DNA of 64,000 nucleotides from positions 1 through 64,000 of the forward strand of contig JARQWU010000023.1 in the NCBI GenBank assembly GCA_040182905.1. Direction: 5' to 3'. Source of the DNA: Barthelona sp. PAP020. Lineage: Eukaryota. The notes under the pieces were generated by a model. That model did not search any database. It saw only the letters and a list, made by a program, of their open reading frames with translations, and had not been told where the DNA came from. The position numbers were made by a program, and so were the translations under genes. Positions 1-64,000 of the stretch are shown here, piece after piece (positions within the stretch are counted from its first letter, which is position 1; every line of letters starts with the position of its first letter).

Positions 1-96
1 TTTCAAAAAATGAAACAAGCTATTGAACAAGAATTAGAATTAACAAATGCGCTCTATGAGATTACGGGTATCACCGAATGTTTGGTGAATCAATAA
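1..96 (+). CDS. 3' end of an upstream gene (partial)
   Basis: Frame 1 is open from the window edge (FQKMKQAIEQELELTNALYEITGITECLVNQ) to TAA at 94-96, followed by AT-rich UTR-like sequence. Confidence 0.5.
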   Translation, partial: FQKMKQAIEQELELTNALYEITGITECLVNQ

Positions 97-463
97 ATAT
101 ATGTGGAAAATGAAGAAATTGAATAAATGTTTATTTTTTGTTTTTAAAATGAAAATGAAAGAACATTTGTAATAAATGCAGAAATTTCCACTCATTTTTC
201 TTTGAAAAATTTAATGTCTTATTTCAACTGAGAAGCCCATTTTGATTATTTTTATTTATTTCATTTATGACTGAAAAGGCTATTTCATAAGCAAAACAGA
301 ACATAAAACTGCAATAAAAAAGAGTTGTCTCTTTTGCATACAACAAATCTCACAAATAAATTTAGAACTAAATATATTAACATTATGATTGTTGATAGTA
401 AACTTTTTTTTTGAAAATTTAACACAGAAAAAAACTTTTTTTATTTCATTTTTCATTACTTTC

Positions 464-1132
464 ATGCAAAACGATAATGTTGATGAAATTGTTACAAATT
501 CAAAGTCATTAGATTTTTTGGATGATATTTTTGGTGGTGCAGACAATGAAAAAGATGATTCAAAAGAATCAGAACAATTGATTGGTAGGCCGAGTAGATT
601 GGGAATAGGAGCTTCTTTCATTTCCCATAAATCAACGTTTGATGTGATATCAATGAAGCAAAACAAATTAGTCAATGAAGAAATATCGAATTTACCTAAA
701 AAAAAAAAAGAACCTCTGACAGATTTTGAACATAAAAAAGAAGATATTGAAGACATTTCTGAAACGCCTGATAAAAAAAGTAAAGGAAAAAAAAAGAAAA
801 AAAGAAGCAAACAAAAAAATATTAAAAAAGATCAAAGACCATCAGAAATTCGTCCTGGTGGGAGTAAGTATGATGGAGACATTAATTTTAGAGAAAATAG
901 AGGACCAGGAAGACCTAATATTCCAGTTGCTGAAAAGACTGACGAACTTTATCCAAATAGAAAAGTTACTGTTGAAAAAAGCGTTTTGAAAAAAAATAAT
1001 TTAAAAAAAAGGAATTTTGAAAAAAAACATTTGAAAACCACACAAAATATTGATAGTGAGAAAAGTTTTAACGACACAGTGGAAGAACTCAAACAGAACA
1101 AACAATTTATGTTTAAAAATTTGGGGTTTTAA
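464..1132 (+). CDS. Hypothetical lysine-rich protein
   Basis: First ATG of the 389..1132 ORF is at 464; RPSRLGIGA and RSKQKNIKKDQRP segments; no confident family. Confidence 0.65.
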   Translation: MQNDNVDEIVTNSKSLDFLDDIFGGADNEKDDSKESEQLIGRPSRLGIGASFISHKSTFDVISMKQNKLVNEEISNLPKKKKEPLTDFEHKKEDIEDISETPDKKSKGKKKKKRSKQKNIKKDQRPSEIRPGGSKYDGDINFRENRGPGRPNIPVAEKTDELYPNRKVTVEKSVLKKNNLKKRNFEKKHLKTTQNIDSEKSFNDTVEELKQNKQFMFKNLGF

Positions 1133-1179
1133 TTGAATCAACATAAATCAATATATTTTTTTTTAATTTTAAAAAGAAA

Positions 1180-1581
1180 ATGTCAAGCCAATCACATAAC
1201 ATATCATACAATCCAAAGGTCTTATTGGGTAATTGGTACGAAGAACAAATTCAAACGAAAAGCAATGAAAAAGTTGGTACAAAACCAGGACATACTTGCC
1301 ATTTTGATGCTTCGACATTTAGTAATGAAATGCTTCCATCTGATAATTTTGTTACCACAGCTCAAAGTTCATTTGTTGCTCCATCAATGGGAAATAGATC
1401 TCCAAAGAAAAGATCAATGACTGAAATTAATGAGCGGACCAATATTTGGGCGAAAGTTCACAAAGGCGATGACAATGAGAGATTTTGTACAACAAATCAA
1501 GTCTTTTATAAAAAAAAAATAAAATCTATTCATAAATTATTTATTTGGGGTTTAATTTTTTCTTTTAAGCTACAATTTTAG
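1180..1581 (+). CDS. GNW-motif ciliary microtubule inner protein (CFAP68/CFAP107-like)
   Basis: YNPKVLLGNWYEE motif plus short TT..xxY repeats; true stop may be near 1522 (see A10 homopolymer finding). Confidence 0.6.
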   Translation: MSSQSHNISYNPKVLLGNWYEEQIQTKSNEKVGTKPGHTCHFDASTFSNEMLPSDNFVTTAQSSFVAPSMGNRSPKKRSMTEINERTNIWAKVHKGDDNERFCTTNQVFYKKKIKSIHKLFIWGLIFSFKLQF

Positions 1582-1990
1582 CCTGTTCATCAACAACAAA
1601 TTTTGTTAATAAAAATACTTTGACAAGGATTAAAACTGCATAAAATACACAAGATATAACTTCATCTTTTAAGAAATCTGAATAATTTGAAATGATCTCA
1701 GTACAAAATACTTCAAAAGTTTTGTTAACATACTTGTAATATAGAATGCTTAAACTTAAACACAAAAGAATTACTAAAAACCAATCTTTGGAAATAGTTT
1801 CTGCTATTAGCGACATGACTAAACAATATACATCAATTTTTCGGGCAAAATTTAAATAATTTGATAATTTAACGGGATGTTCAAATTCGTTTGAACAATC
1901 TATTAGGCTTAAAATAGAATTAACATGAACAAATAATACAATAATCCAAAGAGTAATAAAAATTAAGCCACTTGTTATGTGAAAAAACAT
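1565..1990 (-). CDS. CNIH: Cornichon/Erv14 family cargo receptor
   Basis: About 140 aa, hydrophobic helices, LIDCSNEFEHPVKLSNYLN resembles the cornichon DLExDyiNPxxxCxxLN motif; start taken at MFFHIT. Confidence 0.7.
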   Translation of the reverse strand: MFFHITSGLIFITLWIIVLFVHVNSILSLIDCSNEFEHPVKLSNYLNFARKIDVYCLVMSLIAETISKDWFLVILLCLSLSILYYKYVNKTFEVFCTEIISNYSDFLKDEVISCVFYAVLILVKVFLLTKFVVDEQAKIVA

Positions 1991-2028
1991 AGTGGTTTTT
2001 TTTAAACTGTTCTTTTTTTGCATTCTTC

Positions 2029-3402
2029 ATGCCACCCAACAATTTAAAATTGCCAACGAATATGAAAAAACCGAATTTATCAGGTTATCGAATGAATTTG
2101 CCACAATTTGGAAGAAGTGAAGAAGAAGATGAAGAATTGATAAATAAATTAAAAGAAAAATTGATCAAAAATCAATCTGTTGATAATATAATAAATCAAC
2201 AAAATAAAAATAGGAATGTTAATAAGAACGACGAGACTTTAAGATCAAAATCCAACTCTTCTAACCATAGAAAAGATGATAATTTAATGGCTATGATGAC
2301 AGGTCGTTTAAGATTGGTTGAAAGTCAATTGCAACAGAAGAATCAAGAAGTTGAAAGATTAAAGTTACAATTGAATGACGTTAAAAAACAAAGAGATGTA
2401 GCTTTATTACAATTAAAAACTGCCAATGATAAGAGTATGGGACAAAATGAAGCCATTCGAGAAATTAGCAAATTGAGAAAACAAATTTTAGAGATGGAAC
2501 ATTTTTTTTCAGATTATGGTTTAGTTTGGCTAGGGCAGCCGGATTCACCTGTTAAAAGTAAGGAGCAAAAAAATACCATTCATACTTTGCAGGATATTAA
2601 TGATGATAAAGGCAGTTTCAATAAAAATATGTGGGATTTACCTGAGTTACCATTTGCTCAATTTGAAAATACAGATGCTAAGCCAAATATTGAAGGCTTT
2701 ATTGCTGGATTGAATGGGTTATCAAAATTATGTGAGGAAATGCCCAATGAAGTCATTAATAAGAATGGAGTTCATCAATTAGTCAAAGGCAGACCAATTG
2801 GTATCAACATTTTTGAGGATGGATTTTCCGTTGAAAATCAGATCGTCAGAAAATGGAGTTCATCAGCCGCCAGGGCATTTTTAGCAGATATATTTGAAGG
2901 ATATTATCCCAAAGAATTTAAGGAAAGATTTCCGGATGGTGTTCAATTTGATATCACAGACAACTCATCTATTTCTTCAAAAGACTTTTTAAAGCAGAAG
3001 AAAGGAGATTTATTTTCAGGTCAAAGACCTTTATCTCCAAATTCTCTTGTTAATAAATTGCCTAAAACCAGAATTGTAAATGGTAAAACATATGAAGTAA
3101 AAGATGAAATAGCCACAATAATGGGATTACATGTTGTTAAACAAGCTCAAATGATTGAGACAAATCATTCTCCTGATAGTCAAGAAAGTTTGTGCTCAAT
3201 TAAGATCAGAACACCTACTGGACAAGTATTGGTCATCAAATTGTCGGCAGAAACAACTGTAGCTGTGCTTTTAGAATATGTCAAAGAAAGAGTGCCCCAA
3301 GTTTTAAGGTTACGAACCATTCAACAACCTTTGGATGATTTAAATATGTCCTTGGCAGAGGCAGGTCTGTTTCCAAGTGCAACTGTTTTTGTTGAACTTT
3401 AA
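2029..3402 (+). CDS. UBXN11: UBX domain protein 11 (coiled coil, SEP, UBX)
   Basis: MEHFFSDYGLVWLG, SEP-like FLADIFEGYYPKEFKERFPDGV, C-terminal UBX (IKIRTPTG...LAEAGLFPSA). Confidence 0.85.
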   Translation: MPPNNLKLPTNMKKPNLSGYRMNLPQFGRSEEEDEELINKLKEKLIKNQSVDNIINQQNKNRNVNKNDETLRSKSNSSNHRKDDNLMAMMTGRLRLVESQLQQKNQEVERLKLQLNDVKKQRDVALLQLKTANDKSMGQNEAIREISKLRKQILEMEHFFSDYGLVWLGQPDSPVKSKEQKNTIHTLQDINDDKGSFNKNMWDLPELPFAQFENTDAKPNIEGFIAGLNGLSKLCEEMPNEVINKNGVHQLVKGRPIGINIFEDGFSVENQIVRKWSSSAARAFLADIFEGYYPKEFKERFPDGVQFDITDNSSISSKDFLKQKKGDLFSGQRPLSPNSLVNKLPKTRIVNGKTYEVKDEIATIMGLHVVKQAQMIETNHSPDSQESLCSIKIRTPTGQVLVIKLSAETTVAVLLEYVKERVPQVLRLRTIQQPLDDLNMSLAEAGLFPSATVFVEL

Positions 3403-3968
3403 AGGTTTTTTTTTTTGGTTCTTACTTTGAACCATGGTTCTTTGCATGGATATAACCTTGAAAAGCTGAAGTTTTGAATTCAATTGCTGCTTTATTTTTG
3501 ATCATGTCTTCTTTTTTTGGCATCTGGTTATGATTTTTAATGTTTAATATTTATTTTCAATTTTTTTTTTCAATTAACAGGTTTGGTTGTTTCATGTTTG
3601 TATTATTTGTATAAAAGTTATTTATTTTTTATTTTTTCTTCTGTTTCGAAGTCAAGAAATAGTGTGCATAAAAATGAACAGGAGGGAAAGTCTTTCTTGA
3701 AATTTCATTCATTCATTCCTCAAACTGAAAATTACTAAAACTAACAAAAGTGATAGTTTTATAAAATTTAAGTGACAAATATGCGAAATTGAAACACATT
3801 AAAAGAAGAGAATATCTTATAATGATTCCAATGACAAAAATCCAAACATAAGGATGCCAAACATGAATTGTAATACTTTGAATTCATCATTGTCAAGATA
3901 ACTTGCTCACATCAGAAAATTTGACGAGTGTCAAGTTTTTTTCAAAAGGTAAAAGTAAAAACATCACA

Positions 3969-6536
3969 TCATTTGCAATGGGGTTGAAGAAGCTGTACAA
4001 TGTTGTGATAACCCTTGCTTCTGGCAATATCTATTGGTGACCATCTTTGTTTGAATTTTAGATTCACATTTGCTCTATGATCCAATAAACATTTAGCGAT
4101 GTTGAGATGACCATTTTGACAACAAAGATACAATGAAGAAGCCCCATCATTAGTGCATAAATTAATATCAGCGCCATGATCCAATAGATTTTTGACAAAA
4201 TCAAGATGACCTTCATGACAACTAATGTGTAACGGAGACCAACCATTATTCTTACACAAATTAGCATTTGCCCCATAATCTAACAGTATTCTGATAATAT
4301 CTATGTGACATTTTTCACAACTAACATACAATGGAGAAGTACCGTCATTCATGCACAAATTAACATCAGCTTCATGATCCAATAGCATTTTAACAACATC
4401 ATAATGGCCATAAAAACAACTAACATACAATGGAGAACCACCATCAATTGCAAATAAATTTACATCAGCACCACGATCCAAAAGCATTCTAACAACATCA
4501 ACATAACCGCCTCGACAACTGAAGTACAATGGAGAAACACCATCATTTCTGCACAAATTAACATCAGCACCATGGTCCAAGAGTATTTTGACAACAACCA
4601 GATGACCTCTCTGACAACTAATATTCAATGGAGAAGAACCATTAATATTGCATAAATTAACATCGGCGCCATGATTCAACAACATTTTGGCAACATCACG
4701 ATGATCATTTTCACAACTGACATACAATGCAGAAGTTCCATTATTCATACATAAATTAACATCAGCCCCAAAATCCAACAAAAACTCAACAACTTTGATA
4801 CACCCATCGAAAGCAGAACCCCAAAGCGATGTTCTTCCTTCCTTTCCCTGTTTGTTCACATCAACACCAGCTTTGATACACTGCTTAACAACCTCTAAAT
4901 TTCCATCACATGCAGCCCCATATATCTTCTTTGGCCTACCATTGTCTTCAAATCCATCTATATCAAACATATTTGGAACAATAACTTGATTAATTTTGTG
5001 CTTAACATAAGGGTCAACCTTGTAATATTCATGTTCTTCCATCACATTCAATATGTCCAATTCGTTGATAAGCACATCAAAATATTCGATGATCTCCGAA
5101 AAAGTGGGTCTTTTCTCAGGATTTGAATCAAAACATCTGGATAACAACTCATATCCAACAATTTGCTCAATATTCCTGAAAGGTTTCATTCCAGAACATA
5201 GCTTCAAATTGACCATATGATCAGGAACACCTTCAAAAGGAATATATCCCGTCATTACCTCAAAAAAAGTGACAGCAAACGCCCAGTAGTCAATGCCTGG
5301 ATGAACTACTGGATGTTCTTGAGTAAAAATTTCTGGTGGCATGTAGCGAACAGTGCCAAATTTAGACAAAACACTGTTTCTTTTAAACGAACGAATTAAA
5401 CCAAAATCACAGAGGGCAATTGTTCCATCATTTCGTATTAGCACATTTTTAGGTGTAACATCTCGATGAATAACACCTTTGTTGTGACAAAAATTTAATG
5501 CATCCGCTAATTGTAACATACATTCAAGCTTTTGCATGACTGTCATCGAATGCATTTCGTTGCTCAAACAAGAGGTACAATATTCCATTACACATCCCCA
5601 CTTACCATTTTTGCAAGTTAAACCATAAATATGACAAATATACTGATGAATAAATGTTGCCGCAATGCACTCACATGCTACTAACTCCTTCGTAGAATCA
5701 TACGGAAACTTGACAGCAACATCACCTCTTTGATACTTTCCTTTGTAAATTGTCGCATAACCACCTCGATTTATCTCTTCTAATGAACTTATTCTGTCAA
5801 AACTAATTTCGGGAATGTCAAACACTGAGTTGCTTTGCATGTCTTCAGTCTGCTGAAATCTGCTCAAAACCACTTTAATGTTGTTTTTATGTGATTCCGA
5901 TTCTATCTTTTCTATTAACAGCGACAATTTGTCATTTGTCTGGCTTTGCAACTGTTCCACCTTTCCAAAATTTTTGCGCATCTCTGTCATGATCTTTTCG
6001 TTTAATTGGGACAAATTGTCGGCAATTTTATCCAACATTTCATCAGGCATCCTATTTATACAACATGTTGTCAATATCACATTCAAGTCACCATTCAAAC
6101 TGTCAAATTTTCGGTGTAGTTCTTTAATCTTTTCTAGATCTCCACTTCCAAAAAAACAACTTCCAAAAAATCCACGATTCGTACTCTTTTCGATAATATT
6201 TTTGACTGATTCACAATTATCGTGAAATTGTATCAAGAGTTGTTTAAATTTGATATCGTTAGCAATACTTGCTTGTTTATCTAATATTTCTTCAAAATTT
6301 GAAGATAGCCATAATATTCTCAGAAATAGTACCTTTCCTTCTTCTTCTGCATCCTTATGGTCGATAAAACTTGAAGCAATGTGTATTGCAATATTCACAA
6401 TAGGTATTTCACAGCCAGATAAAAGGGAAAAGACAGAATTAAATTCAATCGCTTCAATAATCTGTCGGAAATCATTGAAATCATTCTTTACTGTTTCTAA
6501 CAGCAAATTTTGAAAATTTTTCACAACGTTGGACAT
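3969..6536 (-). CDS. MLKL-like N-terminal helical domain, TKL-type protein kinase and ankyrin repeats
   Basis: RGGYATIYKG, VAVK, HRDVTPKN, DFG, GTVRYMPPE; about 9-10 ankyrin repeats; ATG at 6536 (the track's start is TTG). Confidence 0.85.
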   Translation of the reverse strand: MSNVVKNFQNLLLETVKNDFNDFRQIIEAIEFNSVFSLLSGCEIPIVNIAIHIASSFIDHKDAEEEGKVLFLRILWLSSNFEEILDKQASIANDIKFKQLLIQFHDNCESVKNIIEKSTNRGFFGSCFFGSGDLEKIKELHRKFDSLNGDLNVILTTCCINRMPDEMLDKIADNLSQLNEKIMTEMRKNFGKVEQLQSQTNDKLSLLIEKIESESHKNNIKVVLSRFQQTEDMQSNSVFDIPEISFDRISSLEEINRGGYATIYKGKYQRGDVAVKFPYDSTKELVACECIAATFIHQYICHIYGLTCKNGKWGCVMEYCTSCLSNEMHSMTVMQKLECMLQLADALNFCHNKGVIHRDVTPKNVLIRNDGTIALCDFGLIRSFKRNSVLSKFGTVRYMPPEIFTQEHPVVHPGIDYWAFAVTFFEVMTGYIPFEGVPDHMVNLKLCSGMKPFRNIEQIVGYELLSRCFDSNPEKRPTFSEIIEYFDVLINELDILNVMEEHEYYKVDPYVKHKINQVIVPNMFDIDGFEDNGRPKKIYGAACDGNLEVVKQCIKAGVDVNKQGKEGRTSLWGSAFDGCIKVVEFLLDFGADVNLCMNNGTSALYVSCENDHRDVAKMLLNHGADVNLCNINGSSPLNISCQRGHLVVVKILLDHGADVNLCRNDGVSPLYFSCRGGYVDVVRMLLDRGADVNLFAIDGGSPLYVSCFYGHYDVVKMLLDHEADVNLCMNDGTSPLYVSCEKCHIDIIRILLDYGANANLCKNNGWSPLHISCHEGHLDFVKNLLDHGADINLCTNDGASSLYLCCQNGHLNIAKCLLDHRANVNLKFKQRWSPIDIARSKGYHNIVQLLQPHCK
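4060..4860 (-). repeat. 99-bp tandem ankyrin-coding repeat array
   Basis: aaattaacatc(a/g)gc recurs at 4357, 4555, 4654 and 4753, with variants at the intervening 99-bp positions. Confidence 0.9.
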
Positions 6537-6950
6537 GGAAGAATTGTTCAAAAAAAGCTGAAAAGACTGTTAGTTTTTTTTTTTTACAGAAACAATCAAG
6601 CGTCTTTTTTGAATAATTTGCCACCGGAATGAATTGAACTCATTCTTGGGACTGATGTGAAATATTTTTTTTGTGAAATGTCCATTTTTTTCAATTTAAT
6701 TAATTTGTTGTTTCATAAATGACAGCAAATTCTTTTTCTTTTGTTGAATAAAACATTAGCATGCATTGAAATTAGTCAAAATCATTCAAAAATATGAATT
6801 GATTTTCCTTTTAGAGATGAAATAAATTTTGGCCCATGTTTGTCTCTTTGAAAAAGAAACAATGATCATTATGATCATTACAAAAAAATTTATCATTACA
6901 AAAAGCCAATGGATAAAATAGTGAAATATTTAAAAAAAACAATGTAAAAA

Positions 6951-8546
6951 TCAAATATTTTCTGTAAACTGCAATTTTATCAATTCTTCACCACGTTTTA
7001 TGAAGGAGTTCATTTTTAAAAAGCGATTTTTTGACATTTCAGCAAGGAACATCTCACTCATTTGAAGGTAATTTTTAGAATAATCTACTTTTGAATATTT
7101 TTCAATATCTTGATTAATTAGAGTGATAGAACCGATTAATATTGGCTCAAACAATTGAAAAATAATTGGTATTTTTGAATTTCCAAATTTTTGAAATTTT
7201 TCCAAATTTTTCTTTGAAGAATCCTTTTTCAAGTAAAATTTCGCTGTGTATGCGATGGTTAACTTTAAAATTTGATTTAAATTGCTCAAAATCATTAAAG
7301 CATTTTTTAAAAGTCTTTCATAATCTCTAAAAGGATAGCCTTCTGATAAAATACCATTAATTCTATCAAAAATTTCCAAATTAAAAGTTTCAAAACACTT
7401 GCAGGCATGATTATGCCAAAAGTTGCAAAGCATTGAATTTTCTTTTAATTTTTCAAATTCTTCCTTCATAAGTGTAAAAGGATGATAACGATTGGTGTAC
7501 ATCATTAAATATGGATCATTTGAAACTTGTTCAAAACTTTGAAAAAAAATCACCAATTTTTTCATAGGTTGGACAAAATATCTGGCATTTTTTATACTAT
7601 AGCCATGAACAATATGATCCCTTAATTTTGGTCCATCTGGCGCTAAAAACAGGTCAAATATCATGGAATTAATAAATGAAGGAAGACTCTTTAAAAAAGA
7701 ATTCTTTTTACTTTCTCTCTTATTAATTATTGCCGCTCGATAATAAGTTGAAGGTGGTAATGTAAGGTCATCAATAAAATATGTACTAAACATTGATTCC
7801 AACGTTGGAAAATATAATTTCGGTTTGGCAAACAAATAATCAGTCATCTCGAGCATTTCAGATGTTGAATAATATTCACAGTATTTTGATCGAACAAATC
7901 CCTCCAATTTTACAATTTCACACAAAAGAAAATCTTCAACATTCTGAAAATCATCATCAAATTCACAAATTTCTTTGGAAATCAATGGTAAATTTATGAA
8001 AGTTCGTTCAATATTTTTATTAATGAAATCTTGTAATGTCAAAATTAACGAACATAACATTGCAGGAATCCAAGATTTTAAATTTTCATTTTCTTCAGGA
8101 TTTATGTAACCATGCATAATAACATTTCTTAAATTCAAAGGAAATGGATAAATAATGAACTTTATAATTTGTAAAAGGGTATTTGGTAAAAAATCTATAT
8201 TTTCAATAATTTCAGACAACATTAAGGTGGAATTAGAACTATTTAACATATATTCTAATTGTCTAAATGATAAAATTGAAGAAAATACATATTTCTTTTC
8301 AATAAAAAATCTGATATTTGGATTTTGTACATAAATTTCTTCTTTTAAATTACTAATTTTCGAAAATTCATGCCCAATCCTTTTAAATATGTCTGATATG
8401 TTATCCTGATCAACATTATCTAAATTATCAAGCTTAAGTTTTCCATTTTCCTCGTATATGTACATAAAATCACCTAATTCAACATTGGGTTCGACTTCAT
8501 TTTTGCCTATGAATATATCTTCATAATAATCTCCAAGAAAATACAT
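6951..8546 (-). CDS. ERMARD: ERMARD/DUF4209-like protein
   Basis: LNLRNVIMHGY and PDGPKLRDHIVHG match the two R-x4-H(G) motifs of the family. Confidence 0.7.
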   Translation of the reverse strand: MYFLGDYYEDIFIGKNEVEPNVELGDFMYIYEENGKLKLDNLDNVDQDNISDIFKRIGHEFSKISNLKEEIYVQNPNIRFFIEKKYVFSSILSFRQLEYMLNSSNSTLMLSEIIENIDFLPNTLLQIIKFIIYPFPLNLRNVIMHGYINPEENENLKSWIPAMLCSLILTLQDFINKNIERTFINLPLISKEICEFDDDFQNVEDFLLCEIVKLEGFVRSKYCEYYSTSEMLEMTDYLFAKPKLYFPTLESMFSTYFIDDLTLPPSTYYRAAIINKRESKKNSFLKSLPSFINSMIFDLFLAPDGPKLRDHIVHGYSIKNARYFVQPMKKLVIFFQSFEQVSNDPYLMMYTNRYHPFTLMKEEFEKLKENSMLCNFWHNHACKCFETFNLEIFDRINGILSEGYPFRDYERLLKNALMILSNLNQILKLTIAYTAKFYLKKDSSKKNLEKFQKFGNSKIPIIFQLFEPILIGSITLINQDIEKYSKVDYSKNYLQMSEMFLAEMSKNRFLKMNSFIKRGEELIKLQFTENI

Positions 8547-8578
8547 CTCAATTTTTTTTTTTCATTTACTATTTCCAA

Positions 8579-9000
8579 ATGAAATAATATTTCATATTTT
8601 TGATATATTTAGTTAGTTAATTGATTCTTGTTTCGAGTTTTGAATGTGAAAATGCTTTAGAAAAAATTCAATGTGCTTGTTTCATTCCCGAATTGAATTC
8701 ATTTTGTCAGCCTGTAAATTGTTAAAGGGACAATCATTATGACGCAAATTATACTGTTAGATCAGTGGTTACTTGTACTGGAGATGGAAATTTCTTATTG
8801 CCATCATATTGCTGGAAAGTCATCCAATACCTTATCAATATTTTTAGGAATCTTGGGTATTGATATATTTTATATGGGACATCCCACGATTAGATTTGTT
8901 GAAATGTTTTCTTTGGGGGATTTTGGGTTGGGATGGTTAGTTGATTTTTTTTTAATTGTTACAGAAATTTCAACCCTTTCTCATGGTTCTGTCTGACCAC
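8579..9000 (+). pseudogene. Degenerate TM2-domain gene
   Basis: From ATG 8579: signal-like peptide and Cys-rich ectodomain with in-frame TAA at 8585, 8618 and 8723; frameshift near 8820 into LSIFLGILGIDIFYMG...GWLVDFFLI (TM2). Confidence 0.75.
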
Positions 9001-9246
9001 ATACTGTCAGAGTAAATGTCAATAGAGTTAATCCAATATGTATAAAACCATATTTATTGTTTCAAGTTTTTTTTTTTTCAGGTTCCAGAATTTTTTTTTT
9101 TTTTGAAAAGAAATTTTATTCATTCATTGGAAAGCAGATTTTTTTCTTAAAATTGCCATTGATTTGAAAAAATTGCTTAAAAATATTCAAAGAGAGAGAG
9201 AAAAAAAAGGAAAAATTGAGATGTATATTATTTATTTTTGAGAAAG

Positions 9247-10440
9247 ATGGATGAAATTAAAAAATATGAGCGAATAATAAAAGTGATTAATGAAAATAAA
9301 ACGTATGCCGTAAATGAAACAAAAGTTGAGACTATTAAAGGACTTCTTTCAGAATTTATGTGGCAATGTGAATATTCACCACTTGGTGATTTTCTTGCTA
9401 TTCTTGATTGGGGTGGAAAAATATTTTTACTGAACGTTGCTGATCTTCAAGCATGTAACATTCAATTTTCTTTCTTTAATTCAACGTTTTTTGATTTAAA
9501 GTTTTCTTACAATGGAGAATTCTTGGCCACATGTACCGATTCTAAAAGGGTTTTAATTTTTGATATCAAAACCTGTGATCTCTTCCGAGAATTCAGAACA
9601 ACAAAAGATATGGTTTCTGTTGGTTTTTCTCTTTGTTCTAATTATATTTTTGGAGCTGGAGAAGATGGTTGTATTATGAAATGGGATATTAGGGAAAATA
9701 AACTTGTTTCAGATTTCCAATTTTTAGAAGATTTCATTCAAAAATTGATACTATCACCTGATGGAAAGTATTTTTTGGTTGTCAATATTACTTGCACAGT
9801 TTTTTTGATTGATGCTGATGATTATTCTATTCTTAAACGATTTGAGCATGATGGTGATATTTTTGACGCTGCTTTTCATCCAAAAAGTCATGAAATTGCA
9901 ATTTCAGACCGTACTGATAATGTTAAGATCTGGAGTTGTGAAAATGGTGAGTTGCTTCATTCATTTTGTGTTAATTCTGGGTTACAAAAGCTTCAATACA
10001 TTGGAAACAGTATTTTAAGTGGATTAACAAATGATGGATTTCTTTTGTTTTTCAGAAGAGGTGATTTTCACTTGAATCAAAAGGTTTATATTGGTTGTGA
10101 CGAAGATTTTTCTTCTTTTGCTATTTCAAATGATGAAACAAGTTTGATTTGTGGAAAATGCAATGATAATGAAATCAAGTGCTTTCAACTTGATTTTGAC
10201 CTGTCAAAACATGCGGAAATTATTGAATTATCTAAACCTGATGGTTTTGTCATATCGACCCTCATTTCAATGAACTTTTCAAATCAGACAATCAGACAGT
10301 TAATATCTTCTGGTATTCACATAAATCAACAGGAATATAATTTGGTGATTGATATGTCTTGGGATTTGGTTGATTTCAACGAAAACAATGGTGGTAACAT
10401 GCATGAATTTGTTACTGATCAAAATAATGATCACAATTAA
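9247..10440 (+). CDS. WD40-repeat protein
   Basis: Repeated FSxxGxxLA / WD / FHP units; ATG at 9247. Confidence 0.85.
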   Translation: MDEIKKYERIIKVINENKTYAVNETKVETIKGLLSEFMWQCEYSPLGDFLAILDWGGKIFLLNVADLQACNIQFSFFNSTFFDLKFSYNGEFLATCTDSKRVLIFDIKTCDLFREFRTTKDMVSVGFSLCSNYIFGAGEDGCIMKWDIRENKLVSDFQFLEDFIQKLILSPDGKYFLVVNITCTVFLIDADDYSILKRFEHDGDIFDAAFHPKSHEIAISDRTDNVKIWSCENGELLHSFCVNSGLQKLQYIGNSILSGLTNDGFLLFFRRGDFHLNQKVYIGCDEDFSSFAISNDETSLICGKCNDNEIKCFQLDFDLSKHAEIIELSKPDGFVISTLISMNFSNQTIRQLISSGIHINQQEYNLVIDMSWDLVDFNENNGGNMHEFVTDQNNDHN

Positions 10441-10719
10441 ATTGATGATAATCAGGAGAGTTTGTATTTGAAAGGTGTGCTCATATGTTGCTGTTTTATT
10501 TTAATTTTTTATTGATTTGACATAAAATTTGAATTTTAAAGGTGCAAAATGGTTATTTTTTTTTTTAATCAGCATTTCACAAAAAGTTATATTGGTTTTC
10601 AGATGGAGTGGAAAAAATGAAATTTTTGTTGTATTTTCACTTGTGTTTGGTCAAAGAAGGAAAATCATTGAATTTAGATTCAAAGGATAGACATTATCTT
10701 TCATAACAGAATTAATTTT

Positions 10720-11150
10720 GATTGTAGCAAACTTCCCAAGTGCAATTTCTTTTTTATTTTTCTTCTTGTACGAACCTTTTCCAGAACTTTCCCAAATTAG
10801 AGACTGGGAAAACTTAGTTTATTGATAAACAATAAACCTTAATCTTTATTCTTTTGGGTGGTCCAGCGTTCCTGAAAGGAACCTCTCTTTTTTGGGACCT
10901 ACTCTTTCATAGGCTTTCGTAGGAGAGCTACGCCCTATGCTGGATGTGAAATACTGCATTACTAATTGCTCAAAAGAGCTTAAAGCTCCAATATTTTTAA
11001 AAATATATCCTAATTGTGCAAGTTTTCATGCATTCACCGTGGCAGGTCAAAAATTTGGGGTAAGGTTAAGGAAAAGTTCCGTACCTCGAGGGAAAAAGTA
11101 AGAATCGGAAAATTTCGATTCGCCAAAAATAATAGGCTTGTGAACAACCC
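10720..11150 (+). ncRNA. Candidate highly structured ncRNA, family unassigned
   Basis: No ORF, raised GC, nested long-range helices and several hairpins, with wobble pairs consistently G-U on the + strand. Confidence 0.65.
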
Positions 11151-11493
11151 TCTTTTTATTTTTTTGAAGTTGAACGTAAAAATTTAAAGTTTTAACCCAG
11201 AAACAAAGATTAAAAAGGGTTAAAAGGTGTCATGCCATATTTTTTATTTTAAGAGAAAGTGAAGTTGAAAACTTGATTGAATAATGAATTCTCAAAGTAC
11301 TAAAGTTTATCAGTGATTAATGTTTTGATTATTGTTGGTATTGTCTTCAAAGCTTGAAAGTTTTGAGATAAATAATAAATAAATGAATAATGCTTTATTT
11401 TACTGTGGTAACGTACAAATTAGTAACGTTTTTATTCACAGAATACGAATTTGCACCAATTTATTGGGAAAAAATAGAAAAGAGATTTTACCC

Positions 11494-12189
11494 TCAAAAA
11501 ACAAAATTTTTGTATGTAATAACATACAGATACCATATACATACAAAAATTACCCATAAATTGTAAATAATATGAATTTTTGAAGTAAGTTCTGGTATAA
11601 CTTGTTTGAAATCGACATTGTGATTGATTTTTTTCGTTAAACCAGAATAAACACTTCCATCTGATTGAACAAATACAGAAAAAACCTTCCCAATTTTAAA
11701 ACACTTAATCTCTTGAATATTTACATTATTCTTTCCATTAATTACACTTTTTTTTTTATACAGTTGTACCATTGTTTTATAATGAAAATACGACAGAAAA
11801 GGTAAAAATAAAATAATGAAAGCTAACCAACTTACATAGGAAGAGGAATATAAAATGGACTGTCTAAAAGTGACATGAATGGCTTTTAAAAAAGAAAATA
11901 CAATGATACAATCTATTAAAATATTTGAAATTGAAAGAATACTCATGAAAAATAAATAAATTGTGCTTCTCTTCTTCGAACCACAAAATATATAATTAAT
12001 AAAATAGCTCGTTAGTATTCTTGTTAAGATATTGATAATTATTAATCCGACAATAAAATTAAATAAAGTTCGAAATCCATAAAAATATGTTGTTACAGCT
12101 TTTAATATGAAATTTAAAAGCTCAAATCCATTTAAAATCTTTAAGTAATTTAAAAAAACATTAACAACAGCAGTTTGATAATTTTTCAT
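11494..12189 (-). CDS. Hypothetical multi-pass membrane protein
   Basis: 231-aa ORF with about 5 hydrophobic segments. Confidence 0.6.
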   Translation of the reverse strand: MKNYQTAVVNVFLNYLKILNGFELLNFILKAVTTYFYGFRTLFNFIVGLIIINILTRILTSYFINYIFCGSKKRSTIYLFFMSILSISNILIDCIIVFSFLKAIHVTFRQSILYSSSYVSWLAFIILFLPFLSYFHYKTMVQLYKKKSVINGKNNVNIQEIKCFKIGKVFSVFVQSDGSVYSGLTKKINHNVDFKQVIPELTSKIHIIYNLWVIFVCIWYLYVITYKNFVF

Positions 12190-12259
12190 ATCATATGCAA
12201 AAGAATTGCAAAAAGAAAAACATTTTTAAGTTTTTTTTCTTTCCTCAAAAAGGTGACAA

Positions 12260-12871
12260 ATGACGGATGATTCAGTTACAAAAAAATACAAATGGTTAAA
12301 GAAAGAATATGTCAATTTACAAAATGAATTGAGAGAATTAAGATCTGAAAATCAATCTTTAAAGGATCAAAATACAGTATTAATGGTTGAAAAAAACTTT
12401 TTAATTGATAGATTAATTGCTTTGGAACCTACACCGGATGTTATTGATCCAAATACAAAAAGAAAAAGAAAAGTTATAGATGATGAGAACAGATGTATTT
12501 TTAAAACAGACAGTGGTAGATGTTCAACAAGAGTTCATGGAAATTTAAAATATTGTTGGCATCACGCACCTATGGACCCTGAAAGTGGTTTTGTTTATTG
12601 TAATTATGTAGATAGTTCAAAATCAACTGTAAAGCAATGTCAAAACCCTGTTCACAAAGATCAACCGATTAAAATTTGTCCTTATCACGTTAAACATATT
12701 CAAAAAATATTGACAAAAGAAAACAAAACAAAATTAACAGATGAACAGTTAGCGGCCATTGATTGGTCAAAACCTTTTGATTTGATGAACTTGGAAGAAA
12801 ATGTATCTGTGTTAACAAATAACAATGATGTTTCAGTTGAAACTAAACAAGAAATTAGTATGGAACAATAA
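12260..12871 (+). CDS. INO80E-like coiled coil plus C3H/C3H zinc-finger protein (KANSL2/INO80D-like finger)
   Basis: KKYKWLKKEY...EKNFLIDRL; C..C..YCWHH..GFVYCNY..QCQNPV..CPYH. Confidence 0.6.
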   Translation: MTDDSVTKKYKWLKKEYVNLQNELRELRSENQSLKDQNTVLMVEKNFLIDRLIALEPTPDVIDPNTKRKRKVIDDENRCIFKTDSGRCSTRVHGNLKYCWHHAPMDPESGFVYCNYVDSSKSTVKQCQNPVHKDQPIKICPYHVKHIQKILTKENKTKLTDEQLAAIDWSKPFDLMNLEENVSVLTNNNDVSVETKQEISMEQ

Positions 12872-13201
12872 ATGAAGAATTTTTTTCTTTTTGATGGATT
12901 TTAATAATACAAGGGAAACTTGATTCATTCACTGTGTTGAACCCACTTTTTCTTTATGAACGACTACTTTTCTTTTCTCTTTGATAAAACACCGTTAAAT
13001 ATTGTTTAAAAGGCTTTTCTGAAAGTTTAAATTGATTCACACCAAATTTAAATGACCTACATTTCATGTTAAAATCTTTTCCGAAACCTGCTTGCTTCTT
13101 TTTGTCCACTATGCAATCTCTATTTAATTTATACCACAATAAATAATTTAGTTTTTGAAAATCTTGAAAGAATAATAACAAAATTAATTTTTCCATTTAT
13201 C

Positions 13202-15742
13202 ATGAGTGATATTACTCGATATGCCTTTCTTAAAGTAGAAGAACTTGATGTAGATACTGTTCAAGAGATTGTCAAAATTTTATCTAAATCGGCAACTTTT
13301 AGTGAAGAAGAAATCACTACCTTATTCTTTAATTTGTCTAAATTGTTAAATACGAACGATATTGAGTTAAAAAATGCAGTGTTCATTGCTTTGCGTCAAT
13401 TGGGAAGATCTAATGAAAATGCTTTCATGCTTGTAAGCAGTTTGCTGCAAATGTTATCAGATGATCGGTCTATTATTCGTTCTATGGCTGCGAGGACACT
13501 ATCTGCTGTTGTTGATGAATCCACAATCCCGGCTATTCAAAGACAAATTCAGCAATTGTTCAATGATCCTTATCCAGTTGCTCAACAATCAGCAATTCTT
13601 GTAGGATTACGTTGTTGTGAAAAATCTGTTGAAATTGTTTCACGTTGGCAAGATGTTATTGAACAGTTATTAAAAACTACCACTGATTGGAACATTGCAT
13701 ATTTAGCTTTTTCGTTATATTTAGAGCTATGTCAAGATAATCTTAATCGTTTGGAAAAAGCTATTAATTTTCGGGCTGAAATTAGAAGTGATGCCCTCTT
13801 AGACCTAACGTTATTGAGAGCTTTTCATCGTGCTAGATTGAATGGGGCTATTTTCAGTGATCGTCTTCGTAAATTTTTGTTATCTCTTGCCGGAAGTACA
13901 GACAGTCATTATGTTTGTTTGGAAGTTGTTAAAACATTTATTGAAGTGCCAAATGCTACTGATAAGAATTATGGAGATGCAATGAATGTTCTTGCTGAAT
14001 TGGTAAAAAATAAGCAATCAGCCGTTAGATATTCAGCTCTAAAATATATTGCTGAAATTGCGAAATACCGTCCTGAATTAACTATCGGAAAGATATCTCA
14101 ATTGGAAGATCAATTAATGTCATCTATCAAGAAAATAAGGATTTATGGATTGATCGTTCTGTTGTATACAAAACCTAATTCAGTTCTTGGCAAGTGGAAA
14201 GCTTCAGAAATCTTGTTGGAAGCAAATGTTTGTGATCAAATTGAAATTTTGACTGCTGTTAAAGCTGTTGCAAAGCAAATTCCTAGTTTGAAATCTTCTT
14301 TATTAAACTTCATTGGAAGGCCTTTTCAATCTGGTAAAGCTTCCAATGAATACATGCGTGCCACATTTGATTTGATTGTTGAAATTACCAAAGATGCCAC
14401 TGATGCTGTGCGCTATAATGCCTTAACCATCATATCCAACTTGTTTGAATGTTCTCAAGAACCTGAACTTATGGTTGAAATCATTGAACAATATGTTCAA
14501 CAGATTCCTTTGTGCAAAGATGATGTGGGCAGTGATAGCAAATTAAAATGGTTAGTTCAAGTTTATCGTTGTTTAATTTTGGAAACTCCTGTTGTAAGAG
14601 CCGCTGCTGCAGACGGTTTAGCACGTATAGGTGACGAATGTCCTTCTTTAAAAGATGAATGTCTTTCTTTATTGCAAAGAAGTTTTGCTGATGAATCATG
14701 TGAAGTAAAGGATCGTTGTTTGATTGGAACAGCGGCATTGGAACTTGAAAAAACTCATGTTAGTGAACCACCACTCACTGGAATGGATTATGATGAATTG
14801 TTCAATTCTGTAAGAAATTTCTATGGTTCAGACAGCACAGAAGGTTTATTTGATATTGACAATGTTGAATTGATTGTTAACACATCTGAAGTTATTGAAG
14901 AAATGGAAGAAGTCATTGAAGAAATGGAAAAAGTTGGCATTGAAAGTTCAGTTGAGGTAGATCCTTCAGTATTTAATGTTGTTGGTGAAGGTGAAATAAA
15001 GGTTGTTGGTCCTTCAATTGAATTGACTGAAGAAAATTCAGAATATCTTGTGACATGCAAAAAATTACTAGTTAATCATTATTCTGTATTTGAATTCACT
15101 ATCCAAAATACAATGCCCGATTATTTATTGGTAAATGTCAATGTTGATTTACGTGGTGATTTGGAAATGTTGGCACAGATCCCAACACCCAAAATTGGTC
15201 CAGAATCAAGTGGTATCAGTTATGTAATTTTTGATTTGGAAAATTGCTCTCCTTTATCTTTGATTGAATATGAACCTTTTGAAATCATGCTTTCATTTAC
15301 GTCTTACATTGTTGACACTTTAACTCATGAAATTGATGGAGAAGGATTGGAAGATGAATTCGAAATTTCAACAGATTCATTAGTTTTTGATTTGCCTGAT
15401 TTTATGGCTCCAATGTTTATTGACAGTGTTGATTTTGAACAAAGAACCAATAACTTGAACAACCATTCTGAATCATTTGGCATCAAAGGAAAATCTTTGA
15501 AGAAAGTTGTCAATGAAGTTGTGGACATTTTTGGTATGACACCAATCACTGATTCTCCTGAAATTAGAGGATCCACTCAACATCGCATGAAGTTAGCAGG
15601 TATTTACACTGGTTGTACTGAAGAAATTCCTGTTTATCTTGAGTTAACTTTTGAAAAAGAATCCAAAATTATCAGAACTGGTGTTTCTGTATTTTCTGAA
15701 GACAATGAGTTGTGTGAACAATTGGTTAATCTGTTGAGCTGA
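13202..15742 (+). CDS. COPG: Coatomer subunit gamma
   Basis: Adaptin-like N-terminus, VRAAAADGLAR, EVKDR, appendage ELTEENSEYLVTCKK..FTIQNT. Confidence 0.9.
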   Translation: MSDITRYAFLKVEELDVDTVQEIVKILSKSATFSEEEITTLFFNLSKLLNTNDIELKNAVFIALRQLGRSNENAFMLVSSLLQMLSDDRSIIRSMAARTLSAVVDESTIPAIQRQIQQLFNDPYPVAQQSAILVGLRCCEKSVEIVSRWQDVIEQLLKTTTDWNIAYLAFSLYLELCQDNLNRLEKAINFRAEIRSDALLDLTLLRAFHRARLNGAIFSDRLRKFLLSLAGSTDSHYVCLEVVKTFIEVPNATDKNYGDAMNVLAELVKNKQSAVRYSALKYIAEIAKYRPELTIGKISQLEDQLMSSIKKIRIYGLIVLLYTKPNSVLGKWKASEILLEANVCDQIEILTAVKAVAKQIPSLKSSLLNFIGRPFQSGKASNEYMRATFDLIVEITKDATDAVRYNALTIISNLFECSQEPELMVEIIEQYVQQIPLCKDDVGSDSKLKWLVQVYRCLILETPVVRAAAADGLARIGDECPSLKDECLSLLQRSFADESCEVKDRCLIGTAALELEKTHVSEPPLTGMDYDELFNSVRNFYGSDSTEGLFDIDNVELIVNTSEVIEEMEEVIEEMEKVGIESSVEVDPSVFNVVGEGEIKVVGPSIELTEENSEYLVTCKKLLVNHYSVFEFTIQNTMPDYLLVNVNVDLRGDLEMLAQIPTPKIGPESSGISYVIFDLENCSPLSLIEYEPFEIMLSFTSYIVDTLTHEIDGEGLEDEFEISTDSLVFDLPDFMAPMFIDSVDFEQRTNNLNNHSESFGIKGKSLKKVVNEVVDIFGMTPITDSPEIRGSTQHRMKLAGIYTGCTEEIPVYLELTFEKESKIIRTGVSVFSEDNELCEQLVNLLS

Positions 15743-16080
15743 TCAAATTATTTTGAATGAAAATTTTGTTGTATTTTTGTCATTTATAAAAGAATTAAAC
15801 ATGTGTTTTTATTTTTGTCGTGTAAGCCCACAACAAATTTCACTAATATCATGCTTTCTGCAATATTAAACCAACAGTAAATTGAGTCAAAACAACCTTG
15901 AAATACTTTCTTTTCCAATCAACATTCAGATATTTTTTATGAAAAAAAAATTCTTTTAAATCAAATAAACATGTCAATTATCAAAAAAAAAGTCAAAAAT
16001 ATGTTGAAGAATAGTGAAAAGAATTTTAATCCAATTATTTTTGTTTTTATTTCAATGCTTTAACGACTGAATATTAATTA

Positions 16081-19000
16081 ATGGAAAATAACAAAATAAC
16101 TGAATTTATTGATAAGAATTTAGAAAACATTGACACAAGTGATTTGTTGTCAATACATGATTATCAAGATATAATGGTTTTAACCTATTCAACCAAATTA
16201 AAGATTATATTTAATGATGATAATTCTTATATTACCATTGAAAATATTTTAGATAAAGATTTAAATAAAACTTTAATAAAATCAATATGTATTAAACCGA
16301 AACAATTTTCACAAAAACCATATTATTGTATTATATGTTTAAAAAATGATGGTAAATTGGTAGTTTTAACTTTTAATCCATTGAATAATGATATTATTAA
16401 TCCAGACATTTCTGACCTTTTAAAAATGTACAGTGGGGAAAAAGACCATGAAGAAGATGAGGATGAGGATGAGGATGATGAGGATGATGAGGATGATGAG
16501 GATGATGACAATGAAGAAATTTGGAAATTACAATTAGTCAGTCAAACGATTTTTAACAATTATATTTTTAAGACTTTGGAGTTAATTGATGATGATGATG
16601 AACGTTCGTTACTTAATGCTGTTACTGATATATGTAACAACGATCGAGAGTATACTTTTGGTATATTAGGTGTTGATATTCATGAAAAAACTAGTTATAT
16701 TATTGAAATAGAGTTCAGAATTAACAATATGGAACATCAATTATCGGTAATAAATTCGTTTCAGTTGTATCATGAATTTGAGAACAGTTATCCACGCTCT
16801 ATTTCAATGTTTAATGATTGGATTCTGGTTGTAGAAAAACGTGGCTTGCACATGTTACATGTTGAATGGCCACATGGTTTGTTCTTAAAGAATCCAGGAA
16901 CGCTTGGGGATTTGTCTTTTGTAAAACATGTTGGAAGAATTGATTGTCTGTATTTATGTGCGGCAAAAGGTATTTTTAGAGTATATATTACCAATGCATA
17001 TCATCAAGGAAAATTTCGAGTCAGTTCTTTATATGACTATAATCGTGACGATGATAACAACTTAGATGAAGAAGATGAGGAGTTTGATATTGATAATCTT
17101 ATATTTAAAAATAAATTCCCCGTAGGTAGGGGAATTACCACCCCATTTCATGGAATACGGTCAAAAGTAATAGTTAAAACACCATTTGAAGCATTACCAT
17201 TGAGTAATATTAGGTCAGTATGTGTATTATGTGATGGATCGATTTTTATTGATGCCCAATCTTTATTGAGTCAAAGAAAAACTGAATCTGGTTTTATAAT
17301 GCATTATTGGCCTTTTGATGATACTCCCCAAATTTTAGGGAAATCTCTATTGTTATTTAGCAATAGAAATCCATTGTTTATCAAAGGAATTGAACGAAAG
17401 AGTTCTCGCATCTACATATTAATTCCAGGACAAATAGATATTGATGTCATATTGAAACAGTTACCATTTGAACATGCTTTACAATGTTGTTTATCTAACG
17501 ATTGGTCGCCAAAGGATATTATATCAAAACGAATTGAGGATGAATTAGAGAAACCAAAACCCTCATTGAGTAACATATTTTTGAGCACTAAAGAAGTAGA
17601 TTTGTTGATGATCATGTATAAACAATTATTATATTGTATTGGAGATGATAATGTTGTGAAAAGAGTGATATTGAAAGAGGAAGATAATAGACTAATTATT
17701 GAGCAAGGTATTGAAATCTGTAAACGAGACATTACGCTTATTGAAGAATTATCCATGTTGATTTCAATTTTGTATCAAGATGAACCAGAAGAAAATTCTA
17801 GTTTTATTGATTTTGAAGAACTGAACCAGTTTGAAATATTAACGAAGGAAATTTCGCCTTCAATATTGGATTGGAATTATGAAAATAGCTTTTTAACAAA
17901 TGCTCAACAGCAACGAAAGGAAAACATCAAAGAGAAAGAAGAAGAGGAAGAAGAAGAAGAAGAAAAAAAAAAAATAGATATTAGTCCGGAAGAAGAATTT
18001 TTTAAGAATATTGAGGTTGATATTGATGAACTGGCAGATTTGCCTTTTTCTACTTTATTAGATACGATAAGTAATTCATTTAGTGAAGAATTGATTGATG
18101 AAGTTTATTTATTGATAGGGTTGGTTGGTATTTATAATGAAAGAACAGAAATATTGACTCAATTATTGGAAAAAGGATTCGTTCGGTTAGAAATGATTGA
18201 GATATTTGCTAGATGTACTACAGTTGAGGCTATACAAAAAAAATTGATTGATATTTATAATTTAAACATTGAATTACCTTCCAATGCAGAAAAAGTAATG
18301 TTTTCTGGTATTCATGAGTATTATTCATTGGATAGATGGAAAGAATCAATTGAAGTTCTATTTAAAGATGGTTTCAATAATCTTATAGAAAAAAATGAAC
18401 AAAAATTGAATTTTTTTTGGAAAAATGGTTTGAAAATTATTCATATTTTAGGTAGTTTGTGTGGGTTAAATATTCCTTTGCCTAGTACTACAAATAAGAT
18501 TCAACAAAGAAATTCATTATTATTGATACAAAATTCAATGAAAGCAGAAGATTTTTTCAATGAATTATTCAGTGATTTGATGATATTTAGACTTATAAAT
18601 AACAAGATTAATGTGAGTGATGAAAATAATGATGTTAGCACTTATCAATATTTATTACAGGCAGTTGAGGTGAATATTACTGGATTGACTGATAATAGAA
18701 GCAGTAGAACATTTTCACAATCTAATAATCCAATGAATTTAATCTCTAATTTATTAAATACTTGTAGACCTTTTGAAGCTGCTGAACAAACCATATCGAT
18801 ACATTTGTCAGATGCTGTTGCTTTATGGCAACGTAATGTTGGTTCATTTGATCAATCACCCACTAAAATTCAACAAGTATTTTTAGAAAATATTTTTATT
18901 TATGCTATGTTAAAAGAATGGAATATTACCAAATTAAGAATTTTCATTGGTTTATGTTGTTTAAATCCTTGTGTTAAGATTGATTATCATTTTAAAAGGA

Positions 19001-21573
19001 TAAATGAATATTTTGAAGGTTATGATGAAACTTGGAAGGTTACAAAACATGTGAAAGAATATTTAAATCTGTTTCCTTTATGTTTTTTAAATGTTGCTGA
19101 TTTGATGACACAATTTATTCTGTTGATAAAAGAACAAGATCCTGAAAGAGATATCAGTATTATTGAAACTTGGTTGCTGAATTTTAATTTTGGACTGAAT
19201 GAATTGTTGTTGATTGATTCAAGATTACCTGACCATATAAATAACAGATTAAAAAGAGATTTTGCTAATCCAACTTTAATGTTTATTAGAGCTCAAAAAC
19301 AAGGCTTTAAGAATGAATTATTTGCTGGTGGAAGAAATCAAATAATACCAAACAATTATCAAAAGTTTTTAGAGAATCCAACTTTGGGAGAATTTTCACA
19401 GATTGCTGGAATGAGTCAAATTGAGAATCCAAAAGAAATTTTTTTGAATTCATTGACAATTAAAGATTTCTGGAGAGTCATAGCAATTATTACATTATTT
19501 GATTTAAATGTCATTTATTCTCATATTGTTACTGCTGTTTGGTATGCTATGTTATATCGTTCTGAAGATTGTGAAAAATATATAAATTTAGCATTTTTGG
19601 AAGATGATGCGTTAACTTTTGAATTGACAACTCATATTTCAAATTCAGAATTATTCAGTGAAAATAATATTGCTTCAAAAATATTTTGTTCTCAATTTAG
19701 AAAGATTGAAGAATTGTTTAAGAACAAGGATAAATCGACTTTATTTGTCAATTTTGATACTTGCAGTGCTGAAAAAAAATTTGATACTCATGTAGAGACT
19801 CAATCTTTATCTGAAATTGAAACCGTTGATAATGATTATTTTCCCCCAAGTATCAATACCACTGCTGTGAAAGAAAACATTAGTTTAAATGTTTTAAAAC
19901 AAGAATTTAGCATTCTTTCAAAACAAACGGTCTTGTGGAATAGGTATAATTTAAGATTAGCTTTCTACCACAAAGTTTTGAAAGAAATGAATAAGCACTT
20001 TCACAATAATCATTTAGATGATGTGGCATCGGAATTTGTGCAATTGTTGATCAAAGATTCAATGAAAAATCAAAAGTCTACAGAAACAGATCTATTTAGA
20101 GTTTTGTTAGGTGAACATTCCTCGAATCTATCTATGAACACTACAGATCCTAGCACTGATGAAGGTTTCAATAGCATAGGACGAGTATTAAATGAATATG
20201 ACCATAATCTATGTTTGGAAGATTACAATATTAGTTTATCAAACATAAATTGGATTGATGTCTTTAAAATTGCTTTAGTTCCTGGGATGATATCTAACAA
20301 TATGTTGAGAGCTGCTTCATCATTTTCCACGAAACATTATGCTGAACATTTTGTTGAAGCATTAACTTTTCACATCAGTAGATGTTTTTTTGAACATAAA
20401 GGTTTGAGATATTCTCAACAAGATATTGAACAAATTATTGATTCACAGCCTATCAATAGTCGTGTGAAGATTAGTGGAATGATCAATATTAAAGTTGAAG
20501 AGTTAATGAATGATATTAAAGATGAAAAAGAAAATGGTTATATTAATTTGTGTGTTAGACTTGATTTGTTATTATTATCCACAAATTTTGCATTTTCACC
20601 ACATTGTGAAGCACATAATAAGATGGAAAAAGCTCATGATTTGTTCAAACAAGCTGCAATAACGTTGTTAAATTTAGGGAGAACTTTTCAATTGGTTGAA
20701 TGTTTGGATAGGTTACCTGATATTGGTGGATTTCATGCATTTCCAGGATTATTAGAAAGATTTGCTAAATTGGAAGCTCTTGAAACGTTATCCAATGATT
20801 CTTCCGTATTACATGCTTCTTTAGCTTATATGACTGAAGCACAAGTAGCTAATGAATCTTTAACTGCTATTATGCGCAAATCCGAAAGTTCTGCTGGTGC
20901 TAAGTTAGATCTATTACATTTAAAAGAAATATTCAATCAAATTAAATTCCCCTTAAAGTCAAAAGATGCAAAAATTTTATTGAATATTGCCCAAGACTTA
21001 ATCGCAACTAGTAAGGCTTTAATTAATGGCGGGAAATATTTAGATGCTAAAAAGTCCATTAACACAACTTCTCTAATCATTTTACAGATTAGAAGACCAA
21101 ACCAAAGATTAATACATTTGAATGATAGTCAATTAATTAAATACATCAGTGAATCTCAAGATTTTGAAGATGTTTATCTCATTGCATCAGCTTATGAATT
21201 ACCTCTACCTGTATCACTTTTACCAGGTTTTTTTAACAATGTTATTATTTTGGGAAATGACCTTTATTTAAAACAATTTATTTTCCATTTCAAATTACCC
21301 ACTTTCTTTTTAGATAGTGTTTTAAAAGATTTATGTGGACTTGATGAAAGATATCGATCAAATGGATTGATGGAAAATATTTTATTAATGTTATCACAAG
21401 CACAGAATCCTTTGCAAATCAAAAACTTTGCAAAAACTTTGATCAAACACTGGCCTCATCCAAAATTGAAAAATTTGTTCAACAAGATCATGGAACAAAA
21501 TTTTAAAGAAAAGTTACCTGAAATTGAACAGGTTCGAGCTGTTATTCACACTTCATTGATTGATAAAAGTTAA
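16081..21573 (+). CDS. SPG11: Spatacsin-like large protein (AP-5 associated)
   Basis: C-terminus SLIILQIR..LIHL..FEDVYLIASAYEL..NNVIILGNDLYLKQF resembles the spatacsin C domain; 1830 aa. Confidence 0.65.
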   Translation: MENNKITEFIDKNLENIDTSDLLSIHDYQDIMVLTYSTKLKIIFNDDNSYITIENILDKDLNKTLIKSICIKPKQFSQKPYYCIICLKNDGKLVVLTFNPLNNDIINPDISDLLKMYSGEKDHEEDEDEDEDDEDDEDDEDDDNEEIWKLQLVSQTIFNNYIFKTLELIDDDDERSLLNAVTDICNNDREYTFGILGVDIHEKTSYIIEIEFRINNMEHQLSVINSFQLYHEFENSYPRSISMFNDWILVVEKRGLHMLHVEWPHGLFLKNPGTLGDLSFVKHVGRIDCLYLCAAKGIFRVYITNAYHQGKFRVSSLYDYNRDDDNNLDEEDEEFDIDNLIFKNKFPVGRGITTPFHGIRSKVIVKTPFEALPLSNIRSVCVLCDGSIFIDAQSLLSQRKTESGFIMHYWPFDDTPQILGKSLLLFSNRNPLFIKGIERKSSRIYILIPGQIDIDVILKQLPFEHALQCCLSNDWSPKDIISKRIEDELEKPKPSLSNIFLSTKEVDLLMIMYKQLLYCIGDDNVVKRVILKEEDNRLIIEQGIEICKRDITLIEELSMLISILYQDEPEENSSFIDFEELNQFEILTKEISPSILDWNYENSFLTNAQQQRKENIKEKEEEEEEEEEKKKIDISPEEEFFKNIEVDIDELADLPFSTLLDTISNSFSEELIDEVYLLIGLVGIYNERTEILTQLLEKGFVRLEMIEIFARCTTVEAIQKKLIDIYNLNIELPSNAEKVMFSGIHEYYSLDRWKESIEVLFKDGFNNLIEKNEQKLNFFWKNGLKIIHILGSLCGLNIPLPSTTNKIQQRNSLLLIQNSMKAEDFFNELFSDLMIFRLINNKINVSDENNDVSTYQYLLQAVEVNITGLTDNRSSRTFSQSNNPMNLISNLLNTCRPFEAAEQTISIHLSDAVALWQRNVGSFDQSPTKIQQVFLENIFIYAMLKEWNITKLRIFIGLCCLNPCVKIDYHFKRINEYFEGYDETWKVTKHVKEYLNLFPLCFLNVADLMTQFILLIKEQDPERDISIIETWLLNFNFGLNELLLIDSRLPDHINNRLKRDFANPTLMFIRAQKQGFKNELFAGGRNQIIPNNYQKFLENPTLGEFSQIAGMSQIENPKEIFLNSLTIKDFWRVIAIITLFDLNVIYSHIVTAVWYAMLYRSEDCEKYINLAFLEDDALTFELTTHISNSELFSENNIASKIFCSQFRKIEELFKNKDKSTLFVNFDTCSAEKKFDTHVETQSLSEIETVDNDYFPPSINTTAVKENISLNVLKQEFSILSKQTVLWNRYNLRLAFYHKVLKEMNKHFHNNHLDDVASEFVQLLIKDSMKNQKSTETDLFRVLLGEHSSNLSMNTTDPSTDEGFNSIGRVLNEYDHNLCLEDYNISLSNINWIDVFKIALVPGMISNNMLRAASSFSTKHYAEHFVEALTFHISRCFFEHKGLRYSQQDIEQIIDSQPINSRVKISGMINIKVEELMNDIKDEKENGYINLCVRLDLLLLSTNFAFSPHCEAHNKMEKAHDLFKQAAITLLNLGRTFQLVECLDRLPDIGGFHAFPGLLERFAKLEALETLSNDSSVLHASLAYMTEAQVANESLTAIMRKSESSAGAKLDLLHLKEIFNQIKFPLKSKDAKILLNIAQDLIATSKALINGGKYLDAKKSINTTSLIILQIRRPNQRLIHLNDSQLIKYISESQDFEDVYLIASAYELPLPVSLLPGFFNNVIILGNDLYLKQFIFHFKLPTFFLDSVLKDLCGLDERYRSNGLMENILLMLSQAQNPLQIKNFAKTLIKHWPHPKLKNLFNKIMEQNFKEKLPEIEQVRAVIHTSLIDKS
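16448..16510 (+). repeat. GAT/GAG trinucleotide tract encoding poly-D/E
   Basis: gatgaggatgaggatgaggatgatgaggatgat... read directly. Confidence 0.85.
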
Positions 21574-22492
21574 TTGATTTAAAATACAAATAGAAACCAT
21601 AATATGTTTTGAACAAGAAAAAAATTAACAAAATAGTGTAAAAAGTTTTTTTTCATTTTTATTTCCAACTAAAAATGCGCTGTGTGTATGAGTGAATTAA
21701 AAAAACCGTTTTAGTTTTTGTGATCAATGTGGAATTGCAGAGATTTATTTCATAAGAGAGGAAAAAAATAAATTAAAATAATTAAAAAAAAAAAATATTT
21801 AAAATGTGAGCAACCTTGTGATCCACTTTTTTAACAAATTTTTAAAGTACAGTAGCCTTATTTGGGTGGATAGAACAAGAAAAAGTGAATCTTTTCACAA
21901 AAGATATTTTATGATAATAAGATGAGGTTAGAAGAAATATTTAATCGGTCAAAATTTGTAAAATAGAACTGGATCTTATTCTTAAACCAATCACATGTAT
22001 TACCAAGAAAGTCAAACAATAAAAAAACCTATTTGGTTCAATTTTTAAAGCGAGCAATGATTACAGAATAGAATTATTGATCAAATTTTTAAATTAGGGA
22101 AAATTGTGTAATCTTTCCATTCTTATGATTATTCAAAAGAATTTCTCCAGAGTAAACTTTTGCTTGAAAACATTCTTTCTTTTTAACAGACTAATTAGAT
22201 CTTTAAAGTCTTTAACCAAGAAAAAGGATCATATCTTTATTTGTTCATCCATCTTCTCACTGCTTTCTGATGAAGAAATAATAAAAATATATTATTTCAC
22301 AAAAGCTAAACATGTTTTGCATCAACGGAACTTTTGGGTGTCTTTTAATTAAAGCAATTGAAAGATTGAAGGAATAATTTTGTGATTTGATCTGTTTTTT
22401 TTTTTTGAAACATGTTTTAACGATACCCTAATCAAAAAAAAAAAGCATATGCACTCCAATTTGGCAAAAACTAGATTTTTTATAAGATTTGA

Positions 22493-23545
22493 CTATTCCC
22501 ATAATTGGGCCCCTGAATTAGGCGTACTTGACATATTTAATTTTGTTTCACTGCCACTATTTGTGTCAATTGGTTCCACTGTATTTACAATTCCTTCATC
22601 CACATTAACAGAGGGAAGGAATGAATATGGATTTTGTATCTGTACAGGATAATTAGGGTACATCATCATAAGATATCCAGCTTGAGTCAGTGGAGAAACA
22701 CCCATTGGACTCACCGATTGATAAGGGGATGTTGATTGTATCATGCTTGGATATTGGTTCTGACTACTGGGAGAATAAACAGGATTTGGAGAATAAACTG
22801 GTGGATACATTAAAAGATGTTGTTGACTAACAGGAATTCCACTTACTACCATTGGAGCAACAGCAGTTGAAATGGTTTCTTCTTCTTCTTCCTCTTCTCC
22901 TACTTCAACATTTTTTTTGGCTTCAGTCACAACATTGTTTACAGCTCGACCAATGTTGATGCTCATATTATGATTAATATTCACATTACTTTTTATCATC
23001 TTGTTGACATTATTTTTTTTATATGTACCCTTCTTTTTACCACCAGATGCCTGTTCAGATTGAAATTTATCTAATAAAGAATCTCTTAAAGGCAAATCAT
23101 TGTCTCTGAGGTTTACACCTCTTTTGATACCTCTTTGCTTTCTTGCAAGCAATCTATATTTTTGCAAATGTGAAGCAATATTCTCTCTGGATAAATTTCC
23201 TGTTTCTCCCATGTGTTTTAAAATCGTTCTAGGAACTGCAGATTTAATTCCCAAATCTTTTATTGCTGCCACAAACTTAGAGTGTAATTCAGGTGTCCAA
23301 TTTAATCGTTTTTTTGAAGTTTTTGAATCCTCATTGTCATCAATATCATCATCATCATCATATTCGTTTCTATTCATCATATCTGGAGGATACATATTAT
23401 ATGATTGTGAAGTTGGTATCTGAATCAAATTAGATGGATACTGATAAACATTATATTGTTGAACAATTGGAACACTATTATTTTCAATATTTGAAGACAA
23501 TAAATGAACATTAAAATTCGTATTATCAATATTATCTTGTGCCAT
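22493..23545 (-). CDS. GARP-type (SHAQKYF) Myb-like transcription factor
   Basis: RLNWTPELHSKFVAAIKDLG..AVPRTIL..LSRENIASHLQKYR. Confidence 0.9.
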   Translation of the reverse strand: MAQDNIDNTNFNVHLLSSNIENNSVPIVQQYNVYQYPSNLIQIPTSQSYNMYPPDMMNRNEYDDDDDIDDNEDSKTSKKRLNWTPELHSKFVAAIKDLGIKSAVPRTILKHMGETGNLSRENIASHLQKYRLLARKQRGIKRGVNLRDNDLPLRDSLLDKFQSEQASGGKKKGTYKKNNVNKMIKSNVNINHNMSINIGRAVNNVVTEAKKNVEVGEEEEEEETISTAVAPMVVSGIPVSQQHLLMYPPVYSPNPVYSPSSQNQYPSMIQSTSPYQSVSPMGVSPLTQAGYLMMMYPNYPVQIQNPYSFLPSVNVDEGIVNTVEPIDTNSGSETKLNMSSTPNSGAQLWE

Positions 23546-23966
23546 TATTCATATATTGGAAAAAATAAAATCAAATATGTTAAAAAATTTCTGAACTATG
23601 AAAAGGCAAGAAATCCCACTCTCACAAATTGAAATAATTTTTCAACTATTCCACATTTTTTTGTGTGTAATAAAAGAAATTAGCCTTCAAATTTTACAAA
23701 ATAACGAACAATAAAAAACTGTTTTTTGTTTTCCCTTATCTTTTCATGCTTCACAACTATTTGCTTTCAATTTATCAAATAGATTTTATTGGGAGTTAGC
23801 AAAATAACCAAGAAAATCATTAAAAATAGAAATGATTTCTAGTTGCATAAGATAAGGCTTTATGAATATATAACAAAATAATAATTTTAAAATTGCACTG
23901 TTGGTGGAAAAATAAAAAAGAAAAAAAATTTGGGAAACTTTTCTTCTTCTTCAAACATTTTTCATT

Positions 23967-24425
23967 ATGTCTGACATTGTTGCTCCCAAGATTAAAATCC
24001 TTTCTAAAAATGCCAAGAAGGCCAAACGTATTTTTGCCAAGTACACTGAATATTGTCCTGATTATAACAGAGTCTTTATTCGTATGAAACAAGATATGAT
24101 GGTTATTGTTAGTGATGCTGAGGTTTATAGAAACCCAGTTTCAAACCACTATATTGTTTTGGGTACCCCCAACTATCAATCTTTGAGTCAACAACAAGCT
24201 ACTAATGCTGCTCAAAAGTACAGCGAACAAGTCACTGAAGAACAAGAAGAAAAGCCTGAAGTTGAAGCCGAGAATGTTGAAAGTTTGGATTTCACTGATG
24301 CTCAAGAACAAGATATTGAAACCATTTTGGCTCAATGTCCTGATGTTAGCAGAGCTGATGCTATTAAAGCATTGCAACAAACCAATTGGGAACTTATTGA
24401 GGCTTTGTTAAAGGTTCAAGAATAA
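23967..24425 (+). CDS. NACA: Nascent polypeptide-associated complex alpha
   Basis: NAC domain (SKNAKKAKR..AEVYRNPVSNHYIVLG) plus C-terminal UBA (DIETILAQCPDVSRADAIKAL). Confidence 0.85.
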   Translation: MSDIVAPKIKILSKNAKKAKRIFAKYTEYCPDYNRVFIRMKQDMMVIVSDAEVYRNPVSNHYIVLGTPNYQSLSQQQATNAAQKYSEQVTEEQEEKPEVEAENVESLDFTDAQEQDIETILAQCPDVSRADAIKALQQTNWELIEALLKVQE

Positions 24426-24604
24426 AGTAACGGATGAATAATCTAGCAATTTTTTGTTTTGTCAGTCAATTTTTTTTTTTTTTTCTCAATTTTGGTGCAA
24501 ACTGTGTGTTTTGTTTTGAAAAAAGTTTTCAAAAATTATTTTTGAAAAAAGTTGATTGAAAAGGGGGAAAACTCCATATTCTTTCTTTTTTTTTTATAAC
24601 TTAA

Positions 24605-26158
24605 ATGGACATCGAAAAAGATAGAGTTGATTTACAAACTGTTAGTCCAGCTTTGTCAATTCCTGAAAATGAACATCCATATTCCAATTTGAGAAAATTC
24701 ACCATTTGTGGGTTAAGTTTTTTAACACCTGCTGGTGCTGCAATTAGTCCTTCATTGCCTGCTATTCAAAACTATTTTTCAGCAGTATCTAATGTTGAGG
24801 TTTTGACCCCTTTGATTTTGACTTTACCTTCGTTGGCACAAGTCTTTTTCGCTTTTTTCAATGGATTTATTGTAGATAAGTTTTCAAAACGAAAAATTTT
24901 GTTGATCACATTGATTATGAATCTTTTTGTTGGAATTCTGCCATTTTTTCTTGAAAATTTTAGTCTTATATTAATCGCCAGATTTTGTTACGGAATCACT
25001 GGTTCACTAATTCAAACTACTGTTAATACTTTACCTTCTATTTATTATAAAGATCCAAAAGAAAGAAATGCTTTGTTGGCTTTTAATGGAACATCATTAG
25101 CCATGGGTGTTGTCTTTTTTGCTGGTTTTGGAGGTTTTTTTTGTGATCAATTTGGTTGGCGATCTCCTTTTCTTTTGTTATTAATTTCTATTTTTTTTAT
25201 TCCTTTGGTTTATTTATGTATTTATGATCATCGTTCATATGCAGAAGAAGAATTGAACCGTAAAATGCAAACGGGTGATTCCAAAAAGCAATCAAAAAAA
25301 TTCCCTATTGTTTCGTTATTGAGTGTTTATTTTACAGCAGCTTTTTGGAATACTGCATTTTACTTAATTCCCAGTTTTGGTTCTGGAAAGATACAGTCCA
25401 TCGGTGGTAGTGCTTCTACTTTTGGTGTTATTATGATTTTGGATGGCATTGCCAATTTTATTTTCACCTTTATTTTCAGGAAATTTTGTCTTGATGTGAA
25501 GTTTGCTTATGCTGGAACAGTTGCTTCAGCTTCCTATTTTGTTTCTTGTTTTGCGATGGCAAAATTCACCAGTATTGCGGAATTGATGTGTATTTTACCT
25601 TTATTCATTGGTATTGCAAATGGTATGGGTTTTCCTTTGCAATTGCGAGGTGTCAGTGATCTTGTCAGTGATTCTCATGTTCAATATTTAGGAAGATGTA
25701 TGGGAATATTAAATATGTTTGTTTACGCAGGTCAGTTTCTTTCCCCCTTAATATATGGTTTGCCCTCTTTGGCACCATTTGGTTATGATAGATATGCATA
25801 TTTAGCTTCCATTGAATGCTTTTTGGCAATAATTATGAGTATTTTATACTCTTGCTATAAACCAGAGAATGAAACTTCTGATATTGATGTGACCAAAACA
25901 ATTGAACTTGAAAATAATGTTGAAGTTCCTGAGTACGTTCATGTCGATGATGATGAAATCATGATCGAGGAAGCTGGAATGGATGATGACATTGATGTTG
26001 ATGGTTCTGTCAAAGAAGAGGAATTCGAAGCTAACATTTCTTTATTAGATGATGAATCAAATGATAGTCCCGTGATAGATGAAAAATCTAATGATGATAG
26101 TCCCATGGATAATTTTGAAGTTGCTGTTGATGAAGAGCTTGAAGTTGAGATTCATTAA
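24605..26158 (+). CDS. MFS transporter with acidic C-terminal tail
   Basis: About 12 TM segments, motif A GFIVDKFSKRK, AISPSLPAI..LILTLPSL, FGWRSPFLL. Confidence 0.9.
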   Translation: MDIEKDRVDLQTVSPALSIPENEHPYSNLRKFTICGLSFLTPAGAAISPSLPAIQNYFSAVSNVEVLTPLILTLPSLAQVFFAFFNGFIVDKFSKRKILLITLIMNLFVGILPFFLENFSLILIARFCYGITGSLIQTTVNTLPSIYYKDPKERNALLAFNGTSLAMGVVFFAGFGGFFCDQFGWRSPFLLLLISIFFIPLVYLCIYDHRSYAEEELNRKMQTGDSKKQSKKFPIVSLLSVYFTAAFWNTAFYLIPSFGSGKIQSIGGSASTFGVIMILDGIANFIFTFIFRKFCLDVKFAYAGTVASASYFVSCFAMAKFTSIAELMCILPLFIGIANGMGFPLQLRGVSDLVSDSHVQYLGRCMGILNMFVYAGQFLSPLIYGLPSLAPFGYDRYAYLASIECFLAIIMSILYSCYKPENETSDIDVTKTIELENNVEVPEYVHVDDDEIMIEEAGMDDDIDVDGSVKEEEFEANISLLDDESNDSPVIDEKSNDDSPMDNFEVAVDEELEVEIH

Positions 26159-26268
26159 TTATCTGTCTTATTCATATATTTGTTTTAAATAAATAGTTTT
26201 CGGTTTTTTTATCCATTCAACGATACAGAATCTTTGAGAAGTTAAGAAAAAAAAAAAAACATTTTGAA

Positions 26269-29200
26269 TCAATCAAACATACATTTATCAATTGTATTTT
26301 TAAATTTTTCATACAAATCTGTCCCAAAGAATTGGTTGGCATCAGTAATATTGATAACAACAAACTCTTTAGCTTCATTGTTGTTTTTAATTAAATCCCC
26401 TCTTCTCTTTAGGAATAACAAATGCAGAGGGGATTGGTAAATGTTGTTAAATTGAAGAAGTAACTCAAAATAATCCGATGATAAAAAGCACTCAAATGCC
26501 CAAAATTTCTCTAACATTATGCTTAAATGCATAATATTTGAATCAAAACATTTTGAAAATTTGTGCTTTAACAATATTTCTTTGACCAATGGATTAAAAA
26601 TTAATTGTTTAAATATTAATCTGAGATCCAATTCAAAATTATCATTATTTTCATCATCATTTGTTAAATTGTTTAATAAAAACAATAAAACTTTAAGAAT
26701 ATAATGCTCTGATAAACTTTGAAAAATTTCAAAAAATTTCAAAAAATCTTTCATTTTCTTATTCAAAATATTCAACAAAAATTTGTATCTAATTTCTTCA
26801 TTGCATTGAAACAATATTTTACTTGTAAGTTTATTATTTAAACAATCAGATAAATGGACAATACTCTCAAATGTTAAATATTCCAGATCAATTTTGTTTA
26901 AAATACTTTCATCAAATATTCTATTTGTATTAACTTTTAAAAGTTTAACAAAAACACTTTGATTGCAAATTTTATCCAACAAATTTTCAAAAATCGAAAT
27001 ATGTTCTTTTGATAAAACATTTACACAAAATAATAATATATCAAAACTTTCATCATCATTTAAAGTTTTTGGAAAAAAAGGGTTGAACCATTTTTTTAAT
27101 ACAGCTATTTTTATTGAATTTATTGTTGGTTCAACTCCTTCATCCAATAAAAGTTTTCCAATTTTTAGATAATTTAAATAATTATCAGTCAAAGCTAAAA
27201 AGTCAAATGCACTGTACTCAATGTTAGTGTCATCATCAAATTTAATTGTTTGAAATGGATCAACATTCTCATAACCCAGTAAATTACTAATAAATGAAAT
27301 GTCTCCTTTTTTTAAGCCCAATAAAAATGGTGTTAAACCACAATTCAATTGATGATTAATATGATGTGGTTTGAAAAAATGGGTTCTCATATCATTTTCT
27401 GAACGATTAATACAAATCAAAGCAAAGTCATCAACGTCTACAATTTGATTACTGTGAATATGAGAACTATTTTTATTTTTATTGTAAAATAGACAAGGAC
27501 AGTCATAATGATTCAACAGCAATGTAAATCCACTGTTCAACAGCAGTTTCAAAATAGAATAATCATGTTTGATTAAAGCCAATTCAGTAACACTGGGAAA
27601 ATCATCATTAAAATCAAAATCAAATTCTAAAAGTTTTTGCACCCAACTAATACTTCCTAACAAAACCGCCAAATGTAAAGAAGTCATCTTGAACTTATTT
27701 TGTCTCAAAACCACTTTATCTTTTTTGTCTTTATTATCCTTTGTGTGAAAATTGTTCAAAGGAAAATCAACTCGATCAAACAGAACCATTAAATCCATAC
27801 TAGATAATCCTTCAAAATTAACATAATTTATATCAAAATGCTCCAATTCTAACAATCTTTCAAACATATCCGATCTGTTGTTAATAATACATCGTTGTAA
27901 TAAAGAAATTCCATCATATTCTAATTCCATGTTATTCAGAAGAACATTATGTGTTTGTAAATATCTGAAGTGATATGTCAACAAATTACGTAAAAAATCT
28001 GACTCTCCTTCAATAGTGACTAAATGAAGTAATTTAACAGTAGGAAAAGCCTTATTCACTTTATGTACTAATAATTCACTCAAAATAGGAAGATTTCCCA
28101 ATAAATATGCCACTTCTAAACAACTTATTTCATTAACAGTTTCAATATTAGGATCAGCTCCAGCATTCAACAATAAAACAACCATTTGTATGTTCTCGAT
28201 CGTACATGCAATATACAAAGGTGTTTGTCCAGTTTGTTCTTCGGCTTCATTCACAATCTTTTGAATCTTCTTAAATTCCATCAATTTATAAACAATTGGA
28301 AAACATCCACTCTTAACAGCATAATGTAACATGTTTAAACTTGCATTTAAATTACCACTGAATTCGGAATTTCTTTCATCTTTAAAGGGTTCATCGCTTA
28401 AAAGATTCTCAATATCAGGAATATTGTTTAAAAGATACATGACCAAACTATAATACCCTCTATTTATAAAAGTACAAAGCAATTGGGTCAATCTATTTTT
28501 GGAAAAATACATTTTAGAAGTAGAAGCTGGCAATCCAATTATTAAGCGTTTGAGAATTTCGTTTGGTAAAACATTTGAAATACTTTGTAAAATGTTCATC
28601 GGCAACTTTTCAAACTTTTGAAAGTTTTTATAATCATCATAACAATCATAATCTGTGGTTATGTTGCGAACACTTTGAATTTTTCGAATGTTTTTTAATT
28701 CCATTCGTAACAAAATTAAATCATTGTTTAAATCAAAGAAAGCAGCATGATTTTGAGTAGTTGCAGTAGATTTTTCTTCATCTTCATTAAATTCACCAAT
28801 ATCTCCATCTACAAAAGAAATTAAAGATAATGAAGCTTCATTGCCATTCTCAAAACTGTTTAATTGTTTTTGCAATCTATTAATTACTTGTTGCAATCTA
28901 AAAATCTCCCTTTTAGCAGATTTCAAATCATAATCTTCCTTTGTATGTTTGTTTATGTGAACATTATTTTTGACGTGTTTTGCACGGGCACCAAACTTTA
29001 AACTTACTTTAGTTTCATCAACACTTACAGATGAGGGTGAAACTGCAAGCAATATCACTGTCAATGAATTCCCACCTAAAGATTGTTGAAGAATTCGAGT
29101 AAGTTTTGAATCTCGATATCTCAAAAATCCTGGGTTTTCCTTTGACAATTCTGATATTATGTTTCCTAATGTAAGTAAAGACCTATTAATAGAAACAGCT

Positions 29201-30006
29201 TCATTCAAACGTTCACCGAAAGTAGATCCAGATTTTTTAATTCTTTCACTTCCACATAAATCAACTAGATTAAACTCAGATTCAGTAATTGTCGATCCAA
29301 ATTTTGAAGTTTGTGAATACTTTATTTTGAAAATGGTATGTGATCTTGAAGAAGCTTTGGAAAGAAATGTTTGAGCGATCTTTGCTTGTAAAATTCCTTC
29401 TTTTAACAGGAATAAAGCTTCATCAACGTTCTTTACAACATGTTCAGTTAAATTTTGAACTTCAATAGTGTTTAAACTTTTTTGTCGAATTAAAAGTTCT
29501 CTTTTTGGACTTAATAAATCTGTTAATTTTTCGTTATACAACTCCATAAAGGATATTCGAATTTCACAATACTGTGCTATTTCATTGGCAAGCAATCTTT
29601 CAAAAATATGCCGAATCGCTCTTGGAATCATACCCTCTAACTCCAATCTTTTAGAAACAGAATTAGTTGAACGATCATTTTTGTATTGAGGATAAAAATA
29701 ATCATATCCAAACAAAGAATACGTTTTACCACTAGTAGTCATTCCATAAGCAAATACAGTACAATTAATTCCTTTTAAAAAGTTATGAATTAAAGGCTTA
29801 ATCGTTTCATTGAAAACTGTTTCTTGACTTGTTTCAGGGTCAAAAACACCATCAAAAATGAATTCTTGACTTTTGTTTCCATCTTCAATGCAAATAGTTT
29901 TCTTATCTTTAAATTCAACAATCGATCTGCCATTCATTTTTCTTTCATATTCAATTTGTGGTCTACATCTTGCAAATACTTTAATTGGTTGAAATGGACT
30001 TATCAT
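26269..30006 (-). CDS. Kinesin motor domain plus ankyrin repeats
   Basis: IKVFARCRP, FAYGMTTSGKT, SSRSH, LVDLCGSER, YRDSKLTRIL; ankyrin GQTPLYIAC, TSLHLAV; ATG at 30006. Confidence 0.9.
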   Translation of the reverse strand: MISPFQPIKVFARCRPQIEYERKMNGRSIVEFKDKKTICIEDGNKSQEFIFDGVFDPETSQETVFNETIKPLIHNFLKGINCTVFAYGMTTSGKTYSLFGYDYFYPQYKNDRSTNSVSKRLELEGMIPRAIRHIFERLLANEIAQYCEIRISFMELYNEKLTDLLSPKRELLIRQKSLNTIEVQNLTEHVVKNVDEALFLLKEGILQAKIAQTFLSKASSRSHTIFKIKYSQTSKFGSTITESEFNLVDLCGSERIKKSGSTFGERLNEAVSINRSLLTLGNIISELSKENPGFLRYRDSKLTRILQQSLGGNSLTVILLAVSPSSVSVDETKVSLKFGARAKHVKNNVHINKHTKEDYDLKSAKREIFRLQQVINRLQKQLNSFENGNEASLSLISFVDGDIGEFNEDEEKSTATTQNHAAFFDLNNDLILLRMELKNIRKIQSVRNITTDYDCYDDYKNFQKFEKLPMNILQSISNVLPNEILKRLIIGLPASTSKMYFSKNRLTQLLCTFINRGYYSLVMYLLNNIPDIENLLSDEPFKDERNSEFSGNLNASLNMLHYAVKSGCFPIVYKLMEFKKIQKIVNEAEEQTGQTPLYIACTIENIQMVVLLLNAGADPNIETVNEISCLEVAYLLGNLPILSELLVHKVNKAFPTVKLLHLVTIEGESDFLRNLLTYHFRYLQTHNVLLNNMELEYDGISLLQRCIINNRSDMFERLLELEHFDINYVNFEGLSSMDLMVLFDRVDFPLNNFHTKDNKDKKDKVVLRQNKFKMTSLHLAVLLGSISWVQKLLEFDFDFNDDFPSVTELALIKHDYSILKLLLNSGFTLLLNHYDCPCLFYNKNKNSSHIHSNQIVDVDDFALICINRSENDMRTHFFKPHHINHQLNCGLTPFLLGLKKGDISFISNLLGYENVDPFQTIKFDDDTNIEYSAFDFLALTDNYLNYLKIGKLLLDEGVEPTINSIKIAVLKKWFNPFFPKTLNDDESFDILLFCVNVLSKEHISIFENLLDKICNQSVFVKLLKVNTNRIFDESILNKIDLEYLTFESIVHLSDCLNNKLTSKILFQCNEEIRYKFLLNILNKKMKDFLKFFEIFQSLSEHYILKVLLFLLNNLTNDDENNDNFELDLRLIFKQLIFNPLVKEILLKHKFSKCFDSNIMHLSIMLEKFWAFECFLSSDYFELLLQFNNIYQSPLHLLFLKRRGDLIKNNNEAKEFVVINITDANQFFGTDLYEKFKNTIDKCMFD

Positions 30007-30085
30007 AATCGAATTATAAATGCAAGAAAGCCGAAAAAAAAAATCCAATTGTATCCAAAACAATAATTTTTTCCCTTTTTATAAC

Positions 30086-32926
30086 ATGAGTGAAATCTCA
30101 GTTGAATCGAAAAAAACGTCCAATGAAAATGAATTAATCGATTCAACAATGCATTGCACTGAAGAAGATTCTTTATATTTGCTTTTGAAGGAAAAAGATC
30201 AACAAATTGAAAGATTACAACAACAATTAAATATTCTTAATGAAAAACAAAGGGCGTTTCAATATGAAAAAGATCAATATGACAGTGGAGTGATTAGGTC
30301 AGTAGATAGTCAAATCAGAGTGTACGATTCGTTTTATAACCAATATACACAACGAGAACAACAATTTAAGAATTTTTCTTCTTTTGTATCTATTTTTAAC
30401 AATGGATTCAACAATTTATTGGAAGGATATCTAACATTGGCCAATAATTGTACCAATGAAACTGTAAAAGAAGATATGGAAGTTAATTTTGATCCAGAAC
30501 AGTTATTGAGTGATTTGTCTAAAGAAATGATGAGTCTCGCTTCAACTAACATTCAGTCTGTAGAACTTGAAAATAAATTCGAAAAAATTCAAGAAGAAGA
30601 TAATTTAGGACATGGTCCTGCAACTGTGAAAGATTACATGCAAAATGAAATTATTAGTGAAGAAAAGAATAAAGAAGATGAGAATATTGATTTATCCTTG
30701 ATTGAAGCAAAAGAAGATTCGACAATTGAAGCAAAAATTGAAAGTATTGATGAAATTATTGAAGTTAAGAGTAAGGGGATCATTTCCTCATTAAATAATG
30801 TACCATCCTTGCTTAAAAATGATAATATAATGACTTTAGCTGAAGAAATTCATCATTTATGTGAAAATGATGCAACAAATGACAGGTTAATTGAATTGAT
30901 GGATGATTTGTTGAAGATATCTAAAAGCAAAGTTGAATTAATTAATGAAATGAATATCTTGGAATATTTTTATTCTGACTTGAAAATTATGGTTTGCTGT
31001 AGAGAAAATATTAGAATACAAAGACGAGCTCTTGATTTTTTTGTCATTATTTTTGAATACAGCAATGATTTAAATTTGTATGAGAAATATGGTTATTTGT
31101 TGTTGTTAAACAGACTAATTCTCACACAAAACGATTATATTGTACTTGAGAAATTATTTGAATGTTTGTGTTTTGTATTGTATCGTAAAAGCCTGTTCAC
31201 AAAAGATGAAAAATATTTTTCAAAAATAAATGGTTCTGAGGAATCAAAATATTCTTTCAACAATTTTTTTTCGCAATCAATCATTTTTAGCATAATTGGG
31301 AGAATCACTGACATTTTAGCAAGTAATTTCTTTTCAACCATGAATTCCAAAGAAATATCAACAATCAAAACAGATCATTTTCAAATGTTCAAATGTTTAA
31401 AGTTGATTTGTAATATTTTTCCTGAAAATTTTAATGAATATAATGGAATGGAATTTTTAATCAATATTTTCAAAGATTTGATTCAAAATTTAACAAAAAA
31501 TAAAAAAAACATTTTGAATTTGCTTCAAATTTTTTCTATGTCTTCAAAATTCAAAAAAAATCGTTCAAATATTCGTAAATTTGATGGTATTGATGCGATT
31601 ATCGAATGTTTAAACATTTCGAAAGATCATGATATTATGATTGAATGTTTTGCTTTACTTTCAAATCTGTCCATCAGTAAAACAAACAAAATTGCCATAT
31701 TGAAACAAATAAATAGCTTGCAAGACTATTTATTCCCCCTAAAAAGTTCAAAAAGTCCAAAAAATTTGAAACTTTTTAAAAATATATTGAATTTTTTTTA
31801 TAATTTATGTTTTGAGATTGAATCTTCATATTGGAATGAATTATTTGATGATGATGAGATTTATAATCTTTTGATTGTTATGAATGATCAATTGAATTAT
31901 CCTTCTGTTCAAATTAATGAAATTTTACAAATTTTATCACTATTGATTAACTTATATGCTCTAATTTTCAAAAGGATTAAAAAATCACAATCTCAATTAT
32001 TTGATTTGATTCCAGACATTGTCATTGACTTTTTGAAGATTGTTAACAGAATTTTGAATGATGATGAGCTAAAACAACATGATATTTCTTATAAATATTT
32101 TGCTCATGTATTTAATATGTTAAATTTAATAATTGAAGAAAATTTCACAACAAATGATTTGCAAATGATTTTGTTACAGAATTTACAAATGTTGGTAAAC
32201 ATTATCAATCAATTGAGTTTGCATATTAGACATAATTTATCTGATGACTTGTTGAAATCTTTGATAAGTCTTTTCAATTTGATTATTAATGTGTATAATT
32301 TTGAAAATTTCAAAACGTTTGGTGTATATTTACAAGCAGAAAATCAAAAAGATTTGGAAACATGTTTATTAAGGACCTTATTTGGTGCTTTGGTTGCATA
32401 TCATATCTGTTTTGTCTTTTCCAAACGTCAAGAAGTGAAATCTAGCGATTTGGAATTGTTTGAGGGATTAATTACTTTAAATATCCAATTATTTTTCTAT
32501 TTTGTCAATGATAATCATATAATTTTGGATAATCTTTTTATTAATGATGAAACAAGAAGTATTTATTTGTATTCATTGTGGTTAGTTGGTTCTAAGTATA
32601 AAGCAAACAAAGTCTTCAATTTTGTGGGCAAATACCTGATTAAAAGCTTGAAATTTTTGAGTTCTGAAATTTTATTGAATTATCTTTTCAAAGAAAATTT
32701 GGATTGCATTGTAATTCATCCATCTTTGAAAAAATTAATTCCCAAAAAAGCCTTAATGTTTGTCTCAAAACAAGATTTTGAAATATCTGTTCGTAGTCTT
32801 GTGGAAATATTGTTGATGTTTTCAAATTCTGATAATTCTTTCAAAGAATTTGCAGTAATTCAAGAGTTGTTCAAAAAATATCAATCAGAAAGACCTTATT
32901 TGGAATTTAGAGATTTTGTTGAATAA
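30086..32926 (+). CDS. Coiled-coil plus ARM/HEAT-like repeat protein
   Basis: NRSNIRKFDGIDAII..LLSNLSISKTNKIAI is ARM-like; start taken at MSEISV. Confidence 0.65.
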   Translation: MSEISVESKKTSNENELIDSTMHCTEEDSLYLLLKEKDQQIERLQQQLNILNEKQRAFQYEKDQYDSGVIRSVDSQIRVYDSFYNQYTQREQQFKNFSSFVSIFNNGFNNLLEGYLTLANNCTNETVKEDMEVNFDPEQLLSDLSKEMMSLASTNIQSVELENKFEKIQEEDNLGHGPATVKDYMQNEIISEEKNKEDENIDLSLIEAKEDSTIEAKIESIDEIIEVKSKGIISSLNNVPSLLKNDNIMTLAEEIHHLCENDATNDRLIELMDDLLKISKSKVELINEMNILEYFYSDLKIMVCCRENIRIQRRALDFFVIIFEYSNDLNLYEKYGYLLLLNRLILTQNDYIVLEKLFECLCFVLYRKSLFTKDEKYFSKINGSEESKYSFNNFFSQSIIFSIIGRITDILASNFFSTMNSKEISTIKTDHFQMFKCLKLICNIFPENFNEYNGMEFLINIFKDLIQNLTKNKKNILNLLQIFSMSSKFKKNRSNIRKFDGIDAIIECLNISKDHDIMIECFALLSNLSISKTNKIAILKQINSLQDYLFPLKSSKSPKNLKLFKNILNFFYNLCFEIESSYWNELFDDDEIYNLLIVMNDQLNYPSVQINEILQILSLLINLYALIFKRIKKSQSQLFDLIPDIVIDFLKIVNRILNDDELKQHDISYKYFAHVFNMLNLIIEENFTTNDLQMILLQNLQMLVNIINQLSLHIRHNLSDDLLKSLISLFNLIINVYNFENFKTFGVYLQAENQKDLETCLLRTLFGALVAYHICFVFSKRQEVKSSDLELFEGLITLNIQLFFYFVNDNHIILDNLFINDETRSIYLYSLWLVGSKYKANKVFNFVGKYLIKSLKFLSSEILLNYLFKENLDCIVIHPSLKKLIPKKALMFVSKQDFEISVRSLVEILLMFSNSDNSFKEFAVIQELFKKYQSERPYLEFRDFVE

Positions 32927-33642
32927 TTTTTGTGTTTTGTTGCAATTTTTATCTTTATATAAATGGCGTTTCTTTTTTTTTTGTTTTGATCCTGTCTATT
33001 CTTTCAACTTTTTTACAAAGTTTAAAAACATCGGAATGACTTTAATATGAGGGGATAAGTAAGAATGTTGAATATAAATAGATTTTTCAAAATTTGCGTT
33101 AAAACTCATCCAACTCAGTGCAACATGATAAAACATTTTATTGAATTTTCTTTAATGTCCAAAAAAACTTGTTATTTCTATTTGTGCTAACGTGAGAAAC
33201 CAAATGAGCAATACCAATGCAGATAAGAAATTCAATTCACAAAAAGTGTAATTTTATGCTCATTTTTACCTTCTTGAACAAAAAAATTCTTTCATACAGA
33301 AAATTACAGTCAAAACTTGGAATTTTTTCCTTTTTAATCAATTTATAAACTTTCCACACATTTATAACACTAATGAGCAATTAGTTCCCCACATTTTCAA
33401 TGATTTTCTGATGTGTGCACTTTTTTTTTTTTGGGTAGTTGAATATTTTTTTCTTCGTTTTTTTCTTTCGAAGATAATTATTATATCTTTATGATGTGAT
33501 CGAAATTTAAACTGACAAAAATTATGGAAAACCTCGCATTCCTGAATATTTTGTCAGTTTTTAACAGCATGGCAGTTCAAATATAGGATTCTCAAAAACA
33601 GTTAAAACACGATATTATTAAATAGCTATATTTATTTTGAGT

Positions 33643-34929
33643 ATGTTCGGTATTGAAACAAAATCAACAAATAATGAGTTTCTCTCAAACGAAGTGAACG
33701 GATTACCTCAATTTTCTTTTTCACAATTTGATCCACCTGTTGTTAATGGAAATAAGAACAATTCTGAATCTCATTTTACTTTTACAAATCAGCAATTTGG
33801 TTGTCTTCTAAACCAGCCTTCACAACTTCAAACGTCATCTCAGTTACAAACATCATCCCAGCCACAAGCATCATCCCATCCAATAATAACATGGGAACAA
33901 TCCTATCCTTCCTTTTCAGAAAATATTTTATCAGCCCACAATTTTCCATCATCTTTTAGTCGAAGTTTAATCAGACCTTCCACTGGTATTGGGGTTAATT
34001 CACCAAATCTATGGGCATCTGGAACGTGTAGTATTTCATATCCAACTAATAATTTTATTTTTTTGGGAAATTGGGAGCGATCTAAAGTTTGGACCATTCC
34101 TTCACATTCACCTGTGTTTTCTGTTGATTGGTTGTCCACAGAATATCTTGTTTTTGGCGGAGGCAGTGATTTGAAAATAATGGAAATTGGAGATAAACCA
34201 GAAAACTGTACAGTTACATCGTTACCTCAAATTCATTATAGTGATATTAGAGAAGTTAAAGTGCATCCCAAGAACCGTTCTTGGATATTGAGTGGAGGTT
34301 ATGATTGCAGGATTTGTTTAACCGATTATAACAAAGTGTGCAATGATGTAAATTCCAGAAATCAATCAAGTGTTCAAAATTGGTGTATGGATCAAGTTAT
34401 TGGTTCTGTTCGTTGGTGTCCGTTGGTTGGTTTAGAAAATATGTTTTCAGCAACGACTGATAATGGACAATATTTACTAGTTGATGTTAGAAATGGGGAT
34501 TTTGGATCATTGAATAGTCAAGGTACCACCGATCTTCTACCTTTAGTGCATTACCAATCTACTAGGGAAAATCTTTACAGCCACTGCTTTTTAACTAATG
34601 AATTGGTTTTGTTGGGGTTTGGTGATGGTTCTTATGAAATTATCGACATTAGAAATCGTAAATTGTTGATGAGTTTCAAAGATGATTTTTTGACTTGTAT
34701 TGGTGATTTACAATGTAATGATGGTTTAATTGCTGCTTTTGGATATCCTGGAGTTTCTTTATGGAGATTTGTGAATAATAATTTGAATCCTTTGGCTTAC
34801 ATTCAAGCTGTGTCTCAGAACAGGCAATTCATTACAATTGAAGGAGTTTTATCGGGTGTGGATGAAATACTTTTGGTAAATGAGTTGGGTGGAATCAAAA
34901 AATACTCTGTTAATGACTTAATGATGTGA
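33643..34929 (+). CDS. WD40-repeat protein
   Basis: HSPVFSVDW, HYSDIREVKVHP..ILSGGYD. Confidence 0.8.
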   Translation: MFGIETKSTNNEFLSNEVNGLPQFSFSQFDPPVVNGNKNNSESHFTFTNQQFGCLLNQPSQLQTSSQLQTSSQPQASSHPIITWEQSYPSFSENILSAHNFPSSFSRSLIRPSTGIGVNSPNLWASGTCSISYPTNNFIFLGNWERSKVWTIPSHSPVFSVDWLSTEYLVFGGGSDLKIMEIGDKPENCTVTSLPQIHYSDIREVKVHPKNRSWILSGGYDCRICLTDYNKVCNDVNSRNQSSVQNWCMDQVIGSVRWCPLVGLENMFSATTDNGQYLLVDVRNGDFGSLNSQGTTDLLPLVHYQSTRENLYSHCFLTNELVLLGFGDGSYEIIDIRNRKLLMSFKDDFLTCIGDLQCNDGLIAAFGYPGVSLWRFVNNNLNPLAYIQAVSQNRQFITIEGVLSGVDEILLVNELGGIKKYSVNDLMM

Positions 34930-35280
34930 AAGAGATTGAAGATTTTTTATAAATAATAAATATATTTTTGTTCATTTTACTTTTGTTCATATTTATTTTC
35001 ATTGTGGTTTATGTTTGTTGTCAAATTGTTGATAAAAAAATTCAAATTATTGAAAAAAAAAGTGAAAATTTCCCACAAATTGGGAATTTTTTTATTTCCC
35101 TCACATGTGTCATTGCATATAAAAATACTTTCAAATTTTGAGAGTAACAATAATTGACTTTTTTGGAGGGAGAATAAAACTACAAAAAATTTTTTATTAT
35201 CTTAAAGAATCCTGAATATTTTGGAATTTGTGATAGCATCCAATAAAATTTATTAACCTGTTTACTTGTTTTCTTTTAAA

Positions 35281-35574
35281 ATGGAACTGTTGAACAGTGA
35301 AAAAAGAATAGTTGAGAGCTTTTCCCTAACTCAACTAATAAGAAATAATCTGGCACCCACTAGTCAGCAAATGGGATTTATTGAGCGTGAAGGTATATCG
35401 TTTCAACCAAAAGCCTTGTGGTCAAGTGAAATGAATTGTATGTTTCGAATGCTAAGGTCTGCAAAAAAAAATGAACAAATTAATCAACAAATGCAGAATA
35501 TTGACGATTTTAATTCATGTGTTGTTGAGGATGATATAGAAATAAGTTTTGATGATCTGTTTGAAATGAAATAA
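35281..35574 (+). CDS. Small hypothetical protein
   Basis: 97-aa ORF with coding-like composition, preceded by a promoter-like intergenic region. Confidence 0.5.
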   Translation: MELLNSEKRIVESFSLTQLIRNNLAPTSQQMGFIEREGISFQPKALWSSEMNCMFRMLRSAKKNEQINQQMQNIDDFNSCVVEDDIEISFDDLFEMK

Positions 35575-35715
35575 CTTTTTCTCAAGCGTTTCTTTGCTAT
35601 TTTGATTTGATAAAGTTTAACCTCAAAATCCAACGCAACTTTATCAAAACTTTTTCTTTAAATACCTTTCTGTGAATAATTCTTAGTCTTACAAATAAAA
35701 ATAATTTTGTCTTTT

Positions 35716-36429
35716 TTATGATTTTGTTACTCTATCAAGGCAACTGATAATATTTCTGAAAATTCCAGGTGTATTTTGTGATTCTTCCATCAGTTGAATT
35801 TTTAATTTTGGATCAATGTTGCAGTCAACAATCTTTATCTCATCAAATTCAGCAAGTTGAGGATGACATGACACATAAATGTCTAATTCTTCTTCGCTCC
35901 ACACATTTAACGGATAAAATATTTTGATTGATTCATTGGAAATATCAAAAAGTGGATTGTTTGAGCAAAAAAATGAATTCAAAATCTTTGTTGCACATTG
36001 TTCCATAGATTCAGACGAAATAATTACATCAAACATATCTTGACTGTTTGCCCATTCCTCAAAAGATAATGAAGGAAAATTAAACATTTCAAATCTTGGG
36101 TCCAATTCAAGAAGTCTTGTAACAAAATTATTTTGCGATAAATCTTCATCTTCAACACAATATTTAGGATTAAAACAGATGGATACTTTTTCGCTTTCAT
36201 TTATTGATTGAGAATGTTGATTTGAATAAAGACTAAGGACTAATGATGCTGTTGAAATTGAATGATCAACCATAAATAAGATCCTTGCTTTATTTTTGAG
36301 TAATTGATTCAATTTTGTTCGAATTTTCGATCCAATGCGCTTGTTTATGTGTTTTGAGCAAAGAACATTCCCTCTAAATCTATAACAAGCATCATTTTCG
36401 CATCTATTTTGGGAACATACACCTAACAT
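35716..36429 (-). CDS. CTU2/Ncs2-like tRNA thiolation factor (short, divergent)
   Basis: N-terminal Cys cluster, degenerate PP-loop region, YPLxxxSEEELDIY, PGIFRNIISCLDRV. Confidence 0.45.
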   Translation of the reverse strand: MLGVCSQNRCENDACYRFRGNVLCSKHINKRIGSKIRTKLNQLLKNKARILFMVDHSISTASLVLSLYSNQHSQSINESEKVSICFNPKYCVEDEDLSQNNFVTRLLELDPRFEMFNFPSLSFEEWANSQDMFDVIISSESMEQCATKILNSFFCSNNPLFDISNESIKIFYPLNVWSEEELDIYVSCHPQLAEFDEIKIVDCNIDPKLKIQLMEESQNTPGIFRNIISCLDRVTKS

Positions 36430-36592
36430 CAATAAAATAAAATTGTTTCAAATGAAAAACCATTGATTGATATATTTTTTAAAGAATAGACACAAATTTT
36501 TAGTATTACATTTAAATTGATCATTTTACAATGATATTTGGGAACTGGGAAAAAGAAATATTTTCATTTTCTCTTTTATTTTCCAAAGAATT

Positions 36593-37183
36593 ATGGATTC
36601 AGCCGTTATTGTTATTGTCACAATTGGTGATTCAGCAGTAGGAAAGACATCTATTCTAAGAAATTTCATCTCATCAACCTTTACTGCGCATCATGTTCCC
36701 ACTGTTGGTGTTGATTTTAAATATCATGATTTTAATTTAAATGGACAAGATGTGAAACTACAAATTTGGGATACAGCCGGTCAGAAGAAATATCAAACAA
36801 TTACTACTGCTTTTTATCACGGTGCTCATGGTATCGTCGTTGCTTATGATGTTACACGGGCCAGCACCTTTGAAAACGTCCAAAATTGGTTAGATGCTGT
36901 TGAAAAACATGCTTCTGAAAATGTCGAATTATTGTTGATTGGAAACAAAACAGATCTTGATAAAGAAAGACAAGTCACCACAGAAGAAGGTTTAGAATTT
37001 GCCACCGAACGTGGAATATCTTTTATTGAAACTTCTGCACAATCTGGTGAAAATGTTTTGAAAGCTTTTGAATTATTAGGTAGTAAGATTGTCGAAAATA
37101 GGAAAATTAATCCCCCTGATGAAGGTCCTGAACCAATACCTGTTCCTGAACCTGTTGCAGATGATACCCCTTGTACTTGTTAA
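36593..37183 (+). CDS. Rab GTPase (Rab1/Rab8-like)
   Basis: GDSAVGKT, PTVGVDF, WDTAGQ, GNKTD, ETSA, C-terminal CTC prenylation motif. Confidence 0.92.
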   Translation: MDSAVIVIVTIGDSAVGKTSILRNFISSTFTAHHVPTVGVDFKYHDFNLNGQDVKLQIWDTAGQKKYQTITTAFYHGAHGIVVAYDVTRASTFENVQNWLDAVEKHASENVELLLIGNKTDLDKERQVTTEEGLEFATERGISFIETSAQSGENVLKAFELLGSKIVENRKINPPDEGPEPIPVPEPVADDTPCTC

Positions 37184-37311
37184 TTTGTTCAAAGTAAAAA
37201 ATTGTGAATTTATGCTTCCCATTTTTTTTTTTTGGTTGATGTGTGATATGAATAAAGTATTGTGAAGTAAAGAAAAATTGAAAGAAATTTTATTTTTATT
37301 TGTTGAATCAG

Positions 37312-39192
37312 ATGGTATTGAAAGATTTGTTTGACGAAAATGAAAATGAAGACTCGGTTGATCTCACAGTGAATGAGAAGTTCGCACGAAAATTGGAAAA
37401 ACAGAAAATTCAACAAGAAAAACAGCGATTATTGGACAAATATGGGAAAAACGTTTTGAAAGAAGAAGATGACGACAGCTCTGATTCTGATTTGGAAGAT
37501 TCTGATGCAGAATTAATGACCCCTTATATTGCAGGTCAAATTGTTGAGACATTAAAAGCTCTCAAATCCAAGGATCCGAAGATTTATGATGAAAAGTTTA
37601 ATTTTTTTGATGAATCTAACATGGAACAAGAAGAAGACACCTTGGTTGATAAATCTTTTGAAAATTTCAAAGGCGAAAAACCCATGAATCTCACTCAATA
37701 TGAAGCACAAATTGCCATAAATGAAGCAAACAACGGATATAATAGTGATGATGAAACTGAAAATGCTGACAAGAGAGAAGAGGAAAAGAAGGAATTGACT
37801 TATGTTGAAACTCAACAAAAAGTCAAAAATGATCTGTTGAAAATGATTGAAAATGAATATGGAGACGAGGACACAGATGATTTTGTTGTTAACAATGCCA
37901 AAAAAGACAAGAAAAAACGTGCTTTGTTTACAGATGATCACAAGAAAATACTTGAGCAATTTATTGACACTTCAAAAACACGTAGCGAAGAATTGGACAA
38001 ACATCATGGATTTAAATCTATTGATGGAGAACATGCTGAATATTTGAAGGACTTTTTAATCAATGAGCGTTGGGTTGACAATGTAAGCAGCGAAAGCGAT
38101 TTATCTGCTGAAGAAGAAGAAAATGATGCCACCGAAGAATATGAGGCAAAAATTGCACATTCAAATCAAATTGGAATAGCTATGTATTCGAGAGATGACG
38201 GTGATGGTTTCAGAAAGAATGAAAGTAGTCGTAAACAGAAGAGAAAAGAAAAAGAGGATAAATTGAAAAGAATGAAAAAACAGAGAAAAGACGAGTTGAA
38301 CCATCTTAAGAAGTTGAAAAAATTAGAGCTTCTTGAAAAGTTGGCTGAATTGGATGATGTTACTCAAGGAGCTGCTGTTGAATTATTGGAAGCTTCAAAT
38401 AAATTAAAAATACCCAGCAAGCCAAAAGATATTGATGATTACACTGAATATGATGCAAAAATAGATGATTTCTTGGAAGGTGAATTTGACGAAGAAGAAC
38501 ATGAAAGAATGATGAACCAATTTTACAATGAGGAATGGTATGACAAAAGTGATGAGGATGATGAAAAGCCAGTATTTAGTGATTTAGAACAAGAAATAGA
38601 GGAGAGAAATGATGGCTTGAACAAGTTTGTTAGAAGTTCTGAAACTTTGAATGAGAATTCAAACATTCATCAAATTCGTCAGTTGATCGAAGAAGAAGAT
38701 ATCGAAGATTTGGATACTGAAATAAAGGATGAAGATTCAGCTGAATTAAAGGATAAAAAGAAAAAATATCAGGAAATAAGACAACACAAAAGAGAATTGT
38801 TTCAAGAATTTTTGAAAGAATATTATCAAATAGGCTATGAAGATATGATTGGAAATCAACCCGTCAGATTCAATTACATTGAAGTTGATAAAAATGATTT
38901 CGGAATGAATGTTGAAGATATTCTTGAAATGGATGACAATGAACTCAACCAAATTGTTGGTTTGAAAAAGTTGGCCCCTCACAGAGAGGACCTCGATGAA
39001 CTGAACAAGTATTATCAAAAACCAAAAATTAGACAAAAAAATCGTAGCAAAATTGATCGAATCAGAAAGATGAGAAGCGATGATCTCAATTCAAAGAAGA
39101 GAGACAACAGTTTCAGAGTTGACAAATCTGCAAAATTAGACAAGTCAAGAATCGCTGCTTATACCAGTGGCCGGAGAAATAATAGACGTTGA
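37312..39192 (+). CDS. KRI1: KRI1 ribosome biogenesis protein
   Basis: LTVNEKFA, KDPKIYD, YLKDFLINERW, YEDMIG..RFNYIEV..DFG..EDIL..ELNQIVGLKKLAP. Confidence 0.9.
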   Translation: MVLKDLFDENENEDSVDLTVNEKFARKLEKQKIQQEKQRLLDKYGKNVLKEEDDDSSDSDLEDSDAELMTPYIAGQIVETLKALKSKDPKIYDEKFNFFDESNMEQEEDTLVDKSFENFKGEKPMNLTQYEAQIAINEANNGYNSDDETENADKREEEKKELTYVETQQKVKNDLLKMIENEYGDEDTDDFVVNNAKKDKKKRALFTDDHKKILEQFIDTSKTRSEELDKHHGFKSIDGEHAEYLKDFLINERWVDNVSSESDLSAEEEENDATEEYEAKIAHSNQIGIAMYSRDDGDGFRKNESSRKQKRKEKEDKLKRMKKQRKDELNHLKKLKKLELLEKLAELDDVTQGAAVELLEASNKLKIPSKPKDIDDYTEYDAKIDDFLEGEFDEEEHERMMNQFYNEEWYDKSDEDDEKPVFSDLEQEIEERNDGLNKFVRSSETLNENSNIHQIRQLIEEEDIEDLDTEIKDEDSAELKDKKKKYQEIRQHKRELFQEFLKEYYQIGYEDMIGNQPVRFNYIEVDKNDFGMNVEDILEMDDNELNQIVGLKKLAPHREDLDELNKYYQKPKIRQKNRSKIDRIRKMRSDDLNSKKRDNSFRVDKSAKLDKSRIAAYTSGRRNNRR

Positions 39193-39508
39193 GACAGTTT
39201 ATTACAGAATTAAATTTAGTAAAAAGTCTTTATATTTGGTTTTCATTTTTTTTTAGATTTTCAGCAGTATTCAATTCTTTTTGTTTTTAGGCCTAAAAAT
39301 ATTCATTCATCTTTTTTAACCGAAAATACTTCTACTAAAGTGGTCTTTTACCCAAAATTAATGAAAGATAATCTGCCAAACAAAGAAACGTGAAACATTT
39401 CCCCAAAATAAATCAAAAATGAAAAGAAAATTGATGCAAACAACAAAATAACAATCTAAAAATTAAAAATTATCAAAAAAATAAACAATCGAAATGAAAC
39501 AAATTTAT

Positions 39509-40429
39509 TTACAAATTATCTTCACGATAATAATGAGCTAATAATTTTTGCAACATTATCTCCACAGAATTGGAAGAGTTTCTGAGTTGAGAATCAATGT
39601 GATAAAAAAATTTATTGATTTTTTCATCAAACTTGTGAGGACTGAATTTTTTTTGGGGGTTTTTCTTTAAAACAAACCAATTCTTTAAACAAGGGTTAAT
39701 TGCACTATTTTCTCCACCAATATAAATCTTTGCTGGATGAATTGAAAATCTTTCAATTCGTTGAATCAGTGATGACAACAGTTCATTTTTTTTTCCAATA
39801 ATACAATCATTATCAATGTTGCAATGAACATATTTAGAATTTGATATTCGAGGAATGTTGCCATGAACACCAACACAACAATAGGATACATGATTTTTAA
39901 AATATTTGGAATTGAAAATGTCATCATCATCAGTGTTAACTAAAACAATAGTTTCAATTTGTTTGAATCCAAAGGCTTTTGTTAATTTCAATACAGTTTC
40001 ACGTTGTTGAACGTGTTCATACATAAAAAATAACAAACAAGTTGAATCAATAGCATTACGAATGTTATGAACACAGCTTAAATCAAATTTACCATCAACC
40101 CACGGCAAATCCAATAGAATTGTTGAAAATTTCCTTTCATGTGAAAAATTTAAAAAAGGGCTTTGATTAGATTCAAAAATTATATGACAATTGGTTTGAT
40201 CAACAGAATGTCTCTTTATTTCAATAATTCTTTTCAAAGTTTCGTTAAAAACAATCGAATTTGAAGGATAAATTTCATCAACAGGTATTATGGGAGATCT
40301 CTTTTCCCGAAATAATGATGTTTCCCCCGCTTCCAATTTCAATTCATTGTTGTCAGTAAAAATTCTCACATTTTCTTGTTTTAATGCATTTGAAAGTAAT
40401 TTTTTAATGTTAGCATTGATATTCGCCAT
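39509..40429 (-). CDS. METTL14: MT-A70 family, METTL14/KAR4-like subunit
   Basis: KFSTILLDLPW, FGFKQIETIV, CCVGVHG, YVHCNIDNDCII, IERF. Confidence 0.7.
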   Translation of the reverse strand: MANINANIKKLLSNALKQENVRIFTDNNELKLEAGETSLFREKRSPIIPVDEIYPSNSIVFNETLKRIIEIKRHSVDQTNCHIIFESNQSPFLNFSHERKFSTILLDLPWVDGKFDLSCVHNIRNAIDSTCLLFFMYEHVQQRETVLKLTKAFGFKQIETIVLVNTDDDDIFNSKYFKNHVSYCCVGVHGNIPRISNSKYVHCNIDNDCIIGKKNELLSSLIQRIERFSIHPAKIYIGGENSAINPCLKNWFVLKKNPQKKFSPHKFDEKINKFFYHIDSQLRNSSNSVEIMLQKLLAHYYREDNL

Positions 40430-40484
40430 AAAAAATTCTTTGAGTTTTCATTTGTTTCTTTTTTTTTTTAATATTTCAATTGAA

Positions 40485-41973
40485 ATGTCATTTACGAGCG
40501 ACGATGTTAATCAATTGGTATTTAATTATATGTTAGAATCTGGAATGGAACATACAGCCTTTACTTTCTTTCATGAATCTTTATTGAAAGAAAGTGATTT
40601 AATGGATAGTAGTGTCATGCCAGGACAGCTTATTACATATTTGCAAAAAGGATTATTATACAGTGATCTTGAAGAGCATTTACAAGAGGTATATTCATTC
40701 ACAAAATTTACAATCTAATTTTTAGGACGGTTCTTTAAAAGAATGTTCTTCTGTTTTTAGTTTAGTACATCCACATGTTTGTCAGTCACAACCAAGCAAA
40801 ATACCTCTGCTTTTGGATGGGCATTTGAGAAAGTTAGATAAGAGAAAACCTGTTTTATACACGTCTTTTTCGTCAAATTTTCCTTATTTGGCCTGTTTTT
40901 CCAAATATTGTGTGATTATTCATCATTTAAATCTTATTAATGGAGGATTTCCGGGTGGAACTGAACCTAGAATTAGTATTGATGAAAAAGCTGTTGATGT
41001 TACTGAAATAATTTCAAAATTTGAGGATAAAGAAGTTGTTAATAATACAAAAGTGTCTTCAATGTGCTGGCATCCTTCTAAAGTAAATTTAACAGTTGGT
41101 ACTGAAAGTGGCCATGTCATTTCATTATATGTTGATAATTCTAGCATTCCAAAGATCTCTAATTTCAATTCTTCAAGAATACTTCGTTTGCGTTGGCATG
41201 AAAGTGGCGATTATTTGATTTGTTTAACAAAGGATGGCAAAGTGACTGTATTAACCCATGACTTAACATTACAACAAACATGGCAACCTTTTCAATTTCC
41301 AGCTACTCAGTGTCGTTGGAATCCAGTAAACAAATTACAATTCTCTGTATCTTCAAAAGATTCTGAAGATTTGTTAATCTTCACATTGGGTGAAGAAGAA
41401 CCTCAAAGAATCAATTGTCCTTGGAATGTTGATCAATTTTCTTATTCTTTAACGGCTGAATATTTAGCTATTTCTGGAAATGGTATTGTACAAATATATT
41501 CTTTCAAAGAACAAAGAGTTATTAGAGAAACAATGTTAGGAACAACTCCCCTCGACTTAATATGGTATTTGGGTTCTGATAAACTTGAATATGTGTTGAC
41601 AGGACCCCACGAAAATTTTGCCATATTAAAGATACCAGCAACTCCTTCATCACCTAATGATGAACCTGAACCACTGATCACCACTTCAGCTTCTGGTGAA
41701 ATGACTGCCATCGCTATTTCTCCTGGCCATAAATATTTGGCTTTTGGTTATAGGTCAAGGTGGTTATTCTTTTTCAATTTGCGTGCAGGCAAAATTGTGA
41801 TGAGAACATATTTGAACTCTGCTATAAATCACATTCATTGGAAGGATGATGAAATCTTTTCAGTTTGCTCCAATCAAAAGAATCAGCATTCTTATGTTTG
41901 GTTGGGTCACATGAGTGAATTGTTTCCTCTCGCTACAAATAGTTCTGACAGTTTTGAAAATGCTTTACAATAA
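40485..41973 (+). CDS. TBL1: TBL1/Sif2-like LisH-WD40 protein (exons 40485-40688 and 40726-41973)
   Basis: MSFTSDDVNQLVFNYMLESG..AFTF LisH; splicing gives in-frame LQE|DGSLKEC and joins the 40813..41973 WD40 ORF. Confidence 0.85.
40689..40725 (+). other. 37-nt phase-0 spliceosomal intron
   Basis: GTATAT...CTAAT (branch point, 40715)...TTTTAG; its removal restores the frame. Confidence 0.9.
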
Positions 41974-42230
41974 TGTCTTCATAAAATATCCTTTTTTTAT
42001 TGTGGTTATATTTTTCAGTTATTGTTAATAATGGAAAATGAATGATGAACAACCCTCTTAAAAATTCTTTGTATCATTCACATTTTGTTGAAACTTATTT
42101 CTGCTTTGTTTTTTTATTGTTGGGAAACAAAAAAATATAAAGTGGAATGTTTATAATTGAGCCTTAGAAAAGAAATCCAATGAATTGTTAACAAATCATT
42201 ACATTTCTTTTTTTTTTTTTTGATTGTTTT

Positions 42231-44126
42231 ATGATGAACAATACATTTTCAATACCTTCAAACCATATTAAAGGAGAAGTTCCAACAGAAACTGATGCAT
42301 CTTGGTTGATCAACGAGAGGTCAACTCCTTACATAAGTCTTAAGGTTTCTGCTCAATATAAACCTAATTTCAACTGTTTAGGGGCAAGAAGTTTAATCAA
42401 TCCTAACACTGATGAATATGGAGAATACAAATGGAGGACTTATCATGAAACCTTTCTTGACATCAATCGAATTTCGCATTCTATTGAAAAAATAGGTCTT
42501 CAAAAAGGTGATCGTGTTGGTGTACTCTCAAACAATTGCCCTCAATGGTTTTTGTTGGATTATGCTTTAGGTAGGCTTGGTTTGATTGTTGTTCCAATTT
42601 ACACCAATATTAATTATGATTCTATCAAATACATTATTGAAAATTCTGGTTTAAATACCCTCTTTGTTTATTCAAAAAAAATTGTTGAAGTCAGTAGATT
42701 GTGTGAAGAAATTGATAATCTTCAACATGTTTTCTTAATGGATAATGAAGAACCTTATGATGAAATTCCAAATTGTTTTGATGGTACTGTATCAGAATTA
42801 TTGAATTCATGTGAGTTGAACGAAAATGATCTGATGAATTTGGAAGTTTATTCAGAACCTAATGATATTTTTTCTTTGATATATACTTCAGGAACATCAG
42901 GGGAACCTAAAGGATGCATGTTAACACATAAAAATGTCATGACTGGAACTCTTATGTGGGTTAGACATGCTCCCAGGTATTCTGGATTGCCTGAAGAACT
43001 GGAAAGAGATATCTATTATTCTTTTTTGCCTATTGCACACATATATGAAAGAAATATCTTGTTGATGATGGTTCTTCATTGTAATGCTATTGGTTTTAAT
43101 TCTGGTTCCATCAATAGATTGTTAACTGATATGCAAGTGCTGAAGCCAACATGGATTATTGCTGTGCCAAGAGTTTTAGAGCGTTTCAAATTTGGAGTTG
43201 AATCAAATGTGGCAGAATCTAATTTTATTAAAAGGGCTTTATATCGTATGGCTGTAAATTCAAAGAATTATGCCATTTTGAACAATGGATCCACTCCAAT
43301 TTGGGACAAATTGGTTTTTAGTTCTGTTCGTCAGGCGTTTGGTGGGCGATTAAGAATATGTTTCTCAGGAAGTGCTTCTTTGAGTTATGATACTTATTTG
43401 TTTTGTAGAGGTGTTTTAGGATTAAATTTATGTGAAGGTTATGGTTCAAGTGAAACTGCTGCATCTATTTCTGTTCAACCACTTTATTCCAATGAAATGA
43501 TGAATGTTGGTCACTTCTTGGATGGCTTTGAATATAAATTATTGGAAGTTGAAGAATTTGGGTTTTCTCCCAATGATAAACCCAATCCCAGAGGTGAACT
43601 TTTAATTAGAGGACCACAGGTGTTTAAAGGATATTGGAATGATCAAAACGCTACTGATAATGCTTTAAAAGATGGATGGTTACATACTTCTGATATCGTA
43701 GAAATATTACCTAATAAGATGGTTAAAATTATTGATCGTGTTAGTGGTGTCATTAAAATGCCACAAGGAGAGTTCGTTCACCCTGAAGCTTTGGAGGGTA
43801 TTTATAAAGAAGCCGAAATTATTGATGATATCTGGATTATAACTGGATCGTCAAAATTACTAGCTTTTGTGTGGTTGAATACTCAACAAAATGTGAGAGA
43901 AGAAGATGTACTTCTTCAATTGAATGAAGTTTGGAGACAAAAGGAATTGAAGAGTTATGAAAGAATTTTTCATGTTGGCATCATGAAAAAACAACTTTCT
44001 GCTGATAATGGTGAATTAACAGCAACTTTTAAGAAACGAAGAAGAGTTTTGGAATCTCTTTATCACTTGGAAATAACTGAATTACGAAAAAACCTTGCTG
44101 CTAAATCATTGTCTGTAAAAAATTAA
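42231..44126 (+). CDS. ACSL: Long-chain acyl-CoA synthetase
   Basis: YTSGTSGEPKG, SFLPIAHIYER, EGYGSSET, RGELLIRGPQVFKGY, GWLHTSD. Confidence 0.93.
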   Translation: MMNNTFSIPSNHIKGEVPTETDASWLINERSTPYISLKVSAQYKPNFNCLGARSLINPNTDEYGEYKWRTYHETFLDINRISHSIEKIGLQKGDRVGVLSNNCPQWFLLDYALGRLGLIVVPIYTNINYDSIKYIIENSGLNTLFVYSKKIVEVSRLCEEIDNLQHVFLMDNEEPYDEIPNCFDGTVSELLNSCELNENDLMNLEVYSEPNDIFSLIYTSGTSGEPKGCMLTHKNVMTGTLMWVRHAPRYSGLPEELERDIYYSFLPIAHIYERNILLMMVLHCNAIGFNSGSINRLLTDMQVLKPTWIIAVPRVLERFKFGVESNVAESNFIKRALYRMAVNSKNYAILNNGSTPIWDKLVFSSVRQAFGGRLRICFSGSASLSYDTYLFCRGVLGLNLCEGYGSSETAASISVQPLYSNEMMNVGHFLDGFEYKLLEVEEFGFSPNDKPNPRGELLIRGPQVFKGYWNDQNATDNALKDGWLHTSDIVEILPNKMVKIIDRVSGVIKMPQGEFVHPEALEGIYKEAEIIDDIWIITGSSKLLAFVWLNTQQNVREEDVLLQLNEVWRQKELKSYERIFHVGIMKKQLSADNGELTATFKKRRRVLESLYHLEITELRKNLAAKSLSVKN

Positions 44127-44337
44127 TTTGTTTGTTGTTGTTTTATTTGGATTGAAATGAAATTTTTGTAAAAAATAATGACAGCAACTTTTTACAGTGA
44201 ATAACTATTTCAATTTTATTGATAATTGTTATAAATAAGATTAAATTTCTGTTTTACATCAGTATTCAGTGGAAAATTGAAAAAAAAAATAAGTGAAATC
44301 TCAATTTTCAGTGAACTCAAAAACATTTATTTTAATA

Positions 44338-46059
44338 ATGTCCTTCACAGCTACTTTAAAAATATCAAATAGAAGTACTGACACTGTTAATTTTAATCCT
44401 GAGGAATCTGTTGGTACCTTTAAAGAACGAATTTCTAATAATTTGGAAATTCCCATCGAATCACAAAGGTTGGTCTATAATGGAAAAATATTGAGTAATA
44501 ATGAGTCTTTATTAACTGATTACGGTATGTCTTCTGATTGTACATTGTATCTTGTAATTATTGGAGGAAATAAAAGCAAGAAGCCTTCAGTTCCTCGTAC
44601 AACTACCAGACAAACCAGTAGAACTACAACTGAATCCTCCAGCAATAGGATTGGAACTCGTACATCATCTCAAATTCCTTCCAATTTTTCTACTTCATCA
44701 TCAAATTCAACTGAAAATCCTCAAATTAATACTGAATCCTCTCAACAACAAAATGTTTCGGCTAATGCATCAGCTACTTCCAATCCCTTTGGAAATTTGT
44801 TTGGAAATATGGGAGATCTTTCTCAACTTCAACAGTTATATGATTCAATGGGTATTGATATGAATGAAATGCAGGAAATGTCCATGAGAATGTTCAGAGA
44901 AAATCCGGAATTGATGCAAAGAATTACACAATCGATATATTCTGGTGGAAATCCTTTTCAAGATACTGACACATTAAGAGAATTGTTAACTGGTAATCCA
45001 ATGATTCAACAAGCTCTTAATGAGCATCCTGAACTTGGAGAGATTTTTGAAAATGATGATCAATTGGAGCAGCTTGGTCAAATGATGTCGGATCCTGAAC
45101 AATTAAGAATGGCTGTCAGTAATATGGAACATCAAATACAAAATATTGAAAACCAATTTGGTGGAAGTGCTTTGTTACAAAGAGTTTTCAACACTGCAAA
45201 TGAAGTTGAAGATGCTTTGAATCCTATTGATAGAACTGTTCAACCAGGTGATATGGAAGCAAATGATGAAATCCAAGAGGAAGAATTTCCCGATCTTTTT
45301 GAATCTCAAAGATCTCGTAGAACTTCACAAAATGGTTCCAATTCACAAACTAACAATCAAAATGAACAAAATCAAAACAGAACCAATCCCTTTCCCAATA
45401 TCGGTGCCAATCCTTTTGCTGGTTTAGGCGCTAATCCATTTGGTGGCATGGGTATGCCAGGTATGGGTGGTTTGCCTGATGACCAAAATTTGGATATGCT
45501 TGAATCAATGATGAATTCCCCATTGTTTGCTGAACAAATGAGACAAATGAGTGAACATCCTGAACAATTGGAAGCAATGTTCAGTATGATTCCTGGTGCT
45601 GAGAACAATCCAATGCTTCAAATGATGAGATCAAATCCTGAAATGATGAGACAAATGATGAATCCTGAAAACATTCAAAGACAATTGAGAATGATTAGAG
45701 GTTTACGTGGAATGACATCTCAAAATAATAGCACAAATAATACCAATGAAAGCAGTAACAGAAGTGAATCTTCTTCTCAACAAGCTCCTCCCACTCTTCC
45801 TTTTGACTTGTTTGGATTTGGTCCTAATGCTGGTAGATCTGATGCTGGTAATCCTCCTAATCCACGTTCAAATCAAAGTAATCAAAACAGAACTCCTTTA
45901 TTGTCTGTTCAAGATAACAGAGAAAGATACAGTTCTGAATTGAGTCAAATTGCTCAAATGGGTTTACCAACTGATGATAATACTGTCAGGTTATTGGTTA
46001 GATTTGGTGGCAATGTTGAAAGTGTAGTTAATTCATTGTTGGATGGAAGTTTTTTCTAA
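44338..46059 (+). CDS. UBQLN: Ubiquilin/Dsk2 (UBL, STI1, UBA)
   Basis: UBL QRLVYNGKIL, NP-rich STI1 repeats, UBA ERYSSELSQIAQMG..GGNVESVV. Confidence 0.9.
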   Translation: MSFTATLKISNRSTDTVNFNPEESVGTFKERISNNLEIPIESQRLVYNGKILSNNESLLTDYGMSSDCTLYLVIIGGNKSKKPSVPRTTTRQTSRTTTESSSNRIGTRTSSQIPSNFSTSSSNSTENPQINTESSQQQNVSANASATSNPFGNLFGNMGDLSQLQQLYDSMGIDMNEMQEMSMRMFRENPELMQRITQSIYSGGNPFQDTDTLRELLTGNPMIQQALNEHPELGEIFENDDQLEQLGQMMSDPEQLRMAVSNMEHQIQNIENQFGGSALLQRVFNTANEVEDALNPIDRTVQPGDMEANDEIQEEEFPDLFESQRSRRTSQNGSNSQTNNQNEQNQNRTNPFPNIGANPFAGLGANPFGGMGMPGMGGLPDDQNLDMLESMMNSPLFAEQMRQMSEHPEQLEAMFSMIPGAENNPMLQMMRSNPEMMRQMMNPENIQRQLRMIRGLRGMTSQNNSTNNTNESSNRSESSSQQAPPTLPFDLFGFGPNAGRSDAGNPPNPRSNQSNQNRTPLLSVQDNRERYSSELSQIAQMGLPTDDNTVRLLVRFGGNVESVVNSLLDGSFF

Positions 46060-46255
46060 GTTATCAATGTTAAGTAATTTTATAAATTTATGAGATTTTT
46101 TTTTTTAATTCTTTTGGAGCAATCTTTATTCCATTATTATTTCCTTTCAGTGAACAAGGTACATTTAAGTAGCATTGACACAAAAAAAAAATAGAAAAAA
46201 AAAGATGGAAAACATTTATAGACTAAATAGAATTGAAGACCAAAAAAAAAACCCC

Positions 46256-47041
46256 TTAAGCAATTGTTGAATCCATTGCAGAACCTTTTTCAGCATCAAC
46301 AGAAGCTGTCCGTTGAATTAGAGAAACAGATAAATCTTTTAAGCTCAAAAGACTGGGTTTCTTACGATTTACAAAAGGGCTAAGAGAAATACCTCGTGAA
46401 GGTGGTAATCTTATTTCAGGTGTCGAAATTCTGGTTTGAGGACGTGGTGGTAAATCTTTCTGAAATAATTTAAGTGGATCAACATCATCATCATCAGATG
46501 AATCTAAGTCTGAATCAGAATCTATCTTTTGTGAATTTTCCTTTAAAATCGAAGATGGAGGAGCTGAAGCAACCCGGTTTGGTTGATAAGGTATTGGTGA
46601 AGGAATTAACAAATAATTTGACTCAAATTCTTCATTGTCACTTATCACAGAAATAACTGAAGGAGAAGAAGCTATTGAAATTGTTTGCTCAACAGGAGAA
46701 CTCAAATTTTTATCTTTGAAACTGTGATCTATCATTGAAAAAGAAACATCAGCAGCAACAACAGGATTAATTACAATACTTTGTTCGATATCTTCGTCAG
46801 AAGAAGAAGAAATATCACAATCACTGTCACTAACTGCAAGTTCAGTTATATCAATAATATGTGTATGAGGTGTGTCTAAAACACTTTGACTATTAGATCT
46901 ATTGGCAAGGGTTAATGACAATGGTGTTGATTGCAAAAAAGGAGAACGTTTCATTATGGGATATTCAATATTCTGTAATCTTTCTCTATCATAGCTAATA
47001 GATTGATCATCTACACTATGATCATCCACAACCAACATCAT
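46256..47041 (-). CDS. Hypothetical Ser/Asp-rich disordered protein
   Basis: Long ORF, first ATG at 47041, low complexity. Confidence 0.6.
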   Translation of the reverse strand: MMLVVDDHSVDDQSISYDRERLQNIEYPIMKRSPFLQSTPLSLTLANRSNSQSVLDTPHTHIIDITELAVSDSDCDISSSSDEDIEQSIVINPVVAADVSFSMIDHSFKDKNLSSPVEQTISIASSPSVISVISDNEEFESNYLLIPSPIPYQPNRVASAPPSSILKENSQKIDSDSDLDSSDDDDVDPLKLFQKDLPPRPQTRISTPEIRLPPSRGISLSPFVNRKKPSLLSLKDLSVSLIQRTASVDAEKGSAMDSTIA

Positions 47042-47399
47042 GGCAAAGGATGTTGATAATTTTAAGAATTGATAATTTCTTTTTTTTTTCTTTTCCTGTG
47101 ACAAGTTTATCGTGTTTGTTGTTGTTATTTTGTTCAAATTTTGAAAGTGATTGTTGAATAAATGCTTTTGTAAAAAATGTAGACCTTTCAGTAATCAAAT
47201 ATAAGATAACATTTTTAAATCCAATGAGATTGGATCCAACTTTTTAAAGATGTTTACATAATTTTTCTTTCATTTTTGGAATTATTTTGAAAAAGTTGCA
47301 TCATATCAAATGTTCTTCAAAGATTTTAAATAATTTAATTAAATTTGCTTTTTATGTTATTTCTAAAACCAAATTTATTGTTTTTAAGAAAAAGAATAA

Positions 47400-48494
47400 A
47401 TGTTCAAAAACATTTTTTTATTTTCACATTCGAAATCTGATACTTACCACATGACAAGTGATTCCATGGATGATAGTGAAATTGTGTTGAGGAACATTGA
47501 TGTTTCTGATGGTACCATAACTGATTTTTTGGGATTGGACGAAAATATTGTTACCATCAAGGCATCAAATAATTCCATCAATGATTTATCTCATTTGTCT
47601 AATCGTAGTTCTTTGAAATGCTTGATTGCAAATCATAATTATATTTCCACTTTCAGGTCACTACGATCAGTTAATAATTTAAACACCTTAGTCTTATCAA
47701 ATAATAGAATTAAAACAATCAAAGATTCTGCTGTAATGCCTTCATTGACAAAATTGAATTTGTCTCACAATTTATTAGCTGCCTTTGATTATGAAACCAA
47801 TTATTTTCCCAGATTGCAAGAATTAAGATTAAACAGTAATCAAATCAGCAGTTTGGAATCATTTAAAAATTTGCAAAGAATTCAAATTTTGGATTTGGGT
47901 AATAATCAGATTTCTGATATTTCTGAATTAGAAAATTTAAAACATTTGGAAAAATTGAAAAATTTGAATTTGTTAGGCAATCCTTTTGTTCCTTCCAAAG
48001 AAGATAAGGATAAATATGATGCTTATGTTGAAGAAGTGAGAAAATTATTTCCTAATTTGATTGTTTTAGATTCGAAACGTGTTTTACCAAAAAGAGGATT
48101 ACTTTCAGCACGTAAAAAAACTGCGGGAAAAAATCAAAAGCAAAATAAAAATCAACAACTAAATAAAAATCAACAACATAAAAATCGAAATAAGGAAGCA
48201 AAGTCAGAGAATGTTGAAAAATTTGAAAGGACTGAAAAAAAGGAGAAAAAAGAAAAAAAAGAAAAGAAAGAAACGACCAAATCAAGGGAGAGAATGAAAG
48301 CAAATAAACAGAAAGCAAAAAGAGAGCCAACAATTGAAACCGTAGAAGAAAGAAACTTGGATGAAGAAAAAATTATCAACGAAAGTGTCAACATGAATAT
48401 TGATATGAAAAAGAAAGAATTGGGAAAAAGAAAGTCAAATCAAAATGATGTTTTGAAAAATATTCAACAAGAAACAGAGACAGAAAGTTGGTAG
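47400..48494 (+). CDS. SDS22-like leucine-rich repeat protein with basic tail
   Basis: LxxLxLSxNxI repeats, LNLLGNP cap, LIVLD; start may be 47451. Confidence 0.85.
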   Translation: MFKNIFLFSHSKSDTYHMTSDSMDDSEIVLRNIDVSDGTITDFLGLDENIVTIKASNNSINDLSHLSNRSSLKCLIANHNYISTFRSLRSVNNLNTLVLSNNRIKTIKDSAVMPSLTKLNLSHNLLAAFDYETNYFPRLQELRLNSNQISSLESFKNLQRIQILDLGNNQISDISELENLKHLEKLKNLNLLGNPFVPSKEDKDKYDAYVEEVRKLFPNLIVLDSKRVLPKRGLLSARKKTAGKNQKQNKNQQLNKNQQHKNRNKEAKSENVEKFERTEKKEKKEKKEKKETTKSRERMKANKQKAKREPTIETVEERNLDEEKIINESVNMNIDMKKKELGKRKSNQNDVLKNIQQETETESW

Positions 48495-48509
48495 GAATAA
48501 ATGTATGTT

Positions 48510-48584
48510 CTTTTCCGTTGTTAAATTTTTTTATTTTATTTATGACTTCATTAAACCATCCGTGGGGGTGGGGGAATTGAGGGA
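48510..48584. repeat. Left (element 3') degenerate inverted terminal repeat
   Basis: Blocks cttttccgt / gacttcattaaaccatcc / aattgaggga are reverse-complementary, in order, to 52361-52402. Confidence 0.75.
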
Positions 48585-51500
48585 TTTTATATGCGAACGC
48601 TCGTCTGATTGTTCTCATCGTCTGACGATTCTGAGACGCTGTGACCCGAAAATCTCTCATAATCGTTTACGATGGCACAATCAGCATAATGTTCTGCTAA
48701 ACCTGGTGAGTTCCAACCTCCTGCGGCGCGAACAACTTCCATGTCGGTATGTTTATCCTTTAGTTCTTTAGCCCGTCCTCGGCGGAAAGAATGGAGCAGT
48801 ATGTCCCTAGGTAAATTTCTTTCCTTCGTCCAAGCACGTATTCGAGTGTTTAAAGTTTTCATTAACTCAGTCTTCTCTTGTTTTCTAGCTTTCAGGATCT
48901 TCACCTTGTTCCGAACGAGATTTTGGAAGAATTCCTTACCTTGTGGGTGTTCGTTCAATTCTTGTTCGTTTATAGGGATCGTTTTGCTTGTGTCGTTCTT
49001 CTTAGCATAGATCGAAACCTGTACATTCCCGTCTTGTACTACTACTGCTGAATTCCCCAACTCTAGGTCGCTTCTTCGGGAACATGTGAAATATAAAGCC
49101 AGCGCGGTATCCCTGACATCTTCGCCCTCCGTTTCCTTGATGTATTCTGCCAAGTCCCAGACTTGACTCTTGGAGATTCCTCTTTGATCTCTTATTATGG
49201 GCTCTAAGCCTTTCCTACGTTGTTCATGTCGGTGGCTCATAGCTTTCTTATGTCTTTCGAAAGCGGGGTCCGGAGCCCAACCTAAGGCCCCCCAGAAGTA
49301 TTGTACGGCGGAATACATCGACTGTAATCTTGCCACGCCTACTTTATATGACCCATCTGCTCTCAACTCATTACCACATTCATTAATGAATTTATGTAGA
49401 ACCGTCTCTGCTTGCTTATTCACTTCTGCTGGAACTGCTTCATATAACTTCCCGTAGTACTGGAGGTATTTGTTGTAAATGCTCCGATATTGGTTCCAAG
49501 TTCCTACTGCCACGCCGTCTTTGAGCAGTTCTAATGTAAAAGGGTCAGCCAAACCGCTTAATACAGTTTCGACCTCCTGAAGTTCCTCGTTTCCTTTACT
49601 ACTTAGCCGGTGTGACAAATCAAGACCATCGATTCTCAGAGTCGGTTTATCTCCTTTTGTTTCTGCCACGTAATACCTCCATGGAAGCCAAGTATTGAGT
49701 CGCGCCCCGTAGATATCGATCTCTTTGCCAAAACTCATTGCTCGTAACATGAGATCCAGAACCATGTTCTCCGAAGTTTCTTTGTAAGCCCATCCGCCTT
49801 TGTAGGATTCCACTTCTGCGTAGAATAGGATACTTTCATACCCCCAAGCGGCTTTGGCTTCCTTTTCATCTAAGCTAATGGAGCTTTCCATCGGTGTGGA
49901 AAGGTGAGACGTTTCTAACATCTTTCGTGTGATAACCTCCGGATATTTTCCAAATGCCATCTTATGACGTCGGGCAACTGTCCTTATCTTCCTGCTTTTA
50001 TCTTGCAGACTTTTCCCTGTTCTGTTCTTAATTCTTGGACATTCTCGGACCATAGAAAACGTTTCATTCGTATAGTCTGGGATTTCAAAACTTGTGGGAC
50101 ATAAGGTAAGGTCACCAAAGAGGGTATTATCCTTTATTCTAACAGGTTTATCCCTGCTCAACATGTCTGCAACCTTATTTCGATCAGTAGGAATCCACAT
50201 GGGTATCACTTTAAGATTAAGTTCCTCCATGCGTCTCCATATCCTATTTGACATGTTCCGTAGTGAGTCTTTTACACTTCGCGCTCTTCTGAAAGCACTC
50301 AAGGCGACTTGGTTATCCACGAGCCACACCCAACAACCATTGAGTGCTTTTTCTGGGAAAAACTCAATAGCTTCTTCCAAAGCTGATAACTCTAAGAGGT
50401 CAATTTGTTTAGGAAGCTCTTTCTTTGGTTTTCTCTTCCGCATTCGTTTCTCCTCTTTTGTTTCCAATGCAATGCCAATACCGTTAAGAGATGCGTCGGT
50501 AGCAACGGTCGCTGTTACAACTCTTGGTGAAAGGTCTCCTCTAATTTCTAACTTTAACCAAGCTGATATCTCTTCTCTTAGATGAAGGGGCATGGTAAGT
50601 TTTGTAGAGTTGTGTAGCCTAACAAAATCTTCCATTGAAGAAGCTCCAAAGCGAAACATCTGATGTTTGACGAAATTGCTTATCTCCAAAGATAATCTTC
50701 TGTACTTTTGATGGACAATTGAAGCCGATTGGAGCTTTCCTTGCAGACTTGCTATCTCAGATAGTGTCATCACGTCCTTCGTCATATCTAGCATCTTCTC
50801 TCTTTTATCCCGAGGCAGGCTAATTCTTCGACTTTTTAAATCAAGGTCGAAACCTAGGTATTTCACCTCTTGGTCTGGTTTCTGGGTTTTACTTGATTTT
50901 ACTTTGAAACCAACTCCGTTCAGTAACTTCTTGGTGTGGTCTAATGCCTTTTCGGTTTCTTCTTTAGTCCTTCCTCCGATAAGCAAATCATCTACATATT
51001 GAAGGACAAAGAAACCATCTGCTCTTACTCTCTCAACCACAACCTGTAAAACCATGGTAAACATTTGAGCTGCAACTGATGAACCGAAAGGAAGTCTTTT
51101 AGCCCCGTATGTTTTCCCGTTTACTTTTACTTGAGTTAAACTAGCCCATTCCTCTGAGAGTGGTATATGAGTGTAACCGCTTTCAATATCAATCACTGCA
51201 GCCCACTCAGGAATTAAGGGAAAATATTTCAAAGTGTTAACTTCCGTGGCCCACAGAACACTTTTAGCATTCAGTTCTCTGCAGTCCAAGATTGGGCGAA
51301 TATCATCAACGCCCTTTGGAACTGCGCCAAGACCTGCTGTCAATCCTTTTGAAGGAGTGATCTCCTCTAAGACTCCCATTTCAATCATCTTATTTAACGC
51401 CTTCTCTTCATCAATACCAGCCCAATTTTGAACTTTAGCTGAGAGATTTGTGCCTTCATCAAGAAGAGTGGGTGCCCCTTCGATTAAACTTTTTAGAAAC

Positions 51501-52401
51501 CGTTTAGTCTCTGTATTGTAGCCAAGGGAAGTTGCGATTTTTTCAAAGTTTTCCCAGCACCAGTTCCCATCAATATCTTTTGGGGTACTTGATGATTTTG
51601 CAATACGGACTTCAGGGACGACGTGTGCTACCTGATCCCTTCTTTTCTTGATAACACTTAGTGTTTTGTCTTTTTTCTCTTCCGATTGCGGAAGCTGAGG
51701 TTTCTTGGGTAAATTCTTCTCTTTCTGTTCATTTTTTTTGGTTGGTTCTTTTTCCAAATAAGAAAAAGTTTTGTTTTTATTTGAATTTTTTTGGATTTCC
51801 AGAGGTAAGGCTACTCCAAAGCGATTGAAGCACATATCTATTAAGTCTTTGGCATATCTGTCGCCTGTTCTCATTGTTAAAATCTTTACAATGGCCGATT
51901 TGACCGCTGAATAGATTTCATCGTTGACACCATCGTCCCATCTGTATAAATGTAATTCGTCCAAAAAAATTCCCATAGTTAAGGCAATAACAGCAACGTT
52001 TTGAGCCTCGAATGCACCGTCTTGTCCTGCGAGTGCATCTCGTACATCTTTCGCACGAAAAATCTCTTGAAGAATCGAATTCGTCGTTCTAGCTGTTTCT
52101 GCTTTTACGTTGAGGAATGCAGGTCCATTTTCGTTGGATAGCCTCAACGATTTGGCAAATATTTCTGCCAATTTTTCGACACCTATTGGTGTTGTATCCT
52201 CTTTGTTGTTCATGAGTGTATTACTTCAAAAATAACGGTAAATGTTCGATATGAGGATCACGAATAAGTATTTTGAGAACGATTCTTTATGTTTCTCAAA
52301 TAAGTCTTGTGTCTTCCAACTTACCAACCAGTTGATATCAGTTTTGAGTGTTTGCTGTCGTCACTCAATTGGGATGTTTTATGGAGTCTCTTTACGGAAA
52401 A
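48511..52401 (-). mobile_element. Tyrosine-recombinase (DIRS-superfamily-like) retrotransposon, single ORF, apparently intact
   Basis: GC clearly above host; termini TTTTCCGT (48511-18) / ACGGAAAA (52394-401); GTTC direct repeat at 48507-10 and 52402-05; RT-RH-YR ORF. Confidence 0.88.
48587..52213 (-). CDS. Polyprotein: putative Gag-like N-terminus, reverse transcriptase, RNase H, unknown domain, tyrosine recombinase
   Basis: RT: VPK..IRPILDCRELN, IDIESGYTHIP, LPFG, YVDD (aa 406), YLGF. RH: TDAS (572), LLELSA, VDN, NKVADMLSR. YR: R1046, HSFR (1141), W1167, Y1176. Confidence 0.93.
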   Translation of the reverse strand: MNNKEDTTPIGVEKLAEIFAKSLRLSNENGPAFLNVKAETARTTNSILQEIFRAKDVRDALAGQDGAFEAQNVAVIALTMGIFLDELHLYRWDDGVNDEIYSAVKSAIVKILTMRTGDRYAKDLIDMCFNRFGVALPLEIQKNSNKNKTFSYLEKEPTKKNEQKEKNLPKKPQLPQSEEKKDKTLSVIKKRRDQVAHVVPEVRIAKSSSTPKDIDGNWCWENFEKIATSLGYNTETKRFLKSLIEGAPTLLDEGTNLSAKVQNWAGIDEEKALNKMIEMGVLEEITPSKGLTAGLGAVPKGVDDIRPILDCRELNAKSVLWATEVNTLKYFPLIPEWAAVIDIESGYTHIPLSEEWASLTQVKVNGKTYGAKRLPFGSSVAAQMFTMVLQVVVERVRADGFFVLQYVDDLLIGGRTKEETEKALDHTKKLLNGVGFKVKSSKTQKPDQEVKYLGFDLDLKSRRISLPRDKREKMLDMTKDVMTLSEIASLQGKLQSASIVHQKYRRLSLEISNFVKHQMFRFGASSMEDFVRLHNSTKLTMPLHLREEISAWLKLEIRGDLSPRVVTATVATDASLNGIGIALETKEEKRMRKRKPKKELPKQIDLLELSALEEAIEFFPEKALNGCWVWLVDNQVALSAFRRARSVKDSLRNMSNRIWRRMEELNLKVIPMWIPTDRNKVADMLSRDKPVRIKDNTLFGDLTLCPTSFEIPDYTNETFSMVRECPRIKNRTGKSLQDKSRKIRTVARRHKMAFGKYPEVITRKMLETSHLSTPMESSISLDEKEAKAAWGYESILFYAEVESYKGGWAYKETSENMVLDLMLRAMSFGKEIDIYGARLNTWLPWRYYVAETKGDKPTLRIDGLDLSHRLSSKGNEELQEVETVLSGLADPFTLELLKDGVAVGTWNQYRSIYNKYLQYYGKLYEAVPAEVNKQAETVLHKFINECGNELRADGSYKVGVARLQSMYSAVQYFWGALGWAPDPAFERHKKAMSHRHEQRRKGLEPIIRDQRGISKSQVWDLAEYIKETEGEDVRDTALALYFTCSRRSDLELGNSAVVVQDGNVQVSIYAKKNDTSKTIPINEQELNEHPQGKEFFQNLVRNKVKILKARKQEKTELMKTLNTRIRAWTKERNLPRDILLHSFRRGRAKELKDKHTDMEVVRAAGGWNSPGLAEHYADCAIVNDYERFSGHSVSESSDDENNQTSVRI

Positions 52402-52402
52402 G
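52361..52402. repeat. Right (element 5') degenerate inverted terminal repeat
   Basis: tcactcaatt gggatgttttatggagtc tcttt acggaaaag. Confidence 0.75.
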
Positions 52403-52701
52403 TTCAATAAAGTCTTATTTCATATTTTTTTTTTATTTGATTCCTCAGTATTGGAAGTTTAAGTGTCCAAACAATATATGTACATCTTTTTGGAGAGAAA
52501 AAAAAGCTTGAAGCTGAATGTAAAATCAAAAATTTGTTGTTTAACAATATTAGTATTGTTTTTCAAAAGTAATTTTCAATTATTTGAATATCCAATTGTC
52601 AAATAAAGATGAATCTTCATATTTTTAAATGAAACACAGTTTTTTTTTTTTTAAGAAATTTGAATTTTATGAAGATAATTATTTAAAATTTTGAAAGAAA
52701 T

Positions 52702-55437
52702 ATGAATAAACCAACGAAAAATAATCGAGTTAATGCAATTGTATCTGATCTAATGGGATTTGTAACAAAAATTTCTCAATTTGAAAGACTAAACAGAACT
52801 AAATTGGATGAAAAAGAAATAGCGGAATATTTATCCAATGGTATACCAGCTGTTGGGGGAATGTCACGGACAAATGGTGTTTCTTTATTAAAAAATTCTG
52901 TACATTTGCAAAACAAAGCTTCCAATACCAAACAAACTTCACAACCCATTGCATCTTCTTTGCCGAAAACTAAAAAAGTATCAAATAACCAATATACTCC
53001 AATCATTATTCCTGTTGATATTTTTTCTGAGCTTTTACCTAAAACTTCAGATCATGTATATCAAAAGAAGGACGCAATATCTTTATACGTTGAAACAATT
53101 GTGGAAGAAGCTTTACAAAGGAAGTTAGTCAAAATCAAATTTAACATCAATGACATTCCCTTCATTATTAATTCTTCCTTTATTTTTACGACTATTTTTC
53201 CATATATTAATGAAAAAAACATAACTAAACCCAAAAAATTCCAAAAAATATTGGATACTGTTGAAGTTCAACGTATGCTTGAGGCATTGGTGTGGTTTGT
53301 ACATATGAGAGAATTTGAGATCAACAATATGACTGAAGAAAATCAATTTGTAAATTTGGAATCAAATCCAGCAATAATTCAGGATATTTATGAAAGAGAG
53401 GGATGGCTATTAACCATCTTAACTCATGGATATACTTCGGTGTTTGTTTCTTTGGATAGTGGACAGTTTCAACATCACAGTGATTCTGATCGGTCAGAAT
53501 TTTTAACTTTTTTCCCTATTGTCATGGCATATGCTGTATTGTCTGTATTTTATCACTGTTTTCCTGCTTGTAATGAAGTGTATACGGCTCAATTTCTTAT
53601 TGACGTTTATCAATTAGTTTCTTTATTGTTTAACGGTATTCCTTATAGTGTTAGTTTAATTAATGAGTATAGACAGAAGTTTTTCATTGTGAATGAATTG
53701 AAGTGTTTTAGTGAGAATTCACCAGTGAAAATCCATTCAAAAATTCCATTATCTGCTGGATTTAACAAGAAAGAAAACATTTTAAAGAATCATATCAATT
53801 TAGATAGTCCTATTGTATTGTCAAAGAACGTTTCTTCACCCAATCCTAATTCTCCCAACAAACGATGTTTCAGTCGGTCTTTGACTCCTGATTTAACCAA
53901 TAAGAACAGACATGTAAAATGGCAAGATACTGATTCAAATCGTCCTAAATCTCAATTAGCTATGAATACTCCTTTAAATAGCTCATCATCTTCAAAAAAT
54001 CAGCATTATCATCTTCAAACACCAAAACCTGAAGTAAAATCAAAAAAACAAAAAGATTCTGATTCATATAAGTTTCCACAACTTCCTTCATCTCCATCAT
54101 CATCAGCAGTTGGTACGAAAATTGCAAAAAAGTATCAAAATTCAACATTGAATACCCCCATCGATAAACAAACACCTATAACAAATAAAGTTGATGAAAA
54201 AATCAAAACTAAGACAAATATTAGATCCAATCGAAGAAATGGAAGTATAAAGAAACAAGCTACAATTTTCCCCACACCCGTTGGAGAAACCTCAAGTAAT
54301 AATCAAATACCAGGCCAACAATTAAATGTCGATGTTCAAGTAAAACTTTCCAGAGATAGCAGAAAGAGATTACTTGTACGCCCAAAGAAATTCAATTCGC
54401 TTGCAAAATCACCGTTACTTGATCCGTCATTGTATTCAGTTGTTTCATTAAAACCTGCTAAAGATATTGATACTATTCATTTGAGACATATTGGTGATTT
54501 AGAACGAAGAACTGAATTGGATTTAAATTTGGATGAAGAGAAATTGGAAGTTGGAATTTTGACTAAAAACCAAAGATATCAGCAAATAATGAAAGATTTG
54601 CATATTTCTGAAGATTATGAAGAGTTTTTTAATAAAACAGTTCAAACTTTCACTCCTGGAAAAAAAGCTGTTTACATACTTCATCCATCTGTTAACACAA
54701 CAAAATCTTCCCCTTATGTTAATGGAAGACTATTTCCACTCGGTATTGAATTGAATGGTCCAGAAATGGATAAGATTAATCAAGAAATAGGAAAAGTTGA
54801 GAAAAATACCATCGACCAATTAATTGAAAATGAAATAAGCTATTTTGAAAACAAATTAAGACTAAAGGCTCAAACACCTTTAGAAAGAGCAGTTTTTGTG
54901 AGAAAAATGTTGGAAAGGAGCAAATTATACAATAGAAACAAAGGATTATCAGTTTCTTTGACAGATTTAAAATTGCAAAAGAAAAAAGAAACTTTGGAAG
55001 CTCAAGTGGATAAGATTTTGAGAGATGAAAAACTTTTGCAAAATTATGCTATGGATTTGGATAAAAAGAAACGAGAATTTGAAGAAAATGAAGAAGTCAG
55101 GGAAGAAGAAGATGTGTTTTCACTTATAGACCACAGCAAAGCGGATGAACAAAGAAGACCTTCTTTATTACCAACATTACCAATTTCAATCAACACAAGA
55201 AGATCAAGTGTGATTCAACTCACTGAACGAACGGTTCATCCTGATACAATTGATGAAGATATTGCTGTTGCAACTACATTCATGAATGATGATGTGGCTC
55301 CTATGGCAGTAGGTAGAAGAATGTCTACTGGATTAGCTATGGACGTTGGTTTGCCTTGGGAAGACATAATTGATCCAATTGTTGCTCTGAGTGAAGAAAG
55401 TGATTATGAATGGGATCCTGCCGATATTGTAAATTAA
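52702..55437 (+). CDS. FAM227-like (FWWh domain) protein with long disordered tail
   Basis: EALVWFVHMREF..HGYTSVF..FLTFFPIVMAYAVLSVFYHCFP..F..LLFNGI pattern. Confidence 0.55.
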   Translation: MNKPTKNNRVNAIVSDLMGFVTKISQFERLNRTKLDEKEIAEYLSNGIPAVGGMSRTNGVSLLKNSVHLQNKASNTKQTSQPIASSLPKTKKVSNNQYTPIIIPVDIFSELLPKTSDHVYQKKDAISLYVETIVEEALQRKLVKIKFNINDIPFIINSSFIFTTIFPYINEKNITKPKKFQKILDTVEVQRMLEALVWFVHMREFEINNMTEENQFVNLESNPAIIQDIYEREGWLLTILTHGYTSVFVSLDSGQFQHHSDSDRSEFLTFFPIVMAYAVLSVFYHCFPACNEVYTAQFLIDVYQLVSLLFNGIPYSVSLINEYRQKFFIVNELKCFSENSPVKIHSKIPLSAGFNKKENILKNHINLDSPIVLSKNVSSPNPNSPNKRCFSRSLTPDLTNKNRHVKWQDTDSNRPKSQLAMNTPLNSSSSSKNQHYHLQTPKPEVKSKKQKDSDSYKFPQLPSSPSSSAVGTKIAKKYQNSTLNTPIDKQTPITNKVDEKIKTKTNIRSNRRNGSIKKQATIFPTPVGETSSNNQIPGQQLNVDVQVKLSRDSRKRLLVRPKKFNSLAKSPLLDPSLYSVVSLKPAKDIDTIHLRHIGDLERRTELDLNLDEEKLEVGILTKNQRYQQIMKDLHISEDYEEFFNKTVQTFTPGKKAVYILHPSVNTTKSSPYVNGRLFPLGIELNGPEMDKINQEIGKVEKNTIDQLIENEISYFENKLRLKAQTPLERAVFVRKMLERSKLYNRNKGLSVSLTDLKLQKKKETLEAQVDKILRDEKLLQNYAMDLDKKKREFEENEEVREEEDVFSLIDHSKADEQRRPSLLPTLPISINTRRSSVIQLTERTVHPDTIDEDIAVATTFMNDDVAPMAVGRRMSTGLAMDVGLPWEDIIDPIVALSEESDYEWDPADIVN

Positions 55438-55550
55438 TTTTTTATTTTGTTATTTTGCAATAAATTTCTTTTCAATTTATCAAAAGAATTGAAACATGGT
55501 TGATTCTCGTAATTTTTTTTCCACTATTTTGATGATTACAGTTCAAAATT

Positions 55551-56330
55551 ATGCCCATACAATTATTACCTGACGTTTCTGATGCATTATCTCCTCGTAT
55601 TTTAGGTCTTGGAATTGGTTCTTTTTTATTAATTGTTTTATTTGTTTGTAGTTTATTATTTTTTATATTTACAACAGAATTACAAAATAGATTTTTTGTT
55701 CGAACAATTGGTATTTTGATAATTTTATTAATCGTAACTTTGCTGATAGTATTAACTAGTCCTTATGGAGAAGCCGCAAAATTGGCTAAAAGTAATGTTT
55801 TTTCTTTCTTTTTTACTTTTAGGACTGGTTATTTATTGATTTTTATTTTAGGTGCTTTGTTCAGTTTTATCGCTTTTATCATTTTGTATTGGGACAAAAC
55901 AAAGTATGCCATTACACCAGAAGAATTTTCTTTAAGGCCTTTGACTGATGCTGTTATTATAGATAGTGATATTGATGAGAAAAATGATGATGATGAAAAG
56001 AGCAACAAAAGCCAAAAAGATGACATGCTGGAACCATTCATTGAGCCTCAAACAAGTGAAGATGACAATAAAGAAGAAGACCAAGTCGTTGAAACTTCAA
56101 CAAGACCGAAAAAGAAAAGAACAACAACCCGAAAAGGAAGAAAAAAAAAACAGTTAGACAAAGCTCCATCACCACCTGAAAGGTTACTAAAAGAAGAACC
56201 TTCCAGAATGCTTAACGAAACCATTGTACCTGAAAATATGATAACCAACATTGAATCTGAAACTTTGGCTGTTTCAAAACTTGTATCTGTTGTTGACGAA
56301 TTTTCGTCTGATTTTGATTCTGATGCGTAA
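55551..56330 (+). CDS. TMEM218-like 3-TM protein
   Basis: ILGLGIGSFLLIVL N-terminal motif, three TM helices, charged tail. Confidence 0.55.
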   Translation: MPIQLLPDVSDALSPRILGLGIGSFLLIVLFVCSLLFFIFTTELQNRFFVRTIGILIILLIVTLLIVLTSPYGEAAKLAKSNVFSFFFTFRTGYLLIFILGALFSFIAFIILYWDKTKYAITPEEFSLRPLTDAVIIDSDIDEKNDDDEKSNKSQKDDMLEPFIEPQTSEDDNKEEDQVVETSTRPKKKRTTTRKGRKKKQLDKAPSPPERLLKEEPSRMLNETIVPENMITNIESETLAVSKLVSVVDEFSSDFDSDA

Positions 56331-56439
56331 ATGATGTATATTTTCTTTTTACATTTCAATTTATGGAAGTTTTTGAGTGTCCACATGAATTAGAATGAGA
56401 ACTGCGAGCTGTATGGAAAAAAGGAAAAAGAATATATAT

Positions 56440-59196
56440 TTACCTGACTTTTCTGATGATACCTTTCCTTGGGTCTTGGTCGTCTGTACCGTCTGGAATC
56501 CAAATGAAACCTCTCTGAATGAATGTGGGGGAATTGTAGAACTTTCTTAAATCTGTTGAGATGTCTTTACACTTTTCATAGAATTCACCCACATCTGTTT
56601 CAAGATCGAACTGATCAATTGAACGCAGCTCCAGAACGTTATCTGCATCCAAAATATTGAATTTTCTGTTCATCTGATGCTTTCTCAATTCGAGTAGCTT
56701 GTACATTAAGATTTCGGGGATATTACCGCTCAACACGATATAATTGCTGAAGTCACGTTGCAACTTCTGACTAATTCTGTATCTTTGTGTGCCTATGAAG
56801 CTCTCCAAAACCATTTTGATTGCCAAATCGACATCGTCAACAGATACCTGTTGTGCCAATCTCATCTTTGCAAATGCTTCCGAGATTCTTACGATAGCTT
56901 CTAAATCACGAATGTAAACGTGCTGGGCATTTCCCTCGTTCTTGATGGTCTGTCTCAGCTTTGTGTAAAATTTGATTATCTTGTCATGCAAATGATGGCC
57001 AAACGATGGTTTACTAAATTGTCTGGCGTAAATGATGTATTTTTTAAGCATTTCTGGTGGTATCAATTCTTGACCTGTTATTGGCGATTTGTTGATATCT
57101 TGCAGATTGTTCACCCAGTCCCATTGCAATGGAACACTGTCCGGACCCTTCAAAATGGCGTCTCCCATTGATAGGTCTTTGTAAAGTGGATGCTGTGTGA
57201 TGTGGTTGAGAAGCACAAATTCTGCCAACTGTCCGTCGTTGTCGGGGTTAATAATGTCCTGAAGAACACAACAAATATCAAAACGACTGAGAATGGGGTC
57301 AGACAAATCAACGTTTTGCGTCAAAGGCAGCGATGCATCATACCTGCCCTTGGATGGATTTGCAGCAGCAATAACAGCGCAACGGGCATGGAGTGATGCA
57401 ACAATACCTGCCTTGGCCACGGAAACTTTTTGTTGTTCAAGGGCTTCGTGGATGGATGAACGGTCTTTCTCGGTCATCTTGTCAATTTCGTCGATAAGAC
57501 AGACCCCATTGTCTGCTAAGACAAGAGCTCCTCCTTCGAGCGTCCACTCACGTGTAATGGGGTCTTTGTGCACAGTGGCTGTGAGACCAACGGCTGAGGC
57601 ACCCTTTCCAGTTGTGTATACAGATCTTTTTGCACATTTTTCGGCAAACTTCAAAAACTGAGACTTTGCAACACCGGGGTCACCAACCAAAAGCACATTG
57701 ATATCTCCTCTGATTCTGTAGCTCTTATCACCTGCTTCCTTAACCATACCTCCGAACAACGAGGCAGCTATGGCTCTTTTTACATCCAGGTGTCCATAGA
57801 TTGTTGGTGCAATGGATTCGACTATACGGGACTGGATTTGCTCGCTTTTGCTGAGCTTCAAAATTTCCTGGATGTCGTTCTGCGTCAAGTCGTTGTTAAT
57901 CGAGCGCTGGGGGTTTGAAATGTTGTTTGCCTCGATAACAGTGTCAAAAACAATAAAACTGTTGATCATCGACCGCAGATCGTCCTTCTTGTGAATATAC
58001 TTTCCGGTGATCTCCACAAGGTCACCGGGGCTCGCCTGTTCTGCAAGATCTCCGGTGAGAATAACTGTTTTTTGACGGGGCAACCGACCTGCTGGTATTG
58101 AACCAGGAGGCTCCTGAATCTTCAGGGTTTGGTAGTTTATAAATTCTGTCTCGTTTGTCTCCTGTACAAAAGCAGGATTGTCACAGCCAGTACATGTTTT
58201 CGGTCTGTCGATCTTTGGGCCACTGAAATCGTTGGCCTTGAAAACAGTGAATGTTCGGGTCAGGGTGCCGCAACTCGTGCATTTGTACCTCACTTTGTGC
58301 AGATACGGTGATACAGGGGACCTTCGGGTGACAATTGCCTCAACCTTGACTAATTTATTAATATGCTGCTGTCTCAGCTCTCTTAAAAGCGTAACTGGTC
58401 CATAATTGTCGAATCGGATATGCACATTCTGAATAATGGAGCTGTAGTTTGGGTGCAGCTTCTCAGCCATGTCGACCAAAACATCATCCAAAATTGGTAA
58501 AACTTGAGAAGGGTATTTGGCAACCCAATCAGCAATGACAGACCATTGAGTAATAGCTATATTGTTGTCTACATCTCTTCGATAAATGCACAGATCATTG
58601 TAGTCCACAGAAAGTGACATCTCATTGTTTTCACACATGGAATGAACTCGTTCAATGTACTTAAAACTACCACTACTCGTTTTGTCGGGACAATTAAACA
58701 AAAAGTCCATAAACTGATAATATATGGATCTCTCCAAGTTATTGCGTTCCTGGGAATTATTGAAATATCTAACAGGCTCATTGATCTCGGTTAAGTCAAC
58801 CTGAATTTCATTTGGATCTGCTTCCCGCATCATCTCATCATCTAAAATATTATATCTCATTCTCGTATCACGTTCAATAAAATCCTCCAAATCATCAAAC
58901 TCAGTTTCACCCAATTCCTGTCTTCGACGGGAAATCTCATCCCTAACCAATCTTGGCAACAATCGTTCCATTCGCGATGTAAATATTCTTTGATTTGTGT
59001 GTCTTTCATCAATTTCTCTCTCCGCTGCAAGTCTCTGCGCAGGAGTAATATCTGCATATTCATTAAAATCTAAGTTGGAAGTATCATATTCGTCCAGTTC
59101 AGGTCTAGATTCATAATCTCCAGCAATGGTATCAAATAAGTCTTCCTCAGAATCTGAGCCTGAATCAGAATTGTACGATTCAAATGGTTGACTCAT
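56440..59196 (-). CDS. MCM2: DNA replication licensing factor MCM2
   Basis: LDEYD histone-binding N-terminus, C4 zinc finger, GDPGVAKSQ, REWTLEGGALVLAD, IDEIDKM, LSRFD. Confidence 0.95.
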   Translation of the reverse strand: MSQPFESYNSDSGSDSEEDLFDTIAGDYESRPELDEYDTSNLDFNEYADITPAQRLAAEREIDERHTNQRIFTSRMERLLPRLVRDEISRRRQELGETEFDDLEDFIERDTRMRYNILDDEMMREADPNEIQVDLTEINEPVRYFNNSQERNNLERSIYYQFMDFLFNCPDKTSSGSFKYIERVHSMCENNEMSLSVDYNDLCIYRRDVDNNIAITQWSVIADWVAKYPSQVLPILDDVLVDMAEKLHPNYSSIIQNVHIRFDNYGPVTLLRELRQQHINKLVKVEAIVTRRSPVSPYLHKVRYKCTSCGTLTRTFTVFKANDFSGPKIDRPKTCTGCDNPAFVQETNETEFINYQTLKIQEPPGSIPAGRLPRQKTVILTGDLAEQASPGDLVEITGKYIHKKDDLRSMINSFIVFDTVIEANNISNPQRSINNDLTQNDIQEILKLSKSEQIQSRIVESIAPTIYGHLDVKRAIAASLFGGMVKEAGDKSYRIRGDINVLLVGDPGVAKSQFLKFAEKCAKRSVYTTGKGASAVGLTATVHKDPITREWTLEGGALVLADNGVCLIDEIDKMTEKDRSSIHEALEQQKVSVAKAGIVASLHARCAVIAAANPSKGRYDASLPLTQNVDLSDPILSRFDICCVLQDIINPDNDGQLAEFVLLNHITQHPLYKDLSMGDAILKGPDSVPLQWDWVNNLQDINKSPITGQELIPPEMLKKYIIYARQFSKPSFGHHLHDKIIKFYTKLRQTIKNEGNAQHVYIRDLEAIVRISEAFAKMRLAQQVSVDDVDLAIKMVLESFIGTQRYRISQKLQRDFSNYIVLSGNIPEILMYKLLELRKHQMNRKFNILDADNVLELRSIDQFDLETDVGEFYEKCKDISTDLRKFYNSPTFIQRGFIWIPDGTDDQDPRKGIIRKVR

Positions 59197-59431
59197 TTAA
59201 AGAATAATAAAATCTATGGTGGAATTTTTTTTCTCAATTATACTCTTGTTTAATGGTAATTGATGTTTTAATTCAACAAATAAATTAACTTTTTTATTTC
59301 TGCAAGATATATTTTTGAAAAAAAACAAAGAAAAAAAGTATGATATTTTATAAATGCACATAAAAGTTTAATATTAACAAAATAATAATAGACAATTATG
59401 AAATGAAGTTCAAAAAAGAAAAAAAAAAGAA

Positions 59432-61987
59432 TCACCTAAATGTGAATTTTCCTCTTGCCATATTATTTGGAGGATCAAAACTTGGCAAAATGTCCAAAAG
59501 ATCTTCTTCTTCTTCTTCTTCCTCGTCATCTTCTTCTTCATTTAAACTATTCCAAGAGAATATCTTAACAATAAAATAAAAAAATCCAACAAAAATAAGC
59601 ACAACAACTGAAATACTTTCAAATGTAATATTGAAATAAATATCATTCATTTGAACATTGCAATCAGAAAATTCATCAGACATGGTGCAAACGTTTGTGG
59701 ACATGTTTTTTAAAAATTTTCCACAATTATGTTGAATGATAAATAAACCGTGTTGAAGGTAAAAGTTATCAATATTTCTGGTTCCACTAATTTGAAATTT
59801 CTTTAAAATTCCGTTTGTGAAAAAAATGCTGTTATTCATTAAATTTTGACCTTCAACGATAAAGGATCCTGTATTTATTTCAACAAGCAATTGTAAATTA
59901 TCAAAAGAATGTTTAATGGTCAATAATGTGTTACCTTCTGAGTACATATTGAATTCAAAATTTGAAACAAAGGATGTTTTGGGAATTAAGTATTTTTCAA
60001 AACTACGAACAATACGATAATTTTTAGACGATAAAACCAAAATCTGTGGTTCTTCACCTTCAAAGACTGTTCTAAAAGGAACAGTAAGGTTTTCCAATTT
60101 TTCATCAAAATTTTCAATGGAAATAAAATGTAATTCATTTAAATTGAAAGAAAAATCAACTAAATTTGATGATAACACATCAAAATTTCCATAATTTGAA
60201 GATAAATGAACAATGAAATTTTTAAAATGGTAATTTTTGAAAAAAAATTGTAAAGAGGGACTTTTTTTGTCAGAAGGGACAAATTCCCTTGATTCACTTA
60301 CTAAATTTAATTTTCCCATACATTTAAACCCTATGTCATTCCATTCCCATATTGAATTACACAATAATCCATAATACTCGGTAAATTCACTGTAATTTCC
60401 TGAAATTAAACGATTATTCTTTACAGTATACAAATTACCACTGCAATAAAACCTTCCAGATTTGGTTTGAATAATCCCATCACAAACAACATCAGAATGA
60501 ATAAGTTCATATTGTAAATCATCAACAATACGCATAGCACTAATAATTAAAATCTGATTACTGTCCAAATTGATATTGAGTTGTCCTAAAGCACCATAAA
60601 AAATTTTTATTTCTAAGACTCCATTCTCATTGATGCTAAAATGTTCATTGGTGTAATACTCATAATTTGAAGATACATCAGTAACTACAGCTTCTTGTTT
60701 AAGAATGATAGAAGCTTCTTGTGCATCACTTGTCTTTGTAACTTGAAAATTGCCAATAAAATTCTTAATTACATAAGTTTCTGCATTTAGGTAGTCGAAA
60801 TGGTTTACATTGTCTATCATAGAATCACCATTTATCAATATTTCTTCAATATTTCCAAAAATTCCCAATAACTTAAAATGTAAATCACAAATACGTATTC
60901 TTCCTTCAGAATCTTCAAAATCAATGCCATTAATATCAAAACCTTCAAAATATCCAGCATTTGTACCTCTTGCCAAAAAAGTTAAATAGAAAATTTCCAC
61001 ACCTCTAGGAATAACCAATTTAATCAAACTGCTTGAATGTAAAACCAAACGATCAATAAAACCGAAATCAAAATTAGAAATTTCAAAAATGGTAGTTTCG
61101 TCCACATGCCATTTTTTAAAAGCAAATAAACAAAATTCATCCTTTTTTCCAATGATCTTATCATACTTCAAATTTAAATATCGGTCAATAGATTGAACAA
61201 GAAAACAATCATATGGTAAATTTTCAAATAACATACCTGGTTCAAAAGATTGTAAATAAAGTTCCCGATTTACAGTTTCAAACTTTAAAGTTGAAGAAAT
61301 CGAAGAATCAAAAATAAAATAACAAAACAATATCTTTTCAAATCCAGATGCTTCGTATAAAGGAATTAAATAATCAGTGTCAATGTATATAGTAGGTTGA
61401 AAACTTATCATGGAAAAGTTTAAATTAGTAAAATCATAACTGTTACTTCTCGTTATTCGATGATCACTTAGAGCTCCTATTATGTTACAATAATAATAAA
61501 AACTGTTGTTTAAAATGGATATATCATTTTTGATTATTATGTCAAGATAAGTTGGTAAAGTTTTATCAAATGTGATTAGATTCATTGAAATAGGAACATC
61601 TACAGAAAAAATATTTCCAGAAAACTCTTGTAAAACAAAATCTCCCTGATGAAGAATGATATTTATTTTTGTTAAATATTCAAATTCAAAAATTTGAAAA
61701 TTGGTGATGCTAAATGTATATCCATTAGTATCATTCGAATAATATTTTGACAATAAATCATATCTGATAATCACTTGTGTTTTATTGATGCAATGCAAAC
61801 TATCAAAAGTAAAATTAAATAAATACGATTTCTTCAAAGTAACTATTGGATACAAACAATCCACTTCAATTATATCCAAATCAATAACATCTATTTTTGA
61901 ATTCTTAGCTTGAATTGATTTGGAGTCAATAACAATCAAAATCAATAAATTCAAAATAAATAACAATATATTGGCCTTTTCATTCAT
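59432..61987 (-). CDS. Hypothetical type I membrane/surface protein
   Basis: N-terminal signal-like peptide, beta-rich ectodomain, single C-terminal TM, acidic tail. Confidence 0.7.
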   Translation of the reverse strand: MNEKANILLFILNLLILIVIDSKSIQAKNSKIDVIDLDIIEVDCLYPIVTLKKSYLFNFTFDSLHCINKTQVIIRYDLLSKYYSNDTNGYTFSITNFQIFEFEYLTKINIILHQGDFVLQEFSGNIFSVDVPISMNLITFDKTLPTYLDIIIKNDISILNNSFYYYCNIIGALSDHRITRSNSYDFTNLNFSMISFQPTIYIDTDYLIPLYEASGFEKILFCYFIFDSSISSTLKFETVNRELYLQSFEPGMLFENLPYDCFLVQSIDRYLNLKYDKIIGKKDEFCLFAFKKWHVDETTIFEISNFDFGFIDRLVLHSSSLIKLVIPRGVEIFYLTFLARGTNAGYFEGFDINGIDFEDSEGRIRICDLHFKLLGIFGNIEEILINGDSMIDNVNHFDYLNAETYVIKNFIGNFQVTKTSDAQEASIILKQEAVVTDVSSNYEYYTNEHFSINENGVLEIKIFYGALGQLNINLDSNQILIISAMRIVDDLQYELIHSDVVCDGIIQTKSGRFYCSGNLYTVKNNRLISGNYSEFTEYYGLLCNSIWEWNDIGFKCMGKLNLVSESREFVPSDKKSPSLQFFFKNYHFKNFIVHLSSNYGNFDVLSSNLVDFSFNLNELHFISIENFDEKLENLTVPFRTVFEGEEPQILVLSSKNYRIVRSFEKYLIPKTSFVSNFEFNMYSEGNTLLTIKHSFDNLQLLVEINTGSFIVEGQNLMNNSIFFTNGILKKFQISGTRNIDNFYLQHGLFIIQHNCGKFLKNMSTNVCTMSDEFSDCNVQMNDIYFNITFESISVVVLIFVGFFYFIVKIFSWNSLNEEEDDEEEEEEEDLLDILPSFDPPNNMARGKFTFR

Positions 61988-62164
61988 TCATCTGAGTTGA
62001 ACATCTGAACAATATCGAAAAAAGTAATCGAAAATATCTGTAACATTTGTTTTCTCACCAATTATTCCAAAATCAATTAAAAGTTTATTGGTTAAAATCA
62101 TTCAAAAACTCAACAAAAAAAGTTATGAAACCGCAATATTTATCTAAAAAGAAAAAACTAAAAA

Positions 62165-64000
62165 CTAGTGCTCATTCGACAAAAACTGTAAAAGTCCACG
62201 CACTTCATACAAGGTATCTTTGTACCTTTCAATTTTAACAGTCTCAAAATGCTTCAACACTGTAATAATTCTTGCTAAACTTTCATCTCGATCAATAATG
62301 TGTCCAAACATTTTGAAAACACCAACCATGAAACTCTGCCAAAATTCAAAAGCACTGTTTTTGAAGAATGAACATAAAATGACAATAAAAAGATCAACTA
62401 ATTGTTCATTGTTATCATAACCATCTTCAACAGTGACTAATTTTGTCAATTCAACAAATAATTTATTTGGAGATAACGATTCGATAAAGTTTAAGCATTC
62501 ATTGGATACTTCAAAAGTTTCACAAAGTTTTTGAAACTTTTCATCTGACAAAATATTTTGCCATGCAAAAAGGTCAAGACAATCTTCACAAGTGTCAATA
62601 TTTTCACAAATATCTTTTAAAACTTCATCTATTCTGCAAATTCTTCCATCTGCTGGAATAATAGAGGGTCTTCCTGAAAAATCAGTATCCTTGGTGATAA
62701 TTGCTAAATCTTTGTTTTTTATATCTTCCATTTGTTGATCCAAAAAGAATGGCATGTCTTTAACAGTCTTTAGATCATGTTGTTGTTTTGGTTGATTTCT
62801 TTTTACAACTTCTTTTATGTTACCCAACATCTGAGCTGTTCTTTCAACATTTTTATCAACTGAAAACATTGAATAACCCATATCTATTGTACGATCAATG
62901 TTTTCAGCAGAAAAAACAAAATTATCTGTTTCAACCTCAGATTGTTGGTTTTCAGTTGTGTCGAAATTCATTACATCATAACTGGAAGTAAAATGAACAG
63001 GTAATTTACAAATTTCTTCATCTTCATCAAATTCAGACTCATTATAAATGGAAGGGGTTTGATATGTCAAAGCATTCGACCATAAACAAATATGATTGGA
63101 ATTTTCATGTGTAGTAATGACAAAAGATAAATCTGGTGAGACACTGATACTATTTGGAGATTCTTCATCATCAAAAACCATTTTATCAACACATAAAAAG
63201 TTCAAAACATCCCATACTCTTATGCTATTATCAGCAGAACAAGAAACCATATAAATATTTTGACCAAACCCAAATGAACTTGTGCGTGCAATTGAAGACA
63301 CATTAAGATCAATCCAATCAAGTGATTTAATTGAAGCTTCATGTCCAATGAATCTACGAACAATTTTAATACTGTTGACATCAACAATGACAATCTCAAA
63401 ATTATCTAATGCCACAGCAATAAAACCAGGCAATGGATTATACTTAGCAACTCTGGGACGATGAGGAAGGTCAAGAGAACTAACAACAATTTTTTTCTTG
63501 AAATCAATCTTGTGAAACTTTTTGTCCGTTGTCAATGCAAATATGTATTCATGAAATGGGTCAAAACAAGCAAAAACAACTTTTTTGTCTGAAATTTTGA
63601 TATCAAATCTTTTATCCAAAGATTGTGTGTGGTAAACTCCAAGCATACCTTTTGCAGTGCCTACAACAGAAAAATGTCCACATTGAGAAAATTTAACACA
63701 GGCTATTTCCGATTGGTCAGGTGATTCGATAAACTTATCGAAAATTCTGCCTCCTTTTTTAAAATCCCATAAAAACGCATACTTTACATGTTGATGACAT
63801 GTAATCACATTATGAAATCTACTGTCTGCCAAATGGTAAGAATCCATGCAAGTCACAGAGGGTAATATCCCATTGAATTTGGTCTTTGATCCCTTGACAA
63901 AAAGACTTGGAAATTTTCTCCCATCTCTAACTGGATCATAGGCAAATTTAAAAGTTTGATGATCTCTATGTGTTGAATGACCAAATAAACCATCTAAACT
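62165..64000 (-). CDS. WDR36: UTP21/WDR36 (5' partial)
   Basis: SQCGHFSVVGT, WD40 repeats, Utp21 C-terminus KRNQPK..PFFL, LSP, FEFWQSFM; frame stays open to the window edge. Confidence 0.85.
   Translation of the reverse strand, partial: SLDGLFGHSTHRDHQTFKFAYDPVRDGRKFPSLFVKGSKTKFNGILPSVTCMDSYHLADSRFHNVITCHQHVKYAFLWDFKKGGRIFDKFIESPDQSEIACVKFSQCGHFSVVGTAKGMLGVYHTQSLDKRFDIKISDKKVVFACFDPFHEYIFALTTDKKFHKIDFKKKIVVSSLDLPHRPRVAKYNPLPGFIAVALDNFEIVIVDVNSIKIVRRFIGHEASIKSLDWIDLNVSSIARTSSFGFGQNIYMVSCSADNSIRVWDVLNFLCVDKMVFDDEESPNSISVSPDLSFVITTHENSNHICLWSNALTYQTPSIYNESEFDEDEEICKLPVHFTSSYDVMNFDTTENQQSEVETDNFVFSAENIDRTIDMGYSMFSVDKNVERTAQMLGNIKEVVKRNQPKQQHDLKTVKDMPFFLDQQMEDIKNKDLAIITKDTDFSGRPSIIPADGRICRIDEVLKDICENIDTCEDCLDLFAWQNILSDEKFQKLCETFEVSNECLNFIESLSPNKLFVELTKLVTVEDGYDNNEQLVDLFIVILCSFFKNSAFEFWQSFMVGVFKMFGHIIDRDESLARIITVLKHFETVKIERYKDTLYEVRGLLQFLSNEH

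Follow-up and report, generated by a model that had tools for sequence, protein, structure and literature searches.

What, if anything, is encoded in the largest intergenic gap of this stretch of Barthelona sp. PAP020 DNA? The stretch analyzed here (64,000 nt in all, hereafter the window) has ~30% GC and closely packed genes that are almost without introns. The gap in question measures 1053 nt and is the longest between ORFs of at least 100 aa (the next are 919, 786, 716, and 700 nt); the sequence-only reading had called it oversized. Within it lies the candidate locus, 10757-11121, which comprises 365 bases at 37% GC in flanking DNA of 23-26%. Windows of 200 nt inside the locus reach 38-39% GC, whereas none of the 139 intergenic windows examined elsewhere exceeds 34%, and the locus itself peaks at 42-48% between 10840 and 10940. 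This enrichment supports the locus independently of folding. No coding signal was found in 10757-11121, either by codon score or in a Pfam search of 8 stop-free frames (nothing below E 0.09). The locus is also single-copy within the 64 kb, the range over which copy number was checked: blastn returned no second copy, with short AT-rich pieces as the only matches elsewhere, and none of the repeat families in the window overlaps the rod described below.

Both neighbors of the gap are listed in Table 1, and letter-for-letter EukProt matches were obtained for 3 of the 7 window proteins checked. The coatomer-gamma (COPG) protein of the window shares 98% identity with a EukProt entry labeled Barthelona sp. 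PAP020, which marks the host as a barthelonid metamonad, an anaerobic protist. The right-hand ORF, at 11494-12189, has no Pfam domain, no Atlas match, and a non-coding-like codon score of -0.11. It may represent the antisense of a long + strand zf-C3Hc3H leader, with a putative start near GGGAAA at 11466. Elsewhere in the window, the MCM2 gene (56440-59196, - strand) has a GC3 of 0.44, twice that of neighboring genes; an exact copy of its protein was not found in the protein collection, and a search with MCM2 gave hits of 32-51% identity, too distant to place the host. Two short intron-like segments, at 40689-40726 and 9040-9081, start with GTAT and end in a T-run and AG, and the former breaks an ORF and carries CTAAT.

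For the earlier proposal of a highly structured RNA across 10720-11150, the folding z-score against shuffles is -2.8 over that interval; tuned ends give stronger values, -4.2 for 10756-11097 and -4.9 for 10756-11122. In a scan of 797 windows of 360 nt, made on the + strand only and with the locus window placed by hand, the locus ranks first by composition-corrected energy (robust z -3.85; next -3.06). When the starts of 11 windows were tuned alike, it kept the lead by a margin of 1 kcal. At a fixed 360 nt its shuffle z is -3.06, and 6 of 10 other windows have a stronger one. An intergenic control covering 7 of 9 gaps, with 14 shuffles per window, placed the locus first (+ strand, -3.7) and third (- strand, -3.3) among 50 window-strands, with the highest GC. 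Since coding windows attain shuffle z-scores of -3.3 to -3.9, folding alone is moderate evidence, and we take the signal to be genuine, though not overwhelming. A structured non-coding RNA without an Rfam match, as had been suggested, is supported by folding, GC content, non-coding character, and single copy in the window, and we consider it somewhat more probable than not that the locus is a structured RNA gene of some kind. Separately, the intergenic window 22124-22483 (+) has a folding z of -3.6 (14 shuffles) at 26% GC, and its other strand is without signal.

The predicted overall shape is a closing rod of ~45 bp leading to a head with four branches (Table 1). All five long-range stems and all four hairpins drawn in the sequence-only reading are present where it placed them, the stem 10768-82/11070-84 with 2 mismatches, and the ensemble gives good support to the three outermost of these stems (p 0.67-0.95). 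Its inner part held up less well. The stems 10808-15/11020-27 and 10849-58/10969-78 and the GAGAG hairpin are complementary but not preferred, and forcing these inner elements yields -107.3 and -106.1 kcal/mol versus -111.1 unforced, or 4-5 kcal worse. The ensemble instead favors GGCUUUC-GUAG-GAGAGCU at 10912-29 (p 0.92) together with the long arm at 10932-11047; two different inner folds thus come within 4 kcal of each other. On the - strand, the GAGAG pentaloop register has p 0.63. The T-runs beyond the last folded element are weak evidence for a 3' end because similar runs are common in spacers of the host genome.

Table 1. Coordinates of the candidate locus, its predicted elements, and its neighbors, as positions in the window.
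Feature	Position	Strand	Remarks
WD40 beta-propeller gene, left neighbor	9247..10440	+	exact protein in EukProt
GTGGAAAA, possible Pol II promoter motif	10608..10615	+	~150 nt upstream of rod
Possible small 5' hairpin, UGUAG (10723-27) in loop	10717..10731	+	by eye; low ensemble probability
Closing rod, 5' arm	10757..10805	+	p 0.67-0.95 (10757-98), 0.36 (10802-05)
Perfect 8-bp hairpin	10817..10837	+	p 0.92 on +, 0.98 on -
Pyrimidine-rich linker, mostly single-stranded, with template-like UAAACCUUAA	10833..10855	+	ensemble fold
Stem GGGU-GGUCC/GGACC-ACUC	10856..10904	+	p 0.76-0.80
UGAAA hairpin within stem 10856-10904	10868-82	+	firm in ensemble
CUCUCU6G tract, unpaired, within stem 10856-10904	10883-94	+	
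Hairpin, GUAG tetraloop (preferred) or GAGAG pentaloop	10912..10932	+	GUAG register p 0.92
Long irregular arm, two apical hairpins	10932..11047	+	p 0.3-0.8
A-tract CAAAAGAG in long arm	10971-78	+	
Template-like AUCCUAAU, would encode TTAGGA	11007-14	+	within long arm
Closing rod, 3' arm	11045..11096	+	stem check, ensemble
CCUUAACCUUA, 1.8 units of TTAAGG	11071-61	-	opposite strand of rod 3' arm
3' hairpin beyond rod	11102..11121	+	p 0.95-0.99, both strands
T5 and T7 runs past last folded element, possible 3' end	11153..11165	+	
231-aa ORF, right neighbor, doubtful	11494..12189	-	hydrophobic; EukProt has exact sequence

The direction of a putative transcript cannot be read from the base pairs. 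G-U wobbles had been taken to indicate selection of an RNA from the + strand, but the folding z-score is alike on both strands, a strand-neutral count over 9 partly redundant helices gives 3 G-U pairs on + and 9 on -, and among pairs with p>0.5 the counts are 13/108 on + and 10/109 on -. The ensemble is better defined on the - strand (diversity 53.5) than on the + strand (78.0). Upstream, GTGGAAAA is present at 10608 as noted previously. It occurs 9 times in the window where 5.4 copies are expected, a count equaled or exceeded in 13 of 100 shuffles and so no enrichment over the window, but the non-coding DNA, 9.6 kb in all, holds 5 of these copies. The motif K-GGAAA, picked post hoc from data already inspected, has 10 sense sites in the 130 nt upstream of 29 start codons, distributed over 9 of the 29 genes, compared with 1.3 in base shuffles, 6 antisense, and 4+4 downstream. 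It may be a barthelonid promoter element. Sites 30-120 nt upstream of start codons lie at 23904, 23932, 24565, 36547, 42122, and 44269. In the flanks of the locus, K-GGAAA occurs on the + strand only, at 10609 and 11466, which weakly favors transcription by Pol II from the + strand with a start near 10620-10720. The internal T6 run reported earlier is present at 10887-92; in the RNA it would be an internal U6, which fits Pol II but not Pol III. Together, this run and the mRNA-type upstream motif suggest that the candidate is transcribed by Pol II. We infer that the locus is transcribed, and from the + strand.

The same GGAAA sequence also allows an explanation without any RNA gene, in which inverted GGAAA/TTTCC protein-binding motifs, or a chance foldback in a GC-richer spacer, would leave the rod as a by-product. 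We regard this as a serious minority possibility, well below an even chance, because the 6 GGAAA/TTTCC sites of the locus make it the densest 365-nt stretch in the window (mean 1.3) and because DNA energy parameters give equally strong folding (z -4.92). The density was spotted after the fact and is reached by 14 of 1000 shuffles. The strongest helix of the rod consists of this motif, folding is symmetric between strands, and coding outlier windows fold comparably to the locus. Conversely, pairing in the rod extends well past the motif, into GUACG/CGUAC, CCCAAAUU/AAUUUGGG, and three local hairpins, and the most GC-rich part, 10840-10940, contains no GGAAA site.

The locus could also be a MITE-like or other non-autonomous mobile relic, or a structured piece within the long leader or trailer of an mRNA, although we consider this rather unlikely. 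The ends of the locus are imperfect inverted repeats, a DIRS-like element of similar GC lies elsewhere in the window, and the representation of 11494-12189 in EukProt implies transcription within ~370 nt of the rod. Against a mobile origin, blastn of the locus with the DIRS region and the rest of the window gave short AT-rich pieces only, the repeat families of the 64 kb spare the rod, the arms are broken by loops, and the interior of the locus is folded as well. The element just mentioned is an ORF of 1208 aa at 48587-52213 (-) with fused reverse transcriptase and tyrosine recombinase domains, which we take to be DIRS-like; its GC3 is 0.40, against ~0.22 in host genes.

If the locus is an RNA gene, does it belong to a known family? 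An Rfam covariance search of the window gave no match at gathering score, and around the locus, with E up to 10, it gave 7 and 5 matches, all at chance level. A search for tRNA and tmRNA found none. MRP/P, SRP, U3, snR30, and snRNAs were also scanned for with consensus patterns. In these scans, box C (RUGAUGA) of U3 and box C/D RNAs was absent from both strands, with the sole CUGA in the locus being internal rather than terminal as in box D, and the snR30/U17 m1/m2, U6 ACAGAGA, U5 loop, and U2 branch-site motifs were likewise absent from both strands of the locus. By eye, against the motifs of each class, we rejected group I and group II introns, the hammerhead, the U1, U2, and U3 5' boxes, and a C/D K-turn at 10718/11140. 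For H/ACA, ANANNA at 11095 and ACA at 11144 exist, but the single hairpin between them is absent. Outside the locus, a match to the snR60/Z15 box C/D snoRNA at 54577-54673 (+; 29 bits, E 1.2) lies in a coding region and is probably due to chance. A COPG-based scan of metagenomes for relatives confirmed 0 of 93 pattern matches, RNA motif patterns had no hits in viral, metagenome, or prokaryote contigs, and the only matches in phages and plasmids were short pieces at E 0.1-0.4, in 1 phage record and 8 plasmid records.

Two families had been brought up by the sequence-only reading, SRP RNA for its long helix and RNase MRP for a GARAR pentaloop, each with doubts that proved well founded, as neither the P4 pair of CR-I and CR-V nor the SRP helix-8 loop was found. 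A non-canonical SRP RNA, with a UGUNR 5' loop, a long helix 5, and an enlarged S domain, would bind SRP54 in the targeting of secretory proteins. The rod with its branched head and the UGUAG at 10723-27 are consistent with this, and GCAGGUCAAAA at 11043-53 is reminiscent of human 7SL. The hairpin around UGUAG, which would correspond to the Alu UGUNR, is not a high-probability element of the ensemble. For the symmetric loop and apical stem of helix 8, each strand of the gap offers 3 weak look-alikes, all lacking the canonical flanks, and a forced long-range CAGC/GGCA version costs 16.5 kcal. SRP models in Rfam gave no match at E up to 10. In addition, the head of ~245 nt differs from SRP RNA, as does the internal U6, which conflicts with Pol III.

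The sections of PMC4605306 used here describe non-canonical basidiomycete SRP RNAs that the candidate resembles in its long rod to a multibranch head and a possible UGUNR near the 5' end; those with helix-8 insertions evaded computational detection. They also state that the helix 6 tetraloop requires an A at the third position. The GUAG tetraloop of the candidate (10919-22, p 0.92) carries this A, a weak feature alone. The A-C/G-G symmetric loop of helix 8 with its apical tetraloop, as those sections of PMC4605306 describe it, is missing from the candidate. We retain a small chance for SRP RNA because of the shape, the UGUAG, the GUAG loop, and the helix-8 insertions known in fungi, and judge the assignment improbable overall.

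That the locus encodes a strongly diverged RNA of RNase MRP or RNase P, which would cleave pre-rRNA or pre-tRNA, appears highly improbable. The locus does allow a GAGAG-loop hairpin, and GARAR marks P8 of RNase MRP RNA in the portion of PMC13184271 used here; the corresponding portion of PMC3228867 reports that Giardia MRP RNA escaped standard models. By these partial accounts (PMC13184271, PMC3228867), the candidate resembles MRP RNA in size and in its possible GAGAG pentaloop and differs in having no CR-I, CR-V, or P4 pseudoknot, its strong stems all being nested. The earlier GARAR observation does not carry far: GAGAG is present in a less favored register than GUAG, CR-I, which together with P5 should adjoin such a loop, is absent before it, and GARAR is common, with 23 occurrences on the + strand of the gap. 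No pair of CR-I and CR-V that could form P4 exists on the + strand of the locus, and on the - strand the order is wrong for P4, with the CR-V-like match (10994) preceding the CR-I-like match (10792). Rfam was blank here as well.

The reading we prefer, at slightly less than an even chance, is that the locus is the gene of a structured RNP RNA made by Pol II, with telomerase RNA as the leading named identity. Of its two parts, some other, lineage-specific RNP RNA is a possibility we hold at well under even, and telomerase RNA itself we consider unlikely. The product of the gene, one Pol II transcript 365-430 nt long, would serve as a protein-binding scaffold. It would fold into the closing rod and branched head, and the head would display to proteins its loops (UGAAA, GUAG or GAGAG) along with its unpaired U- and A-tracts.

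Among essential RNAs in this size range, telomerase RNA is the one that tends to escape the Rfam models when the lineage is distant. Were the candidate one, we would guess that the rod closes the core, that the hairpin 10817-37 acts as the template boundary element for the linker 10833-55, that a pseudoknot spans the stem 10856-10904 through pairing of the U-tract 10887-94 and 10971-78, and that the hairpin 11102-21 is the distal stem-loop. TERT would then bind the core, copy the linker after 10817-37, and add a G-poor repeat to chromosome ends. It would be the first metamonad telomerase RNA, with Pol II transcription, a remodeled pseudoknot, and a template for a G-poor repeat (TTAAGG, TTTAAGG, or TTAGGA), in a lineage with a rapidly changing telomere repeat; we see only a slim prospect of this outcome. 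As background, the part of PMC11316075 drawn on here reports a much altered telomere repeat, TATATGGTCT, in a sister barthelonid, which makes a non-canonical template plausible, and a retained TTAGGG repeat in a skoliomonad. In the relevant passage of a 2024 review (PMC10999387), the telomerase RNA of Giardia was still not known.

Several results kept us from filing the candidate as telomerase RNA, namely that it has no canonical pseudoknot, that template-like stretches are many, and that known repeats match no better than in shuffles. The linker sequence UAAACCUUAA would encode TTTAAGG or TTAAGG, but its template likeness is not significant, as 31 of 300 shuffles match TTTAGGG equally well at one mismatch. 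A telomerase RNA should carry a template of at least one repeat plus one base that is complementary to the telomere repeat of its host. An exact template for 5 known telomere repeats, including TATATGGTCT of the sister species, is absent from the locus, and among 30 comparisons with these 5 repeats no near-template match beats shuffles at 5% (best 15/300). Template-like periodic stretches are plentiful, with 66 listed, and three candidates are self-consistent. An H-pseudoknot of telomerase type should follow the template on its 3' side and combine a P2 that is short and GC-rich, a U-rich loop of 6-8 nt, and a P3 of 7-12 bp. The search for one found 5 weak hits on the + strand, which are incompatible with the rod, and none on the - strand. 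The stems listed also allow a looser pseudoknot, 10887-94/10971-78, in which the U-rich first loop is missing. Crossing helices between unpaired regions on the + strand were equaled in 6 of 40 shuffles; on the - strand the crossing helix CUCUC/GAGAG was equaled in 1 of 40 and is not a knot of telomerase type. The hairpin 10817-37 and the rod fit the positions of the boundary element and closing helix, but the best template candidate lies partly within this hairpin.

The locus is a credible, unassigned candidate for a structured RNA in a little-studied lineage. Barthelonids are the sister group of Fornicata, and the host genome is among the smallest of free-living eukaryotes. Among the papers listed as naming Barthelona, no barthelonid non-coding RNAs came up. 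If the candidate is a telomerase RNA, searches in other metamonads, including Giardia, could start from it, and it would show the origin of a repeat such as TATATGGTCT; if another RNA, it would be a divergent or lineage-specific RNP RNA in a very small genome.

Comparison with known telomerase RNAs, as far as the parts of PMC8287931 used here describe them, reveals both differences and likenesses. Unlike those RNAs, the candidate lacks the canonical pseudoknot and its short U-rich loop, its internal U6 speaks against Pol III, its core measures ~250 nt inside the rod, and it matches no known repeat of relatives. Its elements nevertheless follow the core order given in section 29 of PMC8287931: closing helix, hairpin, single strand, U-tract stem, and downstream A-tract. 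The hairpin lies immediately 5' of a single-stranded C/A/U stretch, and a 3' stem-loop is followed by a U-run. The candidate also shares with the telomerase RNAs of ciliates, plants, and other Diaphoretickes in that source their size class and 5'-3' closing helices, and it is, like telomerase RNA, invisible to Rfam. A second likeness is to Giardia GlsR28, which in the portion of PMC3510501 considered here is an intergenic, structured RNA of a related lineage that, like our candidate, fits no RNA class.

Follow-up and report, generated by a model that had tools for sequence, protein, structure and literature searches.

A 3.9-kb reverse transcriptase and tyrosine recombinase element with short inverted arms and GTTC cores in Barthelona sp. 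PAP020

Structure of the element

We describe a 3.9-kb element that encodes reverse transcriptase (RT), RNase H and tyrosine recombinase (YR) and that is bounded by inverted arms of 8-9 bp and the motif GTTC. On balance it is likely a YR retrotransposon that moves through a predicted circle. The element, of which one copy was examined, likely represents a new structural variant of these retrotransposons, and with it the range of YR retroelements reaches barthelonid metamonads, a group on which no earlier report was found in the literature searched. No second copy was present within the window (the whole stretch of 64 kb that was analysed).

Both copies of the GTTC direct repeat are perfect, and immediately inside them lie exact terminal inverted arms, TTTTCCGT on the left and ACGGAAAA on the right. 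All four motifs were recovered at their coordinates, as the first-pass annotation had claimed in describing an 8-bp terminal inverted repeat flanked by a 4-bp GTTC repeat. The core-to-core distance is 3891 bp, and the predicted circle, as reconstructed, measures 3895 bp. Features of the element and its insertion site are the following:

47400-48494, plus strand: host leucine-rich-repeat gene, with its stop at 48494; the left GTTC of the element begins after 12 nt
48507-48510: left core GTTC, exact motif, predicted crossover core and target
48511-48518: left inverted arm, the sense-strand 3' end of the element; 9 bp when the C of the core is counted
48530-48540, minus strand: AATAAA twice on the sense strand, as overlapping hexamers some 20-30 nt from the 3' end
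48544-48561: subterminal block, matching 52372-52388 imperfectly in inverted orientation (15 of 18 columns)
48564-48583, plus strand: motif of G runs, on the cDNA-sense strand; the window has two such motifs
48587-52213, minus strand: single 1208-aa ORF (N-terminal region, RT, RNase H, conserved region, tyrosine recombinase)
48659-49573, minus strand: tyrosine recombinase, aa 881-1185 (R1046, K1071/1072, H1141, R1144, W1167, Y1176)
49574-50137, minus strand: conserved region, aa 693-880, at the position of the DIRS methyltransferase, 48% identical to P0002
50138-50533, minus strand: RNase H, aa 561-692 (TDAS, LELxAL, DNQ, ADMLSR)
50774-51589, minus strand: reverse transcriptase of LTR/DIRS type, aa 209-480 (D342, YVDD 406-409)
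51590-52213, minus strand: first 208 aa of the protein, evolving fast (14% identity to P0002)
52214-52401, minus strand: 5' non-coding region, 188 bp, of element-like composition
52364-52388: subterminal blocks, inverted matches to 48544-48561 and 48575-48581
52394-52401: right inverted arm, the sense-strand 5' end
52402-52405: right core GTTC

The outer C and G of the core also pair, which permits an alternative reading of 9-bp arms around TT; in the reconstructed circle junction symmetry ends beyond 8 bp. With regard to the terminal NTT trinucleotide of DIRS1-like elements, GTT is found at this one site within the core on the plus strand, but the coding strand reads GAAC. The layout was initially taken to be that usual for tyrosine-recombinase sites, a description that is not supported as it stands: arms of 8 bp and a core of 4 bp compare with canonical arms of 11-13 bp and a spacer of 6-8 bp (PMC3212892). 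The reconstructed empty site lacks arm symmetry (5 of 12 positions pair, and one of the first four), and a loxP-like symmetric target was rejected on this ground.

The ORF (3627 bp) is uninterrupted and carries all RT, RNase H and YR catalytic motifs. Pfam RVT_1 matched with an E value of 2.8e-23. RVT_3 (RNase H) fell below the cut-off (E 0.011), and the RNase H assignment is backed by motifs and by alignment to P0005, an RT-RH-Dam protein. Phage_integrase (PF00589) matched the element ORF at E 1.2e-6 and P0002 at 2e-15, and the recombinase residues, assigned by motif (R-K-HxxR-W-Y), are all present in P0002 too. Furthermore, a predicted model of aa 692-1195 matched XerA, XerH, Tn1549 Int and Cre (best E 6.9e-6). 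The N-terminal 208 aa have no Pfam match and no zinc knuckle, and are gag-like by position only. The conserved region between RNase H and YR had no Pfam match, and aa 690-900 gave no usable ESM Atlas match. A methyltransferase remnant was not detected in aa 693-880: hhalign gave 0.3% against the P0005 Dam region, and shuffle comparisons gave 29-1896 of 2000. The model of this region, with a pLDDT of 32, was unusable.

Pfam families of DDE integrases and transposases were absent from the ORF (E up to 0.1) and from its parts (E up to 5). Since the YR is intact and a DDE enzyme is lacking, a crossover core shared with the target is a better reading of GTTC than a TSD, which agrees with what the first-pass annotation had argued and fits published models. 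A DDE-type TSD reading of GTTC was rejected for lack of the enzyme.

Two relatives, each sharing 47-48% identity with the element protein, occur in the proteome of Barthelona sp. PAP020, where P0002 and P0004 have their loci. P0002, a 1209-aa protein from a transcript assembly, has the same one-ORF fusion. The RT, RNase H and YR motifs are retained in P0001 and P0002. Outside barthelonids the best match was P0005, aligned over RT-RNase H (483 columns, 25% identity, E 1e-25). In an RT tree of nine rows, one of them DIRS-type, the barthelonid clade was placed on a branch of 2.65 changes, the three groups having a single unrooted shape. A metagenome scan returned 12 loci among 447 stretches, all weak (27-30%, aa 197-309); two of the 12 were scanned and proved to be alpha/beta hydrolases, and the whole set was dropped. 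Viral contigs (0 of 99 stretches) and phage records gave no match. The YR region alone matched none of 2167 candidates at E 0.01, all of them 168-536 aa long.

Support for the boundaries

The chance of finding such ends was evaluated with dinucleotide shuffles of the sequence up to the ends of the neighbouring ORFs (92 x 488 nt). An inverted repeat of 8 bp or more with an adjacent direct repeat of 4 bp or more arose in 205 of 5000 shuffles, and in 6 of 5000 when at least five G/C were demanded, a criterion set after the motif had been seen. Among 24 other ORFs of the window, 5 have a configuration of this kind, all of them A/T-rich. A second, low-complexity configuration occurs in the same interval, with a GTTGTT repeat, AAATTTTT arms and ends at 48523 and 52535.

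Base composition provides an independent line of evidence for the right boundary. The element has a G+C of 0.42 and a GC3 of 0.40, whereas for 29 of the 30 other ORFs host GC3 lies at 0.18-0.30. A trinucleotide change-point model contrasting the element ORF with host intergenic DNA peaked at 52397 (2-unit interval 52366-52418) and preferred the GTTC end to 52535 by about 13 log units; G+C alone failed to separate these two ends (interval 52390-52547). Positions 52406-52535 are host-like, with -0.094 per base and two long A/T runs. The GTTGTT ends were rejected on this trinucleotide composition. Inside the change-point interval, the combination of inverted repeat (8+) and direct repeat (4+) was seen in 35 of 20000 shuffles, and a looser one (6+ and 2+) in 3781 of 20000. 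Composition lends no support to the left end: 48511-48586 scores -0.042 per base, a value within the range of host DNA (n=20, mean -0.113, maximum -0.027).

Absence of repeats that rebuild the ends

Every described RT-YR group carries either split direct repeats or an internal complementary region (ICR) accompanied by ITRs. None of these was recovered here. Internal matches to the ends or to the junction did not rise above the null, the best of them being equaled in 54-197 of 200 shuffles over eight tests. Split direct repeats of the form A1...B1-A2-B2 were absent, and no direct repeat in 47000-54000 rose above chance; the longest exact non-palindromic match in that segment was 14 bp. There are no long ITRs, the perfect inverted repeat of 8-9 bp being accompanied by gapped blocks of 18 and 7 bp. 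The distance from stop codon to element end is only 76 bp, and these hold no scar of a junction copy. It is unusual that this copy has neither an ICR nor split repeats nor long ITRs, and the first-pass annotation did not remark on the missing ICR and split repeats.

Given that no internal copy is available from which the ends could be rebuilt, the element likely restores them by another route than known RT-YR elements, as judged from the one copy examined. In YR retrotransposons, end rebuilding and the recombinase substrate have barely been tested experimentally. The one experiment we found on end rebuilding shows that DIRS-1 requires its ICR, without which retrotransposition is not completed (PMC7192593). 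A copy that lacks an ICR may consequently be defective, by analogy with DIRS-1. If an intact element indeed dispenses with both ICR and split repeats, it would represent a third solution to end rebuilding. As it spans 3.9 kb and has a single ORF and arms of 8 bp, it would offer a simple setting in which to test circle formation and core-directed integration.

Relationship to known elements

The element resembles DIRS1-like elements, among them DIRS-1 of Dictyostelium (Piednoel et al. 2011, PMC3266345; Malicki et al. 2020, PMC7192593), which share the order of RT-RNase H and then YR, inverted ends, a core common to junction and target, and the lack of a true TSD; the RT-RH-Dam nature of the best non-barthelonid match points the same way. 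However, DIRS elements have ITRs of 66-316 bp and a 3-bp core (NTT) common to circle and target (PMC3266345), whereas this element has inverted repeats of 8-9 bp, a 4-bp core and no ICR. It also has one ORF, as does P0002, instead of separate gag, pol and YR ORFs, and no recognisable methyltransferase. PAT-like, Ngaro, VIPER and TATE elements (PMC6681497, PMC4157794, PMC8547959) likewise combine RT/RNase H with YR; Ngaro and VIPER are without methyltransferase, and two TATE copies of Bodo saltans have a single ORF. Their ends are direct, however, while those of the element are inverted and split direct repeats are missing. Intermediates between inverted-end and direct-end designs have not been observed (PMC4157794), and the element, if correctly interpreted, would be one.

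Among DNA elements, Cryptons have terminal direct repeats of 4-6 bp, a size that GTTC fits, which have been interpreted as recombination substrates, and a circular intermediate has been proposed for them; they share YR with the element but lack its RT, RNase H and 8-bp inverted repeat, being without RT and described as without TIRs (Kojima and Jurka 2011, PMC3212892). Starships combine short TIRs with a 4-bp direct repeat (TTAC) arising from homology between element end and target, and excise cleanly (Urquhart et al. 2023, PMC10104507). The YR-driven combination of 4-bp repeat and short TIRs is alike, but Starships are giant fungal DNA elements with a DUF3435 recombinase, cargo and no RT, whereas the element spans 3.9 kb with one ORF, and its recombinase matches PF00589, DUF3435 giving no Pfam match in the ORF. 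DDE transposons with TIRs differ by their transposase, which the element does not have. Note that recombination of a circle with a target at a short shared core has been published as a model for DIRS, Crypton and Starship elements and is not new.

Proposed movement of the element and alternative explanations

The proposed scheme would join DIRS-type copying to Crypton/Starship-type ends. The predicted circle would carry GTTC at its junction, and this GTTC would recombine with a genomic GTTC. We further propose, as a tentative idea that we hold at slightly less than an even chance, a fifth structural class in barthelonid-related protists, with a gag-RT-RNase H-YR polyprotein and without ICR or split repeats, in which the recombinase would rebuild the ends through two GTTC cores held by the arms. 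Its members, if the class is real, would be minimal retroelements whose ends are of the Crypton/Starship type. The short arms when compared to canonical YR sites, the armless target and the second configuration of inverted and direct repeats nearby are points against the explanation that we prefer.

An ordinary DIRS, PAT or Ngaro-type element could have lost its ICR or split repeats by deletion, recombination or assembly collapse, leaving the arms as an outer remnant and a cycle that cannot be completed in cis. This is unlikely. In its favor are the universal presence of such repeats in described RT-YR groups and the essential ICR of DIRS-1 (PMC7192593); moreover, fungi commonly harbor truncated YR elements devoid of repeats, and the gapped subterminal blocks could be decayed ITRs. 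Against this loss, an uninterrupted ORF with all its catalytic motifs would fit a young copy, the two cores and the two arms show no mismatch, and the 76 bp between stop codon and end hold no junction-copy scar. The same ends would also serve a cycle with another order of steps, in which the recombinase first cuts out a circle, transcription across the junction yields an RNA with terminal redundancy, which RT then amplifies. Two cores in direct repeat, together with inverted arms, form a substrate for excision, clean excision at ends of this type is described for Starships (PMC10104507), the model has been proposed for Cryptons (PMC3212892), and an absent ICR would be explained. The AATAAA hexamers inside the 3' end, however, would tend to stop the RNA before the junction, and we regard this excise-first cycle as improbable.

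A slightly smaller chance is given to GTTC ends that are coincidental or foreign, the true ends lying elsewhere (e.g., GTTGTT, 48523-52535) or the ORF residing within some small TIR element that is unrelated to it and made a 4-bp TSD. The shuffle frequency (205/5000), the five other ORFs and the second configuration in the interval all favor coincidence, but the composition shift at 52397 and the host-like stretch 52406-52535 oppose it, and no inner repeats, second boundary or DDE gene were found in the element. Domestication into an immobile single-copy gene is very improbable. The fused single ORF, its kept length (1208 aa, and 1209 aa in P0002) and the transcript origin of P0002 would suit a domesticated gene; two divergent families in one Barthelona proteome, each at 47-48% identity to the element, do not, nor do the foreign base composition, the perfect ends and a location 12 nt behind a host stop codon.

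Subterminal and non-coding sequence

The AATAAA hexamers are a possible polyadenylation signal. No element primer or promoter was identified, tRNAs were absent from the 64-kb window, Rfam gave no match in 48300-52800, and neither UTR folded better than shuffles (z 1.30 and -0.16). The inverted match between 48544-48561 and 52372-52388 is of modest significance. It is complemented by AATTGAG at 48575-48581, inside the G-run motif, which is an inverted match to 52364-52370. Without the 8-bp arm, the subterminal blocks compared with the first 72 nt were equaled in 3, 8, 13 and 20 of 2000 shuffles under four scorings; the match was weaker against the whole 188-nt 5' region (78, 110, 301 and 793 of 2000), and with the laxest scoring as high a score was attained by 907 of 1328 tiles across the window. 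Finally, with the pre-selected arm included, the end-to-end duplex exceeded 298-300 of 300 shuffles in stability in all four settings of strand and molecule.

Boundaries of the element

The candidate tyrosine recombinase (YR) retrotransposon lies in gene-dense, A/T-rich eukaryotic host DNA, 12 nt past the stop codon of a host LRR gene and 296 bp before the following host ORF. The first-pass annotation had proposed GTTC cores with inverted arms at its ends, and all four motifs were located:

48507-48510, left core GTTC
48511-48518, left arm TTTTCCGT
52394-52401, right arm ACGGAAAA
52402-52405, right core GTTC
52213-48587, minus strand, single ORF of 1208 aa

The cores are 3891 bp apart and the predicted circle measures 3895 bp. 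Because the C and G of the core pair too, the ends are equally readable as 9-bp arms around TT.

Encoded protein and its relatives

The ORF contains the Pfam domains RVT_1 and Phage_integrase, with intact motifs of reverse transcriptase (RT; D342, YVDD), RNase H (TDAS, LELxAL, DNQ, ADMLSR) and YR (R1046, K, H1141-x-x-R1144, W1167, Y1176); the catalytic residues are assigned from the typical motifs of these families and from conservation in P0002, a relative in the Barthelona sp. PAP020 proteome. The AlphaFold prediction for aa 692-1195 (mean pLDDT 49) is confident in the catalytic part only, and its structural matches are XerA, XerH, Tn1549 Int and Cre. At the DIRS methyltransferase position, 188 aa are conserved (48%), with no family assigned to them.

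P0002 (1209 aa) has the same domain fusion and is 48% identical to the element protein, while P0004 from the same proteome (508 aa) is 47% identical. P0004 stops within the 188-aa conserved region, its transcript model lacks the YR, and it may represent a copy that was truncated or frameshifted. In searches that scored about 8000 candidates each inside set length limits, the next match was P0005, an RT-RH-Dam protein from outside the barthelonids (E 7e-18), followed by four Ty3-like proteins (E 2e-5 to 5e-4). Judged from these matches, the host is a likely relative of barthelonids. The tree of the lineage has 9 rows and is too thin for placing it. A domesticated gene is a very improbable reading.

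Chance and composition at the ends

The element has to end within a left stretch of 92 nt and a right stretch of 488 nt. Of 5000 dinucleotide shuffles, 205 contained some inverted repeat (IR) of at least 8 with an adjoining direct repeat (DR) of at least 4; 5 of the window's 24 other ORFs had one too, all A/T-rich. Under the post hoc criterion of at least 5 G/C, the count fell to 6/5000 shuffles, and 756 intergenic-region pairs gave 4 such cases, one of them the element site. A competing configuration of low complexity, a GTTGTT repeat with ends at 48523/52535, lies in the same interval.

Trinucleotide models provided an independent boundary test, comparing the element ORF with 20 host intergenic regions. 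With an element model trained on coding DNA, the cumulative score reached its maximum at 52397 (interval 52366-52418), and was 6.9 at 52400 versus -5.8 at 52540. Per base, it was +0.034 for 52214-52401 and -0.094 for 52406-52535, the host mean being -0.113 (sd 0.039); the left 76 bp of the element (-0.042) fell inside the host range. G+C by itself left the right boundary undecided. GTTC was the sole IR/DR configuration inside the composition interval, where 35/20000 shuffles matched it (3781/20000 under IR 6+/DR 2+). We consider the GTTC-bounded ends probably real; wrong or borrowed ends, for which the chance configurations and the rival repeat could speak, appear improbable.

Inward from each end, the arm is followed by an 18-column block (15 identical, 48544-48561 versus 52372-52388) and then by AATTGAG (48575 versus 52364), with different spacing. 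Excluding the arm, the subterminal match was scored in four ways: when the search space was the first 72 nt of the right end, 3, 8, 13 and 20 of 2000 shuffles did as well, and with all 188 nt of it 78, 110, 301 and 793 did; under the laxest scoring so did 907/1328 window tiles. The duplex between the ends (-17 kcal/mol as cDNA-sense DNA, pre-selected arm included) was equalled by 0-2 of 300 shuffles. These patterns lend modest support to gapped, asymmetric inverted ends. A G-run motif, one of 2 in the window, lies between the subterminal blocks on the prospective cDNA strand (48564-48583). The 5' region of the element, whose overall folding does not exceed that of shuffles, has a 7-bp hairpin stem (52344-52368) that overlaps the inner block.

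Mechanism and comparison with known elements

Since the element has a YR and no DDE enzyme, the best reading of the repeated GTTC is a crossover core shared with the target, and this part of the earlier interpretation is supported. Published accounts give such cores as 3 bp for DIRS (PMC3266345, PMC7192593), 4-6 bp for Cryptons (PMC3212892) and TTAC for Starships (PMC10104507). The reconstructed circle junction pairs at 8 positions outward from the core and none beyond, and the reconstructed empty site has 5 pairing positions out of 12, with 1 among the first 4. Target flanks share 3/12 and 4/12 bases with the arms; given this poor match and the little empty-site pairing, the target would therefore supply the core only. 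With both strands counted, the window has 457 GTTC sites.

DIRS-1 depends on an internal complementary region (ICR) to keep its ends through reverse transcription (PMC7192593), and split repeats (A1...B1-A2-B2) preserve them in other RT-YR groups (PMC6681497, PMC4157794, PMC8547959). Here, neither the two ends nor the junction had an internal copy on either strand (8 tests, 54-197 of 200 shuffles as high in each), and the element showed no split direct repeats or long inverted terminal repeats. A conventional RT-YR element whose repeats were lost would account for these absences, and we regard it as unlikely. From the anatomy of the element we lean instead towards a route in which its RNA would extend to both cores, the cDNA ends would pair, the recombinase would join the two cores into a circle, and the circle would then cross with a genomic GTTC. 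Excision first, followed by transcription of the circle, would use the same cores and is a doubtful alternative.

RT, RNase H and YR, which broadly define the DIRS order, are all present, and judged by its sequence the element would work like a DIRS-order retrotransposon. However, its ends differ from those of DIRS1-like, PAT-like, Ngaro and VIPER elements alike; they resemble those of Cryptons and Starships, which lack the RT that it carries. Its single ORF has a precedent in two copies of TATE. The element is likely a structurally new variant among YR retrotransposons: full-text searches listed no RT-YR element described as lacking both ICR and split repeats, although a catalogued precedent may yet exist. 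The strings 'DIRS', 'retrotranspos' and 'recombinase' do not occur in the main text of the paper on barthelonid genomes (PMC11316075).

Other features of the window

Similar motifs, GGAAGTTT ... GTGTCCA, occur at 52453-52469, beyond the LRR 3' end as reconstructed, and at 56365-56383, 35 nt past the stop of ORF 55551-56330. The motif was absent among the top local BLAST matches, and may be either a host 3' element or a chance similarity. A 918-aa ORF (56440-59196, minus strand), presumably an MCM2 replication helicase subunit by its motifs, has a G+C of 0.42 and a GC3 of 0.44, versus 0.18-0.30 in other host ORFs; candidate causes of this high GC3 are recent transfer, local bias and assembly.

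Follow-up and report, generated by a model that had tools for sequence, protein, structure and literature searches.

The gene at 48587..52213 on the minus strand of contig JARQWU010000023.1 of Barthelona sp. PAP020 is intact and has one continuous frame. It is probably a copy of a retrotransposon of the order DIRS from an undescribed lineage, whose sole protein, left unprocessed, would reverse-transcribe the RNA that encodes it and recombine the resulting DNA into the chromosome. Its 1208-aa product, P0001, comprises, in this order, an N-terminal region, a reverse transcriptase (RT), an RNase H (RH), a conserved domain whose fold was not recognised and a tyrosine recombinase (YR). The uninterrupted ORF claimed in a first-pass annotation of the window (the whole 64-kb stretch analysed) was confirmed, with zero stops and without any intron call in the genomic DNA. 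The other two sense frames under it are closed by 80 and 82 stops, with longest open runs of 50 and 70 codons, and there is thus no overprinted ORF. The reading as a YR retroelement was also supported.

The RT spans residues of about 216-490 (50744..51568, minus strand) and shares 62% identity with P0002, a relative from the same organism. Pfam RVT_1 matches residues 336-456 (E 2.8e-23), where D342, the first RT Asp, and the YVDD motif (406-409) are found. The YR (residues about 901-1185; 48659..49513, minus strand) comprises a core-binding part and a catalytic domain with R1046, K1072, H1141, R1144, W1167 and Y1176. Phage_integrase matches residues 1017-1178 (E 1.2e-6); this match and that of RVT_1 are both above the curated cut-offs. 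Compared by hhalign with five DIRS-type YRs, the YR of P0001 gave an E of 0.002. No match to it was found in phages. P0002 matches Phage_integrase (E 2e-15) as well as XerA/C/D models. For the RNase H (residues about 566-687; 50153..50518, minus strand; 52% identity to P0002; D573, E608, D633 and D683), P0001 has no Pfam match at E<=1 and a weak NCBIfam match (E 0.1). The assignment is supported by 147 RT-RH matches from outside Barthelona, most of which extend through this domain to about residue 690, and by a further relative, P0015, which matches RNase H-like models (E 2e-4 to 7e-4). The catalytic residues named for the three enzymes lie where they had been placed and are identical in P0002. 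A motif scan for CCHC knuckles, D[TS]G and 2A-like motifs found none, in accordance with the earlier observation that neither a protease nor a CCHC knuckle is visible. Of the features of the order DIRS, P0001 has a DIRS/LTR-type RT with RNase H and a YR in place of a DDE integrase, with no aspartic protease.

Residues 688-900 (49514..50152, minus strand) form a conserved domain with 44% identity to P0002 and 32 invariant columns shared by P0001, P0002 and P0015. This domain of ~210 aa between RNase H and YR had been missed in the first-pass annotation. It occupies the place of the adenine methyltransferase (MT) of DIRS/PAT elements, to which it has no measurable similarity. An MT remnant, suspected by eye, was rejected at the sequence level in five tests: the HMM score of MT against three linkers was -0.2 to -0.7 bits, and the profile-profile scores (8.5-11.5) were at or below the shuffle means (10.5-12.1) in four tests. 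Of the positive controls, P0106 passed (MT probability 85%) and P0042 and P0111 did not, so that strongly diverged MTs escape this test. Some short motifs resemble MT by eye, such as LCPEVF in P0002 and LNPEVF of the local MT profile. Homology to the linker of the distant relative P0069 was not supported either (score 11.8, reached by 66 of 100 shuffles), and an Atlas search with residues 690-900 gave no usable match. Structure models of residues 692-1208 from a single sequence and of residues 688-905 from three sequences reached pLDDT values of 35.5 and 35.2. The domain probably either replaces the DIRS methyltransferase or is its unrecognisable descendant.

The N-terminal 215 residues have 13-16% identity to P0002. 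Residues 1-135 (51809..52213, minus strand), in the position of Gag, evolve fast (13% identity), and residues 136-215 (51569..51808, minus strand) form a basic low-complexity stretch (25% K+R), a candidate RNA-binding region. None of the Gag profiles tried matched these 215 residues, no CCHC was present, and comparison with four sets of DIRS N-terminal regions gave no match. With this divergence and no profile match, the earlier reading of the region as a putative Gag is not supported; the 215 aa do lie where a Gag-like first gene would be expected.

The fusion of RT, RNase H and YR was also found in other Barthelona proteins. P0002, 1209 aa long, derives from a Trinity transcript marked complete and shares 48% identity with P0001 over residues 240-1208. 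Every catalytic residue is kept in it, and identity in the six segments that run from RT to YR is 39-62%. The fused frame is kept in P0002 too, a point that had been proposed as a check on other copies. A far more distant Barthelona family (P0069, P0178 and P0179; 967 aa; three near-identical members under five accessions) likewise has RT, RNase H and YR fused. Judged from these sequences, the fusion in P0001 is not an artefact. P0015 (49% identity) is recorded as a 'complete' ORF of 508 aa without YR, beginning inside the RT and ending inside the conserved domain, so that one of the three close family members is not fused as recorded. A single set of transcriptome records is the source of all the relatives, and Trinity or lineage-specific effects are therefore possible. 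Joins of RT and YR also occur in the databank proteins P0017, P0058, P0062, P0099 and P0154, which by eye look like frame-switching gene models.

The protein collection searched contained no near-identical protein: the nearest relatives share 47-49% identity, and the 90% cluster of P0001 has one member. Together with the lack of intact terminal repeats, this does not support the earlier description of the element as young or active. Pattern matches in contigs of metagenomes (0 of 381, 0 of 220) and viruses (0 of 106) and in bacterial and archaeal genomes (0 of 38) were in no case confirmed as relatives. The outside RT-RH matches have 25-35% identity (best E 3e-32); 110 of the 147 carry a DIRS/PAT MT, 12 lack it and 25 end too soon to tell. 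The 161 RT-RH candidates were sampled in trees of 154, 59 and 24 rows, the two smaller sets hand-picked from FastTree clades; in these, P0001, P0002, P0015 and P0069 formed one long-branch clade (FastTree 0.90, SH-aLRT 96 and 99, respectively). This clade always lay with the DIRS rows, separated from the Gypsy/retrovirus-type rows by a branch with support of 99-100. It had a long stem branch and no supported sister group. These are quick trees with long branches, with no named Ngaro, PAT, VIPER or TATE sequence among their rows.

The element length of 3891 bp given earlier was not confirmed. An inverted match of 8 bp (48511-48518 / 52394-52401; 9 bp when taken from 48510 to 52402) yields this length, and the ends appear to have been drawn from it. 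Inverted matches of 9 bp arise in 491 of 1000 shuffles (8 of 1000 if at least four G+C are demanded), and inverted matches of 8-11 bp occur in equal-sized flanks of all 18 host genes used as controls. The left arm of the 3891-bp match begins 15 nt after the neighbouring LRR gene stops, in DNA that a step in composition sets apart as host-like. This step, at 48555, separates a GC-rich segment with a C-tract on the sense strand (48556..48586, minus strand; the 31 nt after the stop codon; GC 0.61) from host-like AT-rich DNA (GC 0.18), and it likely marks where the element ends on its 3' side. Repeat searches for exact and gapped matches, compared with shuffles, revealed no DIRS-type ITR, ICR or split direct repeats in or near the ORF; the direct-repeat score was below the shuffle mean, and no A1-B1-A2-B2 arrangement was seen. 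A short imperfect inverted repeat pairs a candidate right arm (48544..48561) with 52372-52388 at 15 of 18 positions, without reaching significance: an equal or higher score is seen in 51-60 of 1000 shuffles (p about 0.05) and for 5 of 40 pairs of host flanks. The candidate left end (52372..52414), likewise not significant, includes a weaker look-alike arm at 52394-52414, which was read by eye and contains the 9-bp match. A summed two-arm score, defined post hoc, was reached in 17 or 71 of 1000 shuffles depending on the gap setting, and in 2 of 40 and 10 of 40 host controls. The ends are either very short (imperfect inverted arms of about 20-25 bp) or eroded in this copy. Rfam and tRNA searches gave 0 matches each.

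The composition of the gene departs from that of its surroundings. Its GC (0.42) exceeds that of the flanks, and its GC3 is 0.395, compared with 0.19-0.29 in 22 of the 23 other ORFs measured; the exception is the host gene MCM2 (0.437). Its CpG ratio (0.85) is the highest of the 15 ORFs over 1.5 kb. The flanking genes, an LRR gene and an FWWh-domain gene, are intact and eukaryotic. The LRR gene is convergent, 92 nt from the stop of P0001, and the intergenic spacings of 92 and 488 nt lie within the host range of 5-1053 nt. No second copy was found within the window.

By analogy with DIRS-1 biology, as outlined in a section of PMC7192593, P0001 would produce single-stranded cDNA, whose ends would be joined to give a circular intermediate, and the YR would cross it into the chromosome without target duplication. 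Since no protease or skipping motif is present, all domains would be made 1:1, and the anatomy suggests that the particle, instead of a capsid rich in Gag, would be a small ribonucleoprotein that the basic N-terminal region keeps together. The YR synapse is a tetramer, and recombination would require four chains to come together.

The departure of codon composition from the host supports the transposon reading, and a set of several diverged paralogues that includes the broken P0015 is as expected of a transposon family. Counting against it are the lack of canonical repeats, the non-significant short arms, the mere 92 nt up to the convergent LRR gene, the single copy in 64 kb, the lack of a near-identical protein, the unfused record of P0015 and the equally high GC3 of MCM2. 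The same lack of terminal repeats, together with the host-like spacing, the strong conservation of all enzyme domains and transcript-derived relatives that each form a one-member cluster, would suit a host gene family domesticated from a YR retrotransposon, its fused enzyme retained for a host task, such as cDNA-templated insertion or a programmed rearrangement, with self-mobility lost. We regard this as unlikely: the gene retains all three predicted activities that retrotransposition needs, its GC3 and CpG ratio have not moved to the level of the host, P0015 has a decayed look and near-identical variants exist within the P0069 group. It is also unlikely that P0001 belongs to a highly diverged but ordinary DIRS1/PAT subfamily whose MT decayed, whose YR came into frame and whose repeats were lost or eroded. 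The prevalence of MT among the nearest outside matches, the position of the conserved domain, its few motif echoes and the occurrence of degenerate MTs such as that of P0106 fit this explanation; the negative HMM scores of the three linkers, the profile-profile scores at or below the shuffle means and the long stem branch without a supported sister do not.

An artefact of assembly or of prediction, or contaminating DNA that became part of the contig, might account for the raised GC and would resemble the apparent frame-switching models in the databank. This is very improbable in view of the open genomic frame, the independent transcript-derived P0002 with the same length and fusion, the intact eukaryotic flanks and the lack of confirmed relatives in bacterial genomes and in viral and metagenome contigs. 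A more far-reaching version of the retrotransposon reading, which we consider doubtful, would make P0001 part of a fifth subgroup of YR retroelements that radiated in barthelonid metamonads: a natural, repeat-free RT-recombinase of 3.9 kb that still moves, with a single unprocessed polypeptide for RT and site-specific recombination, a new domain in place of MT and recombinase-binding arms of ~20 bp in place of long repeats.

None of the papers searched combines DIRS, retrotransposon, metamonad and tyrosine recombinase, nor was a description of retroelements found in the passages of PMC11316075 covered. P0001 may therefore represent the first YR retroelement lineage seen in the metamonad supergroup, which would be useful for the unresolved origin of the order DIRS. 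According to the introduction of PMC7192593, experiments have yet to address how specific the YRs of DIRS elements are. For such a test, one 1208-aa chain that carries both RT and YR would be a simpler object than three overlapping frames. If the element moves without ITR and ICR or split repeats, it would need an end-restoring step beyond the DIRS-1 model, where the ICR is essential. The suggested use as a gene-writing enzyme is speculative.

Among known systems, the RT-RH of P0001 is most similar to those of DIRS1-like and PAT-like elements, with which it shares the order RT, RH, (domain), YR, a YR of the same H-x-x-R ... W ... Y type and the lack of both protease and DDE integrase. Its size is near that of the smallest DIRS1 elements; as Table 3 of PMC3266345 already lists DIRS1-2 at 3793 bp and AcasDIRS1 at 3974 bp, the term 'minimal' used earlier is not supported. 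However, DIRS1-like elements have three, often overlapping ORFs, a Dam-like MT after RNase H, and an ITR (66-316 bp) and ICR (85-130 bp, both as given in part of PMC3266345), whereas P0001 has one ORF with no overlapping frame, no MT detected by sequence and no such repeats found. PAT-like elements have MT and split direct repeats, neither of which was found here, and P0001 lacks the zinc finger of the DIRS/PAT types. Ngaro elements resemble P0001 in lacking MT and in the order gag, RT-RH, YR, with the N-terminal region of P0001 in the place of gag. In P0001, however, the N-terminal region is also in frame, an extra conserved domain of 210 aa is present, the A1-B1-A2-B2 split direct repeats of Ngaro were not found, and the nearest matches, in a comparison with no named Ngaro sequence, are not MT-less full-length elements. 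In VIPER-like elements (VIPER, TATE) the YR precedes RT-RH, unlike in P0001. A passage on the VIPER-like TATE of Bodo saltans (PMC6681497) describes two copies that share 49% identity, each with the three genes united in one ORF, and repeats that were hard to find. These share the single ORF and the elusive repeats with P0001, but their order is gag-like, YR, RT/RH (1464 aligned aa) and their host supergroup differs. In fungal Ngaro the YR can share a frame with RT-RH, in a passage that is silent on a separating stop (PMC3783388). As far as these excerpts go, one-ORF YR elements have precedent, in another order in Bodo saltans TATE and as an in-frame YR in fungal Ngaro; of the earlier suggestion of a possibly new lineage, one-ORF layouts as such are already known elsewhere, and the long-branch clade that P0001 forms with its Barthelona relatives is probably new.

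The reading frame proposed in the first-pass annotation was confirmed: it occupies the minus strand from 52213 to 48587 with 1208 stop-free codons, and no ORF overlaps it, the other two sense frames of the gene being closed. Its product, P0001, joins an N-terminal region, a reverse transcriptase (RT), an RNase H (RH), a domain at residues 688-900 and a tyrosine recombinase (YR) in one chain. Pfam identified the RT (residues 336-456, E 2.8e-23) and a phage integrase (residues 1017-1178, E 1.2e-6), and residues 895-1190 fall among integrase clusters of the ESM Atlas (score 0.97). All catalytic residues claimed for P0001 lie where the annotation had placed them, and the chain indeed lacks a CCHC motif, as well as any D[TS]G or 2A-like motif. 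The H-x-x-R...W...Y end of the YR is DIRS-like, with a weak profile match (E 0.002). Pfam gave no separate match for the RNase H of P0001; its residues D573, E608, D633 and D683 are conserved in the relative P0002, the alignments of most outside matches cover the region, and another relative, P0015, matched RNase H-like models.

A word-indexed search of 7991 candidates found P0002 as the sole relative of P0001. This 1209-aa protein, a Trinity ORF labelled complete, also comes from Barthelona sp. PAP020. The alignment of the two spans both ends, with 48% identity over residues 240-1208 of P0001 and only 13-16% in the first 215; by segment, identity is 62% in the RT, 43% in the thumb/connection, 52% in the RNase H, 44% in the 688-900 domain, and 43% and 39% in the YR. 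An exhaustive search of 1.84 billion representatives returned four proteins at E<=1e-30, namely the query, P0002, P0015 and one outside RT-RH protein. P0015 (508 aa, same source as P0002) is labelled complete, yet begins within the RT and ends within a 688-900-type domain. We take it for a broken copy or a fragment from the assembly, but at face value the record shows a member of the family lacking a YR.

A distant family from the same organism (P0069, P0178 and P0179; five accessions) shares 28% identity over RT-RH. Its 967-aa proteins carry RT, RNase H, linker and YR, with the N-terminal, Gag-like region almost absent. Their YR terminates in a motif of bacterial type, H-A-F-R-H ... LGH ... 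Y, in contrast to the W-type YR of P0001, and matches XerA (E 2e-12) and phrog_1 (E 1e-15) best, while its core-binding part resembles DIRS-type YRs; a recombinase exchange inside one RT clade is possible. Among 177 proteins searched with a local YR profile, RT and YR also share a chain in the outside proteins P0017, P0058, P0062, P0099 and P0154. Because a Dam-like methyltransferase (MT) begins and then passes to YR in four of these, inspection by eye suggests that the four may be ordinary DIRS elements whose gene models switch frame. Separately, L001 (NZ_CP087956.1, 5332 bp), deposited as a Wolbachia plasmid, carries no genes but those for protease, RT and RNase H; it resembles an LTR retrotransposon of the host that has been circularised more than it does a plasmid.

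Residues 688-900 occupy the position of the Dam-like MT in DIRS and PAT, and their conservation equals that of the flanking enzymes. They scored zero bits or less against a profile of 67 DIRS/PAT MT segments, profile-profile scores were not above shuffles, and the ESM Atlas and two structure models yielded nothing usable on the fold. A structural MT remnant may nevertheless be present, because two other MT-less matches failed the same test. Among the 147 outside matches, 110 carry a DIRS/PAT MT, 25 end too early and 12 are without one. In a supported clade of DIRS-type RT-RH proteins from ENA/Logan, the MT-position domain is degenerate in P0106 and unrecognisable in P0042 and P0111, which shows that it can drift.

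The element's claimed length of 3891 bp is not established; it fits an inverted pair of 8 bp, a match that arises by chance in about half of cases. Repeat searches recovered no LTR, ITR, internal complementary region (ICR) or split direct repeat for the P0001 element. By composition, its 3' end probably lies near 48556; the 5'-side step at ~52520 (3/500 permutations) may equally mark the neighbouring gene's promoter. The best inverted match between the flanks pairs 15/18 bases (48544-48561 with 52372-52388). Between 51 and 60 of 1000 shuffles did as well, as did 5 of 40 pairs of host flanks; the match is a candidate terminal repeat only.

The window is AT-rich, gene-dense eukaryotic DNA with long uninterrupted ORFs, including host genes for ubiquilin, MCM2, COP-gamma, kinesin, spatacsin, Kri1 and Utp21. 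The P0001 ORF adjoins an LRR gene tail to tail (92 nt stop to stop) and an FWWh-domain gene head to head (488-nt gap). Its GC3 is 0.395, against 0.19-0.29 in 22 of 23 other ORFs and 0.437 in MCM2; no further RT or YR occurs within the 64 kb. The MCM2 gene itself (56440-59196; GC 0.42, GC3 0.44) stands far above the 22 other host ORFs. A similar motif ending AGTGTCCA, which may serve host regulation or be fortuitous, is common to intergenic 52452-52469 and 56364-56383, and AGTGTCC occurs three times in the window.

Three trees unite P0001, P0002, P0015 and P0069 in a single clade (FastTree 0.90; SH-aLRT 96 and 99). It falls with DIRS, across the branch from the Gypsy/retrovirus outgroup; its stem is long and no sister group is starred. 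These are quick trees, with the longest end branch on P0069 and no named Ngaro, PAT, VIPER or TATE row among their sequences, so they make a new lineage no more than likely. With no canonical repeats at its ends, P0001 could instead be a domesticated gene, a reading that we consider unlikely. Less probable again is a highly diverged DIRS1/PAT subfamily whose MT and ends have decayed, for which the place of the 688-900 domain speaks and its MT scores do not. An artefact, against which the end-to-end alignment with P0002 speaks, is highly improbable.

The domains of P0001 are established from its sequence; the steps of its cycle, as a retrotransposon of the DIRS order, are all modelled on DIRS-1. 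Most likely, a single mRNA would give a single polypeptide, which would bind its own RNA via the basic N-terminal part, make cDNA and remove the RNA. The cDNA ends would be joined and the junction recombined into a short matching target via a Y1176 intermediate, with no target duplication.

Published DIRS1 elements have ITRs of 66-316 bp and ICRs of 85-130 bp (PMC3266345), and DIRS-1 requires its ICR (PMC7192593). The P0001 element lacks defining features of DIRS1, PAT, Ngaro and VIPER-like elements; it would work like a DIRS-order retrotransposon and is best filed as a variant within that order. Literature searches, Repbase and subscription papers excepted, for a one-ORF gag-RT-RH-YR element or for a metamonad DIRS turned up no account of the P0001 lineage. 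Three ORFs are the general layout of YR elements (PMC6681497), fungal Ngaro can have its YR in frame (PMC3783388) and SymbioDIRS has it on an ORF of its own (PMC5890265). The one-ORF form is reported for two Bodo saltans TATE copies (PMC6681497), which like P0001 have a single ORF but run in the order gag-like, YR, RT/RH.
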